Assembly: GCA_963796275.1 (NCBI GenBank)
Contig: CAWCKY010000007.1
Span: 256,001 to 320,000, forward strand
DNA from: an uncultured Acidobacteriota bacterium
GTDB lineage: Bacteria > Acidobacteriota > Blastocatellia > RBC074
DNA length: 64,000 nucleotides
Reading direction: 5' to 3'
The notes under the pieces: model-generated
What the model was told of the DNA's origin: nothing
The model's database searches: none
The model's input: the letters and a program-made list of their open reading frames with translations, nothing else
Translations under genes and position numbers: made by a program
Shown here: positions 1 to 64,000 of the stretch, piece by piece
Layout: every line of letters starts with the position of its first letter
Position numbering within the stretch: position 1 is the stretch's first letter

Positions 1-1
1 G

Positions 2-1264
2 AGCTGGGTCCATTTTCGGGGAGCTCTCGTGTTCGTATTGCTCCTCGCGGGCAACTTCTTCTGTCTGGCCTGTCCCTTTATGCTCCCGCGGCAACTGGCG
101 CGGCGTTTATTGCGGCCGCGATACAACTGGCCTCAGAGGCTACGCAATAAATGGGTATCGATCGCCCTCTTCATATTGATCCTCTTCCTTTATGAATTGT
201 TCGATCTTTGGGCGTCCCCCTGGTGGACGGCCTGGTTGATACTCGGTTATTTCCTCGCGATCCTGGTTGTCGACGGGGCTTTCAAACACGCGTCTTTTTG
301 TAAGTTCGTTTGCCCGATCGGGCAGTTCAACTTTGTCGCATCTGCCATCTCTCCGCTGGAAGTGCGCGTGCGAGATCAGGAAGTTTGCACTGGGTGCCGA
401 ACGAAGGATTGCATTCGCGGAAGGCGGGATCAATCGAGCGATTTGATAGTGATCCAGCGAGGATGCGAACTGGCGCTCTTTCAACCAGAAAAGGTGGGCA
501 ATATGGATTGCACATTTTGCCTGGATTGTGTGCACGCCTGTCCACATAACAACGTTGGAATAATGAGCCGCCTCCCCGCCCGTGAATTGACGATCGACAC
601 ACGACGATCCGGAATCGGTTATTTCTCTCGCCGCAGAGATCTGGCGGCATTATCCGTAGTGTTTACTTTCGGAGCTCTTCTGAATGCCTTCGGAATGGTC
701 AGCCCGGTTTATGCCGCGCAAAGATGGCTCGCCGGCGTGTTACAGATCGAGCAGGAAGCGCCGATCCTGGGCGTTATATTCGCAGTGGCTTTGGTTGTGG
801 AACCGATTCTCCTACTTGTTCTGGCCGGCTGGTTGACGAAAAGATGGGGAGGCAGCCGGAAAACAATTCTCCCGTTGATCATCAGGCATAGTTATGCGCT
901 GGTTCCGCTCGGATTCGGAATCTGGCTCTCGCACTACGGATTTCATTTTTTAACGGGGCTCTACACTATCGTTCCCGTATTTCAGAGCGTTCTGGCGAGT
1001 ACCGGATGGCCGATTTTGGGCGAGCCGTTTTGGAGGCTGGGAGGCTTGCCCGAGAATGTTATCTATCCGATAGAGCTGGGATTTCTGGGGCTCGGATTAC
1101 TGGGCTCACTGCTTGTAGTCTATCGTCAGGCGGAGGAAGACGCCGAGGCGCATACGGGAAGATTATTTTCGGTGTGGGGAGGCCTCTGTCTTCTTCTCTG
1201 GGTCTCCGCGCTGTGGCTGCTTTCTCAGCCGATGGAAATGCGCGGCACATTTCTGGGCGGGTAG
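2..1264 (+). CDS. 4Fe-4S-binding polytopic membrane protein (NapH/CcoG/YccM-like, 'FesM'-type), 5'-truncated by window edge
   Basis: Frame is open from base 2 (SWVHFRG...). Motifs FCLACPF, FCKFVCPIG, CTGCxxxxC and CTFCLDCVHACP; many TM helices; paralogous to the C-terminal part of 25176-27485. Confidence 0.8.
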   Translation, partial: SWVHFRGALVFVLLLAGNFFCLACPFMLPRQLARRLLRPRYNWPQRLRNKWVSIALFILILFLYELFDLWASPWWTAWLILGYFLAILVVDGAFKHASFCKFVCPIGQFNFVASAISPLEVRVRDQEVCTGCRTKDCIRGRRDQSSDLIVIQRGCELALFQPEKVGNMDCTFCLDCVHACPHNNVGIMSRLPARELTIDTRRSGIGYFSRRRDLAALSVVFTFGALLNAFGMVSPVYAAQRWLAGVLQIEQEAPILGVIFAVALVVEPILLLVLAGWLTKRWGGSRKTILPLIIRHSYALVPLGFGIWLSHYGFHFLTGLYTIVPVFQSVLASTGWPILGEPFWRLGGLPENVIYPIELGFLGLGLLGSLLVVYRQAEEDAEAHTGRLFSVWGGLCLLLWVSALWLLSQPMEMRGTFLGG

Positions 1265-1302
1265 AGTAAATCGCTACCATTCCGCCCTTGCCAATAGTGG
1301 CC

Positions 1303-1854
1303 ATGGTCGATTGTCTCAAACACAATAGATTAGCGTGGCTTGCCAGTGTCATCCTGGTGTTCGGATCAGTTCTGGCCTATGGAAGGCGGGTGAGCGCACA
1401 CGAGGGACCGCCCTATCCTATTCTGGTCGACCAAATGATCGGCCCGTGTCTTGTCTCGGTATGGGCCGACCCTGACGTCGGCATCGGCTCCTTCTTTATT
1501 ATTCTGGAGCCACCTCGAGGCGCTGCGCTGCCCGAAGACGTCACCATTGAGATTGGCGCGCAACCGATCAGCGGTAGACTTGCTGAATCTCGTTATAAGG
1601 CAGTGCGAGAAAATTTGAACAGTCGCGTACAGTTTAAAGCTGAGATACCATTCGACGCACAAGAGCGCTGGCTGACACGAATCTTCCTGAAAAGCTCAAA
1701 GGGCGGCGGAGAGACGAGTGTCGAAGTAGAAGTGACTCCACCAGGATACGGTCGCTGGGATCTGCTCTTGTACCTCTTTCCTTTTCTGGCTGTGGGCTCA
1801 CTCTGGCTCAAAGCATTTCTTCGCCGGCGGGATCGCAAAAAAACTTCAACATAG
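1303..1854 (+). CDS. Exported, C-terminally membrane-anchored hypothetical protein (YtkA/FixH-like)
   Basis: Signal peptide ending VSA-HEGPPYP, beta-rich body and a C-terminal TM helix; same layout and position as 27488-28054. Start uncertain. Confidence 0.55.
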   Translation: MVDCLKHNRLAWLASVILVFGSVLAYGRRVSAHEGPPYPILVDQMIGPCLVSVWADPDVGIGSFFIILEPPRGAALPEDVTIEIGAQPISGRLAESRYKAVRENLNSRVQFKAEIPFDAQERWLTRIFLKSSKGGGETSVEVEVTPPGYGRWDLLLYLFPFLAVGSLWLKAFLRRRDRKKTST

Positions 1855-2006
1855 CGAAGCTGCCAGGTGAAATGCCGATTTCAGCTTTACGCTCATCCCG
1901 ATGCTGATTTAAGCTGCAATGCTGCCCGATTGTCGATTGCCCTGAACGCGTTAGCGAACTTCAATGCGAATAAAACAATTTTAGACAGGCCTCAAATAAA
2001 CCGGCT

Positions 2007-4232
2007 ATGACCACACGAAGAGAATTCATTCAAAGATCCGGCCTTGTGCTGGCTTCTGCCGCCGCATCAAAAATCAATCCGGCGGCGCAACCGACCACAT
2101 GGTACGACCGTCCGATGCGTTGGGCGCAACTCACGCTGGTCGAAGACGATCCCGGCAAATACGATCCGGCTTTCTGGCTCGATTATTTCCGGCGCACGCA
2201 TTCAGATGCGGCATGCCTGTCTGCGGGCGGCTGCGTCGCTTATTATCCGACCAAAGTTCCTTTGCATTACCGCAGCCGATTTCTGGGCGACCGCGATTCA
2301 TTCGGTGAACTGGTGGCGGGCTGTCGCAAGCTGGGCATGAATGTAGTCGCGCGTACCGATCCGCACGCGGCGCATCAGGATGTTTACGACGCGCATCCGG
2401 ACTGGATCGCCGTCACCGCCGACGGCAAGAAGCTCAGGCATTGGGCCGACCCCGAGCTATGGGTGACGTGCGGGCTCGGCCCCTACAACTTCGAGTTCAT
2501 GACCGAGATTACGCGCGAGATTGTGCGGATGTATAAGGTCGACGGAATCTTCTCCAATCGCTGGGACGGCTCGGGCATGTGTTATTGCGAACACTGCCAG
2601 CAGAACTTTAAAAAGTTTTCCGGACTCGAGCTGCCCCGCACCAACAACCCGCTCGACGAAACGCGACGGCAATACATCGTCTGGCGCCAGGCACGGCTTT
2701 TCGAGTTGTGGCGGTTGTGGGACGGCGAGATCAAAAAAATCAATCCGAACGCGGGCTACATCGCGAACGCGGGCGGAGGCGCGCTCAGCAGTCTCGACAT
2801 GAAGACAATCGGGGAGCTGGCGCCCACATTGTTCGCCGATCGCCAGGCGAGGCGCGGCTTGATGCCGCCGTGGGCGAACGGCAAGAACGGCAAGGAGTAC
2901 GGCGCGACGCTCGGACGCAAGGCAATCGCCGGCATCTTCAGCGTGGGCGTAGAAGAGCCTTATCGCTGGAAAGATTCAGTCCAGAGCAGCGACGAGATCA
3001 GACTCTGGGTGGTCGACGGCATCGCGCATAACCTGCGCCCCTGGTTCACGAAATTCAACGGCAAGGTGATCGACAGGCGCTGGCTGAAAGTGGTTGAGGA
3101 TCTGTATGGCTGGCATCACAGAAACGAACGTTATCTACGTAACGAACGTTCGCTGGCCCGCCTGGCGATCGTTTATTCGCAGCAGACGGCCGCTTTTTAC
3201 GGCGGCGAACAGGCGCGAGCTCGCGTCGAAGATCACGCTTTGGGGTTTTATCAGGCATTGATCGAAGCGCGCGTGCCGTTCGATATGGTGCACGACCAGT
3301 TGCTCGATGCGGCCCACATTCGCCAGTACCGGACGCTGATTCTGCCGAATATCGCCGCTCTTTCATCGGCGCAATGCGCACAGCTCAAAGAGTTTGTCGC
3401 GAACGGCGGCAATCTGATCGCCACTCACGAGACTTCGCTATACGATGAATGGGGAGTGCGGCGCAGCGATTTCGGGCTGGCATCTCTGTTCGGCGCTTCG
3501 TTCGCGGGACGTGTCGAGCACAATATCCATAACTCTTATCTCAACGTAGACAAAGACCCGCGCACCGGCCAATTTCATCCGATCGTTCGCGGCCTGGAGG
3601 ATGCTACCCGCATCATAAATGGCGTCCACTGGGTGCACGTCAAATCTCACGCGGAATCTGATGCTCCGGCCAATGTCCCGAATGACCTGCGCGCCTCGTA
3701 TGCACCGTTGACGCTGGTGCCTTCTTATCCCGATTTGCCGATGGAGCAGGTATGGCCGCGGGTGCCGCGCACCGATACGCCGGGCGTTTATGCGCGACAG
3801 ACGGGGCACCCGGAGCGTGGGCGCGTGGTCTATTTCCCCTTCGACATCGATCGCACGTTCTGGGAAGTGTTGTCGGTCGATCACGGCAAGGTCCTGCAAA
3901 ACGCCGTCGCATGGGCGCATAACGAAGAGCAGCCGCTGGAGGTAAAGGGTCGCGGTATGCTGGACGTTTCCCTGTGGATGCAGAAGGAATCGGTGACCGC
4001 GCATCTGGTAAACCTGACCAATCCGATGATGATGAAGGGGCCGGTGCGCGAGATCATCCCACTGTCAGAGCAACAGGTGCGCATTCGCGTGCCGGAAGGT
4101 CGCGGGGTTAAAAAAGCGCATCTGCTCGTCAGCGGTAAGCAGCCGGTCTGGCGTCAGGCGGGGGAATTCGTGAGTCTGAGCGTTCCATCTATCGATCTAC
4201 ACGAAGTCATCGCGCTGGACCTTGCAATTTGA
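2007..4232 (+). CDS. Tat-exported putative glycoside hydrolase (GHL6-like domain + beta-galactosidase trimerisation-like domain)
   Basis: Twin-arginine TRREFI. TIM-barrel-like N-terminus with CYCEHC; YRTLILPN...GGNLIAT trimerisation-type segment. Confidence 0.7.
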   Translation: MTTRREFIQRSGLVLASAAASKINPAAQPTTWYDRPMRWAQLTLVEDDPGKYDPAFWLDYFRRTHSDAACLSAGGCVAYYPTKVPLHYRSRFLGDRDSFGELVAGCRKLGMNVVARTDPHAAHQDVYDAHPDWIAVTADGKKLRHWADPELWVTCGLGPYNFEFMTEITREIVRMYKVDGIFSNRWDGSGMCYCEHCQQNFKKFSGLELPRTNNPLDETRRQYIVWRQARLFELWRLWDGEIKKINPNAGYIANAGGGALSSLDMKTIGELAPTLFADRQARRGLMPPWANGKNGKEYGATLGRKAIAGIFSVGVEEPYRWKDSVQSSDEIRLWVVDGIAHNLRPWFTKFNGKVIDRRWLKVVEDLYGWHHRNERYLRNERSLARLAIVYSQQTAAFYGGEQARARVEDHALGFYQALIEARVPFDMVHDQLLDAAHIRQYRTLILPNIAALSSAQCAQLKEFVANGGNLIATHETSLYDEWGVRRSDFGLASLFGASFAGRVEHNIHNSYLNVDKDPRTGQFHPIVRGLEDATRIINGVHWVHVKSHAESDAPANVPNDLRASYAPLTLVPSYPDLPMEQVWPRVPRTDTPGVYARQTGHPERGRVVYFPFDIDRTFWEVLSVDHGKVLQNAVAWAHNEEQPLEVKGRGMLDVSLWMQKESVTAHLVNLTNPMMMKGPVREIIPLSEQQVRIRVPEGRGVKKAHLLVSGKQPVWRQAGEFVSLSVPSIDLHEVIALDLAI

Positions 4233-4514
4233 TGACCTGGTGACGAGGCCGGCATTCCCATTGGATGACGCGCTCATCTTTGCCGTCGATAAGCCGGGAA
4301 CAGATAATCCTTGTATAGAAGAATTTATCAAACAAATGATGCCGTGGGCACACGGCTATCAGTTCATGTTCATTCTTTTATTGTTTCATTTTTGCGCGCC
4401 ACTAGGCGACACGCGTTCTTCCTCTAATATAAAAATTTTCGTTGGCAAATCGTTAAGATCGTTGAGATGTTTATCAATAATAACCACACTATTCGAAAAC
4501 TAATCCTCACCCAC

Positions 4515-5317
4515 GGCTCCAGAGGAGCCTAATGTTTATAGTTCGCGGCATCTAACTATATTTTTGAGCGCCGGAGGAGCGACATATCGGACTATTCGCT
4601 CATGCCGAAATTGGCATTACCTGCTCGAGCTTGGATTGTCACACCACCTCTCGAAATTATCATTGTTAGTCTTCGATGAAATCGAAAACATATTTGTCCT
4701 CAAAGGCGATATCGAACTTCCTCAACAATCCCAGGTATTCGCCTTTGAATGAGCTCTTGCCGTGATGCTCCTCTTGATTTCGAAGGTAGCGGATCACATT
4801 CCCCAATTGTGAATGTGAGTATGAGAATGCACCGAACCCTTCCTGCCAATGGAATCTGCCTTTCACCCAACGCCGCTCATTGATGAACTTCGAGGAGCTG
4901 GCTTTAACATCCCGTACCATATCTGACAGAGCGATATTCGGTTTCATACCGATCAACACGTGCAGATGATCGGGCATTCCGTTAATCGCAATCAGCTTCT
5001 GACCCTTATTGCGAATAATGCCGGTGATATATTGGTATAGCTCTTCTTTATAGTTAGGCTTGATCAGATTTTGCCACCCCTGCATGGCAAAGACCACTTG
5101 AATGTAGATTTGTGTGTACGTGTCAGCCATGTGTCCCTCCATTGTTGTTGAACCAAGTGTTCGTAAGGAGTGGCCGACAGTCTGTAAGATTTACAGAAAT
5201 GGGATGAACGAGTCAAACCAAAATCCAGAGGGGGCAAATTCCGCACATTCCGCTCCTCCGCCGGAGCTTGGGGAAGGGGGCAGATTTGAACTATATACAT
5301 CTGGCCCCTCTGGGGCT
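4515..5317. mobile_element. REP-flanked Y1 transposase element: two REPs on the left (4515-4541, 4567-4587), two inverted REPs on the right (5245-5268, 5291-5317), around tnpA
   Basis: GGCTCCAGAGGAGCC..ATGTTTATAG and AGCGCCGGAGGAGCGACATAT are mirrored by ACATTCCGCTCCTCC(GCC)GGAGCT and CTATATACATCTGGCCCCTCTGGGGCT. Confidence 0.75.
4666..5130 (-). CDS. tnpA: IS200/IS605-family Y1 (HUH) transposase, REP-associated type
   Basis: HUH motif MPDHLH, WQEGFGAFS and catalytic Tyr in IRYLRNQEEHH. GGAGG RBS before the ATG at 5130. No tnpB. Confidence 0.9.
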   Translation of the reverse strand: MADTYTQIYIQVVFAMQGWQNLIKPNYKEELYQYITGIIRNKGQKLIAINGMPDHLHVLIGMKPNIALSDMVRDVKASSSKFINERRWVKGRFHWQEGFGAFSYSHSQLGNVIRYLRNQEEHHGKSSFKGEYLGLLRKFDIAFEDKYVFDFIED

Positions 5318-5616
5318 AAAGATTATAAGTCGATCAGCGAATTCGGCGACCGGTTAATGGTGACTCAGTTCCTTTCCGATTGGATAGCGCGCCGCTGTGT
5401 TTTTATTACCGCTGTCCCGGAAAATTGCGACCCTGTCCTCCGGGGCTTTGGAAAGGGGTTCAGGTTTGAACTATATACATCTGGCCCCTCTGGGGCTAAA
5501 AGATTATAAGTCGATCAGCGAATTCGGCGACCGGTTAATGGTGACTCAGTCCCTGTCCGATTGTATAGTGCGTCGCTGTGTTTTTATTACCGCTGTCCCG
5601 GAAAATTGCGACCCTG
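5254..5616. repeat. Imperfect tandem duplication, ~181-bp unit (5254-5435, 5436-5616)
   Basis: Direct comparison. The unit is the right REP pair + intergenic DNA + last 10 codons (incl. stop) of the TPR gene. Confidence 0.95.
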
Positions 5617-6612
5617 CACCGCTTCCAGCACGGTCGGGTTTTCCCGCCTCAGTTTCAGCGACAGCTCTTTTTCTTTGCGCGCCTGCTCTTCGTCGCCTAG
5701 CCGGAAATAGACTTGTGACAGCAGCAGGTGCGGCTGTGGATGATGCGGGTCGAGCCGCGCGGCCTCGTTGAGCTCTTTCACCGCCTGTTCCCATCGCTTG
5801 AGCCCCATCAGTGCCCGGGAGAGCGCGACGCGTGCGGGAACATAATCTGTCCTGATTTTGATAGCACGTTCCAAATATGGAATTGCTTCCTCATAACGGC
5901 CAAATTGCTGCATCAGGTCGCCGTAAAAAAATGGCGGCTCCTCATAGGATGGATCTAGCGACATCGCCTTTTCCAATTCCTTGAGCGCCTCATCGGTCTG
6001 GCCGACCTTCTGCAGATGGAACCCGTACTCGAAATGGGCCCGCGCTGACTGCGGGAACCGCTTCACGGCGCGGCCCGCGAGCTCGAGCGCCTCCGCGTAC
6101 AATCCGGCATCCTGGTGCGACTTGATAGCAAGGTAGTAAGCATTCGCGTCATCCGGGGCAAGTTCCACAGCCCTTCGAGCAGCATCAGCCGCCTCTTGAA
6201 AATAACGGCCCTTGCCATACTCCACCGCCATGACTTGCAGAAGCTTGACGTTCTTCGGGTTCAGCTTCAGCGCGGTTCTCCAGGCGAGCAGCGCATCCTC
6301 GCGCCGCTCAGCAGCCTGATAACACGCGCCCCGCAGGTAATGAGTATTGAAGTCTTGCGGGGATATCTTAGCCGCTCTTTCAAGGAGAGGAATCGCTTCG
6401 TTGATCTGTTTGCGCGAGAAGTAGAAGTAACCGAGATTGAAAAGGGCAGGAAAATATCGCGGCGACAGGTCAATCGCCTTTAGCCACAGGCGCTCCGCTT
6501 CCTCGTATCGCCGGGCTTGCGCTGCCTGTTGCGCAGATTCCGAAAGCGCCGACGGATCCTGCGCGTACAAGGTTGCCGAGATCATCGTCGCAATAACTAC
6601 AATCTTTATCAT
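5587..6612 (-). CDS. Exported tetratricopeptide repeat protein
   Basis: Signal peptide (..LYA-Q) and repeated TPR signatures (A..L.P..., LG..Y). Confidence 0.9.
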   Translation of the reverse strand: MIKIVVIATMISATLYAQDPSALSESAQQAAQARRYEEAERLWLKAIDLSPRYFPALFNLGYFYFSRKQINEAIPLLERAAKISPQDFNTHYLRGACYQAAERREDALLAWRTALKLNPKNVKLLQVMAVEYGKGRYFQEAADAARRAVELAPDDANAYYLAIKSHQDAGLYAEALELAGRAVKRFPQSARAHFEYGFHLQKVGQTDEALKELEKAMSLDPSYEEPPFFYGDLMQQFGRYEEAIPYLERAIKIRTDYVPARVALSRALMGLKRWEQAVKELNEAARLDPHHPQPHLLLSQVYFRLGDEEQARKEKELSLKLRRENPTVLEAVQGRNFPGQR

Positions 6613-6635
6613 AGGTAAGCAGTCAGCAAAGACTT

Positions 6636-6740
6636 ATTTTCATTTTACATTTTACATTTGTCATTTAAGTCGCTCCCCAGGATGCAATCAATGACAAATG
6701 ACAAATGACAAATGTAAAATGACAAATGTAAAATGAAAAT
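6636..6740. repeat. Inverted heptamer-array element (ATTTTAC/TTTGTCA ... AAATGAC/AAATGTA)
   Basis: 7-bp periodic arrays in inverted orientation around a short spacer. The spacer resembles the one at 50160-50182. Confidence 0.85.
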
Positions 6741-6766
6741 CAATTACCCGTCAGCGCTTTTATCTT

Positions 6767-8602
6767 TCATTTCTGCGTCGCTAACCGCTTCGCCGTTCCG
6801 CTGCCTTCGACAAGCAGCAGAAATGCGTCGGCCGGCGCACCCGGAAACTCCTCGATCCGGCCGGAGGGCCATTTAACCTTCATACGGTCGATACGGTTTG
6901 CGCGGCCCAGGCCGAAATGCAGGCGAAGATCGTTCTGCGAAACATAGCTCGACTGGCTGAGAACCGGCTTGGTCTGGATCTGTCCTGCCGCCTCAACTTG
7001 GACGATGGCCCCGATCGCGCTCCGGTTGGATTTCGTGCCCTCAAGCCGAAGTTGTATCCAATGACCGGAACCCGCCGGTGCCTTGAGTTCGTTACGCAGA
7101 AGCGATGGGGCCTCACCCATATTCATTACGAGTACATCGATGTCACCGTCATTATCGACGTCTCCGAACGCTGCGCCCCGGCTCGACTTCAGCTCCATCA
7201 CTCCAGGCCCCGCTTGGGCGCTCACATCTTCGAAGCGGCAATCGCCGAGATTGCGATAGATCAACCGGGGATTGCGATATGATTCTCCCGTTTTTCGAGG
7301 CGCGGCGTCGAGCTCCGGATAGACATGGCCATTCACCTGAAAGATATCGGTCAGTCCGTCATTATCCATATCCGCGAAGGCCACTCCCCAGCCCACATAT
7401 TGCGGGTTGACGGCTAATCCCGCACGTACGACTACATCTTCGAAGATGCCATCGCCGGTGTTGCGAAAGAGATTGGGATAGTCGCCGGCGAAGTTGGTCT
7501 TGACCAGGTCCAGCAGGCCGTCGTTATCGAAGTCCGCAACGCCGACTCCCATGCCGCCCTGTTCGAACCCATGTTCGCTGAATGCCACGCCGGCTTCCGC
7601 GCCAATATCGGTGAATGTCCCATTCCGGTTGTTCCGTAAGAGAATGCTGGGAGTCGAGTCGCAGGCGATGTAGATATCCGTCCATCCGTCGCCGTTGAAA
7701 TCAGCAGCCACCGGCGTGAAAGCGTAAAAACCTTTGACCGATCCTACACCTGAATCCGCGGTGGCCTCTTCGAATGTCAGGTTGCCGCGATTGCGGTAAA
7801 GCGTCACGGAGCCGTATGGCAAACCCCTGGGGCCGCAGAACACGGGCATGCCTTTCCATTCGCAGTTGGATGCCTTCCCGGGCAGCGGCGCGGTTGCGAG
7901 GTCGAAATCCTGATAACTCGTCACTAAAAGGTCCAGATTACCGTCACGGTCGTAATCCAGAAATGTGCAGCCGGAACTCCACTCTTTTGCAGGTCCGGCT
8001 GTCCCGCTCCGGGATGTGAGCTCCTCGAAGACGCCGTCACCACGATTGCGGTAAAGGGCATTCGGCCCCCAATAGGTGAGATAGAGGTCCAGATTACCGT
8101 CATTGTCGACATCTCCGGCACACACGCCCGAACCCCAGCCCGAGCGAGCCAGCCCCGACTTCTTCGTCACGTCCTCAAAGCCACGCGCGCCGGTATTGCG
8201 ATAGAGATGATTAGTCGGTGGCTGTCCATTGCTGTACCCTTCAAGGCGCGATCCGTTTACCATGAAAAGGTCCAGCCTGCCGTCTTTATCATAGTCGATG
8301 AAGGCGACGCCCGTTCCATTTGCCTCGATGATGTACTTCTTGCTCGTCTCATTCCCCGCGGTAAAGCGCATAGAAAGCCCATATTGCGCAGCGATGTCCG
8401 TAAATTTTGCGAGGAAAGGTTTCCCTGAAACGGGAGCGCGAGTCGCAGGCGTGGCGTTTCGGGTCGCGACTCCTTGCGCCTCGATTGTCTCGATTTCCCC
8501 GTCTGTGTAGATGTATAACCCGCCCGCGAGGAACCCAAGCATAAAGAGCACTGCCGTTCGCCATTGGGCGACGCGCTTTTCCATCCTTTGTTTATTTGCC
8601 AT
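6767..8602 (-). CDS. CRTAC1-family protein (FG-GAP repeats + ASPIC/UnbV domain)
   Basis: Multiple DxDxDGxxD repeats and a C-terminal SYVSQNDLRLHFGLG...VKWPSG. Confidence 0.92.
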   Translation of the reverse strand: MANKQRMEKRVAQWRTAVLFMLGFLAGGLYIYTDGEIETIEAQGVATRNATPATRAPVSGKPFLAKFTDIAAQYGLSMRFTAGNETSKKYIIEANGTGVAFIDYDKDGRLDLFMVNGSRLEGYSNGQPPTNHLYRNTGARGFEDVTKKSGLARSGWGSGVCAGDVDNDGNLDLYLTYWGPNALYRNRGDGVFEELTSRSGTAGPAKEWSSGCTFLDYDRDGNLDLLVTSYQDFDLATAPLPGKASNCEWKGMPVFCGPRGLPYGSVTLYRNRGNLTFEEATADSGVGSVKGFYAFTPVAADFNGDGWTDIYIACDSTPSILLRNNRNGTFTDIGAEAGVAFSEHGFEQGGMGVGVADFDNDGLLDLVKTNFAGDYPNLFRNTGDGIFEDVVVRAGLAVNPQYVGWGVAFADMDNDGLTDIFQVNGHVYPELDAAPRKTGESYRNPRLIYRNLGDCRFEDVSAQAGPGVMELKSSRGAAFGDVDNDGDIDVLVMNMGEAPSLLRNELKAPAGSGHWIQLRLEGTKSNRSAIGAIVQVEAAGQIQTKPVLSQSSYVSQNDLRLHFGLGRANRIDRMKVKWPSGRIEEFPGAPADAFLLLVEGSGTAKRLATQK

Positions 8603-8703
8603 AGGCTTTAGTTATTGAGGCGTCAAATAGCACCAAAACCACTAGATACAAAATCTAAGCCGGGAAATTACCCGCAATATTCCGAGCTTATATTTCTTAT
8701 CTT

Positions 8704-8770
8704 TATACCTCTAAGATACTGCCTGAATCGGTTTCCATATACCTTTAAGATACTGCCTGAATCGGTTCCA
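8704..8770. repeat. 34-bp tandem direct repeat in a divergent promoter region
   Basis: TATACCTCTAAGATACTGCCTGAATCGGTTTCCA followed by TATACCTTTAAGATACTGCCTGAATCGGTTCCA. Confidence 0.9.
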
Positions 8771-8816
8771 TTCGGATTACATAATGTGGAGACAATCATA
8801 TTATTTGTATTTTTTC

Positions 8817-8846
8817 TTGACAAGTTGATGAGAGCATATTTATAGT
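8817..8846 (+). promoter_or_regulatory. Putative sigma70 promoter for the TonB receptor
   Basis: TTGACA-N18-TATAGT in an AT-rich intergenic region. Confidence 0.5.
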
Positions 8847-9073
8847 GCTCGTATCTACTCTATTCTGTACATTTAGAGAAAATTCAGAGCTGGTTAAAAA
8901 GCTTACGATATAGCTTAGCTGGGCTTGCTATTCATTGCAGTACTGGGGGAAGCAAGCGACTGAGTCTCCACATCTAATAATTTGCTGACAATTCGTGTGC
9001 TTTCGGTCCCGCACTGCTACCGGTTGGTTTCTCAATAATCGACCTGATTGAGAGAGAAAAGGAGGAGAAGTTT

Positions 9074-12000
9074 ATGCAAGTTCGACTGAGTCGCCTATAT
9101 ATCTGCTTGGTCGTGGGGCTTTTAGTTTGTCTATGGTATGGAGAAGGCGTGCGTGGGCAAACTGCCGCGACGATTGTCGGTGACGTCATTGATTCCGTTG
9201 GCGCGGTGGCGCCCAACGTAATCATTACTGTAATTCACGAAGGGACGAAAATTGAGCGCAAGGTGCAGACCAATGAGGCGGGGCAATACCGTGTGACTCC
9301 ACTCAACCCTGGCACGTATACCATTCAGGTGGAAGCGGCGGGCTTCAAGAAGGAGGTACGTACGGGGGTTGTTCTCGAAGTCGCCGCCGTTCTAGAGGTC
9401 GACTTCAGCCTGCAGATCGGAGAGGTAACGGAGACGATCGGTATCACAGGCGTTACGCCGACCTTGCAGACGGAGAGTGCATCGGTCGGCAGCGTCGTCG
9501 ATTCGCGTGAGCTGCAGCATCTGCCTGTGAATCAGCGGAACTATACGCGCCTGATCCTGCTGATGCCGGGAACCAGTTCGGTCTCCCGCAGCCAGCAGCA
9601 AGGCGTCAGTCAATCCGGCACGTCGTTATTCTCCGTCAACGGCGGTCGTCCGCAGGATAACAACTTTACGCTGGACGGCGTCGATTCGAACATGCAGATG
9701 ATGAACTCGCCGGGCATCTCGCCGCCGATGGATGCGATTCAGGAGTTCAAGGTCGCCACCAACACCGGCTCGGAGTTCGGGCGCTCGATGGGCGCCAATG
9801 TCAGTATGGTTATGAAGTCCGGCACGCGCGATTTGCACGGAACGGTCTATGAGTACCTGCGCAATGATGTCTTCGATGCCAACGAATTCTTCGCCAATCG
9901 AAGCGGATTGGGTAAGACCCCGTTTCGTTTGAACCAATACGGCGTTTCGCTAGGTGGACCGGTGCTGTTGCCGAAAGTCGACTTGCGCGACAAGATGTTC
10001 TGGTTCTTCTCCTGGGAAGGTTTTCGTCGCCGCCGCGGTAGCACGCTGGTGGCGAGCGTGCCGACGGAGGACTTCCGCAACGGCAACTTCTCCAGCCTGC
10101 TCAACCGAAGCACCCCGATCTATCTGAAGGATCCGTTGCTGACGGGGAGGTGCGATTCCGGCGACCAGACAGCTTGTTTCGAGAACAACATCATTCCGCA
10201 GGACCGCATCAATGCGTCCATCCAAAACGCCATGGCGGCAATTGTCCCGCTGCCGAATCGGCCAGGAGAGACCAACAACCTGGTCTCAAACCGCAGTGTG
10301 GCCAACGATCGCGACCTTTTCAATGTGCGTTGGGATTACAACCTCAGTTCGAACGATAGCTTCAACTTCCGTTACAGCCGTCAAAACGCAGATTTGAGGG
10401 AGCCTCAATCCAATCCGTCATTCACTCGGCTCAGCCAGTTTGACGTGACCAACTTAGGGGGGAACTGGATTCATGTATTCAGTCCGACCACGACCCTCGA
10501 AGTCGGGTTCGGTTTCAATCATCCTGACGGCGGTGGCGGCATATTGGATAAGCCGATTACGCGCGCCGAGTTCTTGGACCTCACCGGCATGCAGATGTAT
10601 CAGCGCGAGGTCTTCGGCGACCCGCTGGTCAACATCGGCTTCGCTCCTTATTCAACGGGCGGCGGCGGGGCCGAGGTGATCGGCGACCGCATCTACCAGA
10701 GCCGGGCAAATATGACAATGGTTCGTGGCCGGCATTCGTGGAAATTCGGCGGCCAGTACCATTATCGCAAGTTCTACACCAACACGGGAAATCCTATGGA
10801 CGGCAACGCCGACTTCAGCGGCTTAATTACATCGAGCGAGATTCGAGATTCCGCGGGAAATCTGGTGAGTAGCGGAAGTCCGGGGTTTCCGATGGCCGAC
10901 GCGCTGTTGGGTTACCCCACGGAGATACGCCGCGGTCAGGGCAACACTTTGACGGACGGCATCGGACATTTCATGCTCGGCTATGTAAGCGATGACTGGC
11001 GGGTCAGCAAGAATCTGACGATCAATCTTGGCTTGATGTACCAGGTTTCCACTCGTCCGTATGACTCTACCGGGCAATTGGGCAATCTGTGGGTTCATCA
11101 GGATGAGTCGGGCAGAATCGTCGGCGATTTGATGTGGGCGACGACCAACCCGGAGATTGACCCTGTAACCAAAAACCGCAATGAGCCTGCGCGCACCTTC
11201 GGGTTCGGCAATTCATTAATCCAGAACGACTATAATGACTTCGCTCCGCGCATCGGCATCGCCTACAAACTCGGTTCGAAGACAGTTATACGATCGGGCT
11301 TCGGCATATTCTACAATTCAACTTTTGTGCAAGAGTTGCAGGACATGCGGAAGTTCTGGCCCTTCACCATTCAGCAGGTCTTCAGTCCTAACCGCGGGAC
11401 GCTGGACAAACTGTCGATTACTGACCCGGGCCCGAGCTTCTCGAACACCGCGGAGATCGGCGGCTGGCCACAGAATCCGGAGAATCGCTCGCCCTATTCG
11501 ATGCAGTGGAACTTCTTCATCCAGCGCGAACTCATGAACGACCTATCGCTCGACATCGGCTACGTCGGCTCAGGCAGCCGTAAGCAGATCGGCTACTCGC
11601 CCTTCAACAATGCGCTGACGCCCGGTCCCGGGGACATCAACCCGCGGCGTCTGTTGCCGCAGTTCGGCGACCTCGACGGCGGTTCGAACCAGTACAACGG
11701 ATCTTACAACAGTCTACAGGTATCGCTGCTCAAGCGATTCTCGGGCGGATTTCTGCTCAACACGAACTACACCTGGCAGAAATCGCTCGACGGCCAGTCC
11801 TCACTGGCAGAGGTAAAGGTCCAGAATCCGTTCGATCGCCGGCAAGACTATTCGCGATCGAGCTGGGACATCAACCACGTCTTCAATGTCTCCTATGTCT
11901 ACGAACTGCCGTTCGGCAAAGGCCGTAAGTTCGGCGCGAACTGGGCCAAACCGGCCGACTTGCTATTGGGAGGATGGTCGTTACAGGGGATCACGCGGCT

Positions 12001-12406
12001 CGAATCAGGGCCGCCGATAAACGTCATTACCGGACAGGACATCGCCAATACGGGCCGTTCGAGCCAGCGCCCCAACCTGGTGGGAGATCCGAACGCGGGC
12101 GCCAAGACGCCGGATGAGTGGTTCAACACTCAGGCGTTCGTAAGACCGGCGCAATATACTTTTGGGAATGCGGGTGCATTTATTACCAATGCAGACGGCA
12201 TCGTGGTCGTCGACATTGCGCTGGAGAAGAAATTCGCGATTCGTGAAAACCACGCCCTGGAATTCAAGACCGAGTTCTTCAATATTCCAAACAACGTCAA
12301 TTTCGGCGACCCGGTGGGCGCGATGAACAACCAGAACTTCGGACAGATCACCAGCCAGCGGGGAAACCCGAGGCAAATCCAGTTCAGTCTGCGATACCGC
12401 TTCTGA
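9074..12406 (+). CDS. TonB-dependent receptor, Oar-type with N-terminal carboxypeptidase-regulatory-like domain
   Basis: GGAGG RBS. Motifs SVNGGR, DAIQEFKV, KSGT..LHG, NDFAPRIG; C-terminal PRQIQFSLRYRF. Confidence 0.93.
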   Translation: MQVRLSRLYICLVVGLLVCLWYGEGVRGQTAATIVGDVIDSVGAVAPNVIITVIHEGTKIERKVQTNEAGQYRVTPLNPGTYTIQVEAAGFKKEVRTGVVLEVAAVLEVDFSLQIGEVTETIGITGVTPTLQTESASVGSVVDSRELQHLPVNQRNYTRLILLMPGTSSVSRSQQQGVSQSGTSLFSVNGGRPQDNNFTLDGVDSNMQMMNSPGISPPMDAIQEFKVATNTGSEFGRSMGANVSMVMKSGTRDLHGTVYEYLRNDVFDANEFFANRSGLGKTPFRLNQYGVSLGGPVLLPKVDLRDKMFWFFSWEGFRRRRGSTLVASVPTEDFRNGNFSSLLNRSTPIYLKDPLLTGRCDSGDQTACFENNIIPQDRINASIQNAMAAIVPLPNRPGETNNLVSNRSVANDRDLFNVRWDYNLSSNDSFNFRYSRQNADLREPQSNPSFTRLSQFDVTNLGGNWIHVFSPTTTLEVGFGFNHPDGGGGILDKPITRAEFLDLTGMQMYQREVFGDPLVNIGFAPYSTGGGGAEVIGDRIYQSRANMTMVRGRHSWKFGGQYHYRKFYTNTGNPMDGNADFSGLITSSEIRDSAGNLVSSGSPGFPMADALLGYPTEIRRGQGNTLTDGIGHFMLGYVSDDWRVSKNLTINLGLMYQVSTRPYDSTGQLGNLWVHQDESGRIVGDLMWATTNPEIDPVTKNRNEPARTFGFGNSLIQNDYNDFAPRIGIAYKLGSKTVIRSGFGIFYNSTFVQELQDMRKFWPFTIQQVFSPNRGTLDKLSITDPGPSFSNTAEIGGWPQNPENRSPYSMQWNFFIQRELMNDLSLDIGYVGSGSRKQIGYSPFNNALTPGPGDINPRRLLPQFGDLDGGSNQYNGSYNSLQVSLLKRFSGGFLLNTNYTWQKSLDGQSSLAEVKVQNPFDRRQDYSRSSWDINHVFNVSYVYELPFGKGRKFGANWAKPADLLLGGWSLQGITRLESGPPINVITGQDIANTGRSSQRPNLVGDPNAGAKTPDEWFNTQAFVRPAQYTFGNAGAFITNADGIVVVDIALEKKFAIRENHALEFKTEFFNIPNNVNFGDPVGAMNNQNFGQITSQRGNPRQIQFSLRYRF

Positions 12407-12420
12407 TCTGCATAGGAAGT

Positions 12421-12520
12421 CTCACGCAACGTCGCCAGGGCGAAAAGAAAGGAAGAATAAAGGAAAGAGGATATTCCTTACATCTTTTCCTTCAATTTGC
12501 GCCCTGGCGCTTTGCTTGGG
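12421..12520. repeat. Palindromic intergenic element (possible terminator role)
   Basis: CGCCAGGGCG ... CGCCCTGGCG arms with a purine-rich/pyrimidine-rich interior, right after the receptor stop codon. Confidence 0.6.
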
Positions 12521-12845
12521 GAAGATGCCCGATGGATTTGTCACTCACCGATAGACCATCGATGCGGAAACCTATGACCGATGATGTATTGGTCACCGTT
12601 CGCCTTACCGCGCGAAACGCGCCGCCGCACTATCTACTGTTGCTCTTAGCTTGACCGTATCGGCAAGCGGTCGCCTCAGCCTTTTCACGCAAAAGGATCA
12701 GCCCGGCGAACGGAGTCAAATGATATGGACAATGGCCGGAATTCGCTTATTATCACCAGAGAATTTTAGAGCAGCATGTAATAAGAAGATGGTTTCAAGC
12801 GACAGTAATCGCCTTCAATTTAATACGAGGTAGGACAGCTATAGC

Positions 12846-13829
12846 ATGAAGGTCTTGGTCACAGGCAGCGCCGGCCATCTGGGCGAGGCGCTTGTTCGCA
12901 CGTTGAGAAAGACAAGCCACGAGGTCATCGGCATCGACCTCCTTCACTCGGACTTCACCGACAGGATCGGTTCGATTACCGATCGGGATTTTGTCAGGGG
13001 ATGCCTGGAAGATGTAGACGCAGTTCTACACGCGGCGACCCTGCATAAACCACATCTCTTCACGCACAGCCGGCAGAGCTTCGTTGACACGAATATCGCA
13101 GGCACGCTCAATCTCCTGGAAGAGACCGCGTCCGCCGGCATCGGCTCGTTTATCTTCACCAGCACGACCAGCACCTTTGGCAACGCGATGAGGCCGCCCG
13201 CCGGGGCCCCGGCTGCCTGGGTGACCGAGGATGTCACGCCTATTCCCAGAAACATCTATGGTGTGACAAAGACCGCGGCGGAGAACATGTGCGAATTATT
13301 TCACCGAAATCACCGGATGGCGTGCCTAATTTTGAGAACCTCGCGCTTCTTTCCGGAGGACGACGACCACAAGGAGACGCGGGAAGCCTACGACGGTGGC
13401 AACCTTAAAGCGAACGAGTTTCTCTACCGGCGCGTGGATCTCGAGGATGTCGTGAGCGCTCATCTCCTCGCCCTCGAGAAGGCTCCTGAACTCGGCTTCG
13501 GCCGTTACATCATCAGCGCGACCACGCCTTTCACCCGTGACGATCTGTACGATTTGCGCGCCAACGCGCCTCTGGCGCTTAAGCGAAAGTACCCCGCCTA
13601 TGAAGAAGTGTACGCGCGTCACAGCTGGAAGATGTTCCCCAGCATTGACAGAGTGTATGTCAACCAGCGAGCAAGGAACGATCTCGGCTGGCGCCCGCGG
13701 TATGACTTCGAGTACGTGCTTGAGAAGCTGAGATCGGGTGGTGATCCGCGCAGCCCTTTGTCGCTTGCAGTAGGATCGAAGGGGTACCATGCACAAAAGT
13801 TCACAGAAGGGCCTTACCCCGTGGGTTGA
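12846..13829 (+). CDS. NAD-dependent epimerase/dehydratase (extended SDR)
   Basis: VLVTGSAGHLG Rossmann motif and YGVTK catalytic motif. Confidence 0.9.
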   Translation: MKVLVTGSAGHLGEALVRTLRKTSHEVIGIDLLHSDFTDRIGSITDRDFVRGCLEDVDAVLHAATLHKPHLFTHSRQSFVDTNIAGTLNLLEETASAGIGSFIFTSTTSTFGNAMRPPAGAPAAWVTEDVTPIPRNIYGVTKTAAENMCELFHRNHRMACLILRTSRFFPEDDDHKETREAYDGGNLKANEFLYRRVDLEDVVSAHLLALEKAPELGFGRYIISATTPFTRDDLYDLRANAPLALKRKYPAYEEVYARHSWKMFPSIDRVYVNQRARNDLGWRPRYDFEYVLEKLRSGGDPRSPLSLAVGSKGYHAQKFTEGPYPVG

Positions 13830-14119
13830 TATTGAATCCGATACTCACTGTCCCCCAGTCATAGATTCACTTTCCGGGTTTTAATCCGATCAGGCATATC
13901 AGTCGCCATTTTTCACGAAGACTATCGGGCCCTTTGTGATCTTGGACATATGCGTCATCCATTGACATTCAGCCTGAAGCTCAATAGTACGTATTTATCC
14001 ATCTGATAACCGCAGCAGGTGGTAGCACGTCGCTTTCGAATACTTCGGAGTTATAATAGCTCACGCGGTAAAGGTTGTAACAGAAATCTCACGCAAAGAA
14101 ATCAACAGGAGCACACACG

Positions 14120-15592
14120 ATGAAGCCCGTAACATTGCTGAACGCGCTTTGCGTCATCGGTCTGGTGGCGCTGGGATTGAGCTACCCTCTCAAGTCCACC
14201 ACGAAGGCGCAGCTCAAACGTCCGAACGTCCTCTGGCTGATCGCCGAGGATTTCGGGGTCGAGCTGGGGTGCTATGGAACGCGGGAAGTCTGGACGCCGA
14301 ACCTCGATAAGCTGGCGGCTGATGGAATGCGCTTCACGCGCGCTTATTCAACCGCGCCGGTCTGCTCGCCATCTCGCTCGGCACTCATGACCGGCATGTA
14401 TCAAACGACCATCGGCGCGCACAACCATCGGTCGCATCGCGACGACGGCTACCAGCTGCCGGCTGGCGTGCGCTTGCTGAACGATTGGCTGCGCGACGCG
14501 GGGTACTTCACCGCGAACCTGCGCCAGTTGCCGCAGGAGTTCGGCTTCAAAGGCGCGGGCAAGAACGATTGGAACTTTACCTATGAAGGTCAGCCCTGGG
14601 ATTCGGCTAACTGGGACGATCTCAAAGCGCATCAGCCCTTCTACGCTCAAATCAATTTCAAAGAGACGCATCGCACGTTCGTCTCGCCGCGCCGCGCCGA
14701 TCCAAGTAAGGTCGTCATCCCGCCTTACTACCCGGATCATCCGATCACGCGCGAGGATTGGGCCAAGTATCTGGACGCGGCGACCGAGCTCGATGAGAAG
14801 ATCGGCAGTGTGTTGCGGCAGCTCGAGGCCGATGGAATGGCGGATAATACTGTCATCATCTTCTTCGGCGATAACGGCCAGGCGCACGTGCGCGGAAAGC
14901 AGTTCGTCTATGAGAGCGGGCTGCATATCCCATTGCTGATTCGCTGGCCGAAGAATTTTCCCGCGCCGAAGAACTTCGAGCCCGGGACGGTGAGCGATCA
15001 GCTCATCCTGTCGATCGACCTGACGGCTACGACGCTGGCAGTTGCCGGTGCGACAAAGCCGCCGAAGATGGAGGGACGCGTGTTGTTCGGCGAGATGGCT
15101 GAAGCTCCGCGACCATATGCTTTTGGTGCACGAGACCGTTGTGACGAGACGGTCTTCCGCCTGCGCACCGTGCGGGATAAGCAGTATCGCTACATCCGTA
15201 ACTTCACGCCCGACCGCCCCTTCCTGCAGCCGAACGAGTACAAAAAGAGACAGTACCCGGTCTGGACCTTGTTGCCGGAACTGGCGGCCCAGGGCAAGCT
15301 GACGGCGGTGCAGTCCGCGCTCGTCGCGCCGTCCATGCCTGCCGAAGAGTTGTACGATCTCAACGCCGACCCATATGAGATCGACAATATAGCCGATTCG
15401 CCGAAGCCCGAGCACAAAGCGACGATGAAGCGATTGCGTGCGGCGCTCAGCAAATGGATCGAGGAGACGAACGATCAGGGCCGCGTGCTCGAGCCGCCCG
15501 CGCTGGCTGCTGCGAAGGGTGCGACAAAACCCGGCGGTAATCCGAATGCAGAGGCGATCCGCCCGGCGCAAGTTGTAAAACCGGAAAAGTGA
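14120..15592 (+). CDS. Exported Cys-type sulfatase
   Basis: RPNVLWLIAED, CSPSRSALMTG signature, FGDNG and ELYDL. Confidence 0.93.
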   Translation: MKPVTLLNALCVIGLVALGLSYPLKSTTKAQLKRPNVLWLIAEDFGVELGCYGTREVWTPNLDKLAADGMRFTRAYSTAPVCSPSRSALMTGMYQTTIGAHNHRSHRDDGYQLPAGVRLLNDWLRDAGYFTANLRQLPQEFGFKGAGKNDWNFTYEGQPWDSANWDDLKAHQPFYAQINFKETHRTFVSPRRADPSKVVIPPYYPDHPITREDWAKYLDAATELDEKIGSVLRQLEADGMADNTVIIFFGDNGQAHVRGKQFVYESGLHIPLLIRWPKNFPAPKNFEPGTVSDQLILSIDLTATTLAVAGATKPPKMEGRVLFGEMAEAPRPYAFGARDRCDETVFRLRTVRDKQYRYIRNFTPDRPFLQPNEYKKRQYPVWTLLPELAAQGKLTAVQSALVAPSMPAEELYDLNADPYEIDNIADSPKPEHKATMKRLRAALSKWIEETNDQGRVLEPPALAAAKGATKPGGNPNAEAIRPAQVVKPEK

Positions 15593-15866
15593 GTGCGGAT
15601 CAGACGATGTCGTATACCGACTTCTGATTCAACCCGGTTTTTCATAGCGTTGTCATTACCCCATATTATTCCGCTTTTGCCATATTTGCCCCTTTGCCCC
15701 TTTGCCCCGGGAGGCCCTTTCAGGGCAAATCAATGAGCGCTCGCAAATGAAAAAATCTGGTTAACGACAGGCTTTCATAGCCGACGGCATTAAGCTAAGC
15801 TGCTGGGCAACTATAAAACATCGCAACGAGATGGCACACATGGCACATATGGCACACAAGACACAA

Positions 15867-16952
15867 ATGAAGCAATTATCTCTGGTTCTGTTGTTGGCCG
15901 CCCTCGCTTTCACCGGCGCGTGCCAAAGCGAACATGCCGGAAACGGCAGTTCGCATCAGCACAGCGCGGACGGCGCGCAGCCGAGCGCTGAATCGGCAGC
16001 CGCCGTGAGCATAAACAAGACGCCGCCCCCCGGCCCAGCGCCGGACGGAATGGTTTGGATTCCGGGCGGGACCTTCTGGATGGGTTGCGATGATTGCGAG
16101 ATGCCCGATGCTGCGCCCGCGCATCTGGTATCCGTAGACGGCTACTGGATGGACCGGACGCCGGTGACCAACGCTGAGTTTGCGAAGTTCGTCCAGGCCA
16201 CGGGTTACGCGACCATTGCTGAGCGCAAACCTGACCCGAAGGATTTTCCGGGTGCGCCGCCCGAGAATCTGGTCGCCGGCTGTGCTGTTTTTTCGCCGCC
16301 ATCCGAGGATATTCCGCTCGACAATCCTTACGCGTGGTGGCGCTACGTGCCAGGTGCGAATTGGAAAAATCCGGAAGGACCGGGCAGCTCGATCAAGGGC
16401 CGGGAAGATCATCCGGCAGTGCATATCGCCTGGGATGACGCCGTAGCCTATGCCAAGTGGGCTGGGAAGCGCTTACCGACCGAAGCGGAGTTCGAATTCG
16501 CTGCCCGCGGCGGGCTCGATCGCAACCACTACGTCTGGGGCAATGAATTGAAACCTGGGGGTAAGTGGCCGGCCAACATCTGGCAGGGCCGCTTTCCGTC
16601 GCAGAACACCAATGAAGACGGCTACCCGCGCACGGCGCCGGTGACCGCGTTTGCAAAGAACAACTTCGATCTGTATGACATGGGAGGGAACGTCTGGCAG
16701 TGGTGTTCGGATTGGTATCGGCCGGACTATTTCGAGCAGCAGGCGGGACAGGGAACTATTCGCAATCCGCAAGGGCCGTCAGACAGCTACGACCCGCAGG
16801 AACCGGGAATACCCAAGCGCGTGCAGAAGAGCGGCTCATTCCTCTGCAGCGATCAGTATTGTTCGCGCTACCTTGTCGGTAGCCGCGGCAAGGGCGCGGC
16901 AGACAGCGGAAGCTCCAATACAGGGTTCCGTTGCATCAAGCCGGCCGCTTAA
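15867..16952 (+). CDS. Formylglycine-generating enzyme (SUMF1 family), probable lipoprotein
   Basis: RLPTEAEFEFAARGG, LYDMGGNVWQW and the catalytic SFLCSDQYCSRY (CxxxxC); TGAC lipobox-like. Upstream ATGs come from a 9-mer repeat. Confidence 0.88.
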   Translation: MKQLSLVLLLAALAFTGACQSEHAGNGSSHQHSADGAQPSAESAAAVSINKTPPPGPAPDGMVWIPGGTFWMGCDDCEMPDAAPAHLVSVDGYWMDRTPVTNAEFAKFVQATGYATIAERKPDPKDFPGAPPENLVAGCAVFSPPSEDIPLDNPYAWWRYVPGANWKNPEGPGSSIKGREDHPAVHIAWDDAVAYAKWAGKRLPTEAEFEFAARGGLDRNHYVWGNELKPGGKWPANIWQGRFPSQNTNEDGYPRTAPVTAFAKNNFDLYDMGGNVWQWCSDWYRPDYFEQQAGQGTIRNPQGPSDSYDPQEPGIPKRVQKSGSFLCSDQYCSRYLVGSRGKGAADSGSSNTGFRCIKPAA

Positions 16953-17216
16953 AATAGAAAGGATTCACTCGATACTACAATAAACTCCTTCCGATCGATC
17001 CTTCGAACTAGCAATCCGTTTGGGGTAGCTATCAGACTGATTTTTCTTTGGAGCAAACTAATTGCGCGATTGACTGAGTTAGTCCAAAGGCTTAAGATCA
17101 AAACCTCCCGCATAAATTTACCCAACAAATAAATTACCCAGCAGAATTCGAACATAATCCATGCGAAAGCGCGTTTTCGGGGGTCCAGAGTGTGGCGACC
17201 CACGTGGCGATTGATT

Positions 17217-18242
17217 ATGGACAGTTACAGGTGGGATTTAATTGGTAGGGAGCGTGGTCAAGCCCTGCCGGTTCTGCTCGCGGGAGTTCCCGAACAGGTG
17301 ACCAATATTTTTCAGCCGTATTCAACGCCGGGTGAGTTGATCTATCAACTCTCGCTGCTGACGTTGGCTATCTGTGGGACCATATTTCTGATAGTTGCCG
17401 GCATATTGTTCTATACCATCATCCGTTTCAGAAAGCGGCCGAATGACGAGCAGAGTGAGCCTCCGCAGATCTATGGGAGCAACCAGATAGAACTGGCCTG
17501 GACCGTTCTTCCGATTCTGATCGTCTCCGTGCTGTTTCTGGTGACCGCGCGGACGATCGGTGACGTGCAGAACGCCGTACACCCCCCGGATTCGCTCAAG
17601 GTAAATGTGGTCGGCCACCAATGGTGGTGGGAGATACGCTATCCCGATCTGGGGATCGTGACGGCGAACGAACTACACGTGCCGGTCAGCGATTCAGAGC
17701 GGCCGCGGCGAACTGTTCTGAAGTTGCAGTCGGCCGATGTCGCACATAGTTTCTGGGTTCCCCAGCTCGGCGGGAAGACTGACCTGATTCCAAACCGCGA
17801 CAACTATATGTGGTTCGATCCCAGGGAGACGGGAGTCTATCGGGGTAACTGCGCAGAGTATTGCGGCACTCAGCACGCGCACATGCTCATTCGCGTGATC
17901 GTCCATCGACAAGACGAGTTCGACCGATGGGTGGCCGAACAGCAGAAGCCGGCGGTTGAAGACGCACAGGTAGCGACAGGACGGAAAGTTTTCCTCTCGA
18001 CCTCGTGCGTCAACTGCCACACGATCCGCGGAACGACCGCCAGTGGGATGTTCGGCCCCGACCTGACTCATCTGATGAGCCGGGAGACGCTGGGTTCCGG
18101 TGCGATTAAGAATACGCCCGAATTGTTGCGGGATTGGGTGAGCGATCCGCAAAAGATGAAAGAGGGTTGTTTGATGCCCGATATGCAGCTTTCACAGCAG
18201 GAGCTGGATCAAATCGTGGCCTATCTCATGATGTTGAAATAG
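17217..18242 (+). CDS. coxB: Cytochrome c oxidase subunit II with C-terminal cytochrome c (caa3 type)
   Basis: GHQWWW, CuA ligands DVAHSF...CAEYCGTQHAHM, and CVNCH heme c motif. Start uncertain. Confidence 0.95.
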   Translation: MDSYRWDLIGRERGQALPVLLAGVPEQVTNIFQPYSTPGELIYQLSLLTLAICGTIFLIVAGILFYTIIRFRKRPNDEQSEPPQIYGSNQIELAWTVLPILIVSVLFLVTARTIGDVQNAVHPPDSLKVNVVGHQWWWEIRYPDLGIVTANELHVPVSDSERPRRTVLKLQSADVAHSFWVPQLGGKTDLIPNRDNYMWFDPRETGVYRGNCAEYCGTQHAHMLIRVIVHRQDEFDRWVAEQQKPAVEDAQVATGRKVFLSTSCVNCHTIRGTTASGMFGPDLTHLMSRETLGSGAIKNTPELLRDWVSDPQKMKEGCLMPDMQLSQQELDQIVAYLMMLK

Positions 18243-18327
18243 TTTTCAGTTTTTAGTTTTAAGTTTTCGGTTGACTGAAATGCCAATGATCTCCGCAGGG
18301 GAAAAACTGAAAACTGAAAACTGATTT
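18237..18327. repeat. Inverted heptamer-array element (AGTTTTC ... GAAAACT)
   Basis: Begins AAATAG, overlapping the coxB stop. Spacer resembles 50267-50300. Confidence 0.85.
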
Positions 18328-18339
18328 TGAGGAGTAGCA

Positions 18340-20016
18340 ATGGCCACAAAAGCGATTGCGTTAGAGGGTGCGCCGGGAGCCCGTCTTCCCATCACGACTC
18401 GGCTAAACGATCTGGTTTTCACGGTAGACCACAAGAAGCTCGGCCTGATGTATATCGCTTCGGCACTGTTCTTCTTTGCGGTGGCGGGCTCGATGGCCGC
18501 AGTCATGCGATTGCAACTTGTCGTTCCGAATAACGACCTCGTCTCCCCACAAGTCTTCAATCGTTTCTTCACGATGCACGGGACCGCAATGGTCTTCCTG
18601 GTCGGCATGCCGATTCTGGCCGGGTTAGGGAACTATCTGGTGCCGCTGATGATTGGGGCGCGCGATATGGCCTTTCCCAGACTCAACGCCTTTGGCTTCT
18701 GGATGTTCTTCTTCGGCGGGCTGATGCTCTATTTCAGCTATCTCGCGGCGCCCGGACTGACGGGCATCGGCTCGGCTCCGGACGTCGGCTGGTTCGCCTA
18801 TGCGCCGTTGACCGCCCGTGCCTTCTCCCCCGGGCAGAGCACCGACTTCTGGATTTTGAGCATTATGCTTGGCGGCGTCGGGAGCATCGTCACAGCGATC
18901 AATCTCATCGCGACTATTGTCAGTATGCGATGCAAGGGAATGACGCTCATGCATATGCCGCTGCTCGTCTGGATGATGCTGATCGTGGCGGGAATGATCC
19001 TGCTCGCCATGCCTCCGCTGTCGGCGGCGCAAATCATGCTCTTGCTCGACCGGTATCTCGGAGCGATGTTCTTCGACACCCAGTCTGGCGGATCGGCGGT
19101 GTTGTGGCAGCACTTCTTCTGGATCTTCGGTCACCCTGAAGTCTACATATTGATTATCCCGGGTTTCGCCTGTATCTCGGAGATCATTCCCGTCTTTTCC
19201 CGCAAGCCGATCTTCGGATACCCGTTTATGGTGGCTGCAGTTGTCATGCTCGGCTTCATAAGTCTGGGCGTCTGGGCGCATCACATGTTCACAGTAGGGA
19301 TGAGTTCGATTGGCAACACCTTCTTCGCTATCACGACGATGCTGGTGGCAGTTCCCACGGGTATCAAAATCTTCAATTGGCTGGGAACGATGTATGGAGG
19401 CAAGATTCGCTTTGAACCCCCGATGCTCTTTTGCATTGGGTTCCTCTTTCAGTTTCTCATCGCGGGACTGACTGGCGTTATGCTGGCAGCAGCCCCGTTC
19501 GATTGGCAGTTGAGCGACTCCACCTTCGTGGTGGCCCACTTCCACTTTGTGCTGATCGGCGGCCTCCTCTATGCAGTTTTTGCAGGAATCTATTACTGGT
19601 ATCCGAAAGCCATCGGCAGAATGCTCAACAAGAAGCTGGGTCTCTGGCATTTCTGGCTCTTCACCATCGGGTTCCATCTCACCTTCGACACCATGCACCT
19701 CCCGGGACTTCTGGGAATGCCGCGACGAATTTATACCTACGATGACGGGCGAGGGTGGGAGATCTTCAACCAGATTTCGACGATCGGAGTTGCCTTTCAG
19801 GGCGCGGCTGTCCTCTGTTTCGTTATCAACCTGATCCGGTCCGCGCGGAATGGCGAGGAAGCGGGTGATGATCCCTGGGATGCTTGGACGCTCGAATGGT
19901 CCACGACTTCACCACCTCCACCGTATAACTTCGAAGTTTTGCCGAAAGTGAGGAGCACGCGCCCGTTATGGGACCTTAAGCATCCGGAAGATCCGGACTG
20001 GCGATACGAAGGCTAA
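18340..20016 (+). CDS. ctaD: Cytochrome c oxidase subunit I, type A1
   Basis: TMHG, GHPEVY, WAHHMF, PTGIK, AHFH and GMPRR. Confidence 0.97.
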   Translation: MATKAIALEGAPGARLPITTRLNDLVFTVDHKKLGLMYIASALFFFAVAGSMAAVMRLQLVVPNNDLVSPQVFNRFFTMHGTAMVFLVGMPILAGLGNYLVPLMIGARDMAFPRLNAFGFWMFFFGGLMLYFSYLAAPGLTGIGSAPDVGWFAYAPLTARAFSPGQSTDFWILSIMLGGVGSIVTAINLIATIVSMRCKGMTLMHMPLLVWMMLIVAGMILLAMPPLSAAQIMLLLDRYLGAMFFDTQSGGSAVLWQHFFWIFGHPEVYILIIPGFACISEIIPVFSRKPIFGYPFMVAAVVMLGFISLGVWAHHMFTVGMSSIGNTFFAITTMLVAVPTGIKIFNWLGTMYGGKIRFEPPMLFCIGFLFQFLIAGLTGVMLAAAPFDWQLSDSTFVVAHFHFVLIGGLLYAVFAGIYYWYPKAIGRMLNKKLGLWHFWLFTIGFHLTFDTMHLPGLLGMPRRIYTYDDGRGWEIFNQISTIGVAFQGAAVLCFVINLIRSARNGEEAGDDPWDAWTLEWSTTSPPPPYNFEVLPKVRSTRPLWDLKHPEDPDWRYEG

Positions 20017-20039
20017 AGGGCAGGAGAGAGGGAATATCT

Positions 20040-20639
20040 ATGACTGGTGGCGATGCGTTGTCTTTAGGAATTGAATCCACCGAGTGGAAACTGCCGTCAC
20101 GGCGCAAGACCGCTCTGCTCATGTTAATCCTGACGGAGACCACTCTCTTCTCGATTTTCATCGCCGCATATGTCTATTACATAGGCAAGAGTTTAACAGG
20201 ACCCTATCCGAAAGACGTACTGGAATTGCCGGTCATCGCCACGATTTGTTTGCTTTCGAGCAGCGTGACGGTCGTCCTTGCCGAACGCGCCTTCGCGCGG
20301 AATAACAGTTCCGGTTTCAGGTTGTGGTGGTTAATCACTATTGTCCTGGCTCTGATTTTCCTTTCTTCGACTGCAAGGGAATGGTATGGGCTGATCACAA
20401 AACATGGGCTGACGATCAGCACCAATCTGTTCGGAACTACCTATTACGCGTTGGTTGGTTTACACGCGTCTCACGTGATCATTGGTCTGATCCTCCTCGT
20501 TTTGGTTATGTTACTGAGTTTGCGCGGCTATGTGAGGCAAAGAAACGCCGAACATCTGCAGATGATCTCCTGGTACTGGCATTTTGTGGATGCAGTCTGG
20601 GTCGTTGTCTTCACGTTGGTATACGTAATAGGGCGTTAA
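20040..20639 (+). CDS. ctaE: Cytochrome c oxidase subunit III (short form)
   Basis: GLHASHV and WYWHFVDAVW; 199 aa. Confidence 0.93.
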   Translation: MTGGDALSLGIESTEWKLPSRRKTALLMLILTETTLFSIFIAAYVYYIGKSLTGPYPKDVLELPVIATICLLSSSVTVVLAERAFARNNSSGFRLWWLITIVLALIFLSSTAREWYGLITKHGLTISTNLFGTTYYALVGLHASHVIIGLILLVLVMLLSLRGYVRQRNAEHLQMISWYWHFVDAVWVVVFTLVYVIGR

Positions 20640-20774
20640 AAATAGTTTTAAGTTTTAAGTTTTAAGTTTGCTGATGCAAATTACAGTATTTCCGAAAACC
20701 ACAAACTAAAACTGAAAACTCAAAAACTGAAGAACTAGAACTAAGAACTAAGAACTAAAAACTAAAAACTAAAA
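20640..20774. repeat. Inverted heptamer-array element
   Basis: (AGTTTTA)n ... (AAAACTA/AGAACTA)n directly after the ctaE stop. Confidence 0.85.
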
Positions 20775-20986
20775 GTGACCGCTCAACCTCTTCGCCGCGT
20801 TAGCGGCGGATGATTGTAGCCGTGGGTTTTAACCCACGGAAGGCTTGAAGGAAATTCCCGCGTCGCGTTAGCGACGCCTGAATTCAACCGTCGCTGACGC
20901 GACGTGAAAAAATCTACCGCCACCGTGGGTTAAAACCCACGGCTACAATCAACCGCCGCTAACGCGGCGAAGAGGCTGAGCAGTTA
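20775..20986. mobile_element. REPIN-like composite palindrome with GTRACYGCTCA ... CTGAGCAGTTA termini
   Basis: Symmetric hairpins CGCCGCGTTAGCGGCG, CCGTGGGTTTTAACCCACGG and CGTCGCGTTAGCGACG with their inverted partners. Confidence 0.8.
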
Positions 20987-21603
20987 ATTTCAGTTTTTAG
21001 TTTTAGCTGAGCTGTCTCGATCAGCAACTAAAAACCAAAAACTATATATGTTATCCGATAAGAATAAAGAACAAGTTCCTGCCGCCATCGAGATGCCGGC
21101 GCCAACCTACTGGCCGCTGGTCCTGGCATTCGGGATCACGTTGTTATCAACCGCCACCGTGGGCGGCTACAATCAACCGCCGCTAACGCGGCGAAGAGGC
21201 TGAGCAGTTAATTTCAGTTTTTAGTTTTAGCTGAGCTGTCTCGATCAGCAACTAAAAACCAAAAACTATATATGTTATCCGATAAGAATAAAGAACAAGT
21301 TCCTGCCGCCATCGAGATGCCGGCGCCAACCTACTGGCCGCTGGTCCTGGCATTCGGGATCACGTTGTTATCAACCGCCACCGTGGGCGGCTACAATCAA
21401 CGCCGCTAACGCGGCGAAGAGGCTGAGCAGTTAATTTCAGTTTTTAGTTTTAGCTGAGCTGTCTCGATCAGCAACTTAAAACTTAAAACTTAAAACTATA
21501 TATGTTATCCGATAAGAATAAAGAGCAAGTTCCTGCAGCCATTGAAATGCCGGCGCCGACCTACTGGCCGCTCGTCCTGGCCTTCGGGATAACGTTGTTA
21601 TCG
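20917..21603 (+). repeat. Three tandem ~224-bp units (REPIN right half + heptamer element + first 34 codons of the downstream gene)
   Basis: GGCTACAATC recurs at 20941, 21165 and 21389; ATGTTATCCGAT recurs at 21048, 21272 and 21502. Confidence 0.97.
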
Positions 21604-22359
21604 GCCGGGCTGGTCACCCACATTGCCGTCAGCGCGATCGGGTTGCTGCTTACGCTGCGGGCTGCGGTTGGTTGGTTCAAGGATATCTTTCCGGTTGAGA
21701 AGCATGAGCCGGTCCCTGTGGTTCCGGAGTCCCAGCGTGCCGAGCCCATAAAAACCTCTTCGCGTTCGGTGGCTCGACTGCAGGCAGGTGTGGCAAATCA
21801 TCGAGTGCGCATCCCGGCGACGTTCCATCCATATTCGACCGGGATCAGAGGAGGTCTCGCAGGCGGGGTTGCGATGGCCATAGTCGCCTGTCTTTATGGA
21901 CTCATCGCGCACGGCAGCATCTGGTATCCGGTCAACCTGCTTGCCGCAGTCGCGCTGCCCTCGCTGGCTAAGGCAGATTTGGAGCAGTTGAAGGCTTTCA
22001 ATGGTATGGCCTTCATCCTCGCCATACTCTGCCACGCGGCGATCTCAAGCCTTGTGGGATTACTCTTTGCCGTCCTGCTTCCGATGTTGCCCTCGCGCCG
22101 CGCTGCTTTCTGGGGGAGTTTTTTCAGCCCAATTCTATGGTCGGCTCTGGTCGGGGCGACCCTCAACTTGATCAATCCTGTACTGAATGCGCGCATTGAT
22201 TGGGTCTGGTTTGTTGCCTCGCAGATCGCTTTTGGAATGGTCACAGGCTACATCGTTCACCACTCGAAGATGGTCGAGACGATGCAAACGTGGCCGCTGG
22301 CTGCGAGGGCCGGGCTGGAGACTCGAGGCGATGTCCATGGGAATAAAGGAGAGGAATGA
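21502..22359 (+). CDS. Polytopic membrane protein of the oxidase operon; N-terminus resembles subunit IV / the missing first helices of subunit III
   Basis: MPAPTYWP + two TM helices, a soluble linker, then several further TM helices. Overlaps the start of the next gene (ATGA). Confidence 0.7.
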   Translation: MLSDKNKEQVPAAIEMPAPTYWPLVLAFGITLLSAGLVTHIAVSAIGLLLTLRAAVGWFKDIFPVEKHEPVPVVPESQRAEPIKTSSRSVARLQAGVANHRVRIPATFHPYSTGIRGGLAGGVAMAIVACLYGLIAHGSIWYPVNLLAAVALPSLAKADLEQLKAFNGMAFILAILCHAAISSLVGLLFAVLLPMLPSRRAAFWGSFFSPILWSALVGATLNLINPVLNARIDWVWFVASQIAFGMVTGYIVHHSKMVETMQTWPLAARAGLETRGDVHGNKGEE

Positions 22360-23096
22360 GACGGAGGCGACTGATTGCTGCGAATCTATTAGCCCTTGCC
22401 ATATTCGGTCTTATCCCCGCGTGTGATTGGATGCCAGGAAGACCGAACCCGGAGGATCGATGGAAGCGACCGACGGAGATCAAGGGTTTCAACCAGCTAT
22501 TTAGCCAGAATTGTTCCGGATGCCATGGAGCGAATGGACGCCAGGGGGCTGCCCAGCCGCTCAATGATCCGCTCTATCTGGCGGTGGTTACTGAGGAGAC
22601 ATTGCGACAGACAATTGCGCAGGGCGTGCCTGGCAGCCTCATGCCGGCCTTCGCTGAGAGTGCCGGGAGGAATCTCACCGGCGCTCAGATCGAGGTGTTG
22701 GTGGGAGGGATGAGATCACTATGGGCTCGCCCCAATGAATTCTATAACGTGGAGCTTCCGCCTTACAGCCTGCAGGACGCAATAGCGAAAGGCTCCGGAC
22801 CTGGCGACCCACAACGCGGGACGACGGTCTACCAAACTTATTGTGCGCAGTGTCACGGCGAGGGAGGCATCGGAGGGGAAAAGGCCGGCTCCATCGTCGA
22901 TCCGAACTTCCTGGCGCTGGTCAGCGATCAATCTATTCGCACAACTGTGATTACCGGGAGGCCGGATCTGAAAAAACCGGATTGGCGATCTAATCTGGAT
23001 GGTCAGGCGATGACTCCGCAGGAACTATCTGACGTCGTAGCGTGGTTATCGTCATTGCGCCGGGGTTCGGGAGCACAGGTGTCTTTGAAGCCCTGA
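22356..23096 (+). CDS. Diheme c-type cytochrome, probable lipoprotein
   Basis: CSGCH and CAQCH motifs, MPAF distal ligand and LIPAC lipobox-like. Confidence 0.9.
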   Translation: MRRRRLIAANLLALAIFGLIPACDWMPGRPNPEDRWKRPTEIKGFNQLFSQNCSGCHGANGRQGAAQPLNDPLYLAVVTEETLRQTIAQGVPGSLMPAFAESAGRNLTGAQIEVLVGGMRSLWARPNEFYNVELPPYSLQDAIAKGSGPGDPQRGTTVYQTYCAQCHGEGGIGGEKAGSIVDPNFLALVSDQSIRTTVITGRPDLKKPDWRSNLDGQAMTPQELSDVVAWLSSLRRGSGAQVSLKP

Positions 23097-23136
23097 ATCG
23101 GCTTCATGCATGTTTAACCGAGGAGGCGAATAACCT

Positions 23137-23670
23137 ATGAACACAAAAGAATCCGCGTCGCAAGAGCCAGATAACCCGAGAGCTTCTCGTCGTGGCTTTT
23201 TACTGAAGATTGGTACAGCGCTCAACGTGATTGCCGCTACGCTGATAACTATTCCTCTCATCGGTTATGTCTTCTCCAGTTTCACACGAAAGGGGCCGTA
23301 TCAATCGTGGATTTCACTCGGCCCCATGGATGGCTTCCCCGAGGGACAGACTCGATTGGCGAAGTATCGCAACCCGTTCACGCGCCCGTGGGATGGAGCG
23401 ACCGGCGATATACCGTGCTGGGTCAGGCGGATTGAGGGAAGGGAGTTCCAGGTCTTTGCGATCAACTGTACGCACCTCGGCTGTCCGGTGCGCTGGTTCC
23501 GGGACTCGCGCCTGTTTATGTGCCCGTGTCACGGCGGCGCGTATTATGAAGACGGCTCACGCGCCGCCGGGCCGCCACCGCGCGGTCTGTATGAATACGA
23601 GTACAAAATTGAGAACGGCGAACTCATGGTCAGGGGCGGTCAGCTTCCGACACTATCTGAGCCGCTTTGA
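23137..23670 (+). CDS. qcrA: Rieske iron-sulfur subunit of the cytochrome bc complex
   Basis: Tat SRRGFL; CTHLGC and CPCHG. Confidence 0.95.
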   Translation: MNTKESASQEPDNPRASRRGFLLKIGTALNVIAATLITIPLIGYVFSSFTRKGPYQSWISLGPMDGFPEGQTRLAKYRNPFTRPWDGATGDIPCWVRRIEGREFQVFAINCTHLGCPVRWFRDSRLFMCPCHGGAYYEDGSRAAGPPPRGLYEYEYKIENGELMVRGGQLPTLSEPL

Positions 23671-23680
23671 GGAGACAGGA

Positions 23681-25132
23681 ATGCTTAGAAAGATCGCGCG
23701 TTGGATCGATGATAGACTACACGTGAGCAGTCTATATGCCTCTACCGCAGGGCATCATGTGCCTGCGAGCGCGGAAAGCTGGTTCTACGTTTTCGGCAGC
23801 GGGACATTACTCTGCTTTATCATCCAGATCATGACGGGCATCTGCCTCGCATTCGTTTACGTGCCATCAGCCAACGAAGCCTACGCCAGTCTGGAATACT
23901 TGAATTTCCATCAGCCGCTCGGCTGGTTCCTTCGTGCTATGCACGATTGGGGTTCCAACTTCATGGTTGGAATAATGATCCTGCATATGACCCAGGTGTT
24001 CTTATTCGGGGCTTACAAATATCCGCGTGAGATGACTTGGATCTCGGGCGTCGTGTTGCTGCTCTGCACTCTGGGCATGGCTTTCACCGGCCAGATAATG
24101 AGATTCGATCAGGATGCTTACTGGGGGTTGGGCATCGGGGCTGCGATGATGGGGCGGGTCCCGCTATTCGGCGCCAATATCGTGCACCTGATGCTGGGCG
24201 GGCCGATCATAGCAGGAGAAACGCTGTCACGCTTCTTCACCCTGCACGTTTTTATTCTCCCCGGACTGATCATTGCTGTCGTCAGTATGCACCTGAGATT
24301 GGTGCTTACCAAAGGCATCAATGAATATCCGGAGCCGGGCAAACCGGTCGATAAACAGACGTATGAGAAAGAGTATAAGGATTTGATTGAGAAGCAAGGA
24401 GTTCCTTTCGTGCCGAATGCGATCGGCAAGGATCTCATCTTCAGCGGATTGGTGGTGCTGGGCATTCTCTTCTGTGCCGCTTACTTCGGCCCAACGGGCC
24501 CGGCGGGCGCGCCTGACCCGACGCAGATCGATACAGTCCCCAGGCCGGATTTCTTTTTCCTCTGGATCTTTGCCGTCCTCGCGTTACTGCCTGAATACCT
24601 GGAGACTATTCTTATTCTCACCGCTCCCATCATAGGCATTGCTTTCCTTTTTGCCCTGCCGTTTCTCTTCGGGACCGGCGAGAAGAGTTACAAGGTGCGG
24701 CCGGTAGCTTTTCTGAGCGTGGTTGTTATCTTCCTGGTTGTTGGCGTGCTGACATATCTGGGCACGTACTCGCCCTGGTCCCCACAAATGGAAGCGTGGA
24801 GCGGCGACCCTGTGCCCTTTAAATATTTGCAGGGGCGTACGCCGCTCGAGTTGAACGGCGCTTTGGTACTTCAGAGTAAACAATGCCGGAACTGTCATAG
24901 TCTGGATGGGATAGGAGGACAGCGAGGCCCGGCGCTGGACCGAATCTCGACCATTATGACCAGCGACCAGATGGTACGACAGGTTATACAGGGAGGGGGC
25001 AATATGCCCGCCTTCGGCAAGAATCTGAGTCCGCCCGAAATCACCGCGCTCGTCGCGTTCATGCGGACTCTCCGTGCGCCGCACGAATCTCCTGCCCGTG
25101 ATTCAGCTGAGCCGGCACAGCCTGGCCGGTAG
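23681..25132 (+). CDS. qcrB: Cytochrome b (unsplit b/IV) with fused C-terminal cytochrome c
   Basis: True start ATG 23681 after GGAG. MHDWG..ILHM, FTLHVF..SMHL, PDFF (PEWY equivalent), CRNCH and MPAF. Confidence 0.93.
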   Translation: MLRKIARWIDDRLHVSSLYASTAGHHVPASAESWFYVFGSGTLLCFIIQIMTGICLAFVYVPSANEAYASLEYLNFHQPLGWFLRAMHDWGSNFMVGIMILHMTQVFLFGAYKYPREMTWISGVVLLLCTLGMAFTGQIMRFDQDAYWGLGIGAAMMGRVPLFGANIVHLMLGGPIIAGETLSRFFTLHVFILPGLIIAVVSMHLRLVLTKGINEYPEPGKPVDKQTYEKEYKDLIEKQGVPFVPNAIGKDLIFSGLVVLGILFCAAYFGPTGPAGAPDPTQIDTVPRPDFFFLWIFAVLALLPEYLETILILTAPIIGIAFLFALPFLFGTGEKSYKVRPVAFLSVVVIFLVVGVLTYLGTYSPWSPQMEAWSGDPVPFKYLQGRTPLELNGALVLQSKQCRNCHSLDGIGGQRGPALDRISTIMTSDQMVRQVIQGGGNMPAFGKNLSPPEITALVAFMRTLRAPHESPARDSAEPAQPGR

Positions 25133-25175
25133 GATGAACTGTCAAAGAGCGAGCAGATTTGAGTAGGAACATGCT

Positions 25176-27485
25176 GTGAATTCGTTTGTAGAAGAAGCAA
25201 TCTACCAATCCTGGAATGTAGATCGAGGAGTGGTGGCCTTCCTGCTCCTGATAGCTTGGATCTATACGCGTGGTTGGCGACGTTTGCATCTACAATCTCC
25301 GCAGCGGTTCGGTGTAGTGCGCCTTTTATGCTTCTTCGCTGGTTTAACCGTCTTCTTTCTCGCTGTTGCCTCGCCGCTCGATGCCTTTGCCGGCTTGTTG
25401 CTTATTGTCCATATGAATCAGCACCTGCTGCTGACAATGGTGGCACCGCCCTTGATTCTGTTGGGCGCTCCATATCTTCCGTTGCTGCGTGGGCTGCCGC
25501 CAAAAGTCTTAAAACACGGCGCCGGGCCATTTCTTGCCTGGCCCGCCTTACAAAGATTCGGGCGACTTGTAACACATCCCGCAGTCTGTTGGATCGCATT
25601 CTCTCTGACCGTAGTGTTATGGCACATCCCTCTATTCTATGAACTGGCGCTACGATCGGAGTTCTGGCACCAAGTCGAGCACCTTTGCTTCTTCGGCTCC
25701 GCGATCCTCTTCTGGTGGCCGGTGATTCAGCCCGAGCCGGTCAGACAGCATTGGGCGCAATGGGCGATAATCCTCTATCTGTTCTTGGCCGATCTTCAGA
25801 ATACGGCTCTTTCGGCTCTCCTGTGTTTTTACGAACGAGTTATTTATCAAACTTATACTACCGTTCCGCGCATATCGAAATTATCGGCACTCGAAGATCA
25901 GATAGGCGCGGGCGCCTTGATGTGGGTCATTGGATCTCTCGCTTATTTGATCCCGGCAGGGCTGCTGACCATTAAGGTGCTAAGTTCCCGGCAAGGAGTG
26001 CGACCATCCAGTCTCACATCTCGAACCCTGGCCCAAAAAGGCAGAGGTGTATCGGTTCGCCTGGCGCCTCGGCGCAAAGCCTGGGACCTTCTTTCAACTC
26101 CACTCGTTGGAACGGCTTTGCGCTGGCGACATTTTCGGCGAGCGGCACAGTCGGTCATGTTTCTCATGGCGATGATAGTGATCGCGGACGGTTTGTTCGG
26201 ACATCAGATGGGCTCTATGAACCTGGCAGGGATTCTTCCCTGGACCCACTGGCGCGGACTTGTGGTAATCGCGCTATTAGCTGCCGGAAACCTCTTCTGC
26301 ATGGCCTGTCCCTTTATGTTTGCACGCGATCTGGGCCGGCGAGTAATGCCAGTCCGGTGGAACTGGCCCGGACGACTGCGTTCAAAATGGTTCGCTGTAG
26401 CGCTGCTGGCCGTTTACCTGTGGGCTTACGAAGCATTCGATCTATGGGATAGCCCATGGTGGACCGCCTGGATCGTCATCGGGTATTTTGTTGCCTCGTC
26501 TGTCATCGACGGTCTGTTTAAAGGCGCAAGCTTCTGCAAATACGTCTGCCCCATCGGCCAATTCAATTTCGTTCAGTCGCTGGCCTCTCCCCTGGAGGTG
26601 AAAGTCCGCGATCCTGATCGATGCCTGACCTGTACGACTTACGAATGTATTCGCGGCGACTCTGTGCAGCGCGGTTGCGAGTTGCTACTTTTCCAGCCGA
26701 AGAAGGCCGGCAACATGGATTGCACGTTCTGTCTGGACTGCGTCCATGCTTGCCCGCACAGCAACGTTGGGCTATTGGCGTTTGTGCCAGCGAGCCAGCT
26801 CATCGACGATCCTTATCGATCGTCGATGGGACGATTTTCTCAGAGGCCTGATATTGCCGCGCTGATTCTGGTGCTGGTTTTCGGCGCATTTGTAAATGCG
26901 GCGGGGATGCTGAAACCGGTAGCTGCCTGGGAGGAAGCATTGCGGGGCTGGTTCGATATCGGCACCCTGATGCCCATCGAAATAATTCTGACTATTTTCT
27001 CTCTGCTTGTTCTTCCGCTCATTCTTGCCAGCTTGTGCGGGAAGCTATCTCGTGCTCTGGGCCGCATCCAGCTTGGCTGGAGAGATTTGACCTGTAGCTT
27101 TGCGGTGGCCTTCGTCCCCCTCGGGTTCAGTATGTGGCTGGCTCACCTGGTCTTTCATTTCCTCACCGGAAGTTATGCCGCGGTGCCTGCGGCGCAGCGT
27201 GCGGCAGGAGACCTGGGGATCGGTCTTCTGGGCAAGCCAGACTGGAGTTCATTATCTATCGCGCCTTCATTCGATTGGCTGCCGTCATTTCAGATACTTC
27301 TTCTCGACTTGGGCTTTTTGCTCACGCTCTACACGGCCTGGCGCATCGCGAACCGATACAGGTCGCGTGAAACCGGCGCTTTCGGATTGTTTGCGCCCTG
27401 GGCAGTATTAGCAATTGTGCTTTATGTCGTTGGCATATGGATTATTTTTCAGCCGATGCAGATGCGCGGACTGATGGTGCATTAA
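25176..27485 (+). CDS. Caa3_CtaG-type oxidase assembly domain fused to a 4Fe-4S membrane (NapH/CcoG-like) domain
   Basis: N-terminal HMNQHLLL, WHIP, EHLCF and DQIGAG.LMW. C-terminal FCMACPF, FCKYVCP and CTFCLDCVHACP. Confidence 0.85.
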   Translation: MNSFVEEAIYQSWNVDRGVVAFLLLIAWIYTRGWRRLHLQSPQRFGVVRLLCFFAGLTVFFLAVASPLDAFAGLLLIVHMNQHLLLTMVAPPLILLGAPYLPLLRGLPPKVLKHGAGPFLAWPALQRFGRLVTHPAVCWIAFSLTVVLWHIPLFYELALRSEFWHQVEHLCFFGSAILFWWPVIQPEPVRQHWAQWAIILYLFLADLQNTALSALLCFYERVIYQTYTTVPRISKLSALEDQIGAGALMWVIGSLAYLIPAGLLTIKVLSSRQGVRPSSLTSRTLAQKGRGVSVRLAPRRKAWDLLSTPLVGTALRWRHFRRAAQSVMFLMAMIVIADGLFGHQMGSMNLAGILPWTHWRGLVVIALLAAGNLFCMACPFMFARDLGRRVMPVRWNWPGRLRSKWFAVALLAVYLWAYEAFDLWDSPWWTAWIVIGYFVASSVIDGLFKGASFCKYVCPIGQFNFVQSLASPLEVKVRDPDRCLTCTTYECIRGDSVQRGCELLLFQPKKAGNMDCTFCLDCVHACPHSNVGLLAFVPASQLIDDPYRSSMGRFSQRPDIAALILVLVFGAFVNAAGMLKPVAAWEEALRGWFDIGTLMPIEIILTIFSLLVLPLILASLCGKLSRALGRIQLGWRDLTCSFAVAFVPLGFSMWLAHLVFHFLTGSYAAVPAAQRAAGDLGIGLLGKPDWSSLSIAPSFDWLPSFQILLLDLGFLLTLYTAWRIANRYRSRETGAFGLFAPWAVLAIVLYVVGIWIIFQPMQMRGLMVH

Positions 27486-27487
27486 TT

Positions 27488-28054
27488 GTGTTACGCGTTC
27501 TCTTTCATCTAAGCCTGGTGGTTGTCGCTCTTTTCGCGCAAGCTCATCCCGCCCTAGCTGATGGCGGGATCGTGCAGATGCAACGGTCTTCTGGTCCATT
27601 CGTCATCACAGTATTTACCGCGCCGGTTCCGCTACGCGCCGGACCGGCCGACATCAGCATCCTCATTCAGGATAGTAGTAATCATCCCATTCTGGATGCC
27701 CAGGTCTGGGTAATCCTTCATAAAGAAGGTGGGGAAGCTATCAAAGCTGAGGCCAGGCGTGGGCGATCGAAGAATAGATTGCTATATGCTGCACTCTTGA
27801 ATCTACCCGAAGCCGGCCGATGGGAGATTGAAGTGGCCGTTGTGAAAAACTCTGAAGAGACCGGGATCAGTGGAGTAATGATGGTAGCGCCGCCGCGATC
27901 CTTTCTACTCATTTATTGGTGGACGCTGGCCATACCGCCGGTAGCTATCGGTTTGTTCGTCATAAACCAATGGCTTAAGGGGAAGCTTCACCACAAAAAA
28001 CACAAATCCCCCCTTTTGTGTGTTTTATTTTTTATGTTGTGGTTTTTGTGGTGA
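27488..28054 (+). CDS. Exported membrane-anchored protein (YtkA/FixH-like)
   Basis: GTG start 3 nt after the upstream stop; signal ending ALA-DGG; YAA.LNLPEAGRWEIEV. The tail is read from a repeat element. Confidence 0.6.
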   Translation: MLRVLFHLSLVVVALFAQAHPALADGGIVQMQRSSGPFVITVFTAPVPLRAGPADISILIQDSSNHPILDAQVWVILHKEGGEAIKAEARRGRSKNRLLYAALLNLPEAGRWEIEVAVVKNSEETGISGVMMVAPPRSFLLIYWWTLAIPPVAIGLFVINQWLKGKLHHKKHKSPLLCVLFFMLWFLW

Positions 28055-28055
28055 A
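27987..28055. repeat. Palindromic element TTCACCACAAAAA ... TTTTTGTGGTGAA between convergent genes
   Basis: Terminal inverted repeats with a CACAAA/TTTGTG periodic interior. Confidence 0.75.
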
Positions 28056-29378
28056 TTTCAGGTTCTGATTTGAAGACTGTTCCGCCTGCGATATGGTTGT
28101 CTCCCGTAAAGTCGGCAACTCGACGATATCCTTCGAAAAAATCATGTCGAGAATCCAGTCGAGCGTCACGCGAACCTTCTTTTGCAAGCCGGGAAGTTTA
28201 CTCAGATAGATACAACGCCAGAGCCACCAGGCAATGAGCCCGGAGAATCGTACGCCGAAAATCTCTGCCACGCCCGTGCGTCGTCCGATGGTGGCCAGCA
28301 GGCCGATAATCTTGAACTTGAACGGCTTCGGAGCCTGCCCGCGCATAGAGGCCACGATGTTGTGGGCGAGCACGGCGGCCTCTCGGGTGGCGTGTTGCGC
28401 TGTGGGCGGATAGAACTTGCCCGGGTTGAGCGGATCCGGCACTAGCGCGCAGTCACCGAGGGCCCAAACTCCGGGCCAGTTCGGCACTTGAAGACATTCG
28501 TTGGCGAGGACGCGACCCCGTTCGATGGCACACGGCAGAGTTGACAACAGAGGCGGTGGTGTAATGCCCGCGGTCCAAACGAGCATGCGGGTGGCGATCT
28601 TTGTGCCATCGCTGAATGTCACTTCCTTTCCGTCGTAACCGGTGACTTTGGTCTTCAGGAGAACCTCGACGCCGCGCCGGGCTAGCTGTTTTTCGGCATA
28701 GCGGCCGAGGCTTTCGCTCAACTCCGGAAGCAGAGCATCACCGGCATGCACCACGACGATACGGAGCATATTCTCCTGCAAGTTGGGATAGAACTTCATC
28801 GCTTCACGCATGAGATCGTTCACAGCCCCAGCGGTCTCTACCCCGGCGAAGCCGCCGCCGGTAACCACCATCGTCAGCAACTTCTTGCGCTCGGTTTCAT
28901 CCGGCTGGTTGTCCGCCAGTCCTAGCGCATCAATGGCGCGATTTCGCACGAGAATGGCATCTCCCAGCGTCTTCATCGTGAGGGCGTGCTTTTCGAGACC
29001 TGAGTTTCCATAGAAGTTCGTCACCGCGCCGAGCGCCAGGACGAGCTGGTCGTAGCTCACATCGTTGGCATTTGACGACCCGCTTTGCACGATGCGAACC
29101 TGCTTCCTGACGAGATCGACCGCTTCGACTTCAGCAATCGTCACCTGAGTATGTCGCAGCATCATACGCAGCGAATAGACTATATCCGTCACCTCCACGT
29201 CACCCCCGGCGACCTCGCTGAGCATCGGGGTGAAAAGTACGAAATTCTCTTTAGCTATCAGTTTGACCTCGATGTCCGTCCTGTCGCCTAGCTGCTTCTC
29301 GAGGTGCAACGCGGTATAGGCGCCGGCAAATCCGCCGCCGAGAATCAAAATGCGCTTCTTCGTTGTTGAAGGCTCCAT
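28032..29378 (-). CDS. ndh: Type II NADH dehydrogenase family FAD/NAD(P) oxidoreductase
   Basis: ILILGGGFAG, FTPML.EV, GGGFAGVE.AG, WALGD and PPTAQHA. AGGAG RBS before the ATG at 29378. Confidence 0.85.
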   Translation of the reverse strand: MEPSTTKKRILILGGGFAGAYTALHLEKQLGDRTDIEVKLIAKENFVLFTPMLSEVAGGDVEVTDIVYSLRMMLRHTQVTIAEVEAVDLVRKQVRIVQSGSSNANDVSYDQLVLALGAVTNFYGNSGLEKHALTMKTLGDAILVRNRAIDALGLADNQPDETERKKLLTMVVTGGGFAGVETAGAVNDLMREAMKFYPNLQENMLRIVVVHAGDALLPELSESLGRYAEKQLARRGVEVLLKTKVTGYDGKEVTFSDGTKIATRMLVWTAGITPPPLLSTLPCAIERGRVLANECLQVPNWPGVWALGDCALVPDPLNPGKFYPPTAQHATREAAVLAHNIVASMRGQAPKPFKFKIIGLLATIGRRTGVAEIFGVRFSGLIAWWLWRCIYLSKLPGLQKKVRVTLDWILDMIFSKDIVELPTLRETTISQAEQSSNQNLKFTTKTTT

Positions 29379-29398
29379 GGTATCTCCTCTGGAAATCA

Positions 29399-29707
29399 CC
29401 TGGGTATGCACGCTTCCAGATTCTGCTGGCGAATTCAGAAAATGAAATTATCGGCTCTTAGCTCCGGAGGAGCGTTATGTTTATAGAACATGGCTAGTAA
29501 ATATCTCCAGCTCCGGATGAGCGACATATGATGCCGTTTATATGCCGCTCCTCCGGAGCTTGGGCACTATTACGAAAAAATCTATAAACATATCGCGCCT
29601 CTGGCGCTCCCGGATAAACGATTCGCCAGCAGAATCTTCCAGCGTGCTGGGGTTCCATCAAAGGTCGATAGATTAAGCCCGGCACGCTGGAAGCGTGTGT
29701 ACCCAGG
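29399..29707. mobile_element. Three-level nested palindromic elements (outer REP pair, MITE-like element 29418-29637, inner REPIN 29460-29608)
   Basis: Outer CCTGGGTATGCACGCTTCC..GGAAGCGTGTGTACCCAGG. Perfect 17-bp TIR AGATTCTGCTGGCGAAT with duplicated TCC. Inner REPs match those around tnpA. Confidence 0.85.
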
Positions 29708-29763
29708 CGCTTTTCATTGTTTCAGTGAGTCGGAAAGCGACATGAAAAACTCCTCTGTCTCTA

Positions 29764-31857
29764 TCACTCTCCTCCGAAGAGCATAACTACAGAACGCGCC
29801 TCGGCCCGGTACGTCTGGTCTGGAACCGGCGGTGCTGTCTGCCACTCGACAATATCAGAGGGCGGATCGAGAGCGGTGTCGATCCAGCGACGCCACGAAT
29901 ATCCCTTTTTCACCGGCGGCAACTCAAAGTCGAGGGGCTCCCAATACGCGTTCAAGATTACGTGCAAGAGCAGCTCATCTTTCGTGACCTCCGCGGTGAA
30001 CGCCACGCTGTGAGAAGAGTCGCTCCAATCAGGTTGATGAAGTTTTACGCCGTGCCAGGTTATATGCGCCGCTTTGAGCAGAAGGCTCAGGCTTTCGCGC
30101 TGGCGCTCTGGTTCCAGGTCCTGCAACAGACGCCGTGCGATAAGCAGTTTGACGAACCGATGCACATCCGCATGCTTCGCGGCCAGCGTCCAGTCGAACC
30201 AACTTGTCTCATTGTCCTGGCAGTAAGCATTGTTGTTGCCGCGCTGGGTGCGCCGCATTTCGTCGCCCATCAATATCATAGGCACACCGAGCGAGAGCAT
30301 CGTGACGGTCAGAAAGTTTTTCACCTGCCGGTTGCGCAGCCTCTCCACGGCCGGATCATCAGTGGGGCCTTCAATGCCGCAATTCCAACTGCGGTTGTCG
30401 CTGGCGCCGTCGCGGTTCTCTCCGCCGTTCGCCTCATTATGTTTCTGGTTGTAGGAGACGAGATCGTTGAGTGTGAATCCGTCATGACACGTAACGAAGT
30501 TAACGCTCGCCTCAGCTTCGCGGTCCTTGTGACCGTAAATCTGCGGGCTGCCAAGTAACCGATCGGCAAGACGTGACACCACCCCCTCTTCGCTACGGAA
30601 GAAGCTGCGCACATCGTCGCGAAACCGCCCGTTCCACTCTTTCCAACTGTCGCCGATGAAGCTGCCGACCTGGTACAGCCCTGCCGCATCCCACGCTTCA
30701 GCGATGAGTTTGGTGCCCGCGAGCACAGGGTCCGACTCGATATCCCACAACACTGGCGGGTTCGTCATCAATTGGCCCGACTCGTCGCGCGCAAGGATCG
30801 AGGCGAGATCGAACCGGAACCCGTCCACATGCATCTCCTCGACCCAATAACGGAGACTGTCCACGATCATGCGGCGGACGATGGGTTGATTGGCGTTCAA
30901 CGTGTTCCCCGTGCCGCTGTAATCGGCATAGCGCGAGCGTTCTTGTTTAAGGATGTAATAAGTGATGTTGTCCAATCCGCGGAAACTCATGGTCGGCCCG
31001 AGCTGGTCGTCTTCGGCTGTGTGATTGAACACCACATCGAGAAGAACCTCGATGCCAGCCCGGTGCAGCGCCTTGACCATGTCGCGAAATTCGTCCAATG
31101 GGCCGAGCATATCCTGGCGCGAACTGTATGCCTGGTTCGGTGCGAAAAACGAGACCGGCGAATAGCCCCAGTAGTTGACCAGCCCCGGAGGGCAATCCTG
31201 AGCATCGAATTGGAAGACCGGCAGCAGTTCGACCGCGGTGACCCCAAGTTGATGGAGATACGGAATCTTCTCGATCAAACCGGCAAACGTGCCGCGCTTC
31301 TTCTCTGCGACCCCTGAACTGGGATGGATGGTGAAGCCGCGCACGTGCATCTCGTACACGATGGTTCGCGATGCGGGCCGTTCGAGCGGTTTGTCGCCTT
31401 CCCAATCGTAGGCGCGCGGATCCACCACTACGCTCTTCATCGCTGTTGCGGTGTTATCGCCCTCCTTTTGAGCGGCCTCGCGACTGTAGTTCTTGGGAAT
31501 ACACACCCGACGGCTGTAGGGGTCGAGCAGGACTTTGGCGGAGTCGAAGCGCATTCCGCTGGCGGGATCGGACGGTCCCTCGACTCGGTAACCGTAGATC
31601 TGACCATGCCGTACGCGTGGCACGAACGCGTGCCAATAGTGATAGGAGAGGTTGGTTGAAGAATCGAAGCGAATAACGCGGGCCGGTCGAGCATCGTCGA
31701 CGCTATCGAAGAGAAGCAGCTCGATCGCCGTTGCGTATTTGGAGAAGACGCTGAAGTTAACCCCTTCGGGCGAGACGGTCGCTCCCAGTGGAGAGCTCTT
31801 TCCTTCCCGGGTTTCGACTTCCGATGCTTGCGCCGATTTTTCTTTGGGTGAAAACAT
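29764..31857 (-). CDS. glgX: Glycogen debranching enzyme / isoamylase
   Basis: NYWGY, DVVFNHT, DGFRFDL, AEAWD, FVTCHDGFTL and GNNNAYCQDN. Confidence 0.95.
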   Translation of the reverse strand: MFSPKEKSAQASEVETREGKSSPLGATVSPEGVNFSVFSKYATAIELLLFDSVDDARPARVIRFDSSTNLSYHYWHAFVPRVRHGQIYGYRVEGPSDPASGMRFDSAKVLLDPYSRRVCIPKNYSREAAQKEGDNTATAMKSVVVDPRAYDWEGDKPLERPASRTIVYEMHVRGFTIHPSSGVAEKKRGTFAGLIEKIPYLHQLGVTAVELLPVFQFDAQDCPPGLVNYWGYSPVSFFAPNQAYSSRQDMLGPLDEFRDMVKALHRAGIEVLLDVVFNHTAEDDQLGPTMSFRGLDNITYYILKQERSRYADYSGTGNTLNANQPIVRRMIVDSLRYWVEEMHVDGFRFDLASILARDESGQLMTNPPVLWDIESDPVLAGTKLIAEAWDAAGLYQVGSFIGDSWKEWNGRFRDDVRSFFRSEEGVVSRLADRLLGSPQIYGHKDREAEASVNFVTCHDGFTLNDLVSYNQKHNEANGGENRDGASDNRSWNCGIEGPTDDPAVERLRNRQVKNFLTVTMLSLGVPMILMGDEMRRTQRGNNNAYCQDNETSWFDWTLAAKHADVHRFVKLLIARRLLQDLEPERQRESLSLLLKAAHITWHGVKLHQPDWSDSSHSVAFTAEVTKDELLLHVILNAYWEPLDFELPPVKKGYSWRRWIDTALDPPSDIVEWQTAPPVPDQTYRAEARSVVMLFGGE

Positions 31858-31862
31858 AAATC

Positions 31863-32630
31863 CTAAAGCCCCGGGCTGCTGTGCATTAGTCCACCGTCGG
31901 CGAAGACCGTCGTCGCCGTCAGATAGCTCGCGCCGTCCCCGGCCAGGAACGCGACGACATTAGCGATCTCTTCCGGCCTGGCCATGCGGCCCAGCGGGAT
32001 CGCATCGTCGAGTTTCTTCATCAACGCCGGGTCCTTCATCGTAGACAAATTGATCGGAGTTGCCACGGCGCCGGGGCCGACGCCCACGACGAGGATCTTG
32101 TGCGGTGCGAGCTCGACGCCCGCCGTGCGCGTGAGCATGCGCATGCCGCCCTTCGACAGACAATAGGCGATGTTGCCCGGCATCGGCCAATCCTCGTGAA
32201 CGGATGTGACGTTGATTATGCGGCCGCCCGCACCCTGCTTGATCATCTGCTGCGCGGCAAGCTGAGTGCCGAAGAACGCGCTCTTCAGATTGATAGCGAG
32301 CACCTTTTCATATTGCTCCTCGGTAGTGTCGAGCACAGAAGTTCGCGTCTCCACGCCGGCGTTGTTGACCATAATGTTGACGCGGCCGAACTTTCGGACG
32401 GCCGTGTCGATGAGGGTTTTCAGGTCGGCGAGCTTGCTGACATCGGCATCCACGCCGATGGCCTGATCGCCCAGCGCCGCAACTTGTTGCTCCAGGGTTT
32501 CGGTCGCTTCGGGATGCGATACATAATCAATGACGATTGCGGCCCCTTGTTTAGCCAGATCCAACACGATTGCCATTCCGATACCGCTGTTGCCGCCGGT
32601 GACGATGGCGACTTTGCCTTTCAGACTCAT
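31863..32630 (-). CDS. Glucose 1-dehydrogenase-like SDR
   Basis: TGGNSGIG, VNNAG, SVHE..P.P and YCLSK. GGAGGA RBS. Confidence 0.88.
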   Translation of the reverse strand: MSLKGKVAIVTGGNSGIGMAIVLDLAKQGAAIVIDYVSHPEATETLEQQVAALGDQAIGVDADVSKLADLKTLIDTAVRKFGRVNIMVNNAGVETRTSVLDTTEEQYEKVLAINLKSAFFGTQLAAQQMIKQGAGGRIINVTSVHEDWPMPGNIAYCLSKGGMRMLTRTAGVELAPHKILVVGVGPGAVATPINLSTMKDPALMKKLDDAIPLGRMARPEEIANVVAFLAGDGASYLTATTVFADGGLMHSSPGL

Positions 32631-32675
32631 AATTTCCTCCTCCTCTAAATCGAAGCACACAACCCTGGGACAGCT

Positions 32676-33923
32676 TCAACCACGTGAAGCACGGGGAAAA
32701 ACAGAATCCGTCAACCTCCCCGCGTTCCTCGTCGTTTTATTTCCCGGATCGTGAAGCGTGATGGCGAAGGACAACGCCGTCAGTAACAGCGCAACCACCG
32801 CCGCAAATGCATACAGCGCCTTAAGGCTCAACCCTGCGTAATCCTCCAGCGGACCGACGCCAAAAGCCGCGATACCATATCCCATCTGATAAAACGCGAT
32901 CACGCCGCCCGGCACCGAGGCCACGATCGTCTTCATCTCCTCCTGTCCGAAGCTGATCGTCAATGGCAGAAGCGCCGAGCACCCTAGACCGGTTAGCCCA
33001 AAAGCCAGGATGCCGAGGAACGGGCTGCCCGCTGGCAGATACGCGATGACCGCGAAGGCTAGCGCAATCACGACCGGCAAGAGGCGATAGGTATAGTTGG
33101 CCGGGAAACGGTTTGCGATCGCGGCAAATAAGAGCCGCCCGAGGGTCACCATGCCCCAGAAAGCCATGAGCGCGAACGAGGCGGCCGTCACGCTTGCCCC
33201 CAGACTATTGGTCATGTAAAGAGTGGCCCAGTTGCCGTTCATCGTCTCCACGATTCCGTAGAACAGCGCAAAAGCCGCGAATATCCAGAAACGCGACGGC
33301 AGAGCTGTCCCGCCTCCCCGGTCATGCGTCGTGTTCTCTATAGCTCCTACCTGAAGAGGCAAGTGCAGGCTCAGCAGTAGCAGACACAAGAGCAACGCAG
33401 CCGCAAGAATCGGCAAACCCGACCAGAAGCCCAGGCCGATGAAGATGGCGACAAAAACTGGCGCCAACGCGGTCCCCAGCCCCAGCAACGCATTGAGCAT
33501 GAGAACGGCCGACTCGGGCTTCTGCGGGAAGAAGGCCGCCGTGAAGGTGTTCAAAACGGGAGCGGTCAGGCCGAAGCCGATGCCCAGGCTCGCCGTCGCC
33601 AGAAGCAGCATGCTGTAGGCCACCAGGCGGTTCGACATGACAAACTGGCTCAAGCAGAGCAAAGCCATGGAGACCAGGTTGGCAGTGAGACCGAACAGGT
33701 AGATGCGCTTGATGCTCAGGCGGCGGATCAACCGAGAGCCCAGCAGAGATGCCACAATCGCCAAAATGGCTTGCGGAAAGAACAGGCCGCCATAAGCTGT
33801 ACTGGACAGGCCGTAATGCTGGGAGCTGGTGAATATCGTGCCGGCGGCCGGAAAAGTGACGAGCGCCAATCCCTGGACAATGCCCGCCGTATAGATGGAA
33901 GCGACCTCGCTTTGTTGAGCCAT
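32676..33923 (-). CDS. MFS transporter
   Basis: About 12 TM helices; FucP/TsgA-like motifs (NALLGLGTALAP, GRL). Confidence 0.85.
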   Translation of the reverse strand: MAQQSEVASIYTAGIVQGLALVTFPAAGTIFTSSQHYGLSSTAYGGLFFPQAILAIVASLLGSRLIRRLSIKRIYLFGLTANLVSMALLCLSQFVMSNRLVAYSMLLLATASLGIGFGLTAPVLNTFTAAFFPQKPESAVLMLNALLGLGTALAPVFVAIFIGLGFWSGLPILAAALLLCLLLLSLHLPLQVGAIENTTHDRGGGTALPSRFWIFAAFALFYGIVETMNGNWATLYMTNSLGASVTAASFALMAFWGMVTLGRLLFAAIANRFPANYTYRLLPVVIALAFAVIAYLPAGSPFLGILAFGLTGLGCSALLPLTISFGQEEMKTIVASVPGGVIAFYQMGYGIAAFGVGPLEDYAGLSLKALYAFAAVVALLLTALSFAITLHDPGNKTTRNAGRLTDSVFPRASRG

Positions 33924-33937
33924 TCTCTTTTTCAATG

Positions 33938-35492
33938 CTACTTCAGTCTTGCGAGGAGATGGTCGCCCACCCGAATGGCGTTCGCCATCGCAGTCAAAGC
34001 AGGGTTCACCGCGCCAATGCTCGGGAAGAAACTGGTGTCGACCACATACAGGTTATCCAACTCATGCGCCTTGCAATCGATGTCGAGCACCGAAGCTTTG
34101 GGGTCATTACCGAAGCGGACCGTCCCTGCCTGGTGCGCCACACCGCCCACATCAATTTCATTTTTCATATAGAGATTGCGCGGGATTAAATGATTCGGGT
34201 GCATGCCCAAGTGATTGAGCATGGATTTCAATTTTTCGTAGAGCTTCTGCCTGGGCACCTGATTGTTGGGCATGTAGCTCAACTTGATGCTGCCGTCTTT
34301 CTCCAGGGTGACGCGATTTTCCGGCATCGGCAGATCTTCCGTCGATAGCCAGAAATCGACGGCGTGCCTTGCCACTTCGTCGAGCGTGAAAATGCGGAGC
34401 CAGCCCGGCTTCGATCGGCTTCTCGCCCCTATACATCGGCCCTTGGGACTTACCGACCATCTGGATATTACCCATCGGATAATCGAAGCCGGACATGCCG
34501 AAGTAGAAGTCATTCAGCCCCAAAGTTTTTTGGTAAACGGTTGGATTCGGCTCCTTGGAGATGGCCAGTACCGCCATGCTGTTGTGGAACATGTAGTTGC
34601 GGCCGACTTGATCGGACCCGTTGGCGAGTCCGTTAGGATGCTTATCGTTGGCCGATAGCAGCAACAGCTTAGCCGAATTGGCGGCGCCCGCCGAAACGAC
34701 GACGATGCCACCCTGGTAGGTCTCCTTTTCGCCGTCGCGTTCGACCATAACTTCAATCACCGCTCTGCCAGTAGGATTGGTGTTGAGCTTGACCACTCGG
34801 GCCCTGGTGAGCAGCGTGATATTCGGATACTGGAGTGCCGGACGCACAGCCATCACCTCGGCGTCCGATTTGGCATGGACCAGGCAAGGGAACCCGTCAC
34901 AGTCCTCGCAGCGAATGCAGGCGCTGAAGGGGGGATTCCGCTCATCGAGCCGAATGCCACACGGCGCGTGGAACGGATGATAGCCGGCTCGCGCCAGGTC
35001 ATCATGCAACTGCTGAATGCGCGATTCATGCGAGACAGCCGGAAATGGATAAGGCGCACTGAATGGCGGCTCGGTCGGGTCTTCGCCGCGTGCGCCATGA
35101 ACCTGGTACAGCTGCTCGGCCCTGGTGTAGTAAGGCTCCATCTCTTCGTAGCGGATGGGCCAGGCCGGAGAGATGCCATCGTAATGCCTGCGTTCGCCGA
35201 AGTCTTCCTTACGAAGGCGGTAGAGCGCCGCACCATACATCTTGGTTGCGCCGCCAACGAAGTAATGGATGCCAGGTTGGAAAGGTTTCCCATTCTTGTC
35301 GTACCAGGTCTCCTTGGGGACATACCGATTCTTGATGAACACCTCTTCCACATCCCAGTTCTGCTGCTCACGCCTCAACCAGTCGCCTCGTTCGAGTATG
35401 AGGATGCTCTTGCCCGACGGCGCCAGATGATGCGCCAACGTCCCGCCGCCCGCGCCGCTTCCGATTATGATGACGTCGTATTTTGTGGTCAT
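33938..35492 (-). CDS. GMC family oxidoreductase with a +1 frameshift near 34389-34393
   Basis: IIIGSGAGG in the ORF 34158-35492. The C-terminus (FTLDEV...HQAGTVRFG...NPALT) is in the ORF 33938-34513. The join lies at a 4-nt homopolymer. Confidence 0.85.
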
Positions 35493-35504
35493 GTGTCTCC
35501 TCAG

Positions 35505-35578
35505 AAATAGTTTTCAGTTTTCAGTTTTTAGTTTAGTTGTCGATCGAGACCGCCCAACTGAAAACTAAAAACTAAAAT
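35505..35578. repeat. Inverted heptamer-array element
   Basis: AAATAGTTTTCAG.. arms. Its spacer is close to the reverse complement of the spacer at 21004-21030. Confidence 0.85.
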
Positions 35579-35586
35579 CTTCACCA

Positions 35587-38262
35587 TCAGGCGCGTTCCT
35601 TTTCTCGATCGCCCACATCCATCAACAGCGAGGCGATTAGCGACGTCCATCCCGTCTGGTGACTGGCGCCTGCGCCTGCGCCATTATCCCCATTGAAGTA
35701 TTCGTGGAATGGAATGTAGTCGCGCCAGTTAGGATCTGTCTGGAAATAGTCGTTATCGCCCCACACCGCCCGCCATCCGCCACGCGCCGGGTCGCGCAGG
35801 AAAATATTGGCCAGTCGACCTGCCAGGTTCTGAGCGATTTCGCCCAACGTGAGCATTTGTCCGGAACCGGTTGGATATTCCACCTTGAAGGTATCGCGAT
35901 AGTAACTATCGAATTCTTGCAACGCGCGCACCAGGAGGTAGTTGACGGGGAACCAGATCGGCCCGCGCCAGTTCGAGTTGCCTCCGAACAAACGGCTATC
36001 CGATTCTTGCGGCAAATACCTGACCACGAACTGCCGCCCGCCTGCCTCGAAGACATAAGGGTGGTCACGGTAGTAGGCAGAGAGGGATCGTACGCCGTAG
36101 TCCGAGAGAAATTCATTGGGGTCGAAGACCCGCCGGAGCACGGCTTTGAGTCTTTTGTCATTCAGTATCGCAACCAGGCGCGAATCGTTATTGCCGGGAA
36201 CCTGTACCGACGCAATCAGCTTGAACAGGTTAGGCCTTTCCGACTCCAGCCATTTCATTCGATCCATCAACATGCGCTGGTGCGAAAATTTGGCGGGGTG
36301 AAAAGCCAATACGGCGAACAGCGGCGTCAGGCCAACCATAGTGCGGGTTTTCAGCGGGATGTTTTGGCCGGAGGAGAGATGAATAACATCGTAGAAAAAC
36401 TGATCTTGTTGATCCCACAGGTCGATGCCCTGGCCGCCCATGTTTGTCATGGCGTGTGCCATGTCCAGGAAGTGTTCGAAATATTTGACCGCCATCGGCT
36501 CGTAGATCGAGTCGTGCTGGGCCAACTCGGTTGCGATCGCGAACATACTCAAGCTGAGCTTCGACATCCAACTCGTACCGTCGCTCTGCTCCAGCTTACC
36601 CCCATTGGGCAGCGGTTGGTCCCGGTCAAACACTCCGATGTTATCCATCCCCAGAAAGCCGCCGCCGAAGATGTCGCGCCCATCCCTATCCTTGCGGTTG
36701 ATCCACCAGCTGTAGTTCAACATCAGACTGTGGAACATTTCCGCCAGAAATTCATAATCGGCCTGCCCTTTCTGTTCCAGGTCGTGCCGATAGACAACGA
36801 GGGTAGACCAGGCCAGGACCGGGGGATTCGCATCATTGAAATTCCATTCGTAGGCTGGGTACTGACCGTTGCCGTGTTGATACCACTCATAACCCATGTG
36901 CAGAAGCTGCCGCTTCGCGAAATCGGGATCGATGCGCGATAAGGTCACACAATGAAAAGCCAGGTCCCAAATGGCGTACCAGGGATATTCCCAGGTGTCG
37001 GGCATCAAGATCACGTCATCGTTGCTCAGGTGCTTCCAGGTGTGATTGCGCCCGTTCCAGCGAGATTCGGGCGGCTTCGGCCCGGACGGATCGCCCGACA
37101 ACCAGTGTACGACGTCGTAGTTATAGATCTGCTTGGACCACAACAAACCGGCAAAGGCCTGCCTTTGCACGAGCCGCTCATCAGCGGTTAGTTGAGCAGG
37201 ATGCACGGCATGATAGAACTCATCAGCTTCCGCGATGCGCTTGTTGAAGATGTCATCGAAATCCGCAAACGGATCCGGATTCTCCGGCGGCTCAGCGGTA
37301 AAGCGCGTCTCTACGGTAAATGTGCCACCGGGCGCAACGACCGCCTTTCCGTGCGCCGCCAGCTTGCTGCCTTGATGCGAGTTAACGCTATCAGGTGAGC
37401 CATTCACGACTGCGTCATTGATCCCGTCCTTAACGTATGGCGACGGATTCGGAATATGGTAAAGCCGCTCGACATTGGTCTCGTTTTCGGTGAACAGGAG
37501 ATCGATCGGTCGATGGTCTGAGGCGCGCACATACCACCAGCGCTTACCGAGGACTGCATGTTCAAGGTACGCGGCGCCCGGGCCGGCCGCTTTGATGGTT
37601 GGGCGCGCTACCCCCGATTCCCACGTCCAGACGTTCCGATACCACAGATGCGGCAGGATATGGATCGGTGCGGGATCAGTGCCGCGATTGATCGCCGTCA
37701 TACGCCAGAGTATGTCTTCAGGGTCCGCCTTCGCGTATTCGATGAACACATCGAAATAGCGATTGGCGAGAAAGATGTGAGGGAGCGCGTCGAATAATTC
37801 GTACTCGGGTTCGGCCTGCGTGCGCTTCCCATTGACCTCGACGAGCTCGCCGTACGGATAAGCGGTCTGCGGATACTTATAGAGCATCTTCATGTAGGAA
37901 TGCGTCGGTGTACCGTCGAGAAAAAAGTAGTATTCCTTGACGTCCTCGCCGTGATTCCCTTGTTGATTGGTCAGGCCGAACATCCGCTCTTTGAGGAACG
38001 GATCCTTTTCATTCCACAATGCAACGGCCAGGCAAATATACTGCTTGTCATCACAAAACCCTGCTATGCCGTCTTCGTTCCAGCGATATGCGCGGCTGCG
38101 GGCGTGATCGTGTGGAAAATAGTTCCAGGCGTCCCCATCTGCGCTGTAGTCTTCGCGTACCGTTCCCCAGGAGCGTTCGCTGAGGTAGGGACCCCAGCGC
38201 CTCCAATTGGACTGGCCCGCCTGGTTTTCTTCCAAACGGCTTTGCTCAGGGTTGGTGGCCAT
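35587..38262 (-). CDS. MGH1-like / GH63-related glucosidase
   Basis: WGPYLSER.WGTVREDYS, GNHGED, WEYPW, GFLGMDNIG, FGGNSNWRGP and GASHQTGWT. Confidence 0.9.
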   Translation of the reverse strand: MATNPEQSRLEENQAGQSNWRRWGPYLSERSWGTVREDYSADGDAWNYFPHDHARSRAYRWNEDGIAGFCDDKQYICLAVALWNEKDPFLKERMFGLTNQQGNHGEDVKEYYFFLDGTPTHSYMKMLYKYPQTAYPYGELVEVNGKRTQAEPEYELFDALPHIFLANRYFDVFIEYAKADPEDILWRMTAINRGTDPAPIHILPHLWYRNVWTWESGVARPTIKAAGPGAAYLEHAVLGKRWWYVRASDHRPIDLLFTENETNVERLYHIPNPSPYVKDGINDAVVNGSPDSVNSHQGSKLAAHGKAVVAPGGTFTVETRFTAEPPENPDPFADFDDIFNKRIAEADEFYHAVHPAQLTADERLVQRQAFAGLLWSKQIYNYDVVHWLSGDPSGPKPPESRWNGRNHTWKHLSNDDVILMPDTWEYPWYAIWDLAFHCVTLSRIDPDFAKRQLLHMGYEWYQHGNGQYPAYEWNFNDANPPVLAWSTLVVYRHDLEQKGQADYEFLAEMFHSLMLNYSWWINRKDRDGRDIFGGGFLGMDNIGVFDRDQPLPNGGKLEQSDGTSWMSKLSLSMFAIATELAQHDSIYEPMAVKYFEHFLDMAHAMTNMGGQGIDLWDQQDQFFYDVIHLSSGQNIPLKTRTMVGLTPLFAVLAFHPAKFSHQRMLMDRMKWLESERPNLFKLIASVQVPGNNDSRLVAILNDKRLKAVLRRVFDPNEFLSDYGVRSLSAYYRDHPYVFEAGGRQFVVRYLPQESDSRLFGGNSNWRGPIWFPVNYLLVRALQEFDSYYRDTFKVEYPTGSGQMLTLGEIAQNLAGRLANIFLRDPARGGWRAVWGDNDYFQTDPNWRDYIPFHEYFNGDNGAGAGASHQTGWTSLIASLLMDVGDREKERA

Positions 38263-38355
38263 CTTGTTCACCCCTTGTATGGAGACCGAGAACCTGGCGA
38301 GCAGCCCGTAACTAAGCTAACTAAGTTTGAAGTTCGCTCGCCCTGCACCCTGACG

Positions 38356-38371
38356 TGCAAATTTCACGCCA
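38356..38371 (-). promoter_or_regulatory. Putative sigma54 (-24/-12) promoter
   Basis: Minus strand TGGCGTGAAATTTGCA = GG-N10-GC, close to consensus TGGCAC-N5-TTGC, ~95 nt upstream of the glucosidase start. Confidence 0.7.
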
Positions 38372-38624
38372 AAGATAGCCATCGCGGTTAAGTTCTATAA
38401 GATACTGAAAGATTTGATCCTTGGTTATGAGCGAGGATGAATCGAAATAAAAATGATGAAAGAGAGTCGCCAAAGGTAGCGACCGCAACCTTTACATTTC
38501 ACGGAAACCTTGAAACGCCTATATGAATCGCGAGATTAAACTGGCAGATGAATGCGGCAGACGGCGCTAAATGATCGAAGTTGAGCGAGCGAAATTTCTG
38601 TGCTTGGAGTATGTTTTGATTGAT

Positions 38625-38699
<75 letters not shown>

Positions 38700-38946
38700 T
38701 GAGTAACTCGATTGGATGATGACGAGCTTTTGGATAGTAGGCTCATATCAAAAGAGGCTCGCTGAGGAGCCTCGGGCGAAAATTATGCTCCCATAGTTCA
38801 CCTTTTCCGTCAAGACCTTGTCCGCTTAAAGTATGGGTTTTACGATACGAGAGCGCTGATTTTCAAATGATGATTTTCTCTTTACGCCCACGAAATACTG
38901 CCATACACTTCATCAACAATTCATTGAGGGGGACAATATCAAAATT

Positions 38947-39807
38947 ATGAAGACCAGAGTCCTATTCGTGATATGCGCGGCCCTATTGTTGACGCTATCG
39001 ATCATCCAACCCCTCGGGACGGCAGCCGGGTCTTCGCACGTTGTTTTCGTCACCGGCGATCATGAATACAGTTCGGAAGATACAATGCCGTTGATCGCCG
39101 CCGAGCTTGTGCAGCGTTATGGGATGCGGGCTACTGTCCTCAAAGCACATCCCAATGAAAATGCCGAAGAGAATATCCCCGGACTCGAAGCGTTGAAGGA
39201 TGCCGATCTCGCGGTCCTCTTTCTTCGGTGGCGCCGGTTGCCGGCTGGACAGGTCGCACACCTTCGCAGCTATCTCGATGCGGGGAAGCCGATCGTCGCG
39301 TTCCGCACGACGACCCATGCGTTCAATTATCCGAAAGGGCACGAGCTGGAAAAGTGGAATGCCTTCGCGGCCGACTACCTGGGGGCCCCTCCGGGTTGGG
39401 GCAACGGGCATACCCATTATGGCCATAAATCGAGCACTGATGTCTCAATCATTCCTGCCTCAGCGAATGATCCCATTCTGATCGGTGTAGAAAATAGCTT
39501 TCATGTTCGATCGTGGCTCTATCACGTCCTTCCGAATTATCCGCCGGCGGATGCTAATCGGCTTCTCGTAGGTCGCGCAGTCGATCCCGAAAAAAAAGGT
39601 GCGGTCGATAATCCGGTCGCCTGGACTTGGAAGAACAAAGCGGGCGGGCGGGTATTCATGACGACTTTGGGCCATCCGGAAGATTTTCAGGTAGAGTCGG
39701 TTCAACGATTGGTTTTCAACGGCATTCAATGGGCGTTGGGAGATCCCGTCAGGAAAGAATGGGCGGGAAAGCTAGATATAGACGTGAAGTACCACGGCAT
39801 CAGGTAA
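38947..39807 (+). CDS. ThuA-like (class I GATase fold) exported protein
   Basis: Signal peptide; VVFVTGDHEY, RTTTHAF, PVAWT and GRVFMTTLGH. Confidence 0.8.
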   Translation: MKTRVLFVICAALLLTLSIIQPLGTAAGSSHVVFVTGDHEYSSEDTMPLIAAELVQRYGMRATVLKAHPNENAEENIPGLEALKDADLAVLFLRWRRLPAGQVAHLRSYLDAGKPIVAFRTTTHAFNYPKGHELEKWNAFAADYLGAPPGWGNGHTHYGHKSSTDVSIIPASANDPILIGVENSFHVRSWLYHVLPNYPPADANRLLVGRAVDPEKKGAVDNPVAWTWKNKAGGRVFMTTLGHPEDFQVESVQRLVFNGIQWALGDPVRKEWAGKLDIDVKYHGIR

Positions 39808-39841
39808 GCATTTTCCATTTTCCATATATCATAGAGGATAA

Positions 39842-41113
39842 ATGCGTAAACACGCTCTCTTATTCTTTCTCGCATCATTTCTGTTGACTCATTCCGTACC
39901 GGCGAGTCAATCGCCGCAAATCAAAAACGAGAAGCGGGTTCCACGCCGGACAGGCAAGAGAGACGGGATCGATCTCACACGTATCGAGCGTATTCCCGCG
40001 CGCATGCAATCATTCGTAAATAGCGGGCGCGCAGCCGGAATCGTCACGCTCGTCGCTCATAAAGGTTCGATCGTCAGTCTCTCCGCCGTGGGATTCCGGG
40101 ATCTGGAGACCAGGACTCCTATCAAGACCGACACGATCTTTCAAATCGCTTCGATGACCAAGCCGATCACGGCCGTGGGGATAATGATCCTGGCTGAAGA
40201 CGGGCTGCTTGCGATCACAGATCCGGTCGAGAAATATCTCCCGACATTCGCCCAGATCAAATTGCATGCGAGGGCCGCCGAGACCGGGCAGGGAAGCGAG
40301 TTGACTGAGATACGTAAGCCCGCACGTCCCATCACGATTCTCGATCTGCTCACTCACACATCGGGAATGGGCGGCGGCTACCCCGATCAGTTGGGCGATC
40401 TCTTCAACAAACGCAATCGTGTCCTGGAGGAAGCTGTTGATGTGTTCCCGCAGAAGCTGCTCGAGTTCGAGCCCGGATCGAAGTGGGGTTACAGCAATAT
40501 GGGCATTGCGACGCTGGGGCGCATAATCGAGGTCGTGTCGCTCAAACCATATGAAAAGTTCATGGCTGAAAGAGTCTTCCTGCCCCTGGGAATGAAAGAC
40601 AGCTATTTCTTCGTCCCTGAAAACAAGCACAACCGCATCGCTGCTATCTATAGACTGGAAAAAGACCGTTTGGTGAAGGCGGAGATCGATATTTATCGAA
40701 AGGGTGCAACCTATTCATCGCCCGAGGCCGGCTTGTATTCGACTGCGCCCGACCTGTTCAATTTCTATCAAATGATGCTTAACGGCGGCGTAATGAATAA
40801 CCAGCGCATTCTGTCGAAGGCATCCGTCGATTTGATGACGACCGTGCATACTAATAGTCTTAAGACGGGCTTCTCGCCGGGCATCGGATTTGGTCTCGGA
40901 TGGGCCGTGGTGAAAGATGTTGATGGGATGTTTCGATTGAACTCGATCGGGACTTATGGCCATGGCGGGTTGTACCGCACGTACGGATTCATCGATCCGC
41001 AGAAGGAATTGATCGGAATAATTTTGATGCAGCGCCTGAGCGGGGACGGCGATATGGCCGACGAGATAAGCGCATTCATCACGATGGCTTCGGCAGCAGT
41101 GATTGATAATTGA
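39842..41113 (+). CDS. Serine hydrolase, beta-lactamase/class C esterase family
   Basis: SMTK, LLTHTSG, YSN and GHGG motifs. Confidence 0.9.
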
Positions 41114-41192
41114 TCGTTTGTAAAAATCGTTGCCACCGTCTATCACAACTGACGGCTATCGACTATCAACTATCGACTATCAACTATCAATT
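41100..41192. repeat. Inverted heptamer-array element (TGATAAT ... ACTATCA/ACTATCG)
   Basis: 7-bp periodicity; overlaps the hydrolase stop codon. Confidence 0.75.
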
Positions 41193-41253
41193 CTCCATTC
41201 CTACTGCCAACTCTTTTGATATAATTGCCCCCGGGGAGTTAGAAAAATTGACA

Positions 41254-42435
41254 GTGAAACAAGCAGTCATCATCAGTGCCACGCGCACCGCAATCGGGAA
41301 ATTTCAGGGTGCGCTCAAAACTTTCACATCACCGCAACTCGGTTCGATCGTCGTGCGATCGGCCATCGAACGGGCGGGGATTGAAGCATCTCGGGTAGAC
41401 GAAGTGATCATGGGTTGTGTGCTGCAGGCCGGTCTCGGACAGAATCCCGCTCGCCAGGCTGCTCTTCATGCCGGAATCCCGCATACTGTTTCTGCGCTGA
41501 CTATCAACAAAGTGTGCGGTTCGGGATTGAAATCGGTGATGCTTGCGGCGCAATCGATCGCGCTCGGCGATAATGAGGTGATCGTGGCGGGAGGAATGGA
41601 ATCGATGAGCAATGCTCCATACCTCCTGGCGAAAGCGCGCGACGGTTACCGCATGGGAAATGGCGAGATCATCGACGAAATGATCCAAGATGGCCTGTGG
41701 TGCGCTTTCGATCAATGGCATATGGGTGAGACGGGCGAAGTGGTCGCCGAGAAGTACGGCATAACCCGCCTCGCGCAGGATGAGTATGCGGCTAATTCAA
41801 ACCGTCGCGCCGGAGCGGCAATCGGCGCGGGAAAGTTTAAGGACGAAATCACACCAGTGGCGATCCCGCAGCGCAAAGGCGACCCGGTGATCTTCGAGAC
41901 AGATGAAAGTCCGCGCATAGATTCATCGGCTGAATCTTTGGCGAAGCTGAAGCCGGCTTTCCGCTCAAATGGATCGGTGACCGCGGGCAACGCGTCGACG
42001 ATCAGCGACGGTGCGGCCGCCTGTGTCGTGACTTCGATGGAGAAGGCGAGGAGCCTCGGCCGGGCGCCGTTGGCGCGAATTGTGGCCCAGGCGACAACAG
42101 GCGTCGAGCCCAGGCTGGTGATGATGGCTCCGGTCGATGCGGTCAAGCGAGTTGCGGAGAAGGCCGGCTGGAATTTGAAGGATGTCGATCTGTTCGAGCT
42201 GAACGAGGCATTCTCGGCTCAATCCGTCGCATTGATCAGACAACTCGAAATCGATGCGGAAAGGGTCAACGTCAACGGCGGCGCAGTCGCGCTCGGACAT
42301 CCGATCGGGGCTTCCGGCACCCGGGTGCTCGTGACATTGTTGTACGAAATGATCAAACGCGATGCCGCGCGAGGTATCGCGAGTCTCTGTCTCGGTGGAG
42401 GCAATGCCGTTGCGCTTGCCGTCGAGCGAGGGTAG
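41254..42435 (+). CDS. Acetyl-CoA C-acetyltransferase (thiolase)
   Basis: [19 protein letters not shown] and CLGGG. Start GTG 41254 or TTG 41248. Confidence 0.95.
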
Positions 42436-42451
42436 ATTATTTGTGGTTCGC

Positions 42452-42516
42452 AGATTTGCAATCACCGATTGTTGATTGCCGATTTTGATTACCGATTATT
42501 GATTGCAGATTGCGGG
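42452..42516 (+). repeat. Heptamer array (GATTNNN)n
   Basis: GATTGTT GATTGCC GATTTT GATTACC GATTATT GATTGCA GATTGCG. Confidence 0.75.
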
Positions 42517-42549
42517 ATGCAGAAAGCTGACGGGAGACGAATATATTCT

Positions 42550-43785
42550 ATGATCTTTTGTCAACGTTGTAAGAAAGCCAATCCGAACGACGCTGAGAAT
42601 TGCGAAGAGTGCGGCGCGATACTGATGATCATCTCGCGCCCCTCCAGCAACATCTTTGGTCCCGAGCTTCTTGAGAACACCCTCGAAGAACATCTGCTTG
42701 AGCGCATCAGTGCGCTCGAATCGGCCCTGGCGCGCGCCAACGAACGTTTCGAACAATTGCTGGAGCTGGCGCAGCAGCAGGCGACGGGGAGTTTTTACGA
42801 CCATATGATGCTCGAGGCCTTGACAGAAATCTTGACCGAGATGCGTGCGGTCAACCCCGACGAGCTCGAGCAGCGCTGGCGCAACCGCGTAGCTCGCCAT
42901 TATGAAGAGACGGCAGAACGCGAGCGTCTGGATGAGCGCTGCGAACAGATCATCTCGGCGTATCGGGGGAACAGTCGCGAGGACTTCATCGACCTGGTCG
43001 AAGAAGGGACGCTGCTCATCACCGAAGGGCGCACGCGCCGCGGTTTAAGGACGCTCGAGAACGCCCTCGCCCTCGACGAGCAGAACGCCGAGCTCAGCTT
43101 CACGATCGGCGAATACTACTTCCATCTAGGCAAATCTCTCGATTCGGCCGTGCATCTGCGCCGGGCGCTCGACGAGCAGAGCGATCATTTCGGCGCGCGC
43201 TTGCTCCTCGGCCTGTTGAGCGATAATGAGGGAGAGGTCGAATCGGCCAAGCTTCATCTGCAGCGCGCCCTATCGCTCGATGAAAACTCGTTCTCCGCGC
43301 ATTACAGCCTGGGAAGGCTGCTGGCGCGCGAAGGCAAATTGAGCGAGGCCTTGCAGCATCTCAAACGCGCGCTTCAATTGAACCCTACTCCGGAGACGCA
43401 TTACCTGGTCGGACGCACATACTGGGAGCAGGGAAGGGCGGAACAGGCGCTCAAACATTTGCAAAAAGCCGTTCGTCTCGACCCGCATTTCGATATCGCC
43501 CTCTACAGTCTTGGCTTTATCTACTGGCAATCGAACCGGACAAATGAGGCGCGCGAGCATTTCCGCGCCGCCTATGAAATAAACCCACAGGATTCCGACT
43601 ATCGAACGGCCGTCCAGGCGCGAGTGGGCGATGAGTTGCCGGTGCCGCCGGCTCCGGGCTGGTCGGGCATCTTCCCGCGGCGCAAAGCCAAGGTCAATGA
43701 AACGCGCTTTATCGATCTGCTCTGGCGTGATCTAAACACATTCACAATCTCTCCCGCGCAGATGCGCAAAAATCCACGGAAATAA
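42550..43785 (+). CDS. Zinc-ribbon + coiled-coil + TPR protein
   Basis: CQRC-x10-CEEC N-terminus, a heptad region, then multiple TPRs. Confidence 0.8.
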
Positions 43786-43878
43786 TCATTAAATGGGAAA
43801 AGGGGAAAGGCATGTCCGGGCACCCTCTCCCATCGAAAATTCGTGTTCTCCCCAAGATATTCGCAGCGGAGAGCCCAT

Positions 43879-43990
43879 TCGCCGCTCGAGGTGATAGCGA
43901 TGTTCCTTATCTAGCTCCCGCTCGACCTGGGCTCGGCGGAAGAGTTCGCGCAACCGGAGGGCACCGTATAAAACCAGCGATTGATCCGCT
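43879..43990 (-). pseudogene. 5' relic of an ADOP-family (acidobacterial duplicated orphan) ABC permease
   Basis: Reads RINRWFYTVP/LRLRELFRRAQVERELDKEHRYHLERR with a lost ATG and a 1-nt shift, immediately after padR. Confidence 0.75.
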
Positions 43991-43993
43991 CTC

Positions 43994-44329
43994 TCAAGCC
44001 TCCTTGAGTCTAACTACCCGCGAGATTGCTGCGGAGAGGCGATTCCAGTTGGCGGCCTCTTTTTCCAGCTCCTTGCGCCCGAGCCGCGTGAGCGAATAGA
44101 ACTTGGCGCGACGATTGTTCTCGCTGGGCTTCCATTCCGCGGTGATCCACCCCTCCTGCTCCAGCTTGTGCAGGGCCGGATAGAGCGACCCGTCGCTGAC
44201 GGATAGAACATCGCCCGAGATCTGCTTCAACCGCTGCCCGATCGCCCAACCATGCTGCGGCTCTAACGCGAGAATCTTCAAGATAAGCAGGTCCAGGGTG
44301 CCCTGAACCAGGTCTGTCGGTTTGCTCAT
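43994..44329 (-). CDS. PadR-family transcriptional regulator, acidobacterial type
   Basis: QGTLDLLILK, HGWAI, GSLYPALHKLE and ENNRRAKFYSLT. Confidence 0.95.
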   Translation of the reverse strand: MSKPTDLVQGTLDLLILKILALEPQHGWAIGQRLKQISGDVLSVSDGSLYPALHKLEQEGWITAEWKPSENNRRAKFYSLTRLGRKELEKEAANWNRLSAAISRVVRLKEA

Positions 44330-44456
44330 TCGTTCTCCCTTGGTTACCGAGATGACTATAATCATTCCCCTCTCGGTAAGCAAGGAGAACGGGCGCACTC
44401 CGCTAAAGATCGATCCGTGGGCTGGTAAGCCTCCCGTAGGAACTCTCGCGATGTGA

Positions 44457-44518
44457 AAAGACCGCGTAAACGCGGAACTCCAAACGCTGTTTCGGAGTTC
44501 CGCCCTCAGGCGGTCTTT
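44457..44518. repeat. Inverted REP-like doublet
   Basis: AAAGACCGCGTAAACGCGGAACTCCAAAC ... GTTTCGGAGTTCCGCCCTCAGGCGGTCTTT. Confidence 0.75.
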
Positions 44519-44641
44519 GTTGCCTGGACTGCAGGTTCTCGATCGACACGCGCGTCCCAGACCTGTTCATAGAGGCAAAGAGCAAAATTTTTGGCCTGCG
44601 TTATTTTTTTCGCCTCTCTTGCAACTGTCCAAACTCGGGAA

Positions 44642-44669
44642 TTGCAGTGATCGTCGCGCATGGTATAAT
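44642..44669 (+). promoter_or_regulatory. Putative sigma70 promoter (extended -10)
   Basis: TTGCAG-N16-TATAAT with TG at the extended -10 position. Confidence 0.6.
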
Positions 44670-44677
44670 TCTCCCGT

Positions 44678-44838
44678 GTTCAGCCGGTAGTTACGAGCTA
44701 AGCGCCGATGGACCAATGAAGGAGAAGAACTCTGATCAGCAAATATCTAGCAACCATTCCCTACCTCAAATACCGTGGTGCAACAACAGATTCCTCTCTC
44801 AATACAGTGGTGGTGCTACTCTGACTATCGCAATGAAT
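44678..44838 (+). ncRNA. Candidate rod-shaped structured RNA upstream of recA
   Basis: Colinear helices with several G-U pairs on the + strand (see findings); starts right after the promoter. Confidence 0.4.
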
Positions 44839-44976
44839 CGTCATCCTGCCTGAGTGCGTCGCCATTTCGGTCGAGCTTCCGCACAGCAGACCGTTGGGCA
44901 GCGGGCCGCCAACGAAGGCTAACTTCAAACCACCCAGCTTATGGCTGGCCAATAAATCATATATTTGTGAGGAAAT

Positions 44977-46061
44977 ATGGCTATTGAAAAAAGCGAGAAG
45001 GCTAAAGCTGTTGAAGCGGCTCTCCTCAATATTGAGAAGCAATTCGGCAAAGGCGCAATCATGCGTTTGGGAGAACAGAGGGTCGAAGAGATCCGGTAGT
45101 TTCGACATCCAGCATCGGCATTGACGCGGCCATCGGTGTCGGCGGATTCCCGCGCGGGCGCGTCGTAGAGATCTATGGTCCCGAGAGTTCGGGTAAAACG
45201 ACGCTCGCTCTGCACGTGGTCGCCGAGGCACAGAAGGCGGGCGGCATTGCGGCTTATATCGATGCCGAGCACGCGCTCGATGCCATTTACGCCGAGAAGC
45301 TGGGGGTCAACATCAACGATCTGTTCGTCTCGCAGCCCGATTCGGGCGAGCAGGCGTTGGAGATCACCGAATCTCTCGTCCGCTCGAATGCCGTCGACGT
45401 GCTCGTGATCGACTCGGTTGCCGCACTCACTCCGAGGGCGGAACTCGAAGGCGATATGGGAGACAGCCTGCCGGGGTTGCAGGCTCGTTTGATGTCGCAG
45501 GCTCTTCGTAAATTGACGGCCGTCGTCGGCCGTTCGAATACCTGTTTGATCTTCATCAATCAGATCCGCGAGAAGATAGGGGTAATGTTCGGGTCGCCGG
45601 AAACGACGACCGGCGGGCGCGCGCTCAAGTTCTACTCCTCGGTGCGCGTCGACATCCGCCGCCTGACGCAGATCAAAGACGGCGAGAACATTATAGGCAA
45701 TCGCACCAAGGTCAAGATCGTCAAGAACAAGGTTGCGCCGCCATTTCGGGAAGCGGAGTTTGATATCATGTACGGCGAGGGCATCTCGAAGCTTGGCGAA
45801 CTGATCGACATCGGCGTCGAGCAGAAGATCGTCGAGAAGTCCGGGTCGTGGTTCTCGTACAAAGGCGAGCGACTCGGGCAGGGCCGGGAGAACGCGAAGA
45901 ATACTCTTCGCGATAACAAAGAGCTCTCGGCGAAGGTCGAAGCGGAAGTTCGCGCGGCGCTCGGAATCGGGAAACCGCAAGCGCAGCAGGCCGCTGCTCC
46001 TGCCGCCGCGCCGGCAGTGTCAGGAAACAGGCGCGGGGCCAAAGCGCTAGAGGAAGGATAG
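44977..46061 (+). CDS. recA: Recombinase RecA with a -1 frameshift at ~45093
   Basis: MAIEK...[14 protein letters not shown] from ATG 44977. One extra C in ATCCGGTAG restores IPVVSTSS...GPESSGKTT, continuing into the ORF 45216-46061 ([22 protein letters not shown]). Confidence 0.95.
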
Positions 46062-46116
46062 GTAGAACACAAGGGTTAATGAGAATCGCATAGATCTCCA
46101 TACCTGAAGGTTTCGA

Positions 46117-46252
46117 GGAGGTAGCCAGGGGGGATTACGCCGCGTTGCCACCTCGTCATCATCCGGCTGTTTGCTCGGAAGAAACATTTTCTCGTGGCGT
46201 AGCGACGAGAAAATGCCGGATAATGACAAGGTTGCAATACCTGGCTACCTTC
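46117..46252. repeat. Long imperfect foldback (nested REP/MITE-like) between recA and selD
   Basis: Arms 46117-46129/46240-46252, 46145-46167/46215-46237 and 46185-46195/46205-46215. Confidence 0.8.
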
Positions 46253-46289
46253 TGCTGCGTCTGTCGTGGCAATGTGATTTAATAACTTT

Positions 46290-47327
46290 ATGACAAAAAG
46301 ACTAACAGAATTGGTAGACTGCGCGGGTTGAGCGTCGAAGCTCGCGCCCAGCGTGCTGACCCAGGTTCTGGGCAGTCTACCGAAACAACCGAATGATCCC
46401 AATTTATTGATCGGCTTCGAAAACGCCGATGATGGGGCAGTCTATCGTCTACGCGAGGATCTGGCTATTGTTCAAACGGTCGATTTCTTTACGCCGATCG
46501 TCGATGAGCCCTTCGATTACGGGAGAATAGCGGCGCTCAATTCGATTAACGATGTCTGGGCGATGGGCGGGACGCCGGTTACCGCAATGGCGATCACCTG
46601 CTTTCCCAGGAATGGCGTTGATCCGTCGATTCTCGGTGAAATCATGCGGGGCGGCCTTTCCGCATTGACAGATAACGGTGTGAGATTGGTCGGCGGTCAC
46701 AGCGTGGAGAACGCGCAGATAATGTTCGGTTATGCTGTCACCGGCATAATCCATCCCGATCAGATTGCGTCGAACGACGGCGCGCATCCCGGTGAGACAT
46801 TGATATTGACCAAACCGATCGGTACGGGCGTCATCTCCACCGGCATCAAATTCGGTAAAGCCGATCCGGATGTCGCCGCCCGTTCGATTGCGACGATGTT
46901 GACTCCCGGAGCTAAGGCGGCCGAGGCTATGCGCGAATTCGGCGTCCGAGCCGCGACCGACGTCACAGGTTTTGGCCTGCTCGGCCATGCCTGGGAGCTG
47001 GCGAAAGCGAGCAAAGTTACGCTCGAGATAACCGCCGAACGAGTGCCGATTTTGCCCGGGGCTCTCGACCTGGCTCGACAACGAATGATCACCCGGGGCG
47101 ACCGGACGAATCGTGAATATGTGGGCGGCGATGTCGAGATTGCGAGCGGCATCGGTAAAGAGATGGCGAGTCTGCTCTATGACCCGCAGACGGCGGGCGG
47201 TATGTTGATTGCCATCGCAAGCGATCGAGCGGATGCGATGCTCGCTCTTCTACGTGAGAATTATTCTGATGCTGCCATCATCGGACGGGTGCATGAATAT
47301 CAACTGCGTTCGGTTATTGTTATCTGA
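46290..47327 (+). CDS. selD: Selenide, water dikinase (selenophosphate synthetase), selenocysteine-containing
   Basis: ATG 46290 is in frame: [14 protein letters not shown](TGA 46329-46331)-ASKL. Also [36 protein letters not shown] and DPQTAGG. Confidence 0.93.
46356..46375 (+). promoter_or_regulatory. Putative bacterial SECIS hairpin
   Basis: CTG-A-CCCAG-GTT-CTGGG-CAG; the G-containing apical loop is 33 nt 3' of the UGA. Confidence 0.65.
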
Positions 47328-47365
47328 AAGCAGGAAGACGGGATGGAATCACGAGTAGAGATCAT

Positions 47366-48784
47366 ATGGCAGAAAAGATATTAATGGGAGGATGGGTGGC
47401 ACAAGAAGCTGCCAAATATGATGCGATTGTGATCGGTACGGGCCAGGGAGGCAAGCCGCTCGCTATCGCGCTCGCAAATGCCGGCTGGAAGACCGCAATA
47501 ATCGAAAGGGAGGATGTCGGCGGCACCTGCATCAATGTTGGCTGCACGCCTACCAAGACCTTGGTAGGCAGCGCGCGCGTGGCTTATCTCGCGCGGCGCG
47601 CCGAGGATTACGGCGTCTATACGAACGGCATACGGATCAATCTATTCGAGATTCTGCTGCGCAAGCAGGCGGTTGTAGACAGCTTCCGCAATGGCAGCCA
47701 GCGCTCAATTGAACAGACCAAAAACCTCGATCTGATCTTTGGCCACGCAAGTTTCGCCGGTCATCAGTCGATTCTCGTGAAGATGAATAACGGCGGGATG
47801 CGCTATCTCGCAGCCGAAAAGATATTCATCAACACCGGTTGCCGCCCGGCAATTCCCGATGTCGACGGATTTGACAAGGTCCCCGTACTCGATTCGACGT
47901 CGATTATGGAGTTGAGCGAGCTACCCGATCACCTGCTCGTGCTCGGCGGCGGTTACGTCGGCCTCGAATTCGCGCAGATGTTCCGGCGGTTCGGGAGCAG
48001 CGTGACGCTCGTCCAACGCGGCCCGCAGTTATTGGAACACGAAGATCGAGATGTGGCTGATGAAGTTGCCAAGATAATGCGGGAAGATGAAATCGAGCTC
48101 TACCTCAATACTCCTCCCGTGCGAGTCGAGAATGCGGGCGACTCCACTATCAAATTGACGGTACGGACGCTCGCCGGCGAACGAATCCTCATCGGATCGC
48201 ACTTGCTGGCCGCCGCGGGGCGCGTCCCGAACACAGAGGCGTTGAATCTCAGCGCGGTTGGCATAAGAACCGACACGAGAGGCTTCATCAAAGTCAACGA
48301 GCGGCTGGAGACGAGTTCGCCGGGCGTATTCGCGTTGGGCGACGTTAAGGGGGGGCCGCAATTCACGCATATCTCATATGACGATTTTCGCATTATCCGG
48401 AAGAACCTGCTCGAAGGAGGAGTAGCCTCGACTGACGATCGCTTCGTGCCTTATACGGTCTTCATCGATCCGCAGCTCGGGCGAGTCGGCCTGAGCGAGA
48501 CCGAGGCGCGCAGGCTCGGTTTCAATATAAAGATTGCGAAGATGCCGATGAGCCACGTTGCCCGAGCATTGGAGGTAGGCGAGAGCCGCGGTTTTATGAA
48601 GGTCGTCATCGACCCCGTAACCAACCTCATCCTCGGCTGCGCCATTCTGGGCATCGAGGGCGGTGAGATCATGTCGATGATCCAGATCGCTATGATGGGC
48701 AAGCTGCCCTACACGGCTTTGAAAGATGCGACTTTCGCTCATCCGACTTTGGCTGAGTCGCTCAATAATCTGTTGAACATTTGA
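47366..48784 (+). CDS. Class I flavoprotein disulfide reductase, RclA/YkgC-like (often annotated 'mercuric reductase')
   Basis: [27 protein letters not shown] and HPTLAES. No NmerA domain and no C-terminal Cys-Cys. Confidence 0.85.
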
Positions 48785-50128
48785 ATGACATCTCGTACCA
48801 GACAGCATCAAACTTTCGATAGGACTGAAGCGATTATCCAGTTGTTCAAACGGGTTCGCGCTTATACGATGCAAATCGTGGCGCCGCTCGAGATTGAAGA
48901 TTACGTTATTCAGACCGCGGAGTATATGAGCCCGCCGCGCTGGCACATCGGACATACATCGTGGTTTTTTGAGACGCTGCTTCAGACCTATCAACCGGGC
49001 TATCAATCCTACTCTGAAGATTTTCTCTTTTATTTCAATTCCTATTATGAGGGCTTCGGCAAACGAATCGAGCGCGCTCGCCGAGGCACTCGTTCGCGCC
49101 CGACGGTGAAGGAAACGATCCGCTATCGTATGCAGATCGATTCATTGATGCTCAAGTTTTTGGAGGGACTGGAATCGCGCGACGATGCCGAGACGATCAT
49201 CGCCCTCGTCCGATTGGGGCTCGAGCACGAAATTCAGCACCAGGAACTGCTGGTCTACGACATCAAACATCTGCTGTGCGATCTTTACCGGGCGCCCGGA
49301 AATAGGATGCCCGTCTCGCCGGAAATCGTAACCGGTATGGCCGAGATCGAAGGCGGATTGTTCGAACTCGGTTATGAGGGAAGCGACTTCGCCTGGGACA
49401 ACGAGAAACCGCGGCATCAGATTTTTTTACAAGATTTTGCCATCGACCGCGCGCCGGTAAGCAACGGCGATTTCCTCGGATTCATCGATAACGGCGGTTA
49501 TCGGGATTTCCGCTACTGGCTAGCAGAGGGTTGGGATAGGGTGAATCGGGAGCATTGGGAAGCGCCGCTCTACTGGGAGAAGCAAGGTGACGAATGGATG
49601 CTCCGCGATTATCGCGGGTTGCATCGAGTCGAAGAGAAGGCCGGCGAGCCCGTCTCTCACTTGAGTTTTTATGAAGCATCGGCATACGCGAAGTGGGTGG
49701 GGAAACGGCTCCCGACGGAGGCAGAGTGGGAGAAAGCCGCCTGTTTCGATCCGGGAACAAAGAGCAAACGGGATTTTCCCTGGGGAGGAGGCATGCCAGA
49801 GGTCCGGCACGCAAATCTCTCGGAAAATCAGCTCTGGTGTGTGGCGTCTATCGGCGCATACCCGGAAGGGAAGAGCGCATATGGCCTCCAACAGATGATC
49901 GGCGATGTCTGGGAATGGACGAGTTCGGATTACGTGCCTTATCCCGGCTTCCGATCCGAATTTGATGAATATAACGATAAATGGTTCGTGGGGCAAAAAG
50001 TATTGCGCGGCGGATCGTTCGCCACCCCGCAAATACATATTCGATCCACCTATCGGAACTTTTTTCATCCGAACGAGCGGTGGATGGTTTCGGGCTTTCG
50101 TTGCGCAAAGACGCTCCGAGCATTTTAG
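48785..50128 (+). CDS. egtB: Ergothioneine sulfoxide synthase (DinB + FGE-like domains)
   Basis: [48 protein letters not shown] and YRNFF. Confidence 0.85.
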
Positions 50129-50376
50129 ATTTTAAATTTTAAATTTTACATTTGTCATTTATTCACCCTGGATGATGCAGTCAATGACAAATGTAAAATT
50201 TAAGTAGCTGTTCAGCCTCTTCGCCGCTACGCGGCGAAGAGGCTGAGCAGTTCAGTTCTCAGTTTTTCAGTCGACCGAAATACCAATAGTCTTCCGAAGC
50301 AAAACTGAAAACTAAAAATTATTAAATTTAAAATGTAAAATTTAAAATAATAAAGATGGCAAATGGTAAATCACAA

Positions 50377-50385
<9 letters not shown>
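50123..50385. repeat. Cluster of heptamer elements with a 50-bp palindrome (50204-50253)
   Basis: GTAGCTGTTCAGCCTCTTCGCCGCTACGCGGCGAAGAGGCTGAGCAGTT is a minimal version of 20775-20986, flanked by TTTGTCA/AAATGAC and AGTTTT/AAAACT arrays. Confidence 0.85.
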
Positions 50386-51576
<1,191 letters not shown>

Positions 51577-51651
51577 CCGGTAAACGCTATCAGGCGATCG
51601 TATAATGTTGATTGCCATTGTTTGCCGGTTATTTCGGATAAGGGTGTTGCA

Positions 51652-52131
51652 ATGTATTGTCCAAATTGCGGATCGCTGGCTGCTGAAGGTACCAAATTCT
51701 GCCGACAATGCGGATTGTCGTTGAATAGGCTCGCGGAATATATTGCGAGCGGTGGGACAGACACACATCTACCTCAGTCCTCCGAGAGAAAGGCAGGAAG
51801 ACTCACGCCGACACAGCAGTTGGTGCTAACCATAATGTTTTTTGTCTTCACGCCCGCGTTGTTTGGGGTTATAGGTCAACAGATAGGAATGGAGGAAATG
51901 GCTGGTATTCCGGCTGTGTTGATGCCGCTCGGTATCGTCTGGGCGTGCTTTCATTATAAAAACCAACGGCGGCGATTGCGAGAAAATGAAGTGCATCGAA
52001 CGCTGGAGCCGGTCACGCAAAACTTGCAGGCTCAATTATATCAGCCACCGCTCCCGTCGGCGCCGACCAACCCCGTCCGCGGGAGTGTGATTGAAGATGA
52101 AACAAAACAACTGCCGGAGCGCAGACAATGA
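51652..52131 (+). CDS. Zinc-ribbon membrane protein
   Basis: MYCPNCG...KFCRQCG, two TM helices and an SVIEDETKQL tail. Confidence 0.75.
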   Translation: MYCPNCGSLAAEGTKFCRQCGLSLNRLAEYIASGGTDTHLPQSSERKAGRLTPTQQLVLTIMFFVFTPALFGVIGQQIGMEEMAGIPAVLMPLGIVWACFHYKNQRRRLRENEVHRTLEPVTQNLQAQLYQPPLPSAPTNPVRGSVIEDETKQLPERRQ

Positions 52132-52166
52132 CGATCTATCGTCTGCGCGGATGATTGTCTTCCAAC

Positions 52167-53261
52167 TCAAGTCTTCAACCCGAGCCCGAGGACATCGCGA
52201 CAGTATTTAATGCTCTTCTCAAGCTCGGAAATTTGATATTCCTGCTCGGCGATCTTGCGGTCTTTACCTTCGGAAGCCCTGAATGGTTCGCGGGACTTAC
52301 CGCTTCGGGCCATTGCCGCGAACCGCGTGAATTCATAGGCACGCACGTCCTGATAAAATTTCCAGAAGTCCTCTTTCAAATACTGGAACTGCCGTTGGAA
52401 TCCGGAGATTATCTCGAGCTGAACCGAGACGCCGGGACAGAGTTCGGCGAAACGATCGACATATTTCGGCCAATCGACCTGCCCCTCGCCCATCGCGGTC
52501 CATTGCACGACCGCCCCTTCCGCATTCTCCCACACGGCCGAGTCGCGAATGCCCGTCGTTACGGCATATGGCCCGAGGATTTCCAGATTGCGCAGCGGGT
52601 CTTCGAGCGTCCACGTCGCATTACCGGAATCCAGCGTCGCGCCGACATAGTCGCGCCCGCACTCCTCGATCAGGTTCACCAGCTCCCAGGCCTGCATATC
52701 GCCGGCGTGATTTTCGATAGCGATCCTCACGCCCGCATCGGTCGCGCGGCTCCGCACGGCCCGGCATACCTTGATCGTGTCTTTAAACCGCCCGTCGAGT
52801 CCTCCCGGAAGTTTACGATCGTCGGCCGTCCCTTGATAGCATCGCACGACCGGTGAGCCGACGGCCTGCGCGACGCGGATAGCAAGCGCTAGATGTTCTT
52901 CCGCCGTGCCGAATCGCGGGTTGAAACTTTTCGCGGACGGGCAGATGCTCCCAGTGCCTGCCTGAATCTCTATCCCTCGGTCGTCAGCCTTTTTCCTGAT
53001 CTCTTTCAGGTAAGATTCATCGTGTTTTTCATAGACGTCGAGGTCAGAAAAAAGAACCGTGTCGACTTTGAGCTTTGCCGCGTAATCGATAAGCTGGGGG
53101 GCTTTCCACCCCATGGCTCGTATCGAGAAGTTATCGAAGCCGAGTTTGATGCCGCGGCGTTTGGGTGATTGTTCGAAGTGAGGATCTAAGTTTGCAGCAA
53201 GAGTAGTCATCGCAAATGAGTTGATAAATTGACGGCGTGATTGATCGAAGTAAGGTTTCAT
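52167..53261 (-). CDS. Sugar-phosphate isomerase/epimerase (xylose isomerase-like TIM barrel), Tat-like signal
   Basis: [18 protein letters not shown] and GEGQVDW. Confidence 0.85.
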
Positions 53262-53341
53262 GTTGAATGTCCGGGACTGGATTCGGCCGGCTCCCGAGCC
53301 TGCCGCGCTTTCGAAACATCATCCGGGAAAATTTTCTGTCG

Positions 53342-54136
53342 CTACTTAAGTCGTTGCTCCAGCATCCATTTCATCAGTTCCATCTCTGCGTATGCCTTGT
53401 CCCACGAGTTATGCCCGACACTCTCATATTCGGTATATTTCACGTTTCCTCCGGCAGTTTTTAAGGCTTCGTTCATCTTACGCGACTCTTCGGTCGGTAC
53501 AACATTGTCTTCGCCGCCGTGGAAAATCCAGACCGGCGTCTGGCCGATCTTCTTGGCGGATTGAGCATAAGGATCGAGATTCGGGTCGATGTTTTTCATC
53601 TCCTCGGGCAAGGACGCAGCGGCGCGCACCGGCGGACGAATCCCCCCGCAGACCGGAGCCAGCGCGGCAAACCTGCCGGGGTTCTTCGCGGCAATGCTCC
53701 ACGTGCCGTAGCCACCCATCGATATTCCAGTCAGGTACAGCCGGTCGGTATCGCCGTTGAACTCTTTGACCGATTGCTCCAAGGCTTTTATGGCTTGTTC
53801 CTGCATCGACTGATGCAGCCACCAGAGATTCTTGCGGCATTGCGGTAATACGACGATCGCGGGGAATCGATCGACATACCGGCGAATTGCGGTGCCGATG
53901 CCGACTTCGGTCTGGATCAGACCGTCATCGCCCCGTTCACCCGCTCCGTGAAGAAATAGTATGACGGGCCATTTTTGATTTTTATTCCAATCTCTTGGTA
54001 CGTAGACCTGGTAGCGGTAGGTCTCGTTTCCGTCTTTAACTATGCGATCGAGGAATCCCGTCTCTCCGGCCCTTGCGTTCACGGCGAATAATAAGAGAAA
54101 TAGTATTGAACAGGCTAAATAGTGTAATTTGCTCAT
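53342..54136 (-). CDS. Exported alpha/beta hydrolase (esterase/peptidase)
   Basis: LFLHGAGE, GISMGG, FHGGED and GHNSW triad motifs. Confidence 0.88.
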   Translation of the reverse strand: MSKLHYLACSILFLLLFAVNARAGETGFLDRIVKDGNETYRYQVYVPRDWNKNQKWPVILFLHGAGERGDDGLIQTEVGIGTAIRRYVDRFPAIVVLPQCRKNLWWLHQSMQEQAIKALEQSVKEFNGDTDRLYLTGISMGGYGTWSIAAKNPGRFAALAPVCGGIRPPVRAAASLPEEMKNIDPNLDPYAQSAKKIGQTPVWIFHGGEDNVVPTEESRKMNEALKTAGGNVKYTEYESVGHNSWDKAYAEMELMKWMLEQRLK

Positions 54137-54403
54137 TCTGTTGCCCTTTGAAGATGAATGTGCGGACGCATTCTATTCGCCTGTCTCCAACTCCGCAAGC
54201 CGGGATCTAACTCGGGTTTCCACGATTCGGGGAAATATATCCAGCTATGATCTTCGTTTTTTCTTGAAATCTATAAAATCTATGGATTTTTGATATTCTT
54301 ATGGAACCAAACTATGTCTTGATCCGTAGCATCTGTTCGAGTAGCATCCACTGTCGAAGGCAATACACAGGCTCCCTTGCCGACATTTCAGAGGTGAAGT
54401 TAA

Positions 54404-55735
54404 ATGATATCTGCAAAGAAGGCAGTCATAGTTTTATCCTGCCTCTCCTTTTTTTCCATAGTCGGGCGAGCTCAGCAATTTCAGATCAAAACGCATAATT
54501 TGAAGAACGGAATGAAGATCATCGTCGAGGAAGACCGTTCTATCCCAAACGTAGCGCTTTATATCTTTTACCGCATCGGCTCGCGCAACGAACGTCCGGG
54601 AACGACGGGTTTATCACATTTCTTCGAGCATATGATGTTCAATGGCGCGAAGAAGTACGGTCCGAAGCAGTTCGATCAGGTGATGGAGGCTTCTGGAGGC
54701 TCGAATAATGCTTACACCAGCCGCGATCTGACCGTCTACCAGGATTGGTTTCCCAAATCGGTAACCGAACTGATCTTCGACCTCGAGTCCGACCGCATCG
54801 CCAATCTGAGCTTCGATCCCAAGATTATCGAATCAGAACGCGGAGTAGTGGCGTCGGAACGCCGATCTTCGGTCGATAACGATAATTTCGGTATTCTCTT
54901 CGAGCAGCTCTATTCGTCTGCCTACATCGCTCATCCATATCAATGGCCGATAGTGGGATGGATGGTTGATATCGAAAACTGGAAGATGGAGGACCTCAAA
55001 CGCCATTTCGAGATGGGTTATTCGCCTTCGAACGCGACGATGGTGGTGAGCGGAGACGTGAACGCGGAAGAGATTTTCCGCCTCGCCGAGAAATACATCG
55101 AACCGATCAAATCGCACACGCCGCCGGCGGCCGTGACGACGAGCGAGCCGGAGCAATTCGGCGAGCGGCGGGTGACGGTGAGAAAATTCGGCCAATTACC
55201 GATCTTGATGCTCGGCTATCACGTGCCGCAAGCTGCCAGTTCCGATTATTACGCGCTGCGGGTTTTTGAGACGATACTCTTTGCCGGCCAAAGCTCGAGG
55301 ATGTATCAACGTATCGTAGACAAGGATCAGCTGGGCCTGTTTATCGATAGCGATATGAGTTTCTCATTCGATCCGACATTGTTCGCGATAGTCACGCAGC
55401 CTAAAGCCGGCGTCAAGCCGGAGGCGGTCGAGCGCGCAATCTACGAGGAACTCGACCGAGTCAAATCACAACCGGTGATGGACCAGGAACTGGAGAAGGC
55501 GAAAAACATCCTGCTCGCCAATTTCTACCGAGAGATGAAGACGATCAACGGTAAAGCCAATACGATCGGGAGCTACGAGGTTTTTTTCGGCGATTACCGA
55601 AAACTCTTTACGGCCGCCGAGGAATACCAAAAGGTGACGAAGGAAGATGTGAAACGGGTTGCGCAAAAGTATTTCAGCGATAAGAACCGAACGGTCGCCA
55701 CGCTGGTTCCGGAGAAACAGGAGGAGGGGAAATAG
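54404..55735 (+). CDS. M16 (pitrilysin-family) zinc peptidase, catalytic subunit
   Basis: HFFEH (HxxEH), NAYT and downstream ER..V.SER. Confidence 0.92.
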   Translation: MISAKKAVIVLSCLSFFSIVGRAQQFQIKTHNLKNGMKIIVEEDRSIPNVALYIFYRIGSRNERPGTTGLSHFFEHMMFNGAKKYGPKQFDQVMEASGGSNNAYTSRDLTVYQDWFPKSVTELIFDLESDRIANLSFDPKIIESERGVVASERRSSVDNDNFGILFEQLYSSAYIAHPYQWPIVGWMVDIENWKMEDLKRHFEMGYSPSNATMVVSGDVNAEEIFRLAEKYIEPIKSHTPPAAVTTSEPEQFGERRVTVRKFGQLPILMLGYHVPQAASSDYYALRVFETILFAGQSSRMYQRIVDKDQLGLFIDSDMSFSFDPTLFAIVTQPKAGVKPEAVERAIYEELDRVKSQPVMDQELEKAKNILLANFYREMKTINGKANTIGSYEVFFGDYRKLFTAAEEYQKVTKEDVKRVAQKYFSDKNRTVATLVPEKQEEGK

Positions 55736-55782
55736 TTTTCAGTTTTCAGTGATAGTACGTCTCAACTTAAAACTTAAAACTG
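55730..55782. repeat. Inverted heptamer-array element
   Basis: AAATAGTTTTCAGTTTTCAG ... AACTTAAAACTTAAAACT; overlaps the stop codon. Confidence 0.8.
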
Positions 55783-55800
55783 TCCTGCTGGTGCACGATT

Positions 55801-57201
55801 ATGTTGAAACGATATTTGACGCTTTTATCGATCCTTCTGTTGGCGATCTTTATCCATGCCCCGCTAATCGCTCAAAGCGATGGGCTCAAGCTACCGCCGT
55901 ACAAGAAGTTGAAACTGAAGAACGGTATGACAATTTTGCTCTTGGAGCAACATGAGGTTCCGCTCGTCAGTTTCAGTTTTATCGTCAAAGCGGGATCGGT
56001 GGCTGATCCCGCGGGCAAAGAGGGATTGGCGGCTACGACGGCGGGCCTGCTGAGGAAAGGCGCCAAGGGGCGCACGGCGGACCAGATTTCAGCCGAATTG
56101 GATTTTATCGGCGGACAGCTCGTCTCGAGTGCTGGGGTTGACTATACGATCGGCAGAGCGGAGTTCGTCAAAAAAGACATCGATAAAGGATTAGACCTGC
56201 TGGCCGATGTCATGCTCAATCCGACCTTTCCTGAGGATGAAGTAACAAAGTTAATCAAGCAGAGCGTCGATGGGATCATCTCCGCCAAAGACCAGGCGGA
56301 CGAGGTTATCGGCGTTTATTTCAACGCCTATCTTTACGGTAAGCACCCGTACGGTCGTCCGGCGAGCGGCGACGAGAAATCGCTCGCCTCGATCACCCGC
56401 GACGATGTACTCAAGTATTACCAAACCTATTACACGCCATCGAACGTAATTCTGGCGGCGGCCGGCGATTTCGATTCGGCTGAGATGGAGCGGCGGTTAA
56501 CGGAGAAGTTCGGCTCATGGCCCTCAAAAACAGCGCCGGCGGTAAACCTGCCCGAGGCCTCGCCACAGTCGGGTAAACGCCTGCTTCTGGTCGATAAACC
56601 TGATTCGACGCAGACTTACTATCAGATCGGAAATCTCGGAATCGCGCGCAATAACCCGGACCGCGTCTATATCAATGTATTGAATACTCTGTTCGGGGGC
56701 CGCTTCACTTCAATGCTAAATGACGCCTTACGCGTGAGTTCGGGTTTGACCTATGGCGCGAGGTCATCTTTCGATCAACGCAAATCGCGCGGATCTTTTG
56801 TCATCTCGACATTCACGAGCAATGAGAACACGGAAAAAGCGGTCGATATGACGCTCGCCATTCTCAAGCGACTGCACGAGAAGGGGATCACGGAAGCGGA
56901 TTTGAAATCGGCTAAGAACTATATCAAGGGCCAGTTTCCGCCACAGATCGAGACCAATGATCAACTGGCCGGGCTCATCGCCCAGCTTGAGTTCTTCGGG
57001 TTGGATGAGCGAGACATCAACGAATACTATGCGAAGATTGACGCGATGACGTTGGCCGATGCACAGCGAGTGATAAAGCAATATTTTCCGCTCGAGAATC
57101 TGGTTTTCGTCCTGATCGGAAAATCGGGGGAGATCGAGAGCATCGCCAAGAAATACGCGCCGAAAATCGATAACAGGTCAATCAGCCAGCCGGGCTTTTA
57201 A
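55801..57201 (+). CDS. M16 peptidase, non-catalytic partner subunit
   Basis: LKNG N-terminus, no HxxEH, and LR...GLTYG motif. Confidence 0.88.
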   Translation: MLKRYLTLLSILLLAIFIHAPLIAQSDGLKLPPYKKLKLKNGMTILLLEQHEVPLVSFSFIVKAGSVADPAGKEGLAATTAGLLRKGAKGRTADQISAELDFIGGQLVSSAGVDYTIGRAEFVKKDIDKGLDLLADVMLNPTFPEDEVTKLIKQSVDGIISAKDQADEVIGVYFNAYLYGKHPYGRPASGDEKSLASITRDDVLKYYQTYYTPSNVILAAAGDFDSAEMERRLTEKFGSWPSKTAPAVNLPEASPQSGKRLLLVDKPDSTQTYYQIGNLGIARNNPDRVYINVLNTLFGGRFTSMLNDALRVSSGLTYGARSSFDQRKSRGSFVISTFTSNENTEKAVDMTLAILKRLHEKGITEADLKSAKNYIKGQFPPQIETNDQLAGLIAQLEFFGLDERDINEYYAKIDAMTLADAQRVIKQYFPLENLVFVLIGKSGEIESIAKKYAPKIDNRSISQPGF

Positions 57202-57329
57202 GCAGGATGCGATGTCCGCATCACGAGGGGGACAATCACGGGGGTATACAGGGTATTCTCATCAAGCGCCCTTTGATCCTGAAAATCCTGCAAAGTCCTG
57301 ATATTCCTGTCTATTTTCGAGGAGATGAT

Positions 57330-60713
<3,384 letters not shown>

Positions 60714-60728
60714 GAACAGATTTCCGGA

Positions 60729-60765
60729 GTTACTGCTCAGATCGATTCCTCGGTCTGAGCAGTTA
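60729..60765. repeat. Short palindrome with GTTACTGCTCAG ... CTGAGCAGTTA termini
   Basis: Same terminal sequence as 20775-20986 and 50204-50253 with an unrelated interior. Confidence 0.7.
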
Positions 60766-60862
60766 AAACTCGAAACCCTGAATTTTTAGCCTGTTGTTGG
60801 AACCAGACGCCTGACCGCGAACTGGAACTGTAACTGGAAACATTTTGTGGGAGATCTTCACA

Positions 60863-63800
60863 ATGAAACGCGCGATCATCGCAATCTTTCTTTCATTAAC
60901 ATTCGGATCCATCTGTTTAGCGCAGGACAATCTCTTGTTATTTCAACATCCGACACTGAGCAAAACGCACATCGCATTCAGTTTTGCCGGTGATCTCTGG
61001 ATTGTTGCGCGCGAAGGTGGAGTGGCCACTCAACTGACGACCGGTATCGGTGATGAGCTTGCGCCAATCTTTTCGCCGGATGGCATGACGATAGCATTCA
61101 CCGGCCAGTATGACGGCAATTACGATATCTTCATCGTTCCTGCGACCGGCGGTGTGCCGAAGCGGTTGACCTTTCATCCCGGGTCTGATGTCGCGGTCTC
61201 CTGGATGCCCGATGGAAAGAGCATCCTCTTCCGTTCTGCGCGACGGAGTTATTCACGATTCCAGCGTTTCTTCACAATCCCGGCGGATGGCGGGTTTGAG
61301 GTCGAGGTACCCTTGCCGATGGCTCATGATGGGGTCTATTCACCCGACGGCTCGCATCTTGCCTACATGCCGATCGCCCCGGCTTTCGCACAATGGAAGA
61401 ATTATCGGGGCGGGAGGACGACAAAAATCTGGATGGCTAATTTGGCCAATTCGAGCATTGTAGAAATACCCCGACAGAATTCGAACGACTACAATCCGAT
61501 GTGGATCGGGAATAAGGTCTACTTCCTATCCGATCGGAACGGCAGTATCACGCTCTTCGCGTACGACACGAATACGAAGCGAGTTACACAACTCATCAAA
61601 AATGACAGTCTCGATATTAAATCAGCCGCCGCCGGTCCGGATGCGATCGTTTATGAGCAATTCGGTGAGATCAATCTCTACGATTTGAAGTCTGGCAAGA
61701 CGAGCAAGGTCAACATAACGGTTAACGGCGATCTCGCGAGCGTGCGTCCGCGCTACGAGAAGGCGGGGGCGCGCATCAGCAACATCGCATTATCTCCGAC
61801 GGGTGCACGCGCCATATTTGAGGCTCGCGGTGAGATCCTTTCGGTACCGGCAGAGAAGGGAAATGCGCGTAATCTGACCAATTCGCCCGGCGTGGCTGAC
61901 CGTGATCCGGCGTGGTCGCCGAACGGCAGGTCGATCGCCTACTTCTCCGACGAATCGGGCGAATACGCGCTGCATATTCGTGATCAGAGCGGAATGGGCG
62001 AAGTGAAGAAGATCGGCCTCGGCGATCCGCCGTCATATTTCTATTCGCCGCTCTGGTCGCCTGACAGCAAGAAGATCGCTTACACCGACAAGCGATTGAA
62101 TCTCTGGTATGTCGACATCGAGAAGGGCACGCCTGTCAAAGTCGATACGAACACATACGAAAACCCGTGGCGCGTGATGGATCCGAACTGGTCGCCCGAT
62201 AACAAATGGATCACATACACAAAACAATTGAATAACCGGATGTGCGCAGTCTTCGTCTACTCGCTCGAAACCGGTAAAAGCACGCAGGTGACAGATGGCA
62301 TGAGCGATGCCCGTTTCGCCAACTTCGACAAGAACGGCAAATACCTCTATTTCACAGCCAGCACCAATGCCGGCCCGACGACGGGATGGTTGGATATGTC
62401 GAGTTTTCCGCATCAGCCGACCCGCAGCGTCTACCTCATCGTTTTGAAGAAAGGCGAGCCTTCACCGCTTGCGCCGGAAAGCGATGAGGAGAAGGTCGCG
62501 GATGAGAAGAAAGACGAGAAGAAGGACGAAGCTCAAAAAGATCAGACAAAACCTGACGCAAAGAAGGGTGATGTAACTGTCACAATCGATTTTGCTGGCA
62601 TTTCTCAGCGCATCCTGGCGCTCCCCATACCATCGCGCGACTATGTTGGCATGGGCGTGGGAAAAACTGGCATTATCTTCATTGCCGAGACAACTCCGGC
62701 GCCTGCGGTCTTAGGAACGGGGGGCGTGACAATCCACAAATTCGAGCTGGCGAAGAGGAAGATCGATAAAGTTCTCGACGGTGTGACTGCATTCACAATT
62801 TCAAACAACGGCGAGAAGATGCTCTTCGCCCAAGGCGCCGGCCCAGCTCGGCGCTTCACCATCGCGCCGGCCATGACGCCTATGAAGCCGGGCGAGGGCG
62901 CACTCAAGATCGGGGAGATGGAGGTTTATGTCGATCCGAAAGCCGAATGGCGACAGATGTATAACGAGGTATGGCGCATTCAACGCGACTTCTTTTATGA
63001 CCCGGCGCTGCACGGCCTGAACTACGAGGGTACAAAGAAGAAGTATGAGGGATATCTGGAAAAGATTGCGCACCGCGAAGATTTGAACTATCTCTTCCGC
63101 GAGATGCTCGGCAATATGTCGGTCGGGCATCACAATAGTCTCGGCGGTGACGCCCCGCAACCCAACCAGGTGCAAGGCGGGCTGCTCGGCTGCGATTTCA
63201 AAGTCGAAAACGGCCGCTATCGCTTCGCCAAGATTTTCAACGGCGAGAATTGGAATCCGAATCTGCGCGCCCCGCTCACGCAACCCGGCGTCGATGTGAA
63301 TGTCGACGATTACCTCATCGCCGTCAACGGGCGCGAGGTGCGCTCGACGGATAATGTCTACGCTTTCTTTGAGAGCAAGGCCGGCAAGCAGGTCGTGATA
63401 AAAGTCAGCGCGAATCCGGACGGGTCGAGTGCGCGCGAATATACGGTCGTCCCGGTTGCGAACGAGACGGCGCTCCGCAATCTCGAGTGGATCGAGAGTA
63501 ACCGCCGCAAGGTCGATCAACTGAGCGGAGGCAAACTCGCTTATGTCTATCTGCCAGATACAGCCGGTGGCGGCTACACCAATTTCAACCGCTATTACTT
63601 TTCGCAGATCGACAAAGAGGGAGCGGTGATCGACGAACGCTTCAACGGCGGAGGGACGGCGGCGGATTACATCATTGACTACATGAATCGACCGTTGATG
63701 AACCGGTGGGCGACGCGCGAGGGCGAGGACTTCTCGACGCCATCAGCCTCGATCTATGGCCCGAAGGCGATGATCGTCAATGAATACGCGGGTAGCGGCG

Positions 63801-64000
63801 GTGATCTCATGCCCTGGCTTTTCCGAAAGGCGGGGATCGGTCCTCTGATCGGCAAGCGAACGTGGGGCGGACTGGTCGGTATTTACGATTACCCGGAATT
63901 AATTGATGGCGGCTTCGTCACTGCGCCGCGTGTGGCCTTTTACAACCTGCAGGGCGAGTGGGAAGTGGAGAATTTCGGCACGCCGCCCGATTTCGAAGTC
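60863..64000 (+). CDS. Second tricorn-family protease, 3'-truncated by window edge
   Basis: ATG 60863 (MKRAIIAIFL...); still in the same frame at the window end (EVENFGTPPDFEV). MSVGH, AGSGGD and RTWGG. Absent from the ORF track because no stop falls in the window. Confidence 0.92.
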   Translation, partial: MKRAIIAIFLSLTFGSICLAQDNLLLFQHPTLSKTHIAFSFAGDLWIVAREGGVATQLTTGIGDELAPIFSPDGMTIAFTGQYDGNYDIFIVPATGGVPKRLTFHPGSDVAVSWMPDGKSILFRSARRSYSRFQRFFTIPADGGFEVEVPLPMAHDGVYSPDGSHLAYMPIAPAFAQWKNYRGGRTTKIWMANLANSSIVEIPRQNSNDYNPMWIGNKVYFLSDRNGSITLFAYDTNTKRVTQLIKNDSLDIKSAAAGPDAIVYEQFGEINLYDLKSGKTSKVNITVNGDLASVRPRYEKAGARISNIALSPTGARAIFEARGEILSVPAEKGNARNLTNSPGVADRDPAWSPNGRSIAYFSDESGEYALHIRDQSGMGEVKKIGLGDPPSYFYSPLWSPDSKKIAYTDKRLNLWYVDIEKGTPVKVDTNTYENPWRVMDPNWSPDNKWITYTKQLNNRMCAVFVYSLETGKSTQVTDGMSDARFANFDKNGKYLYFTASTNAGPTTGWLDMSSFPHQPTRSVYLIVLKKGEPSPLAPESDEEKVADEKKDEKKDEAQKDQTKPDAKKGDVTVTIDFAGISQRILALPIPSRDYVGMGVGKTGIIFIAETTPAPAVLGTGGVTIHKFELAKRKIDKVLDGVTAFTISNNGEKMLFAQGAGPARRFTIAPAMTPMKPGEGALKIGEMEVYVDPKAEWRQMYNEVWRIQRDFFYDPALHGLNYEGTKKKYEGYLEKIAHREDLNYLFREMLGNMSVGHHNSLGGDAPQPNQVQGGLLGCDFKVENGRYRFAKIFNGENWNPNLRAPLTQPGVDVNVDDYLIAVNGREVRSTDNVYAFFESKAGKQVVIKVSANPDGSSAREYTVVPVANETALRNLEWIESNRRKVDQLSGGKLAYVYLPDTAGGGYTNFNRYYFSQIDKEGAVIDERFNGGGTAADYIIDYMNRPLMNRWATREGEDFSTPSASIYGPKAMIVNEYAGSGGDLMPWLFRKAGIGPLIGKRTWGGLVGIYDYPELIDGGFVTAPRVAFYNLQGEWEVENFGTPPDFEV

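Follow-up and report, generated by a model that had tools for sequence, protein, structure and literature searches.

How does the start of a respiratory-chain gene come to stand behind two truncated copies of itself that encode the same residues in different codons? Such an arrangement was encountered in a stretch of 64,000 nucleotides (hereafter the window; C7:256001-320000) from an acidobacterial genome of 9.46 Mb in seven contigs, each denoted by C and a number. A preliminary description of the window had read the stubs and the gene as two alleles joined at a REP, and had seen in this a possible role for REP/HUH systems in gene exchange. Judged from its sequence, the locus appears to be a real and statistically strong recombination scar in an already known kind of REPIN tandem cluster, and the allele difference is what sets it apart from ordinary clusters of that kind. 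A new function for REP/HUH systems is not currently supported.

Anatomy of the array between ctaE and the membrane gene

The array interrupts a row of respiratory genes comprising ctaD (18340-20016), ctaE (20040-20639), a membrane gene (21502-22359) and the genes for a dihaem-type cytochrome c, a Rieske protein and cytochrome b. The product of ctaE matched Pfam COX3, and the NCBIfam subunit III models scored below their cut-offs. For the 285-aa membrane protein, sub-threshold Pfam matches only were obtained, to DUF6789 (22 bits, cut-off 27.1) and Cyt_c_ox_IV (17.6 bits, cut-off 26.9). The spacer between the two genes measures 862 nt here versus 16 nt in G002, a genome of the same genus with no insert between its ctaE orthologue and the membrane gene. 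The following features were distinguished.

20040..20639, + strand: ctaE, cytochrome oxidase subunit III, the upstream neighbour (Pfam COX3, 72.6 bits)
20642..20668, + strand: left heptamer block (AGTTTTA)n, pairing perfectly over 27 nt, in inverted orientation, with the leader of the resident gene
20758..20839, + strand: REPIN left arm with A-rich heptamers, second palindrome, GTAG (20816-20819) and hairpin (20820-20839); inverted repeat I1
20840..20915, + strand: REPIN centre with two more small palindromes, covered by 87-92 BLAST matches of the repeat family
20916..21047, + strand: non-coding part of unit 1, with ACCGCCA, intact hairpin (20923-20942), CTAC, REP right arm and leader S (AACTAAAAACCAAAAACTATAT, 21026-21047)
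21048..21149, + strand: stub 1, ATG and 33 codons of allele S; its frame continues into the REP as a 51-aa ORF (21048-21203)
21150..21271, + strand: non-coding part of unit 2, with the junction (a string unique to the locus), a hairpin without TTAAAACCCA, REP arm and leader S
21272..21373, + strand: stub 2, identical to stub 1, within a 45-aa ORF (21272-21409)
21374..21472, + strand: REP arm of unit 3, with the same truncated hairpin and one further 1-nt deletion, otherwise equal to units 1 and 2
21473..21501, + strand: leader R, (AACTTAA)3 AACTATAT, unlike leader S and a perfect inverted copy of 20642-20668
21502..22359, + strand: intact 285-aa membrane gene (allele R), function unassigned; an ORF kept between ctaE and the cytochrome c, Rieske and cytochrome b genes

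Tandem Repeats Finder reported the array at 20940-21602 with a period of 224, 2.9 copies, 95% matches and a score of 1186. The 224-bp unit consists of the REP right arm, an A-rich heptamer leader and an ATG with 33 further codons (34 in all), and the units at 20940-21163 and 21164-21387 were 100% identical. Each stub joins ACCGCCACCGTGGG and, behind it, CGGCTAC, a REP hairpin that lacks TTAAAACCCA. Direct comparison bore out the two identical 34-codon stubs of the preliminary description, and equally its observation that each stub ends by jumping back into the right half of the REPIN with a shortened hairpin. Its start of the feature at 20917 needed correction, as ACCGCCACCGTGGG starts at 20916, and the rest of the structure stood as described. 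The string across the stub-REP junction had two matches in the 9.46-Mb genome, both at this locus. At the joint, gene codons 33-36 and the REP flank have in common the microhomology ATC, two bases, CCG. The tails of the peptides encoded by the 51- and 45-aa ORFs derive from the REP and are unlike between the two stubs. A promoter scan found that TTATCA-18-TACAAT arises at each stub-REP junction; these two sites compare with 1.4 +/- 1.2 in shuffled sequences and are not significant.

No substitution separates the three REP arms over about 97 nt, their differences being the hairpin loss and the one 1-nt deletion. It is the leader (22 nt for S versus 29 nt for R) and the codons that differ between the stub units and the gene. 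The switch from identical to diverged sequence is sharp and lies at about 21470-21477, at the end of the last REP arm, which places the breakpoint at a REP as had been proposed. Inverted repeat I1 (82 nt, arms 83 nt apart) is 93% complementary to 20923-21004, and inverted repeat I4, whose 27-nt arms are 100% complementary and separated by 804 nt, pairs 20642-20668 with leader R. The minimum-free-energy fold of 20630-21515 was closed by the same heptamer block at 20642-20668.

Silent divergence between the stubs and the resident gene

Both stubs (21048-21149 and 21272-21373) differ from the gene start (21502-21603) at exactly nine positions, all of them synonymous third positions, and the 34 residues are the same. 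The codon pairs (stub/gene) are GAA/GAG, GCC/GCA, ATC/ATT, GAG/GAA, CCA/CCG, CTG/CTC, GCA/GCC, ATC/ATA and TCA/TCG. Random single-base changes in these codons are synonymous in 24-30% of cases, and on this basis the probability of nine synonymous changes out of nine under neutral decay is 3e-6 to 2e-5. The ninth difference (TCA/TCG) falls at the junction and may therefore belong to the join rather than to the allele; with this codon left out, the probability of eight out of eight is 1e-5 to 7e-5. If the gene were constrained and only the stub decayed in place, nine out of nine would be expected with a probability of 1.6e-4. Over 23.8 synonymous sites, dS between stub and gene is 0.45-0.53 and dN is 0. 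Differences so far biased towards synonymous sites do not fit a decaying duplicate, which argues that stub and gene start diverged as functional alleles. The dismissal of a decaying duplicate in the preliminary description is upheld by these values. In statistical terms the stub and the gene start are shown, as far as their codons can tell, to be two alleles shaped by purifying selection.

Relatives of the 285-aa protein were found at 75 metagenome and 9 genome loci, those in public collections bearing titles of Acidobacteria MAGs, and the best two had 82% and 79% protein identity. For a comparison at the nine sites, 22 of the 84 fetched loci were used, namely those matched from residue 1 or 2 onwards. 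In a comparison with the two nearest relatives, L013 and L089, and a paralogue on C2, the state common to them was found in the stub at four sites and in the gene at one, four sites being ambiguous, so that both alleles carry derived silent changes. The paralogue (C2:747404, 70% DNA identity) is the sole one in the genome and does not have the stub's codons. It was also considered as a conversion donor and rejected, since it agrees with the resident gene at two of the nine sites and with the stub at five. A full paralogue with the stub's sequence, which had been named beforehand as counter-evidence, is absent from the genome, and a genome search found the stub sequence of this locus only beside its parent gene.

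The relatives did not yield the full-length allele with the stub's codons to which the preliminary description had pointed: it was not found among the 75 metagenome and 9 genome loci (best protein identity 82%), in G001 or in G002. The membrane gene had no match in G001, a genome of the same genus with a completeness of 87%. No stub was found in 71 loci of relatives; second matches occurred in five of the 71, all with E of 2.3 or more. As G002 also lacks the insert, the structure would be young and lineage-specific. Identity to L013 is 81.5% for ctaE, 80.4% for the membrane gene and 78.4% for cytochrome c, and the corresponding values for G002 are 80.5%, 80.5% and 81.7%. A phylogenetic switch between ctaE and the downstream genes, also suggested earlier, was not seen in these comparisons, identity to L013 and G002 being flat at about 80% and too distant to resolve one.

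Sequencing runs were searched with 105 words sampled from the locus, and none of them carries it, the best run having 12%. In run X1, three contigs are 100% identical over 21716-22500, the sole 100% match. Otherwise, runs X1-X4 yielded REP copies from elsewhere and contigs of relatives at 87-90% identity that end at the spacer; contigs in X3 and X4 extend over 21516-22464. Related populations at about 87-90% identity are present in soil and plant runs.

The REP family, its transposases and further stub loci

The REP is a GTAG-tagged hairpin (CCGTGGGTTTTAACCCACGG) followed by a second small palindrome, and two copies in inverted orientation form the REPIN. The GTAG tag was found at 20816-20819, before the hairpin at 20820-20839, and the hairpin at 20923-20942 is followed by CTAC; a GTAG/CTAC tag on a short GC-rich palindrome defines this REP type in the description by Di Nocera et al. 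2013 (PMC3733652). Genome-wide, the REP arm occurs at 147 merged sites, with 49 exact 20-nt hairpins, and the 407-nt element gave 205 BLAST matches, about 45 of which reach the right end. The consensus of the repeat family extends to about 21044 in 42-45 matches, and the REP family totals 7 kb of the 9.46 Mb. Placement was mostly intergenic on inspection of 18 right ends. At the right end, AAAACTR heptamers form a variable run, which at several of these 18 ends lies directly before a start codon. A REP core of 50 nt has 94% identity in G025, a genome of another family.

Nine Y1_Tnp (HUH) matches were obtained in the genome, and the REP family studied here flanks two only: an intact Y1 transposase at C4:611677-612021 (Y1_Tnp, 95.6 bits), with five REP hairpins within 1.5 kb, and a degraded copy at C6:308723-308959, with six within 1.5 kb. 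The Y1 transposase of the window (4666-5142) has no hairpin of this family within 1.5 kb. The Y1 proteins of the window and of C4 fall outside the RAYTs proper, scoring 16.8 and 35.4 bits for NCBIfam REP_Tyr_transpos (cut-off 80), and they pass the NCBIfam IS200/IS605 model (cut-off 55), for which they score 73.3 and 60.5 bits. This outcome agrees with the separate 'TIRYT' group in which acidobacterial Y1 enzymes were placed (Di Nocera et al. 2013, PMC3733652). The repeat at 5254-5616, to which the preliminary description had appealed for support, is a 181-nt duplication beside the Y1 gene of the window and belongs to a separate repeat family. A TPR gene contributes its last 30 nt to the duplication, and as this stub is identical to the gene in both copies, no allele signal can be drawn from it.

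Tandem arrays of this REP family recur in the genome. Among 29 non-redundant long tandem arrays (period of 100 or more, at least 90% matches), eight contain it, and tandem REP units with adjoining unique DNA were also found at C6:113k, C6:639k, C3:263k and C7:472k. Two of these loci bear out the expectation that REP-bounded stubs are recurrent. At C6:113249-114300, which BLAST revealed and Tandem Repeats Finder did not list, a full REPIN precedes a stub made up of the first 270 nt of a transketolase gene, after which come the REPIN centre and right arm with a stuttered hairpin and then the intact gene; the stub has one 1-nt deletion, causing a frameshift, and one silent substitution. A unit made up of the 3'-terminal 159 nt of a sigma-54 activator gene and a REP stands three times at C6:639100-639870, and both 3' stubs differ from the gene by three synonymous and two non-synonymous changes, one of which is a stop codon. 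Both loci have the look of duplicates made in place and seem to show no foreign allele. The further stubs with dN = 0 and dS > 0 that had been expected next to REPs did not materialize: none was found beyond the study locus among 577 local repeat pairs (219 ORF-overlap rows) in a scan of ungapped pairs 60-1500 nt apart and adjacent to open frames 150 codons or longer. Other synonymous-biased rows came from internally repetitive ORFs only (C3:1150-1152k, C3:1162-1163k and C3:1243k), without REP. The allele-divergent stub is a single case, the other stub loci being without allele divergence.

The three stub loci also differ in where they join the element, namely 7 nt before the hairpin at the study locus, 23 nt before it at C6:113k and just past the hairpin on the other side at C6:639k. 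All three junctions have short homology between gene and element, and their differing positions argue against a fixed cleavage site. Hairpins inside arrays are often aberrant, with a 10-11-nt stutter at 16 sites, its middle base variable, and the 10-nt loss at the study locus. The pattern of junctions and aberrant hairpins fits slippage and template switching provoked by hairpins, not a site-specific cut. REP sequences were reportedly found at the join points of tandem duplications by Shyamala, Schneider and Ames in 1990. The second arm at C6:113k reads as the left arm's reverse complement at 44 of 45 positions, the figure for its tandem partner being 41 of 45. The arms at this locus differ while their flanks are identical, which means that arm identity says little about age. 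Arms that turn over independently, together with the 94% core identity in G025, suggest that REP arms can be a stretch of identity shared between diverged lineages.

Origin of the locus and comparison with known systems

We consider it reasonably probable that the locus arose by tandem duplication at REP hairpins and microhomology, followed by unequal crossing-over, plus one recombination with a diverged lineage that switched at the last REP arm. A GTAG-type REPIN would have invaded the spacer between ctaE and the membrane gene, with its A-rich right end abutting the start codon. As the anatomy of the array suggests, an illegitimate join at the microhomology ATC..CCG may have linked codon 34 to a point 7 nt before the REP hairpin and yielded a tandem copy of REP right arm, leader and 34 codons. 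The second stub would have been added by unequal crossing-over between REP arms, which would explain why units 2 and 3 share the truncated hairpin, and the 10 nt missing from the hairpins of the internal copies were probably lost by slippage. Alleles S and R would have been joined by a single inter-lineage recombination whose switch point fell within the last REP arm or at its end. Near-identical direct repeats of about 100 nt are prone to loss by recombination; a repeat of this kind is unlikely to outlast the time needed to reach a dS of 0.5, so that the alleles were most likely juxtaposed recently.

Two variants of this history may be envisaged. In variant (a), which we slightly prefer, the duplication would have occurred in place and been followed by homologous replacement of the gene rightwards from the last arm. 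In variant (b), foreign DNA ending in its own REP half would have been joined illegitimately into codon 34, with a homology anchor downstream, and the host's own gene start would stay behind as the stub. The absence of substitutions in the three arms is not predicted by variant (b). That leader R is a perfect 27-nt inverted copy of the block on the ctaE side would be awkward if leader and gene were imported; a quasi-palindrome template switch could have made the inverted leader. The stubs would be inert relics and an HUH enzyme would be unnecessary, the role of the REP arms being limited to that of hairpin hot spots and of near-identity stretches common to diverged genomes. A broader reading, which we regard as rather unlikely, holds that REP arms, kept near-identical across lineages via the transposase, act as portable identity islands and hairpin break points, at which genomes diverged to a dS of about 0.5 exchange REP-adjacent genes and leave stub scars. 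If this were true, REPINs would be preferred borders of inter-species allele replacement in REP-rich soil Acidobacteria, and Y1 nicking might supply the DNA ends. The study locus offers a testable hint of REP arms setting recombination borders.

The juxtaposition of two alleles might also stem from assembly or polishing, if two co-occurring populations had been merged, one with three like copies, and the consensus had switched inside a shared REP arm. MAG-type relatives, an assembly in seven contigs with 94.7% completeness and 5.2% contamination, the soil and plant populations at 87-90% identity whose contigs break at the ctaE/membrane-gene spacer, and the lack of any searched run with the locus would all be compatible with such a chimera. 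However, the stub-REP junction is a novel string present twice and must exist in real molecules, and an identical arm of 100 nt is too short to mislead long-read overlap. A consensus keeping a minority insertion yet majority bases beside it would be self-contradictory, and no obvious haplotig-like long near-identical duplicates between contigs were found among 231 self-matches (at least 1.5 kb, at least 85%), which are mostly local paralogue arrays. Taken together, a chimera appears unlikely. An enzymatic route, along the lines suggested in the preliminary description, would have the REP-associated HUH (Y1) transposase cut at the REP and mobilize or capture the allele next to it, which would make REP/RAYT systems drivers of gene exchange; it fared worse, and we regard it as very unlikely. 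All stub units indeed have the REP hairpin region as a border, aberrant hairpins are frequent at internal positions (16 variants with a stutter across the genome, and the loss of 10 nt at the locus), and one intact Y1 transposase, at C4:611677-612021, has this REP family on its flanks. Against this stand junctions that lie 16 nt apart between the study locus and C6:113k, with the third across the hairpin and thus no fixed cleavage site but microhomology throughout, other stubs without a foreign allele, and a window transposase without REPs of this family within 1.5 kb. Y1 enzymes of the IS200-type group carry out single-strand cut-and-paste at defined sites, and they are not known to read through into flanking DNA. 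Rolling-circle HUH elements (IS91, ISCR and Helitrons) capture flanking DNA, and they have in common with this locus the HUH enzyme family and gene fragments beside element ends. In contrast to them, neither a read-through signature nor a fixed end is seen here, the Y1 enzyme is of IS200 type, and the fragments are local tandem copies that were not carried to new sites.

A further possibility is an old duplication in place whose stub ORFs (51 and 45 aa, one transmembrane helix) are selected micropeptides, with REP arms homogenized later by REP-specific conversion and a recent second stub. The dN of 0 would be accounted for, and the 34 residues include the most conserved motif of the family, EMPAPTxWP, and overlap the weak Cyt_c_ox_IV match. 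REP-proper segments do convert independently of their flanks, and the stubs retain the leader seen before start codons at other element copies. Nevertheless, a near-identical direct repeat of about 100 nt would be expected to be lost long before a dS of 0.5 is reached, no stub occurs in the 71 loci of relatives or in G002, other stubs in the genome are visibly dead, and the REP-encoded peptide tails differ between the two stubs. Selected micropeptides therefore seem quite unlikely. The explanation that a duplicate decayed neutrally and came by its synonymous pattern through chance can draw on the decaying stubs found elsewhere in the genome and on nothing further; with P at most 2e-5, or 1.6e-4 in the model most generous to it, it is rejected statistically and has next to no probability of being correct.

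The history that we favour, of duplication at REPs plus one exchange between lineages, has parallels for its parts. Tandem REPIN clusters 'including the flanking sequences' were reported from P. fluorescens SBW25, where 16 were counted (Bertels & Rainey 2011, PMC3116915), and tandem REP clusters with flanking DNA are also described in Di Nocera et al. 2013 (PMC3733652); they share with the present array the head-to-tail units of REP or REPIN plus adjoining unique DNA. Compared with the main texts of these two papers, the array differs in that the flank is a functional gene start or end, leaving dead stubs, in that the stub preserves another synonymous allele, and in its host, an Acidobacterium. 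Tandem-duplication joints at REPs or short direct homologies were explained by template switching in Slack et al. 2006 (PMC1428787). The amplifications described there were selected in the laboratory and extend over kilobases to 100 kb, whereas the units here are natural, measure 224-460 bp and have one endpoint within a gene.

The exchange of alleles also recalls loci at which one allele displaced another, and the illegitimate joint at a short microhomology that marks such displacement was found here. Rhs/CDI orphans are displaced allele remnants left by allele replacement. In T6SS effector displacement in Vibrio cholerae (PMC5361080), the incoming allele reportedly likewise takes the gene and a piece of the old allele remains as a fossil, and homology-facilitated illegitimate recombination (HFIR, PMC3240628) shares the combination of one homologous and one illegitimate joint. 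As described, the T6SS and Rhs/CDI loci swap divergent toxin ends under diversifying selection, whereas here the same 34 residues of a housekeeping respiratory-chain gene are involved, the 5' end is left behind and the joint lies at a REP. Should the two alleles indeed lie on a single molecule, the stubs would be a built-in fossil of an allele across a recombination event, and the locus a rare self-documenting record of exchange at about species-level divergence in an uncultured soil group. The locus also shows REPIN tandem clusters to be capable of cutting genes and leaving stubs, and this bears on annotation, where the ORFs of 51 and 45 aa are likely to be called genes.

The REP arms additionally resemble the Acido-Lenti-1 RNA motif (Rfam RF01687; Weinberg et al. 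2010, PMC2864571). The full 46-position model matched at both REP arms with 28.6 and 28.2 bits, below the gathering score of 37, the match of 28.6 bits lying at 20793-20839 on the minus strand. The motif as described and the REP arm share an 8-bp hairpin, GGCUA, a spacer and a 5-bp hairpin; unlike a single RNA gene, the motif here, at its sub-threshold score, behaves as a multi-copy DNA repeat beside a Y1 transposase.

REP-bounded gene stubs elsewhere in the genome

Gene stubs bounded by REPs, the GTAG-type hairpin repeats, were also found at two loci on contig C6 of the study genome:

C6:113249-114300 (L097 450-1500, a genome excerpt): transketolase stub locus
C6:639100-639870 (L098 1600-2370, a second excerpt): stub locus of a sigma-54 response regulator with a Fis-type HTH

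At the first locus, a 270-nt frameshifted copy of the transketolase gene's own start lies upstream of the gene, between a REPIN and a second REP arm. In its REP core, this second arm agrees with the reverse-complemented left arm at 44/45 positions and with its tandem partner at only 41/45, which suggests strand switching between the inverted arms. The second locus consists of three repeats of a unit formed by the last 159 nt of the response regulator gene and a REP, with a stop codon present in both downstream stubs.

The inverted repeat enclosing the insert

The entire 804-nt insert between ctaE and the membrane gene is enclosed by two 27-nt blocks of AGTTTTA heptamers (window 20642-20668 and 21473-21499) that are perfect inverted copies of each other and form the closing stem of the predicted RNA fold (z = -19.8 for the whole region). 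In this predicted fold, the stem would juxtapose the ctaE stop codon and the ATG of the intact gene; pairing with 20642-20668 is absent from the stub leaders. The inverted repeat could have arisen by quasi-palindrome correction, could mark where a composite insert flanked by TA begins and ends, or could be a device re-coupling ctaE and the membrane gene.

In the closest metagenome relative (L013), the same spacer carries an ~80-nt palindromic insert with its own short repeats (430-542). This insert is unrelated to that of the study genome, and hairpin elements seem to land in this spacer repeatedly.

REP core, Y1 transposase and Acido-Lenti-1

Two matches to Rfam Acido-Lenti-1 fall in the REP core, and an IS200-like transposase lies elsewhere in the window:

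20793-20839, minus strand: Acido-Lenti-1, full model, 28.6 bits (below the gathering score of 37)
20923-20969, plus strand: Acido-Lenti-1, full model, 28.2 bits (below the gathering score of 37)
4666-5142, minus strand: IS200-like Y1 transposase

Since the Acido-Lenti-1-like motif in this genome is a GTAG-type DNA repeat with 147 sites, flanking a Y1 transposase outside the window, the published Acido-Lenti-1 "RNA motif" may be a REP family. The transposase at 4666-5142 has a small palindrome of its own on either side, a pair found in 2-3 copies in the genome; its right flank is duplicated at 5254-5616 (181 nt, twice), and the TPR gene (5587-6612) contributes its final 30 nt to this duplication.

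REPIN ends near start codons, and further repeat arrays

Genome-wide, REPINs often have their A-rich heptamer end 0-10 nt from a start codon (e.g., C4:1081302, C4:929963, C3:262039, C4:727319), sometimes with no Shine-Dalgarno sequence between them. REPINs may supply leaders or promoters for downstream genes. Both stub-REP junctions (window 21144-21173 and 21368-21397) create a sigma-70-like site, TTATCA-18-TACAAT (9/12 matches), oriented toward the next tandem unit; these 2 sites do not significantly exceed the 1.4 expected from shuffled sequence.

A run of REP second-palindrome segments at 40-nt spacing (C4:241834-242192) forms a far shorter tandem array than the others. The genome also holds large local arrays of paralogous 2.5-8-kb segments with 85-98% identity:

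C4:130-190 kb
C4:305-326 kb
C7:1055-1069 kb
C1:1189-1209 kb

Contig C1 carries a 4.2-kb sequence at one end and an inverted copy of it (94%) at the other.
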